A DNA stretch of 59,994 bases, filler included, from Sluysia triapertura (lineage: Eukaryota), in NCBI GenBank assembly GCA_046118255.1. It is 4 parts of 4 records of this genome, joined end to end, with 100 filler letters (N's around TTAATTAATTAA, not from the genome) between each part and the next. Parts side by side here need not be neighbours in the genome. Positions count along the whole stretch, not along the records: positions 1 to 19,754 come from JBJNIA010052112.1; 3 more parts are not named here. One strand, 5' to 3'. Under the pieces are notes generated by a model. It had not been told where the DNA came from. It made no database searches and saw only the letters and a list, made by a program, of their open reading frames with translations. Below are positions 1 to 59,994 of the stretch, piece after piece (positions within the stretch are counted from its first letter, which is position 1; each line of letters begins with the position of its first letter). Both the position numbers and the translations under genes were made by a program.

Positions 1-6
1 ATTACT

Positions 7-8
<2 letters not shown>

Positions 9-77
<69 letters not shown>
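9..77. repeat. (AAT)n microsatellite
   Basis: Perfect AAT run at the start of the window. Confidence 0.97.
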
Positions 78-2829
78 GATGAAAGACATTACAAAATCAC
101 CAAAATAAAATTTTCGAAGTAACACATTTTGCGATTTAAGTGCCTTTCTTGTTCTTGTTTCGGTGTTGAAACTTCTTCAGTATAATTTTTTATTGACCAC
201 TTGAAATATATTCTTCAACGTATTCAATGTTTGTATAGTGAGTCTTTTCTGAGATCAGAAGTTTATAATATTTGGGTTTAGGTCTTGAAGTTTTATTTTT
301 ATATTTTGGGAGTTATGGATTAACTAAAGCCATTGATGAAATTATTGTAATAAGAATTGCAAAGCAATGACAGTGGGCGTCGAAGTTTTTATTTGAAATC
401 AATATGTAGATCTGAGAGATGTTATCTAAAGAAAGGTGCGTGAATATTTCGTAAGATGTTTCATTAAAACAGTTTTCGATTAATGGTTTAGAATGTGACT
501 CATAACTTACATTTTTTAATCTCTAAACAAGATATCCAGGCTCAGAAATAAGGATAGAAATAAAGAGGTAAACCCTTAGAAAACCTTGATCTTAAATCAG
601 CGAGGTTAACTGCAAAATCAATCTAACTTTTATAGATTTATTTCTTTTATAGATTTATATTAGCTTATCAATCTTAATTATAAATGTTATAAATGTTAAT
701 TATAAATGACTTCAATTTAACTTAAGAAAACAGTTACTTGTATTATTAAAACTTGCATTTAACTCGAATTTTATTATTAAAATATTACAGGATGAACTAC
801 CTTGCGCGAATAAGAATGGACGGTATCAAACTTATATGCGATAAAAACTCATAAAATGACAAACAAATATGTACGACTGGCGATGATTACACAAGTTTTA
901 TGAAGCTTTTCTCCGACATTATTTCTACTTACCAAATTAATATTATTTTCAGGATTAAGTTAAGGATAAGGAGGAACATAAGGGTTACGATTCATGATAA
1001 TAAAATAAAATAAACATCATTGAGGAATTAAGATTGTAGTCAACTCCAGATCTACTCATAACAATCACAAACAAACACCAATACAAATCAACACACCTTA
1101 CATAAACAAATTACTGTACAAACTACATCAAACCACTACTCAACACAAAACATAAGCACCATCATATTTAAACTTCTTACTACTACAATTAATTTAATTT
1201 TATTTATTTTTAAAAAATTATTAAAAATTATTAAAAATTTATTGATCGGATTTATTAGATCATCAAAATTTTAAATGTTTAATTTAGGAAGTATTTTAAA
1301 ATAAGGATGTTATAATTTGCTCTAGTTTTGTTTTTAAATTATGTGTATTCATCAATATGATACTCAAATAATGATTTATAATATGCAGATGAAAATAACA
1401 ATGGTGAATTTGTATTCCGAATATACCTTATTACTAATAAGGTATTATTTATTATTATTAACTCATTAAATCTTTTAATTTAAGGTTCATTTTAGAACCT
1501 CATTAAAATTTTCAATGTTCAATTTTAGAGGTTCAGTTTAGAACCTGATTAAAATCTTATTAATAATTAAATTACGATTCAATCAAAATCCCTATTTAAA
1601 TTTTTGTTCATTTTCAAAAATCACATTAAAATATTTACTAAATTCTTTTTTGGTTCACTTTTACTAACCGTAGTAAAATCAAAATTGATTAAAGTATCCA
1701 TCATTTATTTAAGTCTATAAAATAACTTCTACGTAAGGAAATCATATCAAAATATCAATACTTCATCACTTAAAAACATCTCACGCATACATAGAACATT
1801 AAACAAACTACTTGACTCATTCAAAAAACAAACCTAGTCATTGTACATAATTATCATGAACTATAGCTATTATTATTACAAATCTAATCGTATTAAAATA
1901 TATAATTATTATTATCATTATTGTTATATAATATGATTATCACATAATAACTTTTATAAAAACATCACAATATCATCAAATCATCATATTAAAATATAAT
2001 AATGACAATGTTATCATTATTACTTCTTCTATCTTTATGATCAACCTTTTTTCTTATTCTTTTATGAAGTAGAAACCAATAAGAAAAGTATTCATAATTT
2101 TAAATGCAAAATTTATGCCGAAAAGAAATGCCTGGAAATTTTAGTTTATTTCGATTCTACAATACAAAGTATACTTACTTATGCATGTGCAACATTCGAT
2201 GTTACTACAGAAATACAAATACGTGAATTTTCACTTTGTGCTCAATATACTTTGAAATCAATTAAACGGATTATATTGCTCGATCACATATTTTGATTAA
2301 AGTTCAAGCATATCGATTACTAATGTATTGTACTATAAATATACTACGCATAAAATGTACAGAAAATTATAATGATAATAATAATAATAATTCTTTCTTA
2401 AGATATTATTTTGCAGTCAGATCTGTTGATGAATTCCAAAGATGTAGTGAATGGTCGAATGTAGTGTAAGTTGAATTAACTGATACAAATTAAACGTATT
2501 TTATAAATAAAAAATAATTTTTTTAATAATAATTATCAAATAATAAAATTCGCTGCTCAGGTAATATTATTATCACGCCAAAAAAAACATTGTGTCTCAA
2601 AGAAATATAGACACTAAACATGCATTCTATGGTATTACGTCAATTTATGTCCCTGGTTCGGATGTGATTATTGAAGAAACATACTTATTGATGATACATT
2701 AAATCACATATTAAATCTTTTTCTTTAATGAACGGAATCTTACAAATAATATGGGAGTTTTGAAAAGTCAATATAGAATCTAACAGAAATGGAACTGCAC
2801 AGAGTATATTTGTATTTGTATCAAGCATT

Positions 2830-3124
2830 TCAAATGTTTTCCAACAACAATCGCTTTCAAAATGGATTGAGATTTTCAAGAATGCAGTTTAGGTCACGGT
2901 CCCATCAACGATTTAAAAGATACTTTTAATAATCCTCAAGTGCAATATTTATCTAGCCAATTAATTGCATCGTGGAACGCACAATATGGTAAAGTTTCGG
3001 TACCTGTTTAAAATACAAGATGTCACCGATGTTCAGAGGACACATAAGAGAAGTTTTGAGAAGTTTACTTAAATTTTCAGATCAAAAAATTGATGATTTA
3101 ATTAAGATTGGTATGATAAAATAA
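2830..3124 (+). pseudogene. SUGCT: Decayed C-terminal part of a CoA-transferase family III (CaiB/BaiF) protein, succinyl-CoA:glutarate CoA-transferase-like
   Basis: Hand translation across frames: SNVFQQQSLSKWIEIF / QECSLGHGPINDLKDTFNNPQVQYL...QYGKVSVP / YKMSPMFRGHIREVLRSLLKFSDQKIDDLIKIGMIK*. This follows the recalled SUGCT C-terminus (KWLYLF..GVPYGPINNMKNVF.EPQV...GKISVP...PLLGQHT..IL..L.Y....I..L...G). Two frameshifts are needed. Confidence 0.65.
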
Positions 3125-5269
3125 AACTAGAATATAAATTTATCTTTGATTAAATAGAATTAATTGAACTAATCCGTTGTAACCATTTTTTTCATACCTG
3201 AAATTATAATTAATAAAAATAAAGTATTGATTTTACGATTGTAATTAAATCGTGAGATGGATCATAATTGGTAAAATATGCTAATTCTCACTAATAATTG
3301 CATTTTATTATCAGTCACTCGACTCATATATCTTATGAATTACCTACTAATTTGCTCATTATCAATTTCATGTTTTAATTCACGTATCGTTAAAAATTTC
3401 TACAATGAAATTACATCTAAATACAATGTCAATGACTTAAAGTTGGCTCTCAAATTTGCAATATTACCGACAAATGGGAGATGTGTAGCATATGATAACT
3501 TTGATTTATATTTTATATTTAATTATAGTTTCGCACTTTTACACTCCTTTTATCAACAGTACGAACGATATAATCGAATATAAACATTTAATAGTACTTA
3601 ATTATGTCGTTTTATTATTATTTATTTCATTATATATGCTATCGAAAATGATTATGATTACAAATTTTTGCCATTCTTTCAAGTAAACTCTCTTTTATTT
3701 TGTATCGTAAGTCTTAATTTTAATTTTTCTCATATCATGCAGATTCGTTTTATTCTCTGCACTTTTATCACGGCTATAGACGTTTCTATCCGATAAACTA
3801 AAAATAGAATATTTTTGTTTTGACAAATTGCAATTTATTGAAAATGTTGCTTGTGTTTATAAAAATCCAAATTATATTATATTTCAAAATATATTATCGT
3901 TTAAAAATGATGATGCGATTAAAACATACGAAAATATAGGATTTATCTTTTCATTGAATTATACGGATTTATTTCTTACTCAGTCAATGACTACACGTTA
4001 GCGAACATTTCCTGGCAGCTGTGATTGGAATACACTTATTAATTATAGTAAACATTTAATAACGTTATTATTATTTACATTTTTACAATTGTTATGTTGA
4101 AAAATAAATTCAACCTTGTGTATTCGTTTAATTTGTTGTTAACAAAAGGTCTTAAGCCTATTAATTGTAAAGTTTAATATTTTGTTAATTGTTCACAAGT
4201 TTTATTTTAATTGTTTTTTGTTAACTAGAATTTTTGACGTTTTTAATAAAAGATTTAAAATACTAAAAGCTAAATTTAATATTTTTAATAATTTTTATAA
4301 TTCTAAATCGAAAAAGCCCTCCGCACTCCATAAATAATAAGTTTTTTCTAAATCTCAAAAAATCCAACGGCTAGCCCTAAGCGGTAAGACTAGTACGTTG
4401 GTGAACTCATATTCATTCACTTTTATTCGTAAGACCAGGATAAGAAAAACACTAGCAACATAGAAACATTTTTTAGTATTTGTACAACATTTATTTATTA
4501 CTTATCATTTTATTATTTATCATTTTTTGAAACTATTACAATTGTATTTCCATAATTTTTGTTAATTTAAAGAATAAATTATTTGATAAACCAAAGATTT
4601 GTTTTATATTATAAAGATAATAACGTCCATAAGAAGAAAATTAATTTACAAGAAACATTTAATTAAGAGATAAATTCTACGTTAAATGATCTCCAATTCT
4701 TTAACAGCTATTACATTTGATATTCCAGAAAATACACATCTTCTTGATAAACTAGCTAGCTAACTTACATAATCATAATTTAATAAAATATTTGAGCGGA
4801 TAATAAATCTAAATTTTACTAATAGATCTTTTTAGATCATAAATAAACTGTTTAAAACATATAATCTCGCTGAAATTAGCGGACTACAAATCCAAATTTT
4901 ATATGACCTTCATTACATGCATCCATATTCTTATACTGACATCTTTGTATCGGCCTTTCAGTGTATAAGCCCAGTATCATACAGGACTCACTTATAAACA
5001 CATAAACATAAACATTATAAATTAAGTATTAAAAGTATTATAAACAAAATTCTCACAATATAATGAGATTGCACATTTGTTTAATTACTGAGGTACAGTT
5101 TGATATTGTAAAATAAAAATAACATAGACAACAATTAGTTCGAGAATGAATATCTATGATTCCACAACTTACGTCACCGTTGATAAGTTATTATATCTAA
5201 GATCACGTTATCTATACGGTAAACTTTAACGTAAGTAGAAATAATTTTATAAGTTTTAGCGTGATTCAC

Positions 5270-5770
5270 AACTTTATAAAAATGCACTTTTGTTTCATCT
5301 ATCTCATCTGTTTGATAAAATGTATCATTATTAAGAACTTCCAAGCACTACTCTTTCCTTTCATTAGCTCATATATTTGGTGAACTTTAGCATAATTGTA
5401 TAGCATTGCACCTTGGCTTTATTTGTTTTATGTAATTGATAACTTCAAGCACCTATAAGAATTTCATGACAACTCTCTTTTATTTATTTGATAAACTTTA
5501 ATATCACTTTATATAGCTTGACAAACTTTAGCATCATTAAGAATTTCATAGCTTTACTCTTTTACTTCATTTGTTTTATTTATTAGATAAACTTTAATAT
5601 CATTTAACATTTCATCAATTTTAAATGATTCATAACTTTAACATTATTACGCATTTCATATCAATACTCTTTTTCTTCATCTGTTTTACTCATCATTGAA
5701 CACTTTATAAAATAACCTTTTCACTTCACCTGTTTTAATTACCTGACCAAATTTAACACCATTAAAAATA
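5270..5770. repeat. Degenerate tandem repeat array (~65-70 nt units)
   Basis: Blocks resembling GATAAACTTTA(G/A)CATCATTAAGAATTTCATAGC..TACTCTTTT.CTTCAT.TGTTTTA recur several times. Confidence 0.6.
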
Positions 5771-6260
5771 ATTCTGACAGCCAGTTTTAGTTACTTTAAA
5801 AATTTTGAGAAATCTATTTTCGTAACAATTTTAATTTAACTTTTATTGGTCATCTTTATAAAATCTGCATGCTTACATGTATTTGTACCATTTTATTGAT
5901 ATACTTCTACATAAACATCCAATAAAATATAAATTGGCACTGAGGTAGCCACTTTACATTTGATTGAATTTAAGTACGCTTTATATTTAATTCCCCGAAA
6001 TATTAAGGGATAAAATCTATTTAAAATTATATTTTTAAGATAAAAAATTAATTAATTATAAATTTGAATTGTTATTTTATTACTAATTCTATCTCTTGTA
6101 TTTATTAATCTTATAGATCTAACTGTATTTTGTATTTTAAATATAAGCAATTGTGCGATCTTCGTTTCGTTGAAAGAATAGTCACACAAATCAAGTTATA
6201 AAAAAGAAATTAATAGTGCTTTAAGATTCAGTAAATGATTGAAAATTGTATCAGAAATAT

Positions 6261-6338
6261 TTAACTGTTTGAGTGCAGCGAAGCGCTATCGCGCTTTTAG
6301 CACATATATCAGAAAATTCGCCGCACCCAAACGGTTAA
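6261..6338. mobile_element. 78-bp piggyBac-type MITE bounded by TTAA
   Basis: TTAACTGTTTGAGTGCAGCGAA and TTCGCCGCACCCAAACGGTTAA form a 19/22 inverted match including TTAA at both ends. There is an internal palindrome AAGCGC-TATC-GCGCTT. Confidence 0.7.
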
Positions 6339-7390
6339 AGCGAATATTTACAAGAGAATAAAAAGAATAACAACTTTACAGGATTTCAATGGAATTTTAA
6401 TATTTTATTAATAAGTATCTAAAAGTAAAAGTTCGTGATTGTTACTATATTAAATAGAATAACTATGATATTATCTCGTTTCATTTTACTCAAATAAGAA
6501 ATATTTAATGTAAAAAAATAAAATAAAACAAGTAATATTGTCTTGTACTAAAACAAAATTAGTACAAAATTAGGGACAAAATTACAATACGTGAAATAAT
6601 AACAATAATCAATTACTGATATAAATATTAAGGGTAATTTTAATATATCTTATTGTCACAAATTTATTTTATGAGGACTTTGGTGGTATTACATCAACGA
6701 ATGAAAATACACTGGCAACAATAACCTTATTTAAATTAACTTACGAGCTATCTGTGGTTGCTAACATCTTTACGCAAAAATTTAACACATTATACTACAT
6801 TAAAAATCATTTTTTCATCACCCAAAGTATTTATTACATGGAAAATCATTAAATTTGTATTTAAAAATTTACGAATAACAATAAACTAAATGGAATTTCT
6901 TTTAACACTTTTAACTTCACCAATTTCCTCTCACAACTTCCTACTATTTTTATTATCTTTCTCTCTTTTCATCTTTTGCAATAATCCAAAAGATCTTATA
7001 GAATACCCACTCAATTGAACTAAGGTTCAGAAAGATCCAAATATATACACACATTTACAGTAAACACGGAATTTCATGCATGAAAGACAAATAGTCATTA
7101 TTACGTATCACGAAAAAAGTTGACTAAAAATAAATTTCATGGAAGTTAGAATATGAACGTTAACTGATACCACTTCAGCTTTGATAGTTGTAAAAATAAT
7201 TATTAAAATTTTAGATTATTATAAGTAAAGTTTAGTTAAAGTGAGTTGAACATGTAGTAGAAGAACAAGTATCAGAACAACTACTTGAACGAGGATTAGA
7301 TAATAAGTTTCACGAAGACAATGAAGGTGAACTTTCACAAAATACAGGAGTACTAAAAGAATCAAATTCTGAAATATAAAGTTTATGTGC

Positions 7391-7554
7391 NNNNNNNNNN
7401 NNNNNNNNNNNNNNNNNNNNNNNNNNNNNNNNNNNNNNNNNNNNNNNNNNNNNNNNNNNNNNNNNNNNNNNNNNNNNNNNNNNNNNNNNNNNNNNNNNNN
7501 NNNNNNNNNNNNNNNNNNNNNNNNNNNNNNNNNNNNNNNNNNNNNNNNNNNNNN
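7391..7554. other. Scaffold gap (164 N)
   Basis: Run of N. Confidence 0.99.
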
Positions 7555-7871
7555 TTATTTATTGTTGTACTGTCAATTCTGACAGTTTTTATTATGTTTA
7601 ATTTATTTACTGTCAACCAACGATATTTTTTAATTATTAAAGGTTTATGCTAAAGATTTCATATAGCAACAATACAGTTGCTTTTATTGGCCATTAAAAT
7701 TTATGCTGTTATTACTTGTAATTTTCATTGGTCGTATATAAAACCATTCAAAAAGCATGATTAATGCAAATATTTGAACACAATTTTAAACACAAGAGTC
7801 ATACACAAATATTTTATACAATAATTAAGAATCCATCTAAATGATTTTAAATGTCTCAAATCACAAACATA

Positions 7872-8250
7872 ATGTCGTCATATTGGGATGATCTCTTATC
7901 ATGGTTTCACTTATGTTTTTCTTCAAATTGAGTCCACTGTTAAAATCACTTCAAAATTATCAAATTTAGAACAAGATAAAATTAGTTTTAGACAAGATTC
8001 TCTGTGGCGTCAAGTGTCTGATCTAAACAATCAAATTGAAATTTTAAAATTTATCAGTAACATGTACACGACATCCCAGTTATCACTAATATCAATAACA
8101 ATTCACCGAGTTTTCAGAAATCATCTTACAAAGTAATCACTCGCGAAACAGTTGAATCAAAAGCAAGATTATGTAAATTACAAAATGCATTAGATGATAA
8201 AAATGACACTTCATGAATTACGCTTTTGCTTAGATCAACAAACAGATGAA
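7872..8250 (+). mobile_element. Possible decayed retrotransposon gag-like (DUF7041-type) fragment
   Basis: MSSYWDDLLSWF / LQIESTVKITSK...RQVSDL / TKVITRETVESKARLCKL loosely follows the recalled P.FW...WF.Q+E...IT...V.DL...LI.R..ES..RL.KL pattern. Frameshifted and weak. Confidence 0.3.
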
Positions 8251-10639
8251 TATAATAAATTATGAAAAGTACAACTTGAGATAAGTAATGAAGTTCGACA
8301 TGTTCGATTATTACAAGATGAACTTTACGGTAAACAGAAGGCATTGTGTCAATTAGCGTTTATCGAGAAAGATAATAAAATTCAGTAAATAAAGACAATG
8401 AATCAGATTACTATCGAGCTAGTGATGAAGTTTTAAACCAAGTGAATGCTTACACAGTAATTAAGTTTTATCATATCAAGAATGCTCTGAGATATGCGAA
8501 GAAAGGTGAAGTTATAAAAATGTATTATTTAATATTAATTAAGAAATGTTTTACTTGTTCTATTACAATGATAGGAGATAAAAGTCATTCTATCGTAATG
8601 ATGAAAACTTTTTATGTTAAAGAATTTATTATAAGTACCAAGAATTTTATTAATAAAACTATTGTTGTAACTAATAATACATTAATTACGAAATTTTATC
8701 ATTTAATTTTTGTGCGTTCAATATTAAGACAGATTAATGGGAGTAAAAGTTTTAATAAGATTATTATCTTAATCAATATTACACTTTATTTGAAATTTTA
8801 TTATTCAACCTTAAATGATGTTGTTAACATAGAAATTTATTTATCCATACATCACATGCATCTCAGGAAAAGCTTTAACAAGAATGATATTATTGCACTT
8901 TATAATACGATCATATCTCCGAATTCTCATCAACTCTTAGAGTATCATTTCTTTATAACAACACTATCGTTAACAAAACACATGAACTCTATTCAACATA
9001 TTTCATCAATTCATGTACATATAAATTCGTTGTTTGAAATTGTTAGAACCAATTCAACCGGGTGTTTATTCCTCGACCGGATTCGATCGAACTCATTGAT
9101 GATCATCATGACATTTCGAAAATTTCTATCCATAACTGTAAACGAAGATTCATTGTGTTTGTGTCAAATGCGAAATTTTGATTTTATATACTTCTATTTT
9201 AGTTGAATTTTATCTGTGTTTTAAGGTTTTATCATCAATATATTCAGAGATGACATTAAACCTTTTACTTATTCTCTGTCTTAAATTTCATATTAATAAA
9301 CGTCTTATATGTTATCCTTATTGTTTGATTTTAAATAAGAATTATTTTGATTTCAAAACTTACAACTTATATTTAAAGATCGCACAATTGTAATTTAAAA
9401 TGATAAATTATATTCTTCTTAGAATAATCTAAAAGATTTTGATACACTTTATTTGAAAAAACTCCCATCAAATAAATGTAAAGAATTTAATTACAATAAC
9501 ATTATGGTACCACTTAACTATCGATTAATCTTTTCTGTAAACGCTAATTGACAAGTCAAAAAAATACCGTTGAAGTACCATTAAAGTACCGATGAAAAAA
9601 TAACTTAGTATATTTTTTATAAGAATATTACACAAACATACCAAATTAAAGCAATAATTTTCATTTGGAAGACTAAAAGTTATTGACGAATTCAGATTGT
9701 TATTTCGAATCTATCTCGATAACTTACAAAAAATTTTTGAAGAACCAAAAATTCTTAGCAAATCCGAAAAATTTGTACGTAATTTTTAATTTTTTATATT
9801 ATAATTCATCTAATATCTATGTAAATATTGCGGACATTAAAAACTTTTAAAGATACTGTCAAGTTTTCTTGTACTTTAACTTTTATTACACGTATTTTAC
9901 GCATTACTGATGTCTAAAATAATACAGATACCATTAAAGTTTTTCATATTTTTCTAATAAAAATAAGATTTCTTTGTAATTTAATTTAAACATATTTAAT
10001 TTCTTTTATTTATTGTATCACGCAATCATTACACGTAGAATATAATACTTAACAGTAACGTTATGAGGGAAATGTAACGCATTTATTACATAGAGTATTG
10101 TTGTTTAATTGTCTTGTAAATGGTAGAAAACTAAAATATTTGATGATTAAAGCTAGTAATATAATTATAATATACTTTGGTATTATTTAGAAATAAGGTA
10201 TGTTTATATTTTAATACTTATGTATTCCCGTTTCATTTAATTAAATTTGTTTGCGATCATTGCATTGATTTAAAAAATATTCTCCGTAATGTAAATATTT
10301 TTTGTTGATTTTATATCGATTTAGTAATGTTAATCTCTTTAGTAATAATAATAGTAACAATAATAATAACTTCGGTAATTTTAAAATTAATTTTTATTGT
10401 ACCATTATATAATAATACATGTACAATTTGAGCACATTTAAAAATGCATGCATTGTGTAACAGTTTTATTATGTGATTTCAACCATCTACATTAATAAAT
10501 GAATTGTTTTGTATCGTTGATATTGCATAATGCGTAATAATAATGGGTGTACTCACAATTCTTGTATAAAAGTAAATTAAATTTGCATAACATTAATAAA
10601 TCAAAAATGACAAAACATACAAATTGTGATGAAACAGAG

Positions 10640-10730
10640 ACTGTTGAAGATGAGGTAGAAGAAGTACAAGAACAAGAAGAAGAACAAGAAGTGCAAGAAG
10701 AAGAACAAGAAGAATTAGAAGATGAAGACT
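10640..10730 (+). repeat. Purine-rich GAA/GAACAA low-complexity tract (Glu-rich if coding)
   Basis: Repeated GAAGAAGAACAA; encodes EDEVEEVQEQEEEQEVQEEEQEELEDED within ORF 10547-10735. No homology recognised. Confidence 0.5.
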
Positions 10731-11449
10731 GTTGATAATGCATATAAAAAGCACTTTCAAATATCGATCATTAAATATTTTAATTAAATATAAAATGGAG
10801 CCTTAAAATTATTTTTTATTACACGTTTTCATAAAACTGAAGTAATCTTAATTCATGTTGGTATTTTCATAATTAAATATACCTTGTTTATTTATGTAAT
10901 ATATTATTGTATTATACATCTAAAATGATTATGGTCGAACTATTTATTTATTAGGAATTCTCCTTTTAGCTGCTCTGTTTTCTTTATTTATTCTTCCACT
11001 AGTATTTTATACTATCATTTTCTAAACAGTCTAATTATTCATATATATGAATTAATCACGGCAAACAAATTCATTGTCATTTAGTACTTTTGCCTTACTC
11101 AATGCATCAGCATTTAGATTATATTGGTTTGAATTAAAACTCTTACACAGATGTTATTTTTTCTATTTCCTATTCGCTAATATAATAATACTATGTTTAT
11201 TGTTATGTAAAGTTCGGTTATTTTTATTGAATTTTTCTGGTCCAATGAAAATGTCACATCACAAAGGAAAAATTTATCTCACCTCCATGGATTTTAAAGG
11301 TTTTTTTCTTCCTCAAACTTAAATTGTTCTACTGCATTATCTGATGCAGTTCAGAACAAGCCGTTAGCAGGCGAATTCAAATACTCAAACAGGTAATTTA
11401 AATCATTTTAATAAGAAGAGAACGAAAACTGGATACATTGTTACATACT

Positions 11450-11503
11450 AATTTGTTAATCACATTCATTAAAATTTGTTAATCACATTCATTAAAATTT
11501 GTT
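11450..11503. repeat. Perfect 23-bp tandem duplication
   Basis: AATTTGTTAATCACATTCATTAA twice plus a partial third copy. Confidence 0.9.
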
Positions 11504-13084
11504 CAATGTTAAACAAGTGACATTTTTATAGACATTTTGAATTTAATGGAGAATCGACATTGCAATTCGTTAATGAACGTGAATTAGAGTAGTAAATGTC
11601 GACTAAGAAGAAAAACAGTTGTGTTTAACTAAATAATGATCATTTTTTATGAATTTTGTATAAAATTTGATATTTAAATGACTTATTTTTATTACTTCTT
11701 CGAAGAACCAGAACAGAACTGTTTTATTGTAAATATGACTTTTCCGGATCGTCTTTTTTCCAGCAGAGTAACAATAATCATCAATATTAAGTTTTGTGAA
11801 TAACTTCTTTTCATATAGGTACATTTGTTTGGCCACATCATATACATAGCTTTTAATAAAACTAAATTTTCCAAATTATCAATTTTTATTTGTCAAACTA
11901 CACAGTTAATTTAAACAATATTTTAATTTTAATCTTTGTACAAAGATGATAATTTTTCTAAGGTTCCTCCAATGAAATATGAAATGGCACTTATGTAAAC
12001 AATTCACTTTTCATGTGGAACAATATAGGGTCTGAATTTGGCCATTAATTTAGAGTTTATTTCTACTATTATTATTATTATTATTATTATTAGATTGTTA
12101 ATGTTATAATTATTATAATAATAATGATAATAATAATAATAATAATGTCGAAAACAACATATTGACAATTGTCAAAACATTAATACTCAACAATAATATA
12201 TAAGCATATATAAAATAAATAGTTTGATATAGAGGGCTTTGATTTTAGTGTATTAATACGTTTAAATGTTATGTTAGAATTTGATGTTACAAAAGTCTTT
12301 GAAGGTTTAACTCTACAAAACAGATGAATATATTGACAAATTTTAGACTTACTAATATTATAATTAAAATTTAATGATTTTGGTATTTTAATGTTGGACC
12401 GTAAGAGAATGAAGGTGTTTGGAACCTTATAGAATGTCAGTTTATATGGACTAATTATGTCATCGTTATTAAAAGACATTTCGTGTTGTGAAAATTTGAT
12501 TACAACTTCGTAATTGTCATCTTTAGGTCTTACTATATCAACGTTATGTTCAATTTCCCGAGTGGTATTATAAAAGTTTTGCTTATTATATAATTTAACA
12601 TGTTTCCGGGTTTCATTTTCGTTTATCTTATCGTCTTTCCCGATTATAATGTTACCGGATTTAACAGAGTTTTGTCTTTCATTATCATTGAATTTAACAT
12701 ATTTATTTATACTATAAAAAGAACAAAATTTAAAATGTTTAACAAAACTATTTATTAAAGTTCTAATTCTATATAAAAATAAATATATATTTGGTGAATT
12801 TACACGATTCGGCATCTCTTCGTTCCTGGATCTGTTTTCGTTGTTGAATAAACTAAATGTCCTACAATAGATAATATGAGAATAATTATTGTTAATAAAA
12901 ATGTAAATAAACTTTAATATTAATTTATTACTTTTAATGTCTTCAAATCTGCTGTACACAACCACTCCAAATGCATCACTCCACAGTTTCTTCGTCGAAT
13001 TGAATACGGATCTGCGACATGTTATCCGAGTACATTTGCCACTGTTTGAAATGATGTAGACTAGAAACTGCTCTTGTTCATGAT

Positions 13085-13789
13085 AGTTATCTTCGAAGTC
13101 TTGATTGTCTTCTTCCACTTCTTCATTAATCGATTCATCACTAATAACATCATCAGTAACATCATCTAAAATCTGGTAAACACTTTCTGGTTCATGAACC
13201 CATCCTCGAAATTTTCCATCTTCCCATTCTTTATTAAACTTTTCTTCAGCTTGTTTTCTCTGATCAACATTTTCAAATTCCATCATTGGTTTAGCACGAG
13301 CCATAAAATCATCCAAATATTCTGTTAACTTTAATAAATAATTATAGCATGCAACATTCTTCTTATCCTTAGGAAATTCATATAACTTATCAAATTTAGT
13401 TAAGTATGTAACATAATCAATATGCGGCACTTTTAGATTAATATATATTTGATAGCATTCATGCATATCTAAAAATCGACCATAACCTTCTTCATCAGTA
13501 AATTCGACAACTGGTGCACCAGCTTCTTCAACGTATTCGCGTAATTTTTCAAATTTATCATATTGTTTATGATACTCTTTAATTTGTGCCAATTGAGAAT
13601 AAAATTCTGTATATTCATTTGGTGGTGACATGGGAGTTATCTCTTTTTTACGTATAGACAACTTGTCTTCATAAGCATCATTTTCGCGTATTTTTTAAAC
13701 TCATCATACTCCAACGACATCAACGACATCAACGACATACTCTCATCGGGATTACGTTTATGATACTTTCTACATTCTTCAATACTCAT
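13085..13789 (-). pseudogene. SF3A3: Truncated, rearranged, intronless copy of splicing factor 3a subunit 3 (SF3a60/Prp9); the frame runs on into unrelated sequence to 12180
   Basis: DAYEDKLSIRKKEITPMSPPNEYTEFYSQLAQIKEYHK...VEFTDEEGYGRFLDMHECYQIYINLK...DYVTYLTKFDKLYEFPKDKKN...FNKEWEDGKFRGW matches recalled SF3A3 (PNEFAEFYNRLKQIKEFH, VEFTDEEGYGRYLDLHDCYLKYINLK, WENGTFPGW). The N-terminus, the middle region, [20 protein letters not shown] and the zinc finger are absent. Confidence 0.85.
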
Positions 13790-13843
13790 GTTATAAATTG
13801 ATTTTTGACTTTTGCTAATTTTTTTGCTTTTTCAATTAACTTT

Positions 13844-14421
13844 TTAAATTATGTCCAAATTTACTTTAAATTCGTCACGTTTTGATTGATGAGGTATTGG
13901 ATTATCTAAATTTATCACTTGAATTTTTTTCTTCATCAATTTCATACTTTTAATAAAACTACATGAAGTTATATAATTCCGTTTCATGAAATAATTCACG
14001 AAGTATGTCATATTGAAGTCTAAAGGATATAATATCGCATTGTTGTCATATGAAACACTTATGTTAGAAAGGAAATTCACTAATTCTTTTTTATCTTTCT
14101 CAATTTTCGATTTCAAATCACTGATATTTTGAGTTGTTTCAAACATTTGCCACTATTTTTATCACTTTTCAATAAAACCGCAATCAAACATGAGAACTAG
14201 GTCTATTTTCTACTAAAAATAATCCAAATCTGTTATTTGGGTTTTAAGTCGACACTGAGATATGATACAAATTTCAAATGTGCTTTTGCTTTTTCTATTA
14301 CTAATTGTTTAATTTCAGACGACTTTAGTGATGGATTTATTTTTAAATGAAATACCAATCTTTTACAATTACAATGAATTGACTTTTCATCTTTGCAATT
14401 CATTTTTAGTAATTTATTCAT
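13844..14421 (-). pseudogene. Fragmented ORF pair, unknown product
   Basis: Two short co-oriented ORFs (14233-14421, 13844-14146) immediately upstream of the SF3A3 fragment. No recognisable family. Confidence 0.25.
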
Positions 14422-14525
14422 TATTATTATTATAACAAATTTAATTTTCCAGTAACTACTAAAGTAATTGTCTCAAATAATTGAAAAGTGGTGCTATTTT
14501 TATTTATTATATTTGTAGCTATTTA

Positions 14526-14684
14526 TTAACACATTACTGACCGCTAAAAATTCTTAATCGACTGTTTGATTGATGGCAACACAAACAAATTTATTCTGTC
14601 CAAAAACGTACTACTACGTCAGCGGCTACTGAATTTCAAATAAAAAATGACGTGTTACTACGAAAACGGCCAGTAATGAGTTAA
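14526..14684. mobile_element. 159-bp piggyBac-type MITE bounded by TTAA
   Basis: TTAACACATTACTGACCG and CGGCCAGTAATGAGTTAA form a 16/18 inverted match with TTAA at both ends. TACTACG is repeated internally. Confidence 0.65.
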
Positions 14685-15129
14685 AAGTAGTTGTCAACCT
14701 GTCAAATCACTTGTGTAATAGAATCATATTGAATGCTGACAACATGATTCGTTGATCAATAATGGTTGTTACAATGGAAACCAATATGCTGAAAATTGTA
14801 TTAAATAACTGCATTCAACTAATTTGGCTATTATTGAATGACCGATAACTTCTATCCAGTTTTAGTGATTGTATACTAAGCGAGTGTTATTAGTCGACAG
14901 TGAACTAGGTGATGTGAATTAATTATAATTGTAATTGTCAGCTAATAATAGGTAAAATAATGAGAAATAACAGTTGTGTGTAACTATTTCTTGAAATTAA
15001 TATTCTTTTGTAGAATGGTGAAAATATGGAGAATGTTATGGAAAGGAAAAAATTTGTAGAAATGGATTAATAAATTTGGAAATGTTTAAATTCATTTTGA
15101 AATGATGTTAATGATTGAATGTTGAAGAA

Positions 15130-16130
15130 TTGTGAACTATAACTATAAGTATTAACACTAACAACGAAAACAATATCTGCGACATTTAATCCTCTACTAG
15201 TAAACTCATTAACAAACATAACACGTGAATCACCCGATTTGAAAAGGATAATGTTTTCTTATTGTTTTTGGCGGAGCATTCGTGGATTCGAGCATGCTGC
15301 CGAAATGACTTTAATATTCCTTTTATTTATAATGGGTTCATAATACCATATATCAGGATAATCTTTAACAAAGACTAAAACTGTAGATAGGTATGATTTA
15401 TTAGTATAATGCATTAATGTTTCACATAACATTCTAAAAGTATCTTGGTCTAAAGTATCATTTGGCATAGCCCAAGTAAAATGTTTCAACTGTGTTAGAA
15501 ACTTATTTTCTTATGCGGTATCAACAAATTGTAGATCATTTAACAAAAATCCGTACTTCTTTCCAACTTCATCATAACATGTTACTGAATAAATTTGTGT
15601 ATGTCTGAAAATCTTTATTTTTCTTATTGCTTTTATCGCATGTTTTTTGTGATGTAATTCGTAAAACTTTCTCAATGACTTCACCTAATTGATAACTGAT
15701 CATTTCATCTGCCCCGTCAATTACCAAATGTTGAATAGAATAAAAAATTTCTTTAATTTGATTAGTGTGATAAAGCATCATTAAAATTCGAATAGATGTT
15801 ACTATTAGGTGAACATGGGAAATCCTGAATTCCGTTAGTAGATCAGTCACATCTATTAAATGCATTGTCCTTAGATTTAATCCTTCACTAATTTCTATTA
15901 ATTCACCATGCTCTTGCATTGCTAATTCAAATGTGGAAATCAAAATCATTACATACATTAGTGGTTGATCGTTTTCTAACCATTGTTGAATAATTGGAAT
16001 ACGGTAGGAAACATTCTTGCCACTGCCGATTTCAGATAAACCAATATCATTGTTTCAGTAATAATGGTATAGGATGTTGTTGAAATTGAGCCGGCTTTAA
16101 CTATTTTAATTTAGAAATATTATCGAAGAG
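15130..16130 (-). pseudogene. Decayed DEAD-box RNA helicase, most like DDX47/Rrp3
   Basis: Degenerate motifs occur in the correct order: Q motif K*LKPAQFQQHPIPLLL; motif I DIGLSEIGSGKN; Ia LISTFELAMQ; II HLVIDGADEM; V FKSGDSRVMFVNEFTSRGLNVADIVFVVS. In-frame stops and frameshifts are present, motif VI is not recognisable and no introns are seen. Confidence 0.8.
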
Positions 16131-16257
16131 TTTTTTCCGAAGACAAAAAAGTCATTGTTTAGTCAAATAATATTATAAAAGTGATGTCTTTTCTTTTTTT
16201 AATCTATGTTTTTTACTCTAACTATTTTCCAAGTTATTTTTGCTCACTGTGACTGGC

Positions 16258-16269
16258 TACCCAATCAGA
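16258..16269. promoter_or_regulatory. CCAAT-box (NF-Y-like) TACCCAATCAGA upstream of the helicase copy
   Basis: The same 12-mer occurs as its reverse complement at 19287-19298 upstream of the PDZ gene. It matches the CCAATCAG consensus. Confidence 0.4.
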
Positions 16270-17591
16270 ACAAAAGATGAGAACAGTATTAGTAATTGCA
16301 ATTGGACAGCTAGTAAAATGTTGAGCTATCACAATGAGATAATGACGTTAATAAGATGAGAGAAAATGATTTTAAATGCATGCGACTGATGGCAAGTTAA
16401 ATAGTATGAAGTAAAAAAATGGTGAGGGTAGTAAGCAAAATTTTGCACTTAATAATAAATAATGTTGATTAATGATAATTATAATGAAAATTAGATGGTA
16501 ATGATTATAATGGAATAATAGTATAATGATAATGCAAAATGTGTAACATTGATAACTATAATAAAAATGACAATTAAAAATTTTCTTTTTATCACGAAAT
16601 TTTGATTTAATTTAATCTGCTTTCTTAACAAATTATTTATTTAATTAATATTAGTATTTTTAAAAGTTTAAGAAGCTAAATGTTGGGAGATTGTGAACTT
16701 GTGCTGTTTTAAATTGATGTTGTAAATTTTGAATGAAGGATTGATTATACATTAATGGTTTTGAATGTAATTGTGGTTTGAATGTTAACATATTATGTAT
16801 TAAGATGTTTTTAGCTATAAAATGATTTTGGTGAATCTGAACGAAATAAAATATAGCAACGGTTTTGATACCTTTTAAAAGTAATTTTATGCTTGTTTTG
16901 GATTGATTTGAAGGTGTCTATTTGTGATTTAGGATGTGATTGTGATGTTAGTGTTACGAGATAAAGGATAAATTTGTTTTAAGTAAATTTTTAAATGTAT
17001 TGGAAATTATAGAAAAATCTGTTAAGATAATATTTGAAGGAAGTGATCGATAGTAGAGTGTTTAGATAATGTTATTTTGATTGAGTGTTGAGGATTGTAA
17101 ACTTGAAATATTTTGATTGATAATTTTGGATGTAATTAAGTTTTGGGTGTTGACAGATTATTAATTTATATTTTTTGAGGTATCGAAAATGGTTTCAGTG
17201 GATATGAAAAAATAAAATATAAGAGAAAAAACTATTAATGGAAAATAGTTAGAATGTTATGGAATGGGATTTTATGTGAAGTATGTTGAATTAATTAAGT
17301 TTGCAATGTTTTGAATTAATTTTTAAGTATCTCCTCTTTGATGAATTTGATGTTATGTAATTTTATATTTGGAATGTTTGGAAATATTATGAATTATGAA
17401 ATGAGGATAAAGTTAGTTTGAGGAAAAAATAGTGAGGAATTGTTTTGTTATAGAGAATTATGAAGAGAGAATTGGACGGAGAATTATGATAGCGAATTTA
17501 GAGAATTTGAAGGTATTTCATAGAAATTTCATTTCATTTATTTGTTAATTAATTTATTGAATTCTAACACATTCAGTCATTTACGTGTAGT

Positions 17592-18011
17592 AGTTATTTA
17601 CTGTGTCGACACAGAGATTTCAAAAATCAATTTACCATCAAGATAATGAATTTGTAGAGAGACGAATATAAAGTTTGTGAAATCACCATCAGCGAGATGT
17701 TCTACGTTAATAAAGCCTCATCTCTAAAAATTAATCTTTGTTCTCGTCTCACAATTAATCTCGAATCAAAGATTGCTTTAGTTCAGTCATACATTAATCG
17801 GGAAATTATGCTGTTCATCGCTTATAAAGATAACAAATTCATCAGTGCTTCGAGCGAATTGCGCAGAGCTGATTTCGTTATTCAAGTTCTCGAGGGATCG
17901 GAGTTTAATCTCAAACAAACTAGGTCAAGCATGTCAGAAGATTGAATGCGGCTAAGGATACCTCGAAATGTTAGGTGATCACACTGAATCGTATATATAA
18001 AAACTTTGGAA
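17592..18011 (+). pseudogene. Inverted, intron-less partial copy of the adjacent PDZ gene
   Basis: About 95% identical by hand alignment to the reverse complement of 18346-18852. It lacks exactly 18417-18501 (junction ATGTCAGAAG|ATTGAATG at 17940/17941), has a 2-nt deletion near 17660 and lacks the PDZ-coding 5' part. Confidence 0.9.
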
Positions 18012-18411
18012 ACAGATAAAACATAACGGTATAAAACAATTAGTAAATTAATACAATTGCCATGTTTTATATAACACTTATATTTTAACATTTCATTCAT
18101 TATTATATAAAACTTTATAGCTAGTTTACCATTAAATGATGGCAATTTATTTATAGTCATTCTATGATCAAAACTTATCCCATTATGATGAAAACCTATA
18201 TATACCTGTTGATTAAATCTAATATTATTTTGATATCTCATATTAATAAAATATATTTTAATTTCAACGATAAATCTGTCTTTAATATAAAATTGACAAA
18301 GAAAAGAACAAAGAAAATTGACTATTTTCATAAAAATTATATTAATTCCAAAGTTTTTATATATACGATTCAGTGTGATCACCCAACATTTCGAGGTATC
18401 CGCAGCCGCAT

Positions 18412-19216
18412 TCAATCTAATAAAAACACAGTTATATGATAAGATACTTTTATAATTTATATAACAAGAAAATAGATATAAACTAAGAAGTATATATTTA
18501 CCTTCTGACATGCTTGACATAGTTTGTTTGAGATTAAACTCCGACCCCTCGAGAACTTGAATAACGAAATCAGCTCTGCGCAACTCGCTCGAAGCACTGG
18601 TGAATTTGTTATCTTTATAACCGATGAACAGCATAATTTCCCGATTAATGCATGACTGAACTAAAGCAATGTTTGACTCGAGATTAATTGTGAGGCGAGA
18701 ACAAAGATTAATTTTTAGAAATGAGACTTTATTAACGTCGAACATCTCGCTAATGGTGATTTCACAAACTTTATATTGATCTATCTCTACAAATTCATTA
18801 TCTTGATGGTAAATTGATTTTTGAAATCTCTGTGTCGACACAGTAAGTAACTTCACTTGTTCATTCATGAGATTATCTTTAGTTTCATCTGATTTGTTGG
18901 TCATTTCGATCTTTTTAAAACGTTTTATCATTAAATTAACTTCATCAACTAATAATAAATATTTTGCCACTCCGGTTAGAGTAATCAAACGAGTTCTGAT
19001 GCCATTTATTGATGTCAAAAATTCGCCTTTCTTTTCTAATTGAGCATTTGTTATTTCAGATATCATTATGTACGAAATCGATTGTAATCCACCTATTATT
19101 TTAAAACCATATTGCGAGCAACCCAATAAATCATGTTTTGGTTTAGATGTGTGGAGAGTAATACAAAAATCCTCTGAAATCATTTTGAAATTAAAAAGTG
19201 ATAGTTTATTTTTCAT
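18412..19216 (-). CDS. PDZ-domain protein, 239 aa (exon 1 19216-18502; intron 18501-18417; exon 2 18416-18412)
   Basis: FCITLH...YGFKIIGG..SISYIMISEI...LEKKGEFLTSINGIR...VAKYLL..DEVNLMIKR fits the PDZ pattern (G-F-x-I-x-GG; GD/E-x-I-xx-ING). The intron GTAAAT...TTTTATTAG is supported by its exact absence in the neighbouring copy. The spliced product ends MSED*. Confidence 0.7.
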
Positions 19217-19246
19217 TGTATGCCAACTCTAAAATTTTATTTGCTG

Positions 19247-19296
19247 CCCAATCAGAGTTTTCTAATTATAGTAAGTAATAATTAACTCTGATTGGG
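19247..19296. promoter_or_regulatory. Inverted pair of CCAAT boxes (13-bp perfect inverted repeat) upstream of the PDZ gene
   Basis: CCCAATCAGAGTT (19247-19259) and AACTCTGATTGGG (19284-19296), 30-80 nt 5' of the ATG at 19216. Confidence 0.5.
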
Positions 19297-19754
19297 TATA
19301 TCGATCATAGTAAAGCCAGCAGAATGTTGGTAAAAAGCAGCAAAACACCTGCCGTCATCAGTAATGTCATTGTAGTGACAGTTCTAATCAGTGTAAATAG
19401 TACTGATGACGGCGGTAACCAAATTAATGTAAATGATTGTTGTTAATTTGGTTAAATGATAATAATGAAAAATGGTAATAATAACAATACTAATAACAAT
19501 AATAGTATTGTTATTATTATTGTTGTTAATAAAAACGCATAAATGTCTTTAACTCTCACATGATCTTTTCTTTTTATCCTTTAAGCCTTCTAACATATTG
19601 ACCATGAAATAGAATGAGGAGAATCAGATGTACTGTGAAGGAGCAACAAAGATTAAGTGAAAGAAGTATCGTTTGTGGTTGTTGCTTCACAGTATGATAA
19701 TGAATCTCTTTAAAGTTATATAAATTTTATTTTGAAATTATATAATGATTAAAG

Positions 19755-19854
19755 NNNNNNNNNNNNNNNNNNNNNNNNNNNNNNNNNNNNNNNNNNNNTT
19801 AATTAATTAANNNNNNNNNNNNNNNNNNNNNNNNNNNNNNNNNNNNNNNNNNNN
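19755..19854. other. Artificial contig linker 44N-TTAATTAATTAA-44N
   Basis: Exactly 100 nt with stops in all six frames; the identical structure occurs three times. Confidence 0.97.
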
Positions 19855-20607
19855 AATTATCTTTAGTTTAATTTATTTCTAAGGTTCCCCGATATATTGA
19901 GGGGTAAAATCTACTCTAAACAAATAATTATTAATTATTAAAGACTTCTAAAAGTTTTAATAATAAATTTTACTTTTTTCTATCCTATTACTTTTATTTT
20001 GTATTATAACTTAAATAGTATAAAATTTTAATTCATTAATAAATAGTTTGTTAGCTGTTTGTGAATTTTCTAAACCCTCTAGTTGTAGGAGCATAAATTT
20101 AATTTATTGTATTTCGTTTAACTTATTTCGTTGCAGAGGTGCCTTCTTTACGATGTAAGACGCTTACTGCAACCGAACCCTGTTTGATTTTCTACTTTGC
20201 CGTAGGTTTCGACGTAAATTTTAATAAAAACCACAGCAGATATAAAATGTAAAATATGTTCAAGATTTATTATTTTAATGTTATATTTGTTTTATATTTT
20301 GTATATTTCTTATCGGGTTAATGACTTTTTTAATTTGATGCTTAAGTACTTTCTAGTCAATACAATTGTCAAATATTCGAGAAGTAATGTAGTCCTAAAT
20401 TTAAACTTAATTACTACTACTAATAAAAATGGCAGTAGTAGTAATGATGATAATAATGATGATAATTATAATGATAATGATAATGATTATATATGAAGTG
20501 ATGATTATGATGATGACGATGATGATATCAACAGATATAAGATGTGTGTTTAATATAAATACTTAAACATTAATCAAAATAGTCACAATAACAAATTTTA
20601 AAAATTT

Positions 20608-21712
20608 TTGAATTTTATGTTAGAATCCGAAAGAGTTAATGTTGATATAGCATTAAAGGATGATATTGATAAAACCTTAGATGATGTGTTAAAAGAATCG
20701 AAACGATGCAGATCAAGAAAAGGAAAATATGAAATTTTATCAGGAAGATACAGTGATGAAGTAGTAACGTATAGAGCTACTATTGCTCCAAGAGATGTTA
20801 TAATATTTTTCGAAAGAGATAAATTTTCATTAATTCAATAATTAATGAAAGAATTTATTCATGTTTTACAATCTTTATTAAAAATTTTGAATTGTGGTCA
20901 ACCATTAAAAGACGATTTTCGGTTTGACATTTATATATCATTTTATTCTTTATATTCTTTTGTCCAAGAATGTCTACAAACAGTCATGATATTTAAAATA
21001 TATGAGAAAATCGATTCATTCAGTTTGAATCAATGTTTATCAAAGATAAAATTTGTATTTCAAAGGCTTTAGAACAATTTGATAAGTTATATGAATTTCA
21101 TATAGAATATGGCACGAATTGTTTATTAGTTGTTCATTAGTTGCAATTGCACCGAGATTTTGAAGACGTAAACGATGTCGTATTGAATGACAACATATGT
21201 CATTTATTGGTTAATACCATATGTCAAGAACCTATATAATCGGATTTAATTGTAAATCCATGGTCATTATTAAGGTTAATGATTATCTTATCTTTAGTTT
21301 ATATAATTTTGAAATTGCTTTGAGCGATTTTAAAGACGTAAGCGATGTCGTATTAAATAACGACATATTTGAATTCTCACGAGATGTTATTTTTATTTGT
21401 CATCTATTAGATAATACCACACGTACTCATAAAAAGTTTAACGTTGAAGACCTTTGGGTACGAACATATATAACTAGATTTAATTGTAAATCAATGACTA
21501 AATTTAAAATTCATGATTTTGTTACATTTATTTTATATAATTTTAAAATGGTATCAACAAGCTTGAATATTATTCTGAAGAACAGTATTCCGGTACGATT
21601 TGGAGCCGCAAGCGGTCTAAGTTGTTTAAATGATATTATTAATTGTATATCGAGATTGATTAAGGTTTCAACTTCGTGGATATTAAATTTATGCTGTGTT
21701 ATTATATTTTGA
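20608..21712 (+). pseudogene. Interrupted coding-like region with an internal tandem duplication; unknown product
   Basis: Three successive co-oriented ORFs. Segment ~21145-21316 is a diverged, internally deleted copy of ~21317-21550 (DF(E/K)DV(N/S)DVVLN..., RTYI..FNCKSM...LYNF). Confidence 0.4.
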
Positions 21713-22504
21713 ATATTTTCTTTAATAACAAATCACTTAAGTGCCTTAAGCACCATTTGTATAATCGTAATTGTTTGGAATTTTATATAAATTTTTGTAA
21801 TAAACTAAAAGACAAAACTAATAATAATGTTTGTAATAACAATAATTCATTGATAATTAAACGTAAACATTATAGAACTAACGTCCATAAAAACATCCAC
21901 AATATTTATATTCTCCCGTTTACGGTGAGAATGAATAAACTTATATAAAAAAAACTCTTACTTTTAACATGGAACTGATATGGCTTTCTGAAATTTTCGC
22001 CAGAATTCTCATCATTTATATAGCGAAATTTTTAGTCGCCATATTGTTTCCTTCTGTTTATTATTTATTTTGAAATTGAAAATTTAAACAAAACTAAATT
22101 TTATAAAAGTAAATATTAAAAGTTTAATTTATGAAATATAAAAATAAATAATTTAATAAATAAAAAATTCTATTAAATGTAATAATTTACAAATGGAAAA
22201 TTATAATAAAAATAATAAATAATAACTCATCATTTAATAAATAATTTATTGTTTAGTGTTATTTACTTTAATATATCTCATAATATTTGTTTAGTATTAG
22301 TCTGATAGCCTGATTTAAATTTAATAGTCTGTCGACTAATGACTGCAATGAAATTCAACGTAAAAAATCAATGATAATGATAACAAAAAAATGGTTTTAG
22401 TAATAATAATAAAATGTAATGAATAACAAATAAAATAATAATTATAATTATAATAAAATAGAAATAATAACATAAAATAAAATGATAAAAATAATTACAA
22501 AAAA

Positions 22505-22940
22505 ACGCATAATCGGTGCTTTCATAATGTGATCTGCTGCTTTACGACTCTTATTTATAAATTTTAGGCACATAGGTCCTCTCGCATTTTTTTCCAAGAT
22601 AGTCCTGATTCATCAACATTGAAAACTTGACCAGGAGTACATGAATTGTTAGCAACTATTTCAGCAAATTTTGTTGGTTATTGCGTTGCATCTACATCTC
22701 CAGATGCCAGCTCACCTTTTAATTTTAAATTATGTACAAAGTGTCTTGATTTGGAACACTCTTCTAATTGAGTTTTCGTCTTTTTCTTATGGTTCTTATT
22801 GTCGCTTCATTCATGCTGCATAATCTAGCAACAACTATTACTCTTTCTCCATTTCGTAAACGATCAAAATTTTTATTTTGGTTGCTAAAGATGTAACTTT
22901 TCGGTTTTACTAATTCTTTATTTTTAATTTTTTTCGACAT
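22505..22940 (-). mobile_element. Tigger/pogo (CENP-B-like) transposase remnant
   Basis: DRLRNGERVIVVARLCSMNEATIRTIRK (HTH-psq) and LHNLKLKGELASGDVDATQ*PTKFAEIVANNSCTPGQVFNVDESGLSWKKM match the Tigger GE.ASAD...QVFN.DETGL.WK.MP signature. Internally deleted, with stops. Confidence 0.85.
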
Positions 22941-23448
22941 AATAAGCCTACAAATATTACGTAATTTAAAAATATGAAAAATTTAAATTCCCCAATATCG
23001 GTGATGACACGTAACCTTTAAATGTGTTTACACTCAAGCACAATTTAGCGTTTTACACTAGTTTTATAGGAAACACAACCTCACTTTTTTGCATACGAAT
23101 GATTACCGGTTTAACACGGCCTTATAACAAGAAGATGTTCACATTCAAATCTCGCATGACATATTCGATGCATGAACCATTTAACGGATTGAAATAAAAC
23201 TGCCACTTAGTGCTGGATGGGATTAAAATTTGAAAAGTTGCTTTCGACGAATGTGGGAGAGAATATTTTCTCATTATTATTAGGCAAATTAATTTTTTTA
23301 TTATTTACTTTCTAGTGAAATTTGTAGTAAATATATTGCTAACTTTAACAGCTTATTATTTGATGTTGGAAAGTTACGTATCTCGCCAGTTTAAATAGAT
23401 CATTGTAAGCTCCAAAAAAATTAAACTTAAAAATTAATTTTGTTGAAA

Positions 23449-23754
23449 ATGGAATAGTCGGAAATTCGCACTATTATGAAGTTTGGGTTCTTATGTGCAG
23501 ACATTAATAGTTTACTTGGTTCTACTATTCGCCAAATTTCATACAGGTAACTCTGACCTTATAAATGAACCACGTGATAGCCAAAAATCATTAACGAAAG
23601 GTCACCGTTGAGTTTGACCCATCACAGAGTGCCTATGAAGTTTCATGTTGGCAAACTAACAATATTAACTCATTTAGCTCAAATCGGTGAAGTGAAAAAG
23701 TTAGATAAGTTGATTCCATATGAACTGAATGAAAAACAGAAACAAAAGCGTTTG
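23449..23754 (+). mobile_element. Mariner transposase N-terminal remnant
   Basis: ME*SEIRTIMKFGF...KFHTGNSDLINEPR...VEFDPSQSAYE...FHVGKLTILTHLAQIGEVKKLDKLIPYELNEKQKQKRL. LIPYEL corresponds to the mariner WVPHEL motif. Deletions and frameshifts are present. Confidence 0.85.
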
Positions 23755-26700
23755 TTTTTCGAATATATAAAGCCAGTCATTTAAAGCAACAAAATCTTTA
23801 TTGGAAGGCTTAACTGCGATTTAATTGGAAAACCGGTGGATCTAAGATAACGAAAAGCTTGGTGAACACCTATATTAAATTGGTATTGCATTCTCGTTTG
23901 ATACAGACTGTGCTAAGATTTCATTCCTTATTGAGATAAACTTCAATGTCCTTTCTAAAAATTTGTAAATTAAATTGAATAATAAACTTTTATCAGTTTG
24001 AACTTTACTTGAACAATTTATATCAAACAAAATGGTCTTTCTTGAATACTTCTCGAATTTTTTTTAAATAAGTTTAGAAACTATGAAATCTTTATTAATT
24101 TTTTTAATTGTAAATAATTTTTCCAAAAAAAGGTTTATTCATTCAAAAGGTCTCCTGTTTCGTGGGATTATTAAATTGTGAAAAAAATGCCCAAATGCGG
24201 GGATCGTAGTAAATAAAAATAAATATTTTTATTATAGTAAATAATATTAATAATTTTATTTAATTTTGTAAAATATTTAAATTTATTTAGTTTTTTAATA
24301 TTTTGTTAGTCTTTATAGGTGCCATAACAAAAAAATTGATGTGAAATTATATGTTGACTTCGAGACATATACTTAGCAATTTTATTTTGTAACATTTACT
24401 ATTTTTTATGTAATGGAAACCATTTTCATCATTGCACAACTAGATACGACTGCTACTTTGTAATCTGCCTGACTATTTTGTGTATAATATTAGAATAAAT
24501 TTTATATTTCAAGGTTTAGATTTGGTTTAATGAGTGAAACTTTTAATTTACGTTAAGTGAAAGTACGGTTGATTTAATGATAATTGTTTATTTCTTAGTT
24601 CTAAGTTACCATAAGGTTACAAAGCCTTTTTGTACGGAAATTCATGTGGTTTTGCTCAACAAGTTTTTTAACTCGTTTTTATCCAATATTTACTCTAATG
24701 GAACCTAAAAATGATATTTCAAAAAGATTCTTAATTCCTTTTCAAGTAGTATCTAGGATAGAATAGATTAAAGAAGCCAGTTTTTTTATTGTTATTTCTT
24801 AAGCTTTTTTTTAATTCACAAATAAACCTAACTTGCTTGGCACATTATATAATTTACTTATTCTGGGTTCGGGTTATAATCCACGACTAATGTGGCCTGT
24901 CCTAAAATATTAAATAACTTTTAACTTAATTTGTTTTGCGTCTCTACATTTTATATTCACTTATCTTCATAATATTAATTTTTTATTATGGTTTATAATT
25001 TAACTTATAAAACGCATTAGGATTGTAATTTTAAAAAATCTATAAACTTCTTACTAAAAACCTTTCTAAAATTACAAGAAACTGAAATTATTTTGATATT
25101 ATCTATTAACGTTTTTTGACTCATTAATAAATGAATAAATTTACGTCATACATAAATTTTATTTAAAATTTCAACCAAATCATCAATTAGTAACAAAAGA
25201 AATGATTTTAGAGTAGTTATTCGACAGTTTTTGTTATTTTAATAATGAATTTAAGTATTGTAGACTACTTCAAATTTCATTTGTTTTTTTACGTGATTAA
25301 TTTGATTTTGTTTAATAACATCTTTTTTAAAATTACTCATTTATTTTAATAAATCAACCAAATACTTTGTGCCTTTGGGATTAAATAAATCAGTTGGAAT
25401 TACTAAATCATATGAACAAGACTATGTTAAATCTAAAGATATGTATCCTTGAGAATTTTTTGTCGCATCAGAAAGAATTTATTAAATAAGATTTAATGTA
25501 CAAAAAGCTTGTTTTGTACAAAATCTAGAACCGTTTGATAATATAAATTTTTAAAAGTACTAAATAATGTACATTTAAATTACATGTAGTGTGATTCCAT
25601 GATCCCCATATCCATTGTAATCTTTAACAAATATTCAGATTTTGTTAATTACGTTAAACCAACTTAACCGTCACCACGTTCATGTTAATATATTTTATTT
25701 AAATTTTTAAACTTATTATTTTGCAATAATTTAGAGTATTTTGCCATTCATGGGGCCTTTTATTTAAATTTTTACATGTTTGACTATAAACTATTTATAT
25801 TGATTTATAAACTATTTTATTTATATTGATTTTACTAGAGCAAATTTATTTTTCCTTAAGCATCGCGATAGTTTTTCATTATGGAGTAACTGCCCCATGA
25901 TTTACTGTGGTGCTTTTTAGGTACACTGGATAGAATGCTCAAAATAGTTTCAATATTCCATACTAATTCTAACCATGCGTAATATGACTTGTTACATCTG
26001 CGGTTCGTTATGGATTAACAATCAAGTTAAAAGCAAAAGTTCTTGCAAATTCTTCTTTATTTTTAGTAATTTATTTTTGAAAAACGTCAAGTCAAGTTTT
26101 TTTGCACAATCTATTTTTAGCAACATCACCATACAATCTATCTTAACTATATGCACAACCACATTTGACTCTGAGAATAAATGACGCACATTTATATAGC
26201 TCAGCCTGAAAACACTGGCATGACTCAAACTTATCTATCCATTTATTATTTTTAGTAACACGCACATATCTCGAGAAAAGATGTAAGAACTCTAGACAAA
26301 GAAAAGCCTTAGATACCATTTTGGGTAGGTGGGTCTGTGAGGTTTCCTTTGAGATTTCCAACCGCACAATTACACACAATCAATAATTTAATTATAATAT
26401 AATTTCGAAAACTAATGTGTATTTGCACATTTTTATAATTATTAATGTTATATTTTTAAAAAAGATATATTTTGCATACAAATACTTAAAACTATTTTTA
26501 TTATTCATTTGTGAACTTTAACAAAACAGTTAATTTTCCCGTTTTAATGTAACAATAAATAATTTTTCTAACGATTTCTACAAAATTATAAGAATAACTA
26601 AAATAAATTATAAAAGATATTCTTAAAATCTATTAAATCAGTTACATAATTTGAGTATAAACGTCGTAAAAAGAAATTATTCATAATGATTATTTTTGAA

Positions 26701-27369
26701 TGCTTAAATTATTTTATGAATTTTACAATTACGGCTCAGAAATACTCTAGTAATCATATAAATACGAAATCATGCATCAAAATTATAAAATTCCACCGCA
26801 AAATATGATGACAATGTATTAGAATGTCTGATAAAAAGATTAAATTATTTAAATTATGACTGGGTAATTTGTACTACACTATTGAAATTGTTAACATATT
26901 TCTTCGAACTAACTTTATCAAAAGTTGTGATTCAGCCAAAACAGCCCTTGATTGATTTATCTGCTACGTTTCCAGAAGTTTTGGTAACGAATGATTATAT
27001 CCTTAACTCAAACTTACTGTTATACAAACTTGTTAGTGCACAGTCTTTGTGTTTCATTTGATGTAAATTTGATCATTCTGTTATTTAGGATCACTTGACC
27101 CAAAAATTTAATATAATGTTTGCCCGTCCTTAAGCCGACAATAAATTGTTTTAAATGAATTTAATCTTGTAGAAACTAAAGGTAATAAGAATGTAGTTTA
27201 TCTAATTGTATATTTCGACAATAAATACATAAGTTTTAATCCTGACATCAGCAAGATTTTGAATCCGTAAATTTTCTAAAGTGAATCTATTCAATTTTAT
27301 TAATATTAGTTAGAATGATGTCATTATTTCTATTTCGTAGCTCATTCACAATTTTATCTTTATCTGTGA

Positions 27370-27615
27370 TTGTGGATGTGAAATTTTACTATTATTTTAT
27401 TATCTAGTCTCCAAAAATACACTTGACATGCTTTCGAATTAACGAAAACATAAGCTATCATAGGCCCATCCCACATAAACTCAGAATTTGATTTTTCTTT
27501 AAATTTAAAACAAATAAAATTACAAAATTTAAATTTTTTGAAAAATGGGGCATTTTCACCAAACACCAATAATTCTGCAACATTTCGAATTGATTTGGTT
27601 ATATTTAATCCAGAC
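27370..27615 (-). CDS. Putative exon(s) of an unidentified spliced gene
   Basis: The acceptor TTTCATAG opens the frame SGLNITKSIRNVAELLVFGENAPFFKKFKF...EFMWDGPMIAYVFVNSKACQVYFWRLDNK. A possible 27-nt GT..AG intron lies inside. No family recognised. Confidence 0.3.
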
Positions 27616-29199
27616 TATGAAATTAAATAAAATTATTTAAAATATTATTGATTGAAAAATTTAAATCAATATGTGCAAGGTAGATTTTGTGTTTTTATTT
27701 GTGTTTTTGTGTTTGCGGTATAAACATTAATTTTTTTGTTCATTCATTGTAAATATGATCATTATAATCCGTTTAGGATTGCATTCATAACGTCAATTAA
27801 ATCCAAAAATATCCTTGTGCGTTTTCGATTGGTTTTGTAGTTCTAATTTTAATTATGAATAATTTCTGTTAGTCGAATAACTGAACTCAGGTTTTTTTGA
27901 TAATGTTTTATCTTATTTTATAGTATCTTTTAATATTGACTTAATGTTTTCGTTGCTGTGTACATATACGTAAATTGCAGATATAATACTAAATATTTGA
28001 AAATATTAATATTAATTCGTTTTTGATTTCTCTAAATCTCGCATTAGAATTATTCTGTGTATTGATGAAGTTAAATTGGGTATTACTGAGATTGGTGTGA
28101 TTTTATATAAAAATTTAGGCTTATATTCTTGATTATTGCTCTAAAACTAATATTATTTACGATTCGCTCGAAACTTTTAATCATGAATAACAATATTCTA
28201 GTTTTTCATATTCACGTAAATAATCAACTATACTAGACAATTATTCTAAATTATTATTGATAATTGCAATCATATAGAATCTGTAAAAATATATTCGCAT
28301 ATGCATATTTTTCAGGTTCATCCATTATGCCTATTTTTGAGAGATTCACCTCTGTGTCGATGATTAGTGTTAAATTTATCACTTGGATACTTTGAATTAA
28401 ATGGTTTTAGAACAAAGGATTTTCAACTTAATGTTTTATTTAAAATAAAAGTTTGATATTACTTTTGTTCCATATAGCCTTGAAATGTTTATTCAATCTA
28501 AGAGTGTGTTTTTAAGAATTCATTGTTAACGTTTTTTATAGTAGAGGTGTCCACATTATGTAGTAAGTTTTATTTGAAGTTCAGCTCTTAGTTTTTTTTA
28601 TCTTTTTTTAGTTTTTAACTTGTAATTTTATTTTTCAATAAACTCTGTAAAATAATTTGCATTTCCTTATTCGTGACACATGACACTTTCGCGTGATTTT
28701 AGTTACTTGAAATCAATTGCAAAACTTCGTTTTTTACTAAAAAGTACTGACGATTAGAAAATAAAAATGAGGCATAGAATAATGCATCTGTGAATCATAT
28801 TGATAGAAAATGATTTTATATTGATGTTACTTAAGTATATAAATAGTTGTAGGTGGTTTTGGGATTTACAACTTAGAAATCTTGAGGTTGTCCTCAGATT
28901 AAAACATTGTTCTCTCTACAAATACAGTCAAAGCTATTGGTGCATTATTAGGTCTAAAAGAAACACCAATGACTAAGATTTTTTTAAAAGTTAATTTTGT
29001 TAATGTGTTCGATAATTAATTAACGAGTTTGCCATAATTAAATAGAAACATAATGAAATAAATTGTATCGAGTTTTTGTCTCCAATGCCATTAATTGAAA
29101 ATACAAAGAATTTACATTTATATTTCATTGAAAAATTGTCAATAGAATAATTATACAATAATACATTTACCATAAATTATTAAGCACTATTTATTTCAG

Positions 29200-29558
29200 C
29201 AAATTCTACTCTTCAGTTTCAGCAGAATGATTATTTTCGCCAAGGACAAGCTTTAGATACTATTTCAAGCGAACAACAAACTTTAGATGATGTTCAACGT
29301 ATTGAAACGGATATGCTAAAAATTAATGAAATGTTTACTAGTCTAGCTGGATTTGTTCATGAACAACGAGAATTAACAGATCGTATAGAAGCAAATGTTG
29401 AAGAATCTTACTCTAAAGTTGAAAGCGGAAATCAACAATTAGCTAAAGCAGTGACACACAGAAGACAAGTTACAAAAAAGAAATTTATAATAATAATTGT
29501 TGCTACTGTTATATTACTTCTTTTGATCATTATTATATATTTTTCCGTTAAAAATTAA
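29200..29558 (+). CDS. Terminal exon of a syntaxin-7/12-like Qa-SNARE (SNARE motif plus C-terminal TM helix)
   Basis: Acceptor TTATTTCAG ends at 29199. VQRIETDMLKINEMFTSLAGFVHEQRELTDRIEANVEESYSKVESGNQQLAKAVTHRR is followed by the hydrophobic tail FIIIIVATVILLLLIIIIYF; the zero-layer Q is in HEQ. Upstream Habc exons were not identified. Confidence 0.88.
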
Positions 29559-29830
29559 ATATATTGTTAATGATGCCATCTGTAATCAAGTTGAATTTTA
29601 ATTTTAACCTATGTGGTTCAAAATAAAGTGTATTTACTACAAATGAACATCCTAATTCGTTTAAATTACATTTATTAATAATTTGTTTAGATTTTTAGAG
29701 TTACATGTAATATTGGTAATTTACAGAAATAATTTCTATCGTTAATGTTGTTTTTATATAATAACGATCATATTTGGAATATTTGCTAAATTAAATTTTT
29801 GTAAATTCAATTATAAAATTATAGAAACTA

Positions 29831-29959
29831 TTAATCCATTCGCGTCAAGAGTTAACAGGATTTATTAAATAATTCAAAAGTAATCACGTCTCGTGAATCT
29901 AGAACTAATAAGTAACGCTTTGAATACGTTATTAAAAATTTGGTGCGTTAATGGGTCAA
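29831..29959. mobile_element. Degenerate piggyBac-type MITE
   Basis: TTAATCCATTCGCGTCAA and TTGGTGCGTTAATGGGTCAA form imperfect terminal inverted repeats, with internal short palindromes. Confidence 0.35.
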
Positions 29960-32025
29960 TGTCATATATTAGAGATTTCGCGCATAAAATTATTTTTTAA
30001 TGAGTAATTTCAGAATAACTTAAAAATCAAACTTATGCTTGAATAGCAATCACAGTGGTGCATAAGTTCTAAAAGTTAAAATTTAGAATAAAATTCTGGC
30101 GTTTTTATTGGTAGTGCTTTGAATTTAAATTCAGTGAAAGTTCAAGTAGTTTTAGTTTTAGGAATATTGAAGGAATTAATTCAAATAAATTAATTTTTAA
30201 ATAAGAAAAATATTTTAATAAACAAATTTTAATTAATATTTTAAATAAATATTAAACATATTTAATATTAAAGATAAAGATGTTAAAAGTAAACAAGACC
30301 AAATCATGTCATTTCAGCACCGGCGAAATTCAAAGCATGTTAGAAAGATTGCCGAAAATGTCCGCTTAGCTTTTAAACATTTTAGTATGGTTTTTTATTG
30401 TAAAAATAACATTTTCAAATTTAGTTATGCTGATACGAATTTTGTCATTATTTTTACTTTTAATATTGCGACAAACTAGATTCCCTTTTAAATCTAGTTT
30501 GAGATAAGGTATTTTTTAGATATCATAAATTTCTAATTATTGATTGCACATAAGATTTAATGACCATGTGCATATTATCAAAATTCAATGCAAAGTTTCT
30601 CGATAATCTATATCTTGACTTACACTAATTGATTCGTCATTACAGTGTGCAAAACTTGATGCATCGTTTTTAATATTTTCATTAATTGTATCAAATAAAC
30701 CATAATAAATTTCAGTAAATCAGTGAAAATTTTATCCCTATGAAATCCAAGTTGTTTCTTTGAGATAAGGTTTTTGACAAATAGGATAAATTGAATTTGA
30801 TTTTTATAGAACACTGTTGATGTCCAAACTAAGACTGATGACTCGACTGAAATTTGTTTTACATGTATTTTTGATTCTGATCACTCGTATTTGCATCAGA
30901 TATGAGACAAACGCTTGATGTATTTACACCTGGAGTACAGTATTTGGTTGAATAAAAAATTCAACCTACAGTGAACAAAAAGCTACCTATTTTTTTCATA
31001 TTATTATTATTATTATTATTAGTATTAGTATTACGATTATTATTACTATTACGATTGCTATTACCATTACTATTGTTGGGGTTGTCAAAAAATAAAATGA
31101 CTTAAAGGATTTTGCAGCATGAAGGTGAAGGGATCAATATTTTATAAAGTTTAACAAAAAATTTATAGGTTTATTAATTAATTTAATTAGCATTATTTGA
31201 AAATCATTTTTAATCAATAATTTCCTTTACGGTGTTTGCATAGGAATGGGTATCACATAGTAAAACACAATCATGAAATATATCATTGTTATGAACACCA
31301 AAATAGTTCATAAATCATCAGTTTTAATTAATTTTCTTTATTATAAAGTTAAATTTCTATGTTTTGTGATGAAAGTTTATATAATAAAGTGTATAAAAAA
31401 TTAGTGCTTATTAAAAGATCATTCTAAATGTGTTATTGAAATTGATGTGGTACGTGTTGCGTATTATAACAAAAGTTATATTTTATTAGATTTATATTCA
31501 ATTTAAGTTAATGTATTGTTGTATTGATAAGTATTATTATAACTGTTACGATTTTATACTTAATAATACTATCAAATCAATATCGGATAATTTATTTAAC
31601 AAAATCTCTATAATTTCGATAGTCACTAAATCCAATATAAAATTATCACAAATTTTCTTATTTAAAAATTATGTTAATTTAACTCAAAAAAGTAAGCTTT
31701 TAAAATCAAATCAATAATAATAATTTAATGATTACAAAGGTCAAATACAAATTACTGGTATAAGTCCTCACTGAACAGTGATAAAAATAAGTAAAATTAT
31801 AGAATTAACAATAACGTTTGGAATAATATTGAGGGCACAGCAATCTATATAACAAAACACTAAAAATATCAATATCTGGAAAGTTTATAATAACGATAAT
31901 GCTTAAATATTTTTAGATAATATAACAAAAATTTTGGCAGGGATCCTTCCTAAAATTTAACAGTAATATCTAAAGTAAAAGATAAAATATTTAATTTCTT
32001 AAAAATAAATTGTAGAATATTCTCC

Positions 32026-32079
<54 letters not shown>
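32026..32079. repeat. (AAT)n microsatellite
   Basis: Perfect AAT run near the contig end. Confidence 0.97.
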
Positions 32080-32080
<1 letters not shown>

Positions 32081-32139
32081 TTGGGATTGCCCAACTGAGG
32101 ATCTGGAGATGAATGAACATATGTAAAATCATAAAATGA

Positions 32140-32239
32140 NNNNNNNNNNNNNNNNNNNNNNNNNNNNNNNNNNNNNNNNNNNNTTAATTAATTAANNNNN
32201 NNNNNNNNNNNNNNNNNNNNNNNNNNNNNNNNNNNNNNN
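32140..32239. other. Artificial contig linker 44N-TTAATTAATTAA-44N
   Basis: Same 100-nt structure. Confidence 0.97.
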
Positions 32240-35200
32240 GTTTTTATTATTATTTTATATTTTATTTGTGGTAACAACATTTATGTTGTGTAACCCCTGA
32301 GATTTTTAAAGAGTTCAATAGTAATTTATTAGAGAATTTGATTAACTATACAAAAGGTTTGATTCATATAACTATAACTGTGATATAAAGATTTGTGTTA
32401 TAAGATTTAATTTGTATAATTGTTATATAAAAATATATAGAGATTCAGTTTTATTTGATTTTTAGTTATTAAAGATTTTTAGTTACGAAGAAACGCAACG
32501 CATGGAAGGCCTTAATATTGAGCAAAGTCAAATTTTTATAATTTTTAATTATGGAATGTTGAATTTTTTATACTTAGAGTGATGCAAATGTAATGAATGG
32601 AATATGAGATTGCGAGTGTTTTTCTTAAAAGAACTTAATTTACTTGCAACATATCTGATGAGTCGGTCCGCCTAATATATACGATTTATACCACTAGTGG
32701 AAACGTATTATTAGGATTTTCATTGCTTATATTTAACTTAAGAACTTTAATGACTTTTTCTTATACCCTCAGTGCAACAATAATTAACTCAAAAATTCTT
32801 CAATAAATTTAATTAATTCAATTACGGATTTTATATTTACGCAACTCGTATTAAGGTGTTTCTTTAGAAAACAATATTTTACTTTAAATAAAAGTCTTTA
32901 AGCACTTAAAGTGTGTTAACCAAAAAATATGTCTTACAATATTAACCAAAAAACAATGCCAACAACAAAGAAAAATTAAACTTATAATAACGATACTCAA
33001 TTTAGAAAACTCAACCTCGGTTGGTTTTTCGTATAAATTTTAAGATTAGGTTTCGCAACCCGTATTAAGGTGTTGCATAAAAGTTAAAGTGATTTTAAGT
33101 AGATTTTTTGTTTCCTATTACAGTGAAACATAAAAACTTATATAAAAATTAATTACATTGTTAACATGGACTTTAAATTCTAATAAGGAATTCTTCTTTA
33201 TATAAATTGTAAAAACTTTAACTTCAAATTTGGCTTTCTATTTTCTTAAATTTTTTTAATTTTAAATAACATTTAACTATTTATAGTGATTTTCTTTTTC
33301 AACATGGCTTCTAATATTTAAAATAATTAATATTTTTAATGTATTCCTAAAATAATTCATGAAAACAAAAAAATTTTTACTCTATTTTTTAAATTTTATA
33401 AATTATTTAATATATCAATTAATTTAATATACTAATTATCTAATTTTATTGAAATTTTAATTTTTTAATTTACTTATTTAAATTCCATGTTAATTTTTTA
33501 TATTTTAAATTTTAATGTTTTATAATAACAAATGTTAATATAATAATAATAATAATTAATTAACATCAAAATTTTACACAAATTTACATAAAAATAAATT
33601 ACACTCTAACTAGATGATTGCAATAAAGAGAAGAATCTATAAGTGAGTTCGAAATGTTTGTAAAATGGTTCGTTTGAGAATAAGAAACTTAAAACATTCT
33701 TCATTGGAAAATTGGGTGTGAAAAATAAAAAATTAATTAAATCCTAAAAAGTGAAATTAAATTCATTATTTTATGTATGTTAATAATATTGTTGATTGTT
33801 ATTTTAATGTAAGAAGTAATTTAAGTAAAAATAGATTGAGTAGAGAAAATGATGGATGATAATAAATTAGATTTTTATGTTTTGTACTTAATAAAGTTTG
33901 ACAGACCGTACCATGTAATTGTCAAAATTGTCATTGTCGGTCTGATTCTCAAAGAGGTTTGGATGATTTGTATGAGAGAGTGTTTGATTGTGAGATTGTA
34001 AATTGATTGGATGATGAGAGAGTATAAAATAAAGATTTCTAAATCTTTACAACACAATAACAAGATAACAGTAATGACAATGATGATGATAGATATGAAA
34101 ATCCATGCTTAGGGTAAGGTATTTAATTTTGTTATTTTATTTATTGTTAAAATAATAGTTTTATTTTTAAAATATTAAATTTGTTAAAATTAAAGTGTTT
34201 TTTCTGGAATTTTGTTATTGTTTAGGGAAAGATTCCTTTCGTTGTTTTATTTTAAATAATTAAATTAATTATCATTTTTAAGGTATTTTAGCATCATTTC
34301 GGGAAAGATTCAATTCGTTATTTTATTTTAAAATATTCAGTTTATTTCTTGTTTTAAGGAATTTTATTATCACCTAGCAGGAATCTCCCTTTTAAGATAT
34401 AATAGTTATCCAACATTAAAATTCTGAATTTCCTGGATACTGATATTCTTAATCTGTTGCGTCACTCCTGGTTGTTTTGTTTTAAAGAAATTGTAATATC
34501 CTCGTCATTATTGTAAACGCTATTTTTACTTTTGTTATTTTAGTTTCATTTTGTGAAGACTCATATTAATAATAAATTCTATTTTGGTTTTTATTTAATA
34601 GTACATTATTGTTTTAGTTTTGATTTGATTGTCAAGAAATTTAAATTTGGTATAAAAGTTATTGGTACAGATATAAAAGAAGATTACGGTAAAATTATAC
34701 TTGATTTACTAATTATTGAAATTATTAAGGTTTAATCTGATCAAGATAATAATATTGAGTTTTAATAATTAACAATTTTTAAAGACGCAACAGTAGGTAA
34801 GTTCAATTTTTAGATAAAATACTTGCAAATACATAATATTGACTATAGGCTAATTCGAAATTTTTATTATATTTTATAAGTATAAGAATTAAATAATAAA
34901 ATTGACACTTGCAATGTACTTATTGGTTATACCGTAAAATTCGGTGTATAAGCTGCTGCATTTTACCTCAAGTGTTTAAACATTCTCAATAAATATATTA
35001 AAATTTTTGCTAATTACATTCAGCATACAGGTGAACATATTAATTTTTAAAAATATTTTCTAGATGTGACTTAAACTGATGCGTTTTACAGACGAAACGT
35101 ACATTATTAGAAAAACTAAATAATACTACGATGTTAGAAATGGCATATATTTTTGCTTATTATTGAATAAAGAAAGAAATTTTTAAAGAAACTGTGTGCA

Positions 35201-35401
35201 AAACAAATAAATCATGAATTTTACTTGCTAAATAATTTGAGTAAATTTAATGAAATAACTAATTACTTATATTGTCTTTTATTGATAACTAATCTAATAA
35301 TTTGTTTAAATATTCCATTCTATAATATAAAATAAAAAAGCAATTTAAAATTAAAAGTTTTCATTTTCCGTTCAGAATTTTGTTTAAAATATTTAGTATT
35401 G

Positions 35402-38400
35402 ATGTCATCGCATAAAAGTGATTTTAATCTGCTAGCTGCTGAAGTAGATATTTATATATGATTTAATTTTTTAGGCTGATGATCAACGCCAACGAGAGCT
35501 AATTACAAAACACGAAGCACAACGTCTTAAATTGGAACGAGATAAAAGAAATAGTGAATCACAGAATGATGACATTATTGATGTTTGTCAAATTTTCATA
35601 ATTTATTTTAAATTAGGATTTTCATACATCTTCGTTAGGAAGTCGAAATGTTTCAAACGAACTTGTTCAATCAGATATTAAAATTAGAAATTTAGAAGAA
35701 AACAATGAAAATAAAATTAAAATTGCTTTCTTGGAAAATCAAAGGGAATTTTTGACGTTAGTAATTCATAATTCGTTTTTTAACTTATTTTAAATCTTTT
35801 AATTGGTTTCGATAGGTTTTTTCTGCACAATTATTAAGTTTATTATATTTGTATTTCTAGAGTTAATATGCTTTAAAACCTTGAACTGTTTTGTTAATAG
35901 TAGAATTTATTAGAACAGAGTTAATTTAATATATAATTTGAATATAAATGTTTTGAATATATACTTAAATATGTACATTTTGAATCACTTGACACGATCA
36001 TATGAATAAATGTAAGTAATAAAAATATAGGTTAATGTGACGGTAATTATGTAGAGTGAACATATTTTCATTTATAATTAATAAATCTTAAATATAATTA
36101 TTTGTAGTTATGAAATTATTTAAGCCCATAAGTATTGTAAGCTTTTAAATATTTTTAAATTATTTACTTTAAATTATAATAGGTACTCTGTATTACATTA
36201 TAATAATATAGTTTTTGTAATTATTTTGAAGGATTTTATTCTCACAATTATTTAATAATTGATAGATTTTGTGCTTGCAATTTAGGAAATAATTAAATGT
36301 ATCTTTGATTGAATAAAACATGTTTTTTTCGTATTTTACTCTTATGTTATTTCATAAATTCCATTCAATAATTTTTAATTTTGGTTAACATTCATTTGAG
36401 GAATCAATAACTTCAAAATGGTTAAGAAACACTGCATTATAATATATATTTAATATTGGTATAAGTTATAGATGCTTTACCGATTCAATTTATTTTCTGT
36501 AATTACTATTTAGGTACAAATATTGATTTTCATTTTAGGTTTTCAATTTTAGGTAACGTTATTTAGAATTATGGTTGAATTTCAGTAATATACAGGGGTT
36601 TGCAAAAGTAGATATACAGTAATAAAAAAGAGAAAGCACTGCATATATCATACAAACAAACTAATGTTGTATAAACAAATAAGAAGCATGTGTAATAAGA
36701 ATAACTTGTAATAAGAAGCTTGTCAATAAATTGATGTTGATAAAATTCTTTGTTCTAGAGTGTTCGTTCACAATTAGAAGAGTATGCCAACGCTGACGGC
36801 AATCAATTTGAGTACCTGAGAGATTAGAGCTTGTTTACAAGTTTTTCTTATTACACGTGCTTCTTATTATTGAAATAATTATCAATATTGCACATATTAA
36901 AAATGATTTTAAATTTTTTTACTAAAATATTTTTGAAAAATTGAAAACATGCATTTCAGAGAGTGAAATAATAATTTTCTCATTAACAATTTACTGAAAT
37001 GTTGATTAGAAATTTGTACTATCACGATCGATTGCAATAACACTGGATTATTTATAACTTAACAGATAATTTTTATTTTAATCCTTAACGAAAATCGTGT
37101 TAATATTGTAGACCCCTATAAACTAAATGTATTTATTTAACTCAAACACTAAAATTGAACTTGAGTAGCTAAGATGAAACTTTAGCAATGATTTGTAATA
37201 TTTTTATAAGCATTAAAACCCATTTATAAAAACGAAAACCCATTTATAAAAACGAAAACCCATTTATGTTCATTTCAGTGCTATTCGTTCTTGATGTTTC
37301 TCTAGATTTTGTAATTTAATTGAATAAATCCAGCTTAGATGCTTCAACATTTGTAACTCAATAGCACCATACTTTTGAAAAACAGCTGTATAATTTATAA
37401 ATCGCTAACTAGTAAATTTAATATTATTGCAGAATCACCTAAAAAGTAAAGATTAATTAACTTTATCACTGAATATATACTTTAAAGCTATTTAATTCGT
37501 TTATTTACTTTTACATTGAATTTTTGAGACGAGATATTGTAGGAGATATTACATATATTAACCAAAACATTTTTTAAACAATCATGTTTCAAATTTATGT
37601 CAAGTTTAAACATTTTTACGTCATTTAAAAGGTTTATTTAAAGTTTATTTAATTACATTGAAAATCACATCCTAAATTTTGAATCACTTATGCAAATTTT
37701 GTGTGAAAGTATTTATTATTTTAATATTAATATAAATTAATTTTTACGTTTATACAAATTATTAGATGTTTATGGGTTTAATGATAATATAATTAAACAA
37801 TTAAAAATTGAAGAACTTAGCAAATCAAAACAAGTATAAGGTTATCCAATATGAAATTATCAAAATTGGCACCCATATAAAATTCAAGAAATTCAGATTG
37901 TTTTAAATTGTATAACTCATTAATATATAATTAGATATTTCACGATTCTTTAAAATGGTTCAGGTGTTTTGATAAAGTTAAAACAATGTGGAAGGTGAAG
38001 TAGTGCGTTATAACTGATTTCGTGTAATTGAATAAATGATATTTAAAACATGTTTTTGTTTGTTAATCATTGAAAGACTTATCTACAAATTTCATATTTC
38101 GTAAATTCTTTACAATACCAGTCTGAATCAATATTAAAGACATTTTCTAGGTAATTGGATAATGTCACCATACATTTGGTTTATGTATCTTAAGTTTTGT
38201 TTACTAAGTCTGTTACCACGGTCTTCCAATTTACCGAACTATTTATAGCTTTATGATTCAGGCGTTACAGCTACATAGTCATAAAACCTATATTTTTGTT
38301 TGTCATCGAATCATGTTCAAGTTTCCATTTGTACGAATGAATCATGTTCAAAACATTAATAAACAATAAAATAACCTTTATTTTTATAAAATCATAAAAT

Positions 38401-41400
38401 ACAAATATCTCGCGTCACATTGATATAAAATATAATTTATTAAACAAATTATTTAATTTCATCAGTTACTTTAAACTTACAAAAACGTCCATGTTATATA
38501 TTGCTGGATGGCCAACTTTTGTTTACATGAGTTCTACATTTTTATCTTAAAAATGTGTCGCGCGATGTGAGGAGGGAAATGCGAAATACATACTATGTTT
38601 ATACTGCTGCGTCACGCATTGTTTTCCATTACAAGTGTAACACAAAATCAAAACATCGTCACCAACGTATTGGTCATCTCTGATATATTGAAAAACCTAA
38701 TACAATAAAAAGATTGTTCTTCGACTTACAAATTAATGCTATTAAATAACAAGTTGTGAAAACTAGCAATTATATGTATAACTAAAACGTTTCACTTACG
38801 TATGTTAAAAATTTAACACAAATTGGATGTTAATTGCTTTTAAAACATGGAGTTTACCTTTTGAAAACATTCGTTGAACAATTCAAATATACCGAATGTA
38901 CTGTTAATTGAATTCAGAAGCCGTAATTGTTTTGCATTGTTATCAAACATTTTAAATATCATATGATTATTAAAATTCTCAGATATAAAATCTTTATTAT
39001 GTTTGCATGATTAATTTCCTCAAGTAAGTATGAGTATCAGACAGTAAAAGCTTCAGTAATAACTCATCATTTAGGTTAAATTTATAAATTTCGAAAGGTA
39101 AGTTTTTGATAAATTTCAAAAAGTGGTTATCTAATTTATTGAGATTTTGCAAAATATCACTTGTCTTATTTTCTCTCAAATAATCATTTTCGGCGCTAGT
39201 TTCAATATTATTCACTAATTCATTTCTTTCTAAATTTACAAGCTTTACTTTTAAACTCGCATGCAACATTTTCTTTAAAATTTGAATTGTGCTTAATTTT
39301 TTTTAAAATTTTCATTTACTAGGATGAGATAATCATGAGGAATTTTGGAATGATCCGTGCAAATTGTATGCATAACAATATTCTTAAGAAGAATAATAAG
39401 CTGAGGAAACGATACCAATCCGTATCAAAGGTCGAGTAGTAATAGTAATAGTAATAAATCCAGACTCTAGTCGCTCATCATACATGAAAGCAATGAATTT
39501 TCATTTAATTCACCATTCATAAAAAATTTGCATAATAAAATTTTTGTGAACCATATCAAGAATAATAATAGTTATATTGATTTTTTACGGATAAGAAAAA
39601 CAGATAAAATATATTCATTATTTTTATTCACATTATTATTACAATTTTTATATTACAAAATTATAATTAAAATTATAATTACAATATTATAATAATAACA
39701 GCGACAACAGCAACAGCATTAGTAACAGTGATAGTAACAGTAGTAATAACATTAATTAAAAAAATGACAAACTTTAAAATTTAGCAAAAATTTTTTTGCA
39801 TTCTAAACTTATGCGTGCTTAAATTTCTTTTGTAATATTTGTAATAATTTTTATCAATTTTTATAATGGTTAAATTAAAAAAAATTATGCCATGGGGATT
39901 AATGAAATAAAATATAAAAATTTCAATAATATTAATAATGGTTTTTAGAGTGGTTGTTTTGAAGTAATTGTTAATGCTGATAAGAATTGTGGAACAGTGA
40001 CTAAAGAATCGTACAATGAAAACGTATTGAATGTTTTGTGAGTGAGTGAATGATTTAGAAAGATATAATAGTTGTTATGTAATAGTGGGTGCTTAATGTG
40101 ATTTGATATCTGCTTATGATATAATAAAATTGCTGGTAAGAGTTTGGGCCACTGCACTTATAACACCTGAGGCAGATATACTTGCTCGGAATTATATTCT
40201 ACAACATCTTCTAATACAATGCCACACTTGATGACAAGTTACAATGTACTGAGAGTTAAAATGCTTAAACATCTAAGTACAAATAGCTATTGGCAATTTG
40301 CCGAAACGCACAAATAAACAAGTACTCAAGAACCCCCGAATAATATTTTGTGGCTGGAGAACCACCGGTTGACTGTCACAGATCGAGGGCATATATTTTC
40401 TAATGTTTACTAGTCCGCAATCTTTTTTGATCGGGGCAGAGTTGACAAATAATGGTTATTTGTTATTTTGTCTGTATTCATGGTAAATCTTGAGCAAAAG
40501 AGAAGAGTAAGATTTGATATCTATATTTCAAATTCGTTAATTGGATGAATCTTAGGTATGATTTCAAATAATCGATACAACAATCATAATTTATCCAAGG
40601 TATCATCAAAATCTTAAAGAAATTAGGTAGTACTTTCAGTACTTGAGCTATCCGTAGTTTAAGTTATGACGATAAAGATACACTAAATGGCTTAGACCGG
40701 GGTGGTTCAATAGCTCACTTACAACTTTATTATCCAAATAAAATCTTCAATGACCTTGTTTCATTGCTATTAGTCTTTTGAAATTTTTTTATATAGATGA
40801 GAAAAAAGAAGCACATACAATAAAGTATTAATGAACTTGTATCGTTTATAGGAAAAATTGATAAAATTATCAACATAAATTAATGAAATAAATATATGAT
40901 ATAATATATAATATAATATAATATGATATAAATGTATAATAGTAATAATAAAATAATGTAATATAATATAATAGTAATAATAATATTTTATAAATATTAA
41001 TTCTGAAATAATTAAATATTCCAGTTGTTTGATATTTGTAAATAGAATAATTTGAAATACTTGCATAAATGAAATTAAATAATTTAAATTTGGTGTTAAC
41101 ACACTTGAATTTTCAAAATATTATTTAATTGCTGTGATTATTTTAAAATTAAAATTTTCTAATATTTTGTAAAATATGAATTTTTTGAGTTATAAGTTAG
41201 TAAAACGTCAACGAGAACATAGTTCTGAAATGAATGAAATAGTAAAACAGGATCATATTGATTCAGAATATTATCAAGGTTTAAATTTATATTACAGTTA
41301 TGAATTGGAATTATTAAATGATAAAATGGATGATCTCAAACATGAATTAGATATTTGTAAAAAAGAATTATCAAATAAATGTCGAGAATATTCTTATAAA

Positions 41401-43452
41401 CTTCGAACTATTGATGAATTGAACAGTAGTATACGATATTTGACTTTACAAGTTGAAAAGCGTGATCAATTGATTTTGGATAATGATTTAATAATTTATG
41501 AGAAACACGATAGTGATGAAGAAAAGCAGACACATCAACCGAACCAATTGGAAAACAATGGCGAAATTAGTAACTCAGATTATACAGTAACTAATAAACC
41601 GGTTAAAATTAAAGGAGTTGCTTTACTTAGTAAAGAAACTGTTTCTTTGTTAGAAGATATGCAAGAAAAAGATTTAGGTTAGTTAGTATAATTTAATATA
41701 ATTCAATAAAATATATTCATTATTTTAAATATGCGTAGTTTAATATAAATTGCAAAAAAATTAACAAATTATTTGTTTTAAACAAAAGGTTTGTTTAATT
41801 TACTTTAAGGAAGCATGAAAATGCTAAATAAATTAGTACATTTTCGAAGTTTCATTAATTAATGAAATTGAATCTACTTCATAAATCTTGCCAGGATATT
41901 GTGGGACAAATTTTACACAGAACTTTTGCTTAATAAATATTGTTTAATGAATCTAATCGGTTACTTCTTTACAAGTTCTATTACTGCAACTGATTCGTTT
42001 TGCCTGAATTATAATGTTAGTACGCCAAATTTTCCTCTAACGCGAATCAATCCAAATCAGGTTAATTTGGACCAATTTATTTGGAAATTTTATTAAGTTA
42101 ATCCCAGTTTGATTCGATCTGCGATATATGATAATTATATCCTCATAACACCGAAGTATGATGCACAGAGTTGTTAAATAAAATTTCATAAATACAAATG
42201 GCCAAAAATAAATGTTTATGTATTCTAATTAACTAAAACTGTTATGTAATACGCATTCACTACAAAAAAATTCCCTAATAATATCAACCGCAAAAAATTT
42301 AATACATTGAAAAGTTAATTCTATAATCTTTAAAGGACAATGCAGTTGTTGAAATGGTGTTGTAAAACTAAACGAATTTTACGATAAATATTACAATTTT
42401 AACAAAGTAAATCAACCTAATAAAGTTGTATCACAAATTTGTGGTAGAAAATTTTAATTGACATTGCAAAATTATTGGAAAAATAATGTATCGTAAGCAA
42501 TGCATAATTTGCGTATTTGACGATATAATATCCAGAGTTTGTTGAATTAGAATAGTCTTTGTTTCAAAGTCTATGACAAATATGTTCTATATTATAGAAT
42601 TCACTCTGTTAGCTCGAAGTCATCTCCGTTAATGACCAAAATCAACATGGAAATGAAAATACTAATTATTATGAATTTGATAAGAGTGACCTTGAAAGTT
42701 TTGATCTAAATGACATGAATTTTTTAGAAATCTTAAAATAAAATATCAGTGCTGAGTTGCGATCAAAGTGTTCAGCAAAACAATACATTTATTGGTTTAT
42801 TTGCACATATGTATTTTAATAAATATAAATGTTGAATTAATAGTAAATTTTTGTCTAATCTATCATGTACAATTTTTTCTTAAGCGTAGTTTTAGTATAA
42901 ACATTAAAACATGATTATCATTTTTATGATTTTTAAAAACATAAAATAAGTTAAACTTAGAAAATATTAATTAAAAATAAACCTTATTAATGAAGCATAA
43001 TGAAACCAATTAGATAACTGATAGTTTCTGATAGTTTACTTTTTTGTATTAAAACTTTTTGATACAGATAAGTTATTTTCAACATATATTTATATTGTTA
43101 TTCAAAAATAAAAACTTAATCTGTAACGAAATATTCCAAATCAATGTAAATTATGAACAAAAATATCATTTTAAGGAAGATAGTTTTATATCTACTAAAA
43201 CGCGTTATACATGCATGCAAAAACCTCATCTATTGGTCTGTTTTGAAGTTTAATTACATTATAATTTACAATGATAAGTTTTATTCGTTATTTTAGAAAG
43301 CTGTGTAAAACGATTGTATGAAGAAAATCAACAAAAAATGGAAGAAATTAAAAAATTAGAAAAACAATTGCAAAATGATCGCGACATTTATTCGAAAAAA
43401 GATAGGCGTCATTCAAATGGAGATGATGAAATGTTAAAGCAAAATCTTGCCA
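35402..43452 (+). CDS. LRRFIP2: LRRFIP1/2-like coiled-coil protein, multi-exon and 3'-incomplete (exons ~35402-35443, 35475-35582, 35617-~35760, ~41197-41677, 43297-43452)
   Basis: Introns are phase-compatible GT-AG (31 nt, 34 nt, ~5.4 kb, ~1.6 kb). DFNLLAAE|ADDQ..HEAQRLKLE resembles recalled ALSNIARE|AEAR..AEARDIR. YSYELELLNDKMDD...QVEKRDQLILDNDLII resembles YQVDTLKDVIEE...LRQRDELIEKHGLVII. VALLSKETVSLLEDMQEKDL|ESCVKRLYEENQQKMEEIKKLEKQL resembles [44 protein letters not shown]. Confidence 0.7.
36593..37388. mobile_element. Tc1/mariner-derived non-autonomous element with TA flanks, inside an LRRFIP intron
   Basis: TA-CAGGGGTTTGCAAAAGTA and TACTTTTGAAAAACAGCTG-TA are imperfect TIRs. It contains RSQLEEYANADGNQFEYLRD* (36765-36827), resembling the R..C...G.(H/Q)FE.L C-terminus of Tc1/mariner transposases. 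Confidence 0.5.
37215..37267. repeat. 20-bp tandem repeat (2.6 copies)
   Basis: AAAACCCATTTATAAAAACG repeated. Confidence 0.9.
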
Positions 43453-44439
43453 GTGAGATTTTTGATTTATATTTACTGGTTAAATTATTTTTATCAATCT
43501 GTTGAAATAAATATAATTTTATTTAATTAAAAGAAAGTCTAACCATTATCAATGTGCGCTAAAAAGAATTGCACTTTTTTACTGCATCGAAAATACAAGC
43601 TATTTGGACATCTTAAAACTTAATTCAATGATATGATGTATCATATGTTTGTCATTTATGAGGTATATCTCAATTTCAAAATATTTAGAAACTTTGCTAA
43701 ACGATATCTCGGATTAATTTATTGAGAGGTTAATTAATTAAAACATGAAATATACCAGTACAACATAATATATTAAACTAAATTTAATATATTTTAAATT
43801 GAATTTACTTAAATTTTACGAAAATTGTAGTTATTAATTACTTTTTTCTTTGAGTATTAACTTTAAAATTTAATGGGTAAATTTTATTTGGTAGTTGCAC
43901 TAGCGTTTCAATCAATCTGCTTATTACTTAATCAATCTGGCTGAAGTTTGGTCCACTTGTTTCTATGGAAGAGATGGAAATGCGGTTTTAATAGTTTAAA
44001 TATAATTAAAGTTTCGTTGCCCCTATACCATGAAATTCCCTGATTATTCAAAATCAGATGAATAATATAAAAATAATATTAAATATTTTAGTGAATTAAA
44101 TTTCAATTTTAAATAAAGCTGTGATTAAAAAATACTTATCAATTATTCTTAGTGTGATAAATTATTCAAATGATTTTAATTATAAGGAAAAGGAATTTTC
44201 ATAATAAAGTAAATTGTTGCAGAGGACAAAGATTACGAATTAATTCGTGTACAAGTGCAGAGTGAATATTAGCCGTTTAACAAAAAATCAAGTAAAGTTT
44301 ATTTAAAAATTTGACGATATTAAATTGTAAAATCGATCAAATGGTAATTGTATTGTCCGTCGAGTGTGAATTATAAGAGGAATTATAATGTTCAATTGTA
44401 ATCAAAAATTCTAATAATAGAGTTCAACTAAAATCTTAA

Positions 44440-44560
44440 ATAAAATATAATTTTATAATATAAATAAAATATAATATAAAATATAATATAATATAAAATA
44501 TAATATAATATAAAATATAATATAAAATATAATATAATATAAAATATAATATAAATAAAA
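44440..44560. repeat. AT-only pentanucleotide satellite (ATAAT/ATAAA)n
   Basis: About 120 nt with no G or C and a 5-nt periodicity. Confidence 0.9.
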
Positions 44561-46642
44561 TTGATATTTTGTGATGTGATTGCAAAAAACTTTTAAAATT
44601 TGTAATGCTTTGCGAATTAAATTAAGTGTCATTTAAAATAATGAAATAACATTTTTATATCTTTTGTTTTTTATAGTAACAACGTTTAAATGTGATATTT
44701 TTTGTATATTTTCAAAGTATTAAATTTAATGTTACCATATTTCTGTGGCTACTTATAATCAACCTATTTGATTATTTTACTATTTATTATACTCTCCATG
44801 ATAATCTACTTCAAATGACATTCATAACATTGACTTAATGTTAAGCTGAAACTTGATTTACTTTTATTTATTTGTTTTTGTAAATGATTGTATTAATTAA
44901 TTTATTTGTAAAATTAAACTTGCACTTTTTCACTTAATATCTATCACAAGATCTGGTTGTAATTGTTTTTCTTATATTTTATGTTTTAATACACTTATGT
45001 AATGAATTGAGAAATTGTTCAAATATACCTAAAATGTGATTTTTCAATAAAAATACTTACATAATACATAATATATTAATTTACACAAAATTACTACTAT
45101 GCAGTACCTACTTAAATGCTTTCAAAATATTAATCACAATATTTCTGAAATCAAAACTTGTATTGCATTTAAATCTTCCACTGAATTAACATTTTCATCA
45201 GCCGATTGTACTTTTTTAAAATCTAAACAGTTTATAACCTATTTATTATTTTACTTGTGCTTATTATTTATAAGAGTCATTTCAAGTGATAATCACAATT
45301 TCAATTATGTAAATGTTTACAAATAATCATAATGATTTTGAATTTTAATCTTGGATTTACGAATAACCAGTTTAATTTTTCAAGGTAGCTGTGATTCAAG
45401 ATATTTTTAAACAGGTTGACTCCAGATAAAAAATTTACATCCATGCCAATGATTCCAGGTAGTCTTATACTTGTCAAGTAATTGTCATTTATATAAATGT
45501 CAAAAGATAAAAAAGATTATGCTAAGTAACTTATAATAAATAATTAAATAATATGTCAGGCGGAGCAGAATTCCAAATGTTCTGGTTTTGGAGTTGTCAA
45601 AAACCTACACTTCATTTTTAATGGTTAATGGTAAAAAAGTTCAAACGATAATTGTATATTGTACTTAGTATTTTAGATAACTCAATTTGTCTCTTTATCT
45701 GTCCACAGTTTTGTGATTAATTCTATCATTGTAACAAATGATCGTGTCTAATTTTCAACCTCTCATAACCTATATCATTACTTTAAAATCCTTTCTTTAA
45801 TTATATCTGCACTGATAGGGATTTTACGATTTCTAATAATTCTAAAACGAGTTACCAAATCTCAATGTTTCTCTTGGAATTTTTGAACTACTATTTTAAT
45901 ATTACTTTTTCCCATTTGGATACAGTGTATCATCAGAATGTGCAATGTGCTTTTGAAATACACTAATTTTTTTTACTGTCGAGTTTCCTTTTCATTTACA
46001 ATTTATATTTCTAATGCATGTTTAAATTATGTTTAAATCAATAAATTTATTTGATTTTTGTTCAGTCAGAAAACATAAATATAACTAGACAATTAAACTA
46101 AAACAATTCGATGTTCGATTAACCTTAAAAAGAATATATCATTTCAGATGAAGTGTGATGTAAATACTACTTTTTTGATGTAAATAAATTTTAGATATTG
46201 TAACTGATACAGTGTTTTTCTTAAAACTGAAATTAAATTATGTCCGATAAAATGTTTAATAAATCATCCTATATTTGAAATCAATACATTTATGTTTACT
46301 GATTTATATCAATTTAGAAGATTGAAGCTTTATGGTCTTGTAAAGTAAAAAATATTTTTTTACTCCGTGTGTCATATGAATTGAAGATAAGAACTATAAA
46401 CTATATTTTAGTATGACTTATTTGAAAAATGGGAAATATTTTAATAAACATTTCCAAATTGGAAAATAGTTTTTTTTATGTTAATTTTTATGACATTGCT
46501 TCAATTTTAAATATGTTTTTGAATTTATTTATGCTCATAATATGTCAAGTTTTTACTCTACTTCGGTGATTTTTGATGAAGTAGACAATTAATTATTTTA
46601 AGTATTTAACCTAAACAAATACATTTTTATTTTTGCGTAAAG

Positions 46643-46644
<2 letters not shown>

Positions 46645-46703
<59 letters not shown>

Positions 46704-46745
46704 TCAATAACAATAATAATATTAATATTAATATTAATATATTAA
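46645..46745. repeat. (AAT)n followed by (AATATT)n microsatellites
   Basis: Directly visible. Confidence 0.95.
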
Positions 46746-46804
46746 CCCTTTCAGCCCCGAATTTTTTTTCCTTAAGATACATGGTGATTTATTGTCTATA
46801 GATG
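46742..46804. mobile_element. piggyBac-like terminus truncated by the contig end
   Basis: TTAACCCTTTCAGCCCCGAA is the classic TTAA+CCC piggyBac end; the other end is not present. Confidence 0.45.
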
Positions 46805-46904
46805 NNNNNNNNNNNNNNNNNNNNNNNNNNNNNNNNNNNNNNNNNNNNTTAATTAATTAANNNNNNNNNNNNNNNNNNNNNNNNNNNNNNNNNNNNNNNN
46901 NNNN
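46805..46904. other. Artificial contig linker 44N-TTAATTAATTAA-44N
   Basis: Same 100-nt structure. Confidence 0.97.
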
Positions 46905-48726
46905 CTGAATAAATAATTAATATTTTACTGGTTATTATAAATAACAAATTTATATTTTTACTAAATAAATATTATAACACATGGAATAATAAAATTGTAG
47001 GAAGTAAATTTCATTTCCTTAAATTCAATATTGAATGTAATTTAAAAAATTCTTGACAAATGTTATCAGCTGAACCAGTCTTAGTTGTATGGTTGTGTCC
47101 ACTGAATCTGATTATGAATAATATGAAAATGAAGATTATCAATTAAAAGAAAAGTTTTATAACACATCTAAAACATCAGATACGGTCATGATGATATAAC
47201 TATGTATGAAGTTAAATCATCAAATCCAATAAAATGTTTATTGATATAATTGAATCAAAAACATTACCTTTAAGCTCAATTTTGACACAATTATCTGATT
47301 TGGCCGTTTCGAACTCGTAATTCGGAAATAAGGAATCATAAATCAGAAGACAGAAAGGAATAATCTATTGGAACAAGCTACACGTATCACAAAAGCAGGA
47401 ATTACGCAAGACGATCTAATTATCGAAAATGACGAACTGAAACAAAATTTAACTCAAATTAATAATGAAGAATGAGAAACAAATGTCTTGCAGAATTAAA
47501 AAAAAGAATAGAAGAAGGAATACGTAAACAAGACAAGACAAAACAACTCTTTGAATTAGAATTTTATACAAGTTTAATGTTTTCTAAAAATACACGAAGA
47601 ATTGGAAAGAATAATGTTTGAAAATTATTCAATAAAGGAAATTCACTAAAAGAATGTTTGCTTCATGCACTGTTTAAGAGTAATACCAGTTTAGGATCTT
47701 TTTAAAAATGTTTATGCAGCTTTTAAAAAATTTGAAAAACGAATTTGCAATTTGAAATATGTTTCCAAATCGAGAGATCCGTGCGATTAATCGAATCATT
47801 TACTACAGATACAAGAAGAGCTAATGTACAAATTCCGAGTTTGAAATTACACTGTGCAAATAACTGTGGAAGCAACTCTAACGTATGTTGCACATATTCA
47901 TACTGTGTAAGGTATTTTAAAATTTCTTCCAGATATTGTTTGCTGAAGAATTAATACAAAGAAGTTATTTGTTTACTACCTATGTGCTATCGATTAATTG
48001 AAGTGTCGAAATTGGCATCCGATGAACAAATGATTCCTTTTGTGAAATAAACTATTTGGTTTATGTTGGGCGGCAGGCGGAATGTGTTTAACTCAAAAAA
48101 TGAACTAAGGTTCCTTTAGCAACAATACTTGACGCTAATGATAAAAGAGTAAAAGCATACTTTGTGAGGATTGAATGGTGAATCGTGGGACAGAGAAATT
48201 ACAGAGTTGCGAAGTGATTTCAGAAAGTTTTCACTAATTATAAATAATTTTCAAACTCTTTATTAAGAATGAATGTATTTATTATACAAAATTAATATTG
48301 GAACTTAATAATGCTAGTACGAATTTCAGAAATTACTAGAATGCATGAATCAGAAATATATTTAGATACTGTAATATCACTTTTTTAAAGTCACTTTTAG
48401 AATAGCTGGTAATAATTCACAAACATACTCTACAGAGTACATCAGTTTTCTAAAGTGGTTCACATGAATCGAGTACGACTGCTCGAGAGATTGGGATGAT
48501 ACAACATTCGAATTGTTACGAAGTAAAGTTGGGCCTTAAGACCAATTAACGATCAATGGCAATTTAATAGTAAAACATAAAGTGCCTCTCACTTTCGGCC
48601 GATTTTGAAATTATATTTTTATAAAATTAGACTTTATATTTTATATTTTAATTCTCGCATTACATCCACGATAGGGGAGTGTGTTTTCAATACTTGAAAT
48701 AATTTTATATTTTTATAAAACCACAG

Positions 48727-51700
48727 CTATCTGTCGATACTGGTGGAAGCTCGGGAATCTGTCAATGCCAGCTGTATGTTGAAATTGTATTACGTAGTTG
48801 GGGATAGTGGCTGGCGTCCAAGTTACGATATTCGCATTATTAACAGTGAGAATAAAATGAAGGTTAGTTAATGTTTTCCACTTTGTAGACCGTTAATGAA
48901 TGTAACTTTTTGATATTTGCAGATAACGTATTACGCGATTATCCAACAAGAGACCGGTGAAAATTGGGTTGATGTGGAAAGTTTGTTTGTAAGTACTTTA
49001 CAACCGGCCGTTGGAGGCTGTGTTCCAGATATTGGCGTTCAGAAAGTGGGATTCAAGAGTAGTGCGGATGCGATGCTTAGAGGGTTAGTGAATATTCAAA
49101 TGTAGAGTGTAATATAATATATTCTCTCTTACAGACAATTGAATCCTCGTGCTAAAGCACCCACTTTAGTGACGTCTCGAAGCAGTTTACGAGGCTGTAA
49201 ATCTTCCGAATCTTCGAAAATGCTTAAGCACTTAGAATTGGCCACAGTTCTTCTTGAGAGTACTGATGACAGATCTGTCAGTACTTCTGAAGTAAAAAAT
49301 GATTTGTTATTGCTCTGTGTGCATATTGAAAGATAGCTCTTACGCCTGCTGCATTATTTGATTGTATGCATGCTTAATGAAATTATATAGATTTTTATTT
49401 GAGAATTAATATAGATATTATACTAAATATAGTTTGTTGTTTATCTAAGACATGTACGACTAATATTTTTAACTTCTTCCTGCTGGATGATTACGGTTCC
49501 AATTAACGGAAGATTAAAAGTGGACTTAGTTGATAATAACGTGGTAATCTGTTTTTATGAATTTGATTATATTTCGTTTTATCACAGACAGGAGAAGAAT
49601 GATCAAATATTTTTTAGTTGAATATCGCGTTGTGTCAATTCTATTTGACAACGGTAGATTCTGTGATTGTTGACAACAAATGGAATCACAAATACATCAA
49701 AGATTGATATTTTTATGGAAAATTGAAGCCTGTTCTCAAATTTCTATTCGAAATCGAATATTTTTTCTTTAACCAACATGTCAAAATGTGTAAAATTATT
49801 TTCCTTAAAGATTGTCAAGTTTATTAGTTTCAAACATTGCCTTAATCATTCTGTTTTTTCCCACAAAGGATACGCTGTCGTATTTAAATGAGTTCTCAAG
49901 ACTGCAAGTTATTTTTCATTAAGTTTTATGGTCGACTTGGTTATACATCGCCAAGTATTTTCTAAGACTTCCTATCCGATTCTCGAAAACTATATGATTT
50001 GCCTGCATCGTCAACATCTATAAATCGAGGAATCCTGAATTTGGTGACGAAATTGATAGCTTTTGCGCATAACTCGTCCGGCCCTTCTAAGCAATAATAT
50101 TTTATTTATAAATTTTGGGAAGAAGTTTCATTGTCTTATTAATTTTGCACTACTTTTTACCAAAAATTTCTGGGAAAATCTTCAGGAGCAATTTCACATT
50201 TCTTATCATTCAGGGTTAGGGTTATAATTATAATAATACAATTATCTTTTTATTTCTTAAACATAATTATAGTTGTGGTTACCACTTTACTGAATTTAGT
50301 TTAAATTCTATTAATGCAATCAATTTAAAATTAGTCTATCGGGAATTCAGACTTCGCTTTTTATGGTTAAAGCATTAAGGTTAATGTTCTGTTTTAATTC
50401 CTTTCAACGCGTCATATGCACGAGTTAAAACGCAACTTCATAATGACAATGTCAATGACAGCCTTAAAACCAATTTATGAACAGATATATTCGTAACTAA
50501 AAGAATCGCTTAAACTGTTAATTATTAATACAGACAAAATCAACAGTTGATTCTTCGAGGAACCAACAAAATATCCAAACGCGACAGGTTGAGCAAGACA
50601 TTGTCGTATCATGAGAAGGAGAGACACCAGCAAGTAGTTCTTGCATCTAGACTTGCTGCTGGTTCAGGAGTCATCGGCGTGGGTGCATGTCCAGGTACTG
50701 GCACTACAGGCTACCACTCTGATGATGACATGGCAGTTGTGTCGGTCACCGCTTCCAATTCCTGCACTTCTCGAACGAGGGCCAGTACTTTGGACCGACC
50801 TGGATGCAATCAAGAATTTACGGTTTTGTCATTGTATGATTTTATGTCGTATAGTGTCTATGTAATGTGTTGTGATGTATCCTTATATGATGTATTCCAT
50901 TTATTATTTGTTTGAATGTAGCCTTTTTTATTGCGACCTTCAGCAAAATTCCAGTGTATACTTGAAGATTAAAAATGATTATTTATATCAAATACGTCTA
51001 TTTTTCGAGATCATATAATAAAATTAATTTAATTGAATTATTTTTTGATAAAGTTTTGTATTAGTTTGGCGTACAATTATATTTGCTGTAATACAAATGG
51101 TGCTTTGATGTTGAGAATTCTATATATCTGTTTATTGATTCTGGATCCTTATGATTAAAATATTGATTTAATTGTCCGTTTTAATGTAATTCAAATTTTG
51201 AATTTGAAAATATTTAAATAAAATTAAATGTGGAGTAGAAAATTACACTAGAATGGATTAAATGTGTGCTCTCATTTATTTTACGAATTTGTTGGGCCAT
51301 TTGATTTTATTTATGAGTTTATCTACGTGATGAAAATGATCTGGGAAAGTAAATTTCAAGTAACTGTACTTATAATTTGATGATAATAATAATAATAAAT
51401 AATATTATTAAGATACTGGCGATTTATAGTTTCACATTCAGCAAAACAATCGCAGGATATTTTGTATAACAAAAGAAATATTTGAATTTATTCCATTTAG
51501 GACCAAGCTCAGGTTGATACATCTGCAGGTGGTGTAATACCAAGTTTATCGTCAATATCGACTCAATCTGCCACTCTTGCAGTGCCTTCAAAACGTATTG
51601 GGCCATTCTTGAAGGATACGTTGTCCGCATTCTTCAAGATTCCTCGCGTTCCGACCGTGATACCCAGTAGCACTGACTCAACTTCTAGATCCAGAACAGA

Positions 51701-51878
51701 CGACACCTTTGAGAGGATCGTTATCGGATATCTCGATTTAACACCGTCATTTGAATATGCCAGCGTGCCTAAACGAACTCCGTATGCGTTTTTGCGCGCC
51801 TCGGCAATAAATTCTACTGACTTTGTTATACTACCGGGACCAGCAAATGTTTTCATAGATTGTAGTTTTATTGGAAAG
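48727..51878 (+). CDS. DUF4139-domain protein (F37C4.5/MuiA-like), internal exons 48727-48862, 48923-49083, 49135-49291, 50547-50822, 51501-51878
   Basis: LKLYYVVGDSGWRPSYDIRI...|ITYYAIIQQETGENWVDVESLFVSTLQPAVGGCVPDIG and FKIPRVPTVIPSS...IVIGYLDLTPSFEYASVPKRTPYAFLRASAINSTDFVILPGPANVFIDCSFIGK are DUF4139 signatures. All four introns are GT-AG, phase-compatible and give one stop-free frame. Confidence 0.85.
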
Positions 51879-54177
51879 GTTTATTTTGATTATTATTATT
51901 ATTTTATACATATAAAAATTGTCCCTGCACAAAACTGAATAGAACGTACTTCTATCCAAAATTTTGTAAGTAGTTTCATTGTAAAATATTCATTAAAAAT
52001 AATAAAATCAAAATCTTAAATTTCCACGCTATAGAAATGTAATATTTCTTCATCTGATGTTTCATACATATCTGAAATTATCGTTTCTGGCTATTTTACA
52101 TGGTTGCCTTTGATCTTGGACCTAATTATAAAGACTAAAATAACCAAACATATTACATTACTAACCTAAAGCATTTATATCGAATGACTCATGAAATTAT
52201 TTCGAAACATTTAACTTATCGTTTAAAGTCGCATTTTTTAAAAACCTGCACTATTCATGCAAAACTCTCTAAATTTAGTTCAGTTCAACAATTTCTCATG
52301 GAAAATCTTCATGATTACTATGATTCACTTTCAGAAAAATAAGACTTTTTATTTACAAAGTTCTATCAGAACATATTTTCAAAAAAACTTAACATCCAAA
52401 GATTCGAAATTACTTATTCTTGTTTTAGTATCTCTATTCTTTCAATGGTTGCTTTATTTTTGATGATTAATAGAAGAATAATAAACTATTATTGATTGAT
52501 TTCATTATTATAGTTGATTTTGAAAATGCTTGTTCGATAACAATATTCTTGGTCAATAAAATAATGCATTAATGCACTCATAATAGAGTGATAGTAAGTT
52601 AATATTAAAATAGGATTTTAAATAATTGAAATACATTGTACATTTATTTTCTGTCTATACAAAGTAATTTTTTGCAAATTATTTTTTAATAGCAAATTGG
52701 CATCACATAGCAAGATTATTTACCACAGACATGATACTATAAATGAAAAAATAAAGTTCATCTCGAAGTTAATTAATGGAAATGTTTATTAATGAAAAGT
52801 TGTAAATTAGTGGACTTAAACGATTGCCACTATTAGAACTGTCACAAGCAAAATTCCATGCAACCAGCGTCTTTATTTGATCCCTTACCAACCACAGAAT
52901 AATGAAGAGTAGGTAGTTAAATGTTAATGATGAAAGTAAACAAAGCCACTTGATATTATAAATTAAATATTTAGTATAATATTATTTGTACACGAAAAAA
53001 ATTGATTTTCTGCGTTTCAAACTTTTTCGATGCGCCAAATTAGAGATTTATTTCGTTACGTTATAAAGTTTTCTAATAACAATCATGAAAATTATTGGTA
53101 TAATGGATAATGAAAAAATAACAAGTAATATCGACTAAAATTCTAATTAATTAAAACCTTAGTTCTGCAAAACCTTACTTTCCAATCCCTCTTGAGACTT
53201 TTTTGATTAAAATAAAGTACAAATAAGATAACAAGAACTTTTATTTAAACTGTATATGTAAAGTAAATAAAATTTCAAAACGAATTATACAAATAATTAC
53301 ACAAAACATTAATTTAAACCAGTTATTTAATAAAAATTAAATTATACAGAACGAACTTTAAAAATTAAATGACAAATTACTCGCTCAATTAGAATAATAA
53401 TAATAATTTGTTCTTGTTTAGTAACTTTCTTCACAATCGGTAAGATAGAATAATAGAATATCTAAATTCACTGGTGTGGGTTCTACTTATTCTTTACTTT
53501 CCTTTATGCTCGTTAAAATAATAAACTTGTCATTTTATTTAGTACTTTAAGAAAAATGATTTTCCTAGTAATATAATCTTCCTGGTTGCTTTAATTTTAT
53601 TCTACTTGGAATTTCTTTTTTAGGTTTATTGATTATGTGCGACAAACCCTGATCAGTCTCATGTATTAATTTTATTTTAACATTTAAATCTTAATATAGT
53701 TATATATTCCTTATTCCATATGCAATATATGTTATAACAATTTTAATTTACGAAGTGTCTCTTAATTTAGAGAATGAGCTCTACACTCGTTTCCGCTATT
53801 CGAGATGGAAGAGCTTAAACAATAAATTGAAATATCAATCGATCACTCCTTTTCTTCTTTGTTATAATAAATTAGATATCAAAATTACTCAAGTCTACAT
53901 GTTTATTCAATCACATTAAAATAAATAACGATGTACATAATCATTATCAGTAATAGATATATTGATTGAGTTTAATTATTTAAAAAATCAAATAATAGTT
54001 AAAGAAAAAAGATTTTATTTACCTGTAATCCAAATAAACTTATCACTATCCGTAAGCGTTAGTGTTTCCTCCGTTCCTATAAATTTTACCGTCGTTCCTA
54101 TTAATAATTTTTTTTGTGTGTTGAGTGTCTATTTATACCCTTTACTTAAATACAGAGTTATTAAGTTCCAATTACGT

Positions 54178-54179
<2 letters not shown>

Positions 54180-54229
<50 letters not shown>
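54180..54229. repeat. (AAT)n microsatellite
   Basis: Perfect run followed by (CAT)n. Confidence 0.97.
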
Positions 54230-54524
54230 GTCATCATCATCATCGTAGTTAATTTCGGTTTACAACTAATCAGTGCCGATAAGTAATATATGATTAAGAT
54301 ATCAATTTTTGTTTATTTACATTTTCGTCCATTACATAAAATTTATCCATTCCATCAAGTTTAATAAAATTATACAAATATACTTAGTTTCGGTTTTCTT
54401 TGAATTTTTCAATATATTATAACACTTTAAATTACACAATCACAACACATTCTATCTGACATTATCGCTTTTTCCTAGTATGATTTTATGATAAATACAA
54501 ATAAAGAATTTAAAAAATTTAAAT

Positions 54525-55627
54525 TTAAAATTTAAATAAAATTTTGCTTTCTTTCATTTCATCACTATACACTTCCTTGATCCCAGTCTTTAGTTTAATC
54601 TCTAAAATAAAAACAACAGTTAAAAAATTGTAAAGATAAACTAATAAAATGATTACGTTGATATACTTCGCGAAGGAATGAATCGTTGTTATACTGGTAG
54701 GCTTATCAATTTTTTGTTTTCCGGAATGATACATGATCATGATGTTTGTCGTTTCTTGTAGTACATGATATTTTAGTGGGAATATTAATTCATCAATTCG
54801 ATAATAATTTTTGTTTCTTTCAGTAGCCGATCTATACGTATGACAAGAATGGTTCCAAAACCAAGTTTTTACTTTAAAAGATCCATTTTTACTACAAATT
54901 ACTTTATGTTGTAGAATTTTACAATGCAATATGTATTTATGTAAATTAGACTTTATTAATGATGGCATTACAAATTGTTCAAGAATCAAGCAGTGTTTCA
55001 TAAATTGGCATTTCAGGTTTCTTAAAATTTGTCTGCAAACTGTCGTAGTTCTGATAATCAGTTGGTTCCTTTATGTATTTATTCGACATTATATATGTAA
55101 TAATTGGATAGACATCTGCTAATTGCCAACAGTTTCGTACAAACATTGCATTACAAAAAGCATGATATTTATCAACTTTATATTAGTTTTTATAACGATG
55201 ATCTAAAGCTTTATAATAACCGGTTGTTATTTCATGATACAATCTTACATAACTATACATTATCAAAACTACAGAGGCATAGGAGCATTCAAAATTTTTT
55301 AATTGAAAAAGGTCATCTTTAAATATAACTGGTTTCAAAGGATCAACTGACAGAATTTTCATGTCACGTGCTATTATCCATAGAAATATTACTCGAGCTT
55401 TCTCAATTTCCTGCAGGTGATATCGATGTATATCATCACAGATTAAATCATAAAATGATAGATATTCCTTGGACTTATTCGCATAATATGAGATTTGATT
55501 GTTTCTAATACAGATGTATTGTCATAGATTTGAAATTTGAAATGACTTGATAGTTCCGACAATGGAGCTTTAGAACGAAATTTCTTGGTGTTAACATAGA
55601 CATTTGAAATTTATCAATTTTCGTCAT
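54525..55627 (-). pseudogene. Decayed hillarin/KY-type transglutaminase-like protein
   Basis: SFYDLICDDIHRYHLQEIEKARVIFLWIIARDM...SYASVVLIMYSYVRLYHEITTGYYKALDHRYKN*...AFCNAMFVRNCWQLADV...LILEQFVMPSLIKSNLHKY parallels recalled hillarin (SF.DLV...DLEKARAIFRWIT.KDL...LCSYAGLHC..IKG.SK...WNAVL.DG.W.LV...ITL.QFE.LP.VRS.FF.Y). In-frame TAA at 55185-55183 and frameshifts are present. Confidence 0.65.
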
Positions 55628-56017
55628 AATCTCACTCTTTTCTTTTTTTGAGTAAATTAAGTATTTTGTATTTTTTTGTAACAAAGAAATTGGAATTCTA
55701 ATAATATTATTACTTCACCAAAACTTTAAATGTCTGACTGACATGATGACCATTGATTGGTCGGCTACAAATAGTAACAAAATTTAGTGTAATACTGGTT
55801 GGATGGGTAGTATTATTGGTATTATTAAAAATCAAATTATATGGTTGTGACGAAACGTTGAAGTAACCACCATAAATGATGTCAACACAACATGTACAGT
55901 AACTCCAAGTGTCACCATTGATAGTGGAAATGTTTTGATGGATTAAATAAATTAAAATTTCAAATATAATGCAAAATATAATAATCACAATAATAATAAT
56001 AATCACAGCAATATTAA

Positions 56018-56019
<2 letters not shown>

Positions 56020-56060
<41 letters not shown>
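56020..56060. repeat. (ATT)n microsatellite
   Basis: Perfect run. Confidence 0.95.
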
Positions 56061-56061
<1 letters not shown>

Positions 56062-58561
56062 TATCAATACATAAATTCTTGCTTTCTAATTGAACATGAT
56101 CTTTCTGTCTTCTGATTTCTTCTTAGGTATTATAATTAAAATGAATTAGACAATTGATAAGATTGAATACAATAACAATATCAAATGCACAATGTTCAAG
56201 ATATTGTTGTTATTGCACTGCATAAACTTGAATTCTTTAAAACTGTACACTATCTTCCTTTTTAGTTCTTCAAGATTTCTTGACATATTGTAATAAATTT
56301 AAAATGTGTTTAGAACTAAAGTTTCTGAGTATAATTTGCTATAACTGAATTAGTATGTGTAGTTAACGTTTCAAGATATGATAGTTGATTTAAATTGTGA
56401 AATGAAATAGAGAATGTTAGAATGAGTTCTTAGATGGTGATTAAAGTTCATAATTGAAAACTACGTTTAAGTATTGGAAGATCGTGGATAAAAGACCTAT
56501 TGAGAAGATTGTAATTTGGTAAACGTAAAAAGGCAACTACAATACAACTCTTGGTATTTGTTTATTTGATGTTTTTGAATGGTATTGTATTGTGTTGATG
56601 GCTATGCATAGACAAATGGTGAATTTAAGATGTTGTAATTGATTCGAAGGTGCAAAGTAGATAATTTACATGTTTTAGATACATTTGTTGGTATAAGTTG
56701 ATGCTATTAAATGTAACTGTGGTTTATATATTATGAGCTTGTGAATATGGCTTAGTTTAGGCAAATGAACTATTTTGTAAAAGTGTAAATATTGAAGTGT
56801 TGAAGGTTTAATTAGTTTTCTTTTTAAAATTGTAACAGTTATAAAGGTTGTCCATTACAACATTTTTGTAATTAGTTTCTGCACATTTGATTAAACAATT
56901 AATTTTATGATTAATTAAATAATATACACAAAGGCTGCAACTTTTATTCATTATTTTGTTTGAATATTGTAAATTTTGTATTGGTACTGCATTTCAGAGT
57001 TATACGAATCCGGAATTAAAAACTGGAAAATGGCGACATTCAAATTTGCGCGATTACTCCTTAATTTGGAAATGATGAATCATGTGATGCTATAATTTAA
57101 TAAATTAACACTGATTTATTTAATAATACATATTGATATTTTCTTTTCCACTCTATGGATTATTGGTTTAGTAAAATTCAACTCACTGACCAATGAATTT
57201 CGATAATGACTAAGGAGCTGTCAATCATGGCTTGACTCACTGCTGCAGATTGTCCATGAAGCGGAGCATTTGTTGAAGTATTCAAAATGATGTTACATTA
57301 AAATGATGAAACACAATATTCAGAAAACATCATTTTCAAATATTCTGTTTTTAATAATAATCGATACACTCATTGGAATATTAAGTTTGTGTTTGTACAG
57401 TCGACTGTATTCAAAATAAAGGATAGAATAACAATGTAGCTCTGGTATGCCTCGACATTTGTTACTATTATTCAAGATCAAGAAGTGAATATGATAAATC
57501 GTAGTATTATTACGTAAGTAATCAAAATAACTATTTAACGCGCTACAATAATAAAACATACTTTAATAGTACAAATTATTTTGGAACAACGTCAAAGCAA
57601 TATCAAAATCATTGTCAACAAATTGTTGTGATACAGGTCCAGAATAATGACATTTTTAATTTGTGGTTGTAACTCATTTAATTCAATTTGAGATTAATGG
57701 AGTAAAGCGCTTATAAATTCTACGCAAAATACGATTACGATTGTTTCAACTACGTTTTAAATAGTGGTTTAAAATCCTAATCAAATTTCAGTACAACTAC
57801 AAATAATTATTAATTACATAAGTTTGACCTCAGAACCTTTAAGAATGTTGATAAAGTTTGTGTATCTTTGTCGTTGGGTTCGTTTCCAATAAATGACATA
57901 TATCCATAACCAATACCTAGATTTGTTATTGCAAGTATCCTTTTATACAATTTATTGCAAGATCTCGTCAAAAACTTAAATTTCTTACTAATTTTCTATT
58001 GTTAAAGAATAAATTTTAATAATGTTTATTATACAAAACTGAATTATAATTGAATTATCAAAAGAACAATTATAACAATCACCTCAAAGTAAGTTTAGAA
58101 GTAGATTTAATCTACCTTAAGAGAGTAATAATTAGCCCTTTATTTATATTAAACAAGGAGGAAAACTAAGCATGTAAACTTAGTTAAAACTGATAGTTGT
58201 GAAAATGTCAAGATCAGCTAACCAATTACCAAAATCGTGGAATATCAATGTTTAATACACCGAGCAATAACTCTAACCAGCAATTACATGGCATTGCTGC
58301 GCTTCTTTTTGTTAATATTAATTGATAAATCAATAAAAAGTTCCAAATTATTGTCATTCAATGATATCAAAATTGAATAATATTGATTTTAAACTAATAC
58401 GTTTCTGACCCATTTTCTTTCTTTAAAAAATTAGTTTCAAAATTAAGTTTCTTATATTTATATTGTTAAAACTCACTAACTGCTTAATATTTATTATAAA
58501 GAAAATTTTGGTGATACGGTCACTTCAGATATTTTCCGTGAATTATAATATAATAAAATGA

Positions 58562-58641
58562 TTGAGTATTTGAATCAATCAAGTAAGAACAAGTATAACT
58601 TGAGTATTTGAATCAATCAAGTAAGAACAAGTATAACTTGA
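58562..58641. repeat. Perfect 38-bp tandem duplication
   Basis: TTGAGTATTTGAATCAATCAAGTAAGAACAAGTATAAC twice plus TTGA. Confidence 0.92.
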
Positions 58642-59934
58642 ATGTACCAAATAATATAAGCTTATTTTGATGCAAACTTTAATTAGTAATATAAAAATAA
58701 TGTTAAATAAATAATATTTAAATTTAATAAATCAATATTACACAGTTATTATGTGATAATTATTACATTACAATTATGATCTTATATTACAATATTTTCT
58801 CCTGCAATTATTGTTTTTATTGTCCGATTTTGCTGCTGAAAAAATGCATTAATGCCATGTCATAAAACTAGAACCTGTCTCTTTACTGACGAATTATTTA
58901 TAGAAATATGTTGTCTTATTTCTGGTATTTTTTGTTTAATATAAAATTCTGTGTTCTAAATTTAATTGTTTTGTTCAAAATAACGTTACATTGTTTTGTT
59001 AAATATTTTAGATGTTGAAAAATGATAAGTTAAATTACAAGATAATAAATTTAATATTTGTTTGTAATGTTAGAAAAACAATAGTAACGTTCACGGCATT
59101 CCCTTTCCATTAAAATTTTTTGATTTATATTTCCTTAACTTCTGGTTGATTTTCTAATTTGTTTTTTTAAAATAATTAAAGTTTTAAAAATATTTAAGAT
59201 TATCTAATTAATAATACATTTACCCTAATTATTTTAAAACAATTTAATAATAATATATTAATTTATATTTCGCTCATATCTACCACAAAGTAAGTGCTCA
59301 AAAGAGCTTAAAGTAAATCATCATTCACTATAATATTTCTGAAACAGAAACAACTTAAATATTTCATAATCTTCCAGTAATTTGACATTCTCTGGTAACT
59401 GCTTATGTATTTTTGAAACAAACGGTATCACTTAGCTCATATTATCACTGTGGATTCTGTATAGATTATTATTATGTCTCAATGAAATATTCATCTTGAT
59501 ACCCAAATTTTTTATTACTTCTAAAAGATATTCAGGACCACCGTAATGTATGTATTTGTAAATCATTGTAATAATTTTGAATTTTATTTTTGGTTATTTA
59601 TATTTTTTAATAAATTTATCTTCTCATTATTATTGTTCTGAGTTCTTTGCACACAATTTTCTTAATAATTTGCGAAGAATCCAAAACTAAATTATTTTAT
59701 TTTCACCTTTATAAAATTACTCTACTTTTATGACACTTTATTTCATTATTTTATTATCGTTAATGTTAATGTTAGGATTGCCATCACAACCCTTTAAAAG
59801 TATCTAAAATATCATTAAAAATTTTAAAAATTACTTAAAAATTATTTAAAAACCTTTAAACAACTATAAAACATTTATTTTCCAAAAAAGAAAATAAGAT
59901 TCCAAAAAAGAAAATACGCTTCTAAAAATAGAAT

Positions 59935-59964
59935 AGAAGCTTCTAGAATGTTCTAGAACATTCT
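59935..59964. promoter_or_regulatory. Perfect heat-shock element (six alternating nGAAn units), followed by a CCAAT box (ATTGG)
   Basis: aGAAg cTTCt aGAAt gTTCt aGAAc aTTCt, a further in-register tTTCt after a one-unit gap, ATTGG at 59975-59979 and TATA at the window edge. Confidence 0.7.
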
Positions 59965-59994
59965 ATCGATTTCTATTGGCTGATGACTAGTATA

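What the first reader, a model, noticed from the sequence alone, without database searches (positions are those of the whole stretch)
17592..18852. Spliced, inverted copy of a gene sitting directly downstream of its parent: a potential self-targeting ~420-bp hairpin
Seen: 17592-18011 is the reverse complement of 18346-18852 (about 19 substitutions and one 2-nt deletion by hand), separated by a ~334-nt spacer. The left arm lacks exactly the 85-nt GT...AG intron (18501-18417) of the PDZ gene. Established: precise intron loss marks RNA-templated copies, and long inverted repeats in transcripts yield endo-siRNAs or ADAR substrates. Inference: a cDNA of the gene's own mRNA was pasted tail-to-tail beside the locus, by local retroposition or RNA-templated break repair; no poly(A) or TSD is visible. 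A spliced read-through transcript would pair without an intron bulge over the last ~115 codons and the 3' UTR, giving an autoregulatory hairpin or a convergent antisense pair. Alternatives are intron gain in the right arm or deletion through the shared AG microhomology.
Basis: partly seen in the sequence, partly recalled or inferred. Interest (0 to 1): 0.85.

Follow-up and report, generated by a model that had tools for sequence, protein, structure and literature searches.

The report
Inverted spliced fragment beside repeat copy
The inverted repeat is real, but the "gene" is one copy of a many-copy mobile reading frame, and the intron-less arm is a decayed RNA-derived fragment stuck onto the broken end of that copy, with no evidence that it regulates anything.

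Summary
17592-18011 is the reverse complement of 18346-18852, with 19 substitutions and a 2-nt deletion, and it lacks exactly an 85-nt GT..AG segment (18501-18417, minus strand).

The interpretation needs heavy revision.
- The "PDZ gene" has no significant PDZ match and no homolog in two very large protein libraries.
- It is one copy of a dispersed family in a 619-Mb, 25% GC genome. At least 21 contigs share one fixed 3' end followed by unrelated flanks.
- The same 5' repeat (about 2,100 first-look candidates) precedes related ORFs at other loci.
- The family's real product is a single ORF of about 510 codons that reads through the "intron" and the "spacer". Paralogs at 30-40% amino-acid identity keep this frame (dN/dS about 0.5-0.8). 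The 85 nt is therefore an exonic intron (exitron), and the spacer is coding, not UTR.
- A second copy, from another subfamily, lacks the same 85 nt. This supports real splicing and RNA-mediated copying.
- The right copy lacks the family's last 231 nt. It breaks at 18010, where the left arm begins, with 3 nt of microhomology.

Best reading: a spliced cDNA was captured at a break. Expression, small RNAs and independent read support for the junction are all missing.

The parts
17592..18011 (+). Left arm. An inverted partial copy of the family ORF (codons about 122-238 and 268-291 of the long frame). It lacks the 85-nt exitron, has a 2-nt frameshift deletion near 17660 and 19 private substitutions, and is non-coding debris.
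18346..18852 (-). Right arm. The matching part of the resident family copy, with the 85-nt segment present.
18417..18501 (-). 85-nt GT..AG segment inside the conserved ORF (exitron). When retained it keeps the long frame. When removed it shifts the frame to Asp plus TGA.
18012..18345 (-). It is in fact a coding continuation of the family ORF, stop-free and homologous in all paralogs, and it would form the hairpin loop.
18010..19216 (-). Resident (right) copy of the family ORF from its ATG to the breakpoint. The family's last 231 nt are missing.
18009..18012 (.). Inner junction. The family sequence (...CTGTTTC) meets the antisense of the arm (TTCCAAAG...), with 3 nt (TTC) of microhomology.
17882..18009 (-). 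The ORF of the right copy runs on for 43 codons through the antisense of the left arm to a stop at 17884-17882, giving a chimeric C-terminus.
19230..19754 (-). High-copy 5' repeat (R1). At other loci it precedes related ORFs, so it is the likely 5' region of the element. It is cut by the contig end.
16606..17403 (+). Unrelated high-copy repeat (R2) with a sharp end at 17403. The 188 nt at 17404-17591 between it and the left arm found no other copy among the scored matches.

Best explanation
The locus is a rearranged copy of a multi-copy, RNA-propagated element, not a host gene with a regulatory appendage.

The element consists of a high-copy 5' repeat, then one ORF of about 510 codons with no recognisable domain, then a fixed 3' end without poly(A). 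An 85-nt GT..AG segment inside the ORF is occasionally spliced out (an exitron).

In this window a resident copy (19754 down to 18010, minus strand) suffered a break about 231 nt before its normal 3' end. The 3' end of its sense strand paired through 3 nt (TTC) with a spliced sense transcript of the same copy or a very close sister. It was then extended by reverse transcription from element position 871 back to position 365, and joined to the other break end at 17591/17592.

This single event yields an inverted, intron-less, 5'- and 3'-truncated cDNA patch with no poly(A) or target duplication, fused tail-to-tail to the truncated parent.

Shown: the anatomy, the family, the coding status, the sister relationship, the truncation and the microhomology. 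Inferred: the break, the RNA template and the polymerase. Because the copy has lost its normal end, transcripts that read through would fold into a stem of about 420 bp. That could feed RNAi against the roughly 30 close family copies, but this is untested.
For: - Precise absence of an 85-nt GT..AG segment.
- The same loss occurs independently in C205580, which sits in another clade and carries a 48-nt insert that the arms lack.
- The segment is ancestral, since distant paralogs keep it in frame.
- Left and right are sisters: UFBoot 99, with shared derived states at 18772, 18765, 18605 and 18353.
- In at least 9 paralogs the sequence continues past the point equivalent to 18010 for 231 nt to a common end. 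The window has the left arm there instead.
- The fixed 3' end is followed by unrelated flanks in 21 contigs.
- 5'-truncated copies exist (C211145, C205580).
- The junction has 3 nt of microhomology.
- Strand logic: extending the sense-strand 3' end with antisense sequence needs a sense template, which a spliced mRNA provides.
- None of about 20 other copies has an adjacent inverted partner, so this is a one-off accident rather than a design feature.
Against: - No RNA data, so splicing and read-through are not observed.
- Branch lengths are very unequal: 19 substitutions plus an indel on the left arm and none on the right. Simple neutral divergence after one event does not predict this. It needs a mutagenic copying step (two tandem double substitutions hint at one), constraint on the right copy, or consensus-like assembly of the right arm.
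- In run X1, the only run with substantial coverage, the left-arm interior (17691-17987) has no unitig. At five spacer positions (18061, 18118, 18181, 18310, 18353) X1 reads only the allele that paralog C215953 carries. The junction is therefore not independently confirmed.
- The element encodes no reverse transcriptase, and no partner element was identified.
Confidence: 0.45

Rival explanations
1. Two separate insertions followed by a central deletion. A spliced, 5'-truncated family copy inserted tail-to-tail next to a sister copy, or the reverse order. The unstable palindrome centre was later deleted, removing the left copy's 3' part and the right copy's last 231 nt.
For: The family is mobile, with about 2 of 12 scorable copies intron-less. 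The region is packed with repeats. An older left copy would fit its much longer branch. A 3-nt microhomology also fits a deletion junction.
Against: It needs at least three events: insertion next to the closest relative, inverted orientation, then deletion. Being sister lineages implies equal time since the split, so an 'older' left copy does not actually explain the asymmetry. No other family copy shows a tail-to-tail pair.
Confidence: 0.22
2. DNA-level fold-back (snap-back) duplication at a break. It first copied the arm with the 85 nt, and the segment was later removed precisely by conversion with a spliced cDNA or by deletion between the two AG dinucleotides.
For: The tail-to-tail geometry with a 334-nt loop and a short microhomology is typical of fold-back inversions. 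Another deletion of about 85 nt without GT..AG ends exists in C205580, so deletions of that size do occur.
Against: It requires a second, exact event at splice-site boundaries. The identical loss in an unrelated copy argues for splicing rather than a 2-nt microhomology deletion.
Confidence: 0.08
3. The arrangement is not in the genome as drawn. It is either a chimeric contig joining a separate intron-less fragment to the repeat copy, or a rearrangement private to the sequenced individual or sample.
For: The assembly is very fragmented (263,945 contigs). Run X1 has no unitig for 17691-17987, and at five spacer positions it reads only the allele that paralog C215953 carries.
Against: The two sides share only 3 nt at the junction, far too little for a k-mer assembler to join them. 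The arms differ by about 5%, so this is not a simple strand-turnaround artefact. X1 holds only 46% of the sampled words and may be another strain, and the tool warns that holes in contig runs prove nothing.
Confidence: 0.12
4. A selected hairpin-RNA locus. The inverted repeat is maintained because its transcript yields small RNAs that silence the parent copy or the whole family, as Nmy does for Dox in Drosophila simulans or Mu killer does for MuDR in maize.
For: A 420-bp stem at about 95% pairing is predicted. The right copy has lost its normal end, so read-through into the left arm is plausible. About 30 copies at 80-97% identity would be targets. Nmy is a retroposed, intron-less inverted repeat of 345-380 bp (PMC2062475).
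Against: There is no RNA or small-RNA evidence. The left arm is decaying fast and asymmetrically, with no sign that pairing is being preserved. It is a single occurrence and is not seen in run X1.
Confidence: 0.1

Closest known systems
Endonuclease-independent retro-insertion, or cDNA capture at chromosomal double-strand breaks (known from yeast Ty1 cDNA capture and human LINE-1; cited from my own knowledge, not checked here)
   Same: The insert is a piece of spliced cDNA truncated at both ends. It has no poly(A) and no target-site duplication, target DNA was lost (231 nt or more), and the junction has short microhomology.
   Different: Here the template appears to be the transcript of the broken copy itself or its sister. 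This makes a tail-to-tail hairpin with its parent. The polymerase and the break are inferred, not observed.
Spliced integrated retrotransposed elements (SpIREs of LINE-1) and intron-bearing Penelope-like elements (from my own knowledge)
   Same: A mobile family in which most copies keep an internal GT..AG segment and a minority lack it exactly. This shows that spliced RNAs are sometimes copied back into DNA.
   Different: This family encodes no recognisable reverse transcriptase or endonuclease. No hammerhead or other Rfam motif was found.
Hairpin-RNA suppressor loci derived from their targets: Nmy/Dox in Drosophila simulans (PMC2062475, PMC10292708) and Mu killer in maize (from my own knowledge)
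   Same: An inverted repeat of a few hundred bp derived from the target sequence. In Nmy it arose through an intron-less retrocopy.
   Different: Those loci have demonstrated transcripts, small RNAs and genetic effects. Here nothing beyond the sequence is known, one arm is part of the parent copy itself, and the arms are diverging.
Exitrons (exonic introns)
   Same: A GT..AG segment lying inside a protein-coding exon. Retention is the coding-competent form, and removal alters the product.
   Different: Splicing is inferred only from two genomic copies lacking the segment. Its length is not a multiple of three, so removal truncates the protein after two codons.
LINE-1 twin priming (5' inversion)
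   Same: One insertion event that leaves part of a retro-element inverted.
   Different: Twin priming joins the two pieces head-to-head, with the 3' end and poly(A) at the outside. This junction is tail-to-tail, with the 3' tail missing.

Membership tests
Spliceosomal intron (the 85-nt segment) | GT..AG ends with a donor-like and a pyrimidine-rich acceptor context | tested here: met
   AAG|GTAAAT ... TTTTTATTAG|A on the minus strand, 18501-18417.
Spliceosomal intron (the 85-nt segment) | Exact removal seen in RNA or in RNA-derived copies | tested here: met
   The left arm and C205580 both read ...TCAGAAG|ATTGAATG.... They lie in different clades. No RNA-seq was available.
Spliceosomal intron (the 85-nt segment) | Non-coding, interrupting the reading frame | tested here: not met
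   The segment is in frame and stop-free. Its translation is conserved (EG.FI...YKF...NY.FIR) in paralogs at 30-40% amino-acid identity. It is better described as an exitron.
Processed retrocopy made by target-primed reverse transcription | Poly(A) tail and target-site duplication | tested here: not met
   The left arm ends at ...CTTTGGAA|ACAGAT with no A run, and no duplicated flanks are visible.
Processed retrocopy made by target-primed reverse transcription | Loss of introns relative to the parent | tested here: met
cDNA capture / endonuclease-independent insertion at a break | cDNA truncated at both ends, loss of target DNA, microhomology, no target-site duplication | tested here: met
   The arm spans element positions 365-871 only. 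The resident copy lacks its last 231 nt. TTC is shared at the inner junction. The outer junction could not be analysed because no empty site is available.
Twin-priming inversion | Head-to-head junction with an intact 3' end at the outside | tested here: not met
   The junction joins position 871 of one piece to position 1207 of the other (tail-to-tail), and the 3' tail is absent.
Mobile (retroposon-like) repeat family | Common terminus followed by unrelated flanks in many places | tested here: met
   21 contigs end the homology at ...ACACCAAA and then diverge.
Mobile (retroposon-like) repeat family | Own reverse transcriptase, transposase or terminal repeats | tested here: not met
   No Pfam domain in any of 21 ORFs. 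No terminal inverted repeats. The tail motif is not shared with a larger family. No Rfam hit.
PDZ-domain protein | Significant match to PDZ profiles or a PDZ fold | tested here: inconclusive
   No Pfam hit at E<=0.1. PDB PDZ chains score only E 1.1-1.9, beside KH domains at E 0.7. The AlphaFold model has mean pLDDT 32.7 and is unusable.
Hairpin-RNA / endo-siRNA locus | Long inverted repeat able to form dsRNA | tested here: met
   Predicted stem of about 420 bp, MFE -749 kcal/mol.
Hairpin-RNA / endo-siRNA locus | One transcript spanning both arms, and small RNAs from them | not testable with these tools
   No RNA run holds the stretch. Only short DNA unitigs were available.

The most novel reading that the evidence does not exclude
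This would be a natural footprint of break repair templated by the broken locus's own spliced transcript. The repair turned a mobile-element copy into a hairpin gene against its own family in one step. The excess of substitutions in the new arm, including two tandem double changes, would record the error-prone polymerase that copied the RNA.
Probability: 0.2. Interest if true: 0.6.

Novelty: new member of a known kind. Interest (0 to 1): 0.3.

Why it matters
If the cDNA-capture reading is right, the locus is a clean natural example of RNA-templated repair leaving an inverted, spliced patch beside its source. It also shows how hairpin loci against repeats can arise in a single accident.

More practically, it is a warning for annotation. 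In this AT-rich genome, what looks like a small spliced gene with a UTR is the front part of a fast-evolving ORF of about 510 codons that belongs to an abundant, unclassified repeat. That family and its high-copy 5' repeat may deserve description in their own right: no homolog in 1.8 billion representative proteins, a fixed 3' end, and occasional spliced copies.

Tried and rejected
**Searches that found nothing**
- Protein homology for the 238-aa product: no hit among 5.8 billion proteins.
- Protein homology for the 532-aa ORF of C188749: no hit among 1.84 billion representatives.
- Pfam on 21 ORFs: nothing credible.
- Rfam on the window and five loci: nothing.
- AlphaFold on the 532-aa ORF with a 16-row alignment: mean pLDDT 32.7. 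No fold search was run because it would be meaningless.
- Terminal inverted repeats in C188749: none.
- Whether the 3' tail or its last 22 nt is shared with a larger element: no (27 copies; pattern no commoner than its control).

**Readings rejected**
- Intron gain in the right arm: distant paralogs carry the segment.
- Twin priming: wrong geometry.
- A second 'intron' in C205580's other deletion of about 85 nt: its ends are not GT..AG.
- An ADAR-like signature in the left arm: changes are 6 G>A, 3 C>T, 4 T>C, 0 A>G and 6 transversions, read on the gene's sense (minus) strand. This looks like ordinary AT-biased decay.
- C215953 as the unrearranged allele: it is the closest paralog (97.2%), but its downstream flank does not match the window.

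**Steps that could not be completed**
- Taxonomy: the SF3A3-like piece hits annelid, cestode and monogenean proteins at only 42-46% and is itself a multicopy fragment. No species is named. A guess at a monogenean was dropped because published monogenean GC values are 31-38% (PMC10308649).
- The search of earlier findings was not open.
The spliced product was read from the left arm and from C205580 instead.

Full report
**1.

The repeat finder gives three collinear inverted blocks:
- 17592-17660 / 18784-18852 (99%)
- 17656-17940 / 18502-18786 (94%)
- 17939-18011 / 18346-18418 (96%)

The alignment and the family alignment show 19 substitutions and one 2-nt deletion. The left arm lacks exactly 18501..18417 of the minus strand: 85 nt, starting GTAAAT and ending TTTTTATTAG. 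Folded as one strand, the region gives the expected long hairpin with an 85-nt bulge (-749 kcal/mol). There is no poly(A) and no visible target duplication.

**2. The 'gene' is a copy of a dispersed repeat**

The window is contig C52112 of a 619-Mb assembly in 263,945 contigs, at about 25% GC. The left arm alone finds 37 matches in the genome, and the 238-aa product finds 44.

In the paralogs, homology to the right copy runs from at least 19754 through the exon, the 85 nt and the whole 'spacer' down to 18010. It then continues for another 231 nt to one common end...ACACCAAA. After that end every copy has a different flank. This holds in 21 contigs.

Upstream, 19230-19754 belongs to a repeat with about 2,100 first-look candidates. 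At other loci that repeat sits just upstream of ORFs that are distant relatives of this one.

Many copies carry frameshifts and stops. At least two are 5'-truncated but keep the fixed 3' end (C211145, C205580).

The family has no Pfam domain and no homolog in 5.8 billion or 1.84 billion-representative protein sets. It has no terminal inverted repeats, no Rfam motif, and a tail not shared with any larger family. I therefore call it an unclassified, retroposon-like element that encodes a single ORF.

The surroundings fit this picture:
- 16606-17403 is another repeat with about 2,800 candidates.
- The SF3A3-like ORF at 12180-13694 is a fragment covering only residues about 60-240 of SF3A3 and is itself multicopy, with 380 candidates.
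- The DEAD-box-like ORF at 15572-16054 has degenerate motifs.

**3. The gene model changes**

From the ATG at 19216 the frame stays open for 444 codons (448 from stop to stop). It runs through the 85 nt, the 'UTR', the 'spacer', and even 43 codons into the antisense of the left arm. Block shuffles of the window never exceed 204 codons.

The same frame is open in every paralog, switching only at obvious frameshift indels, while the other five frames carry the usual one stop per 10 codons or so. In C188749 it runs 532 codons, right through the fixed end of the element.

Members at only 30-40% amino-acid identity (C193972, C190216, C48387, C65066, C223723, C65463) align along the whole length. 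This includes the codons of the 85-nt segment, with the motif EG.FI...YKF...NY.FIR. Pairwise dN/dS is 0.45-0.85 in 13 of 14 comparisons.

So the family's product is a fast-evolving protein of about 510 aa. The 85 nt is an intron-like segment inside coding sequence (an exitron). The 334-nt 'spacer' is coding. Removing the 85 nt (not a multiple of three) gives Asp plus TGA, as read in the left arm's own ORF.

The PDZ label is unsupported. There is no Pfam hit. PDB PDZ chains score E 1.1-1.9, beside KH domains at E 0.7. The structure model is unusable, with pLDDT 32.7.

**4. Is the 85 nt really spliced?**

No RNA run holds the region. The genomic evidence is good, however. A second copy, C205580, reads exactly the same junction (...TCAGAAG|ATTGAATG...). 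It belongs to a different, well-supported clade and carries a 48-nt in-frame insert that both arms lack. Two identical losses at GT..AG boundaries are hard to explain by a 2-nt microhomology deletion.

Because distant paralogs have the segment, absence is the derived state, and intron gain is excluded.

C205580 is also 5'-truncated and keeps the fixed 3' end. This is what a retroposed spliced RNA would look like. Its other deletion of about 85 nt has no GT..AG ends.

**5. How the two arms are related**

A maximum-likelihood tree of the arm region puts left and right together (UFBoot 99). They share four derived states found in no other sampled copy: 18772, 18765, 18605 and 18353. The next closest sequence to the left arm is 89% identical.

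The divergence is entirely one-sided. At 18 of the 19 differing sites the right arm has the family's commonest state. Its terminal branch is zero, while the left arm's is 0.047.

The left-arm changes are 13 transitions and 6 transversions (6 G>A, 3 C>T, 4 T>C, no A>G, read on the gene's sense (minus) strand). They include two tandem double substitutions, plus the 2-nt deletion.

Equal neutral decay after a duplication does not predict this. Possible causes are:
- a mutagenic copying step;
- constraint on the still-open right copy, although family-wide constraint is weak;
- a consensus-like assembly of the right arm.

I could not decide between them.

**6. The junction**

In gene orientation the paralogs read ...TTATCTGTTTC|GACGCC..., whereas the window reads ...TTATCTGTTTC|CAAAGTTTTT.... 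The second part is the antisense of the arm, whose parental context is ...AATTC|CAAAG. Three letters (TTC) are therefore shared.

The resident copy stops at element position 1207 of about 1438. It is continued by the antisense of positions 871 back to 365, without the exitron. The join is tail-to-tail. This excludes twin priming, which is head-to-head with the 3' end outside.

Extending the 3' end of the sense strand with antisense sequence needs a sense template. That template could be the same DNA strand folded back, which would carry the 85 nt, or a sense RNA, which can be spliced.

One event explains all features: a break in the 3' part of the copy, priming on a spliced transcript of that copy or its sister by microhomology, reverse transcription for about 420 nt, and end joining at 17591/17592. 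The features explained are inversion, splicing, truncation at both ends, no poly(A), no target duplication, and loss of the tail.

The main rival needs more steps: two tail-to-tail insertions followed by a central deletion. A DNA fold-back needs a later exact excision.

**7. Independent support is lacking**

Only three runs hold parts of the stretch, all as short unitigs.
- In the best run (X1, 46% of sampled words), the right-arm exon is matched exactly, including the exon/85-nt boundary (18438-18571 without a difference).
- In the same run, 17691-17987 has no depth at all.
- At five spacer positions (18061, 18118, 18181, 18310, 18353) X1 reads only the variant base, and that base is the one paralog C215953 carries.

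X1 may be another isolate, and the tool warns that holes prove nothing. Still, the rearrangement is unconfirmed outside this contig.

A k-mer assembler would not join sequences that share 3 nt. The arms differ by about 5%, so a trivial turnaround artefact is unlikely.

**8. Function**

None of about 20 other copies has an inverted partner, and the left arm is decaying. I therefore see no sign of a selected device.

Because the copy lost its normal end, read-through transcripts would form a stem of about 420 bp. Such hairpins are known to silence their source families. Nmy is a retroposed, intron-less inverted repeat of 345-380 bp that suppresses Dox (PMC2062475; PMC10292708). Mu killer in maize is a comparable case (from my own knowledge). 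That remains a hypothesis for RNA and small-RNA sequencing.

**9. Verdict**

- RNA origin of the left arm: likely.
- Host PDZ gene with UTR and an autoregulatory hairpin: not supported.

This is a one-off rearrangement of a repeat copy, belonging to known kinds (cDNA capture at breaks, spliced retro-copies, repeat-derived hairpins). Interest is modest. The orphan ORF family itself is the more unusual item: no stop inside the element, an exitron, and thousands of related 5' repeats.

Noticed in passing
window 12180-13694 (-): A 504-codon open frame. Its first ~200 residues are SF3A3-like (Pfam PF16837, PF12108), but only residues about 60-240 of SF3A3 are present. The rest is AT-rich sequence with no stop. 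The whole stretch is multicopy in the genome (380 first-look candidates at 73-91% identity).
   Followed up: partly
window 19230-19754 and loci L052, L056, L059, L060: A high-copy repeat of about 1.1 kb (2,127 first-look candidates). It ends 20-160 nt upstream of long ORFs that are distant relatives of one another, so it is the likely 5' region of a very abundant, unclassified element superfamily.
   Followed up: partly
family-wide (L044:742-2337, L029, L030, L042, L043): The element's ORF has no stop codon inside the element. The frame is open to the fixed 3' end, and the stop is supplied by whatever flank follows (for example ...CCA AAG TAA, or ...CCA AAA TCA TGA).
   Followed up: partly
window 16606-17403: Another high-copy repeat (2,828 first-look candidates) with a sharp end at 17403. 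The GA-rich 188 nt at 17404-17591 next to the left arm found no other copy among the scored matches.
   Followed up: no
window 15572-16054 (-): A DEAD-box-helicase-like open frame (PF00270, E 1.7e-13) with degenerate motifs (GSGKN in place of GSGKT, DGAD in place of DEAD). It is probably a pseudogene or retrocopy.
   Followed up: no
window 8379-9206 (+): A 275-codon open frame of AT-rich sequence, longer than any of 200 shuffles gave (maximum 204). It has no Pfam hit and no similarity to the family studied here.
   Followed up: partly
window 18794 (insert position); L045, L048, L039, L049: A 48-nt in-frame segment (16 codons, GIIIVFKEYASKNSIQ) is present in one subfamily and absent from the window's subfamily. 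Its ends are not GT..AG.
   Followed up: partly
L063 (C215953:1-653): The closest paralog of the right copy: 97.2% identity over 18430-18009, with the 231-nt tail intact. The contig starts inside the 85-nt segment, which suggests the assembler broke at a near-identical exon shared with this window.
   Followed up: partly
window 19465-19531: An imperfect palindromic AAT/ATT-type microsatellite inside the 5' repeat, with very high unitig depth in all three runs.
   Followed up: no
window 7391-7554: A run of 164 N (assembly gap or masked).
   Followed up: no
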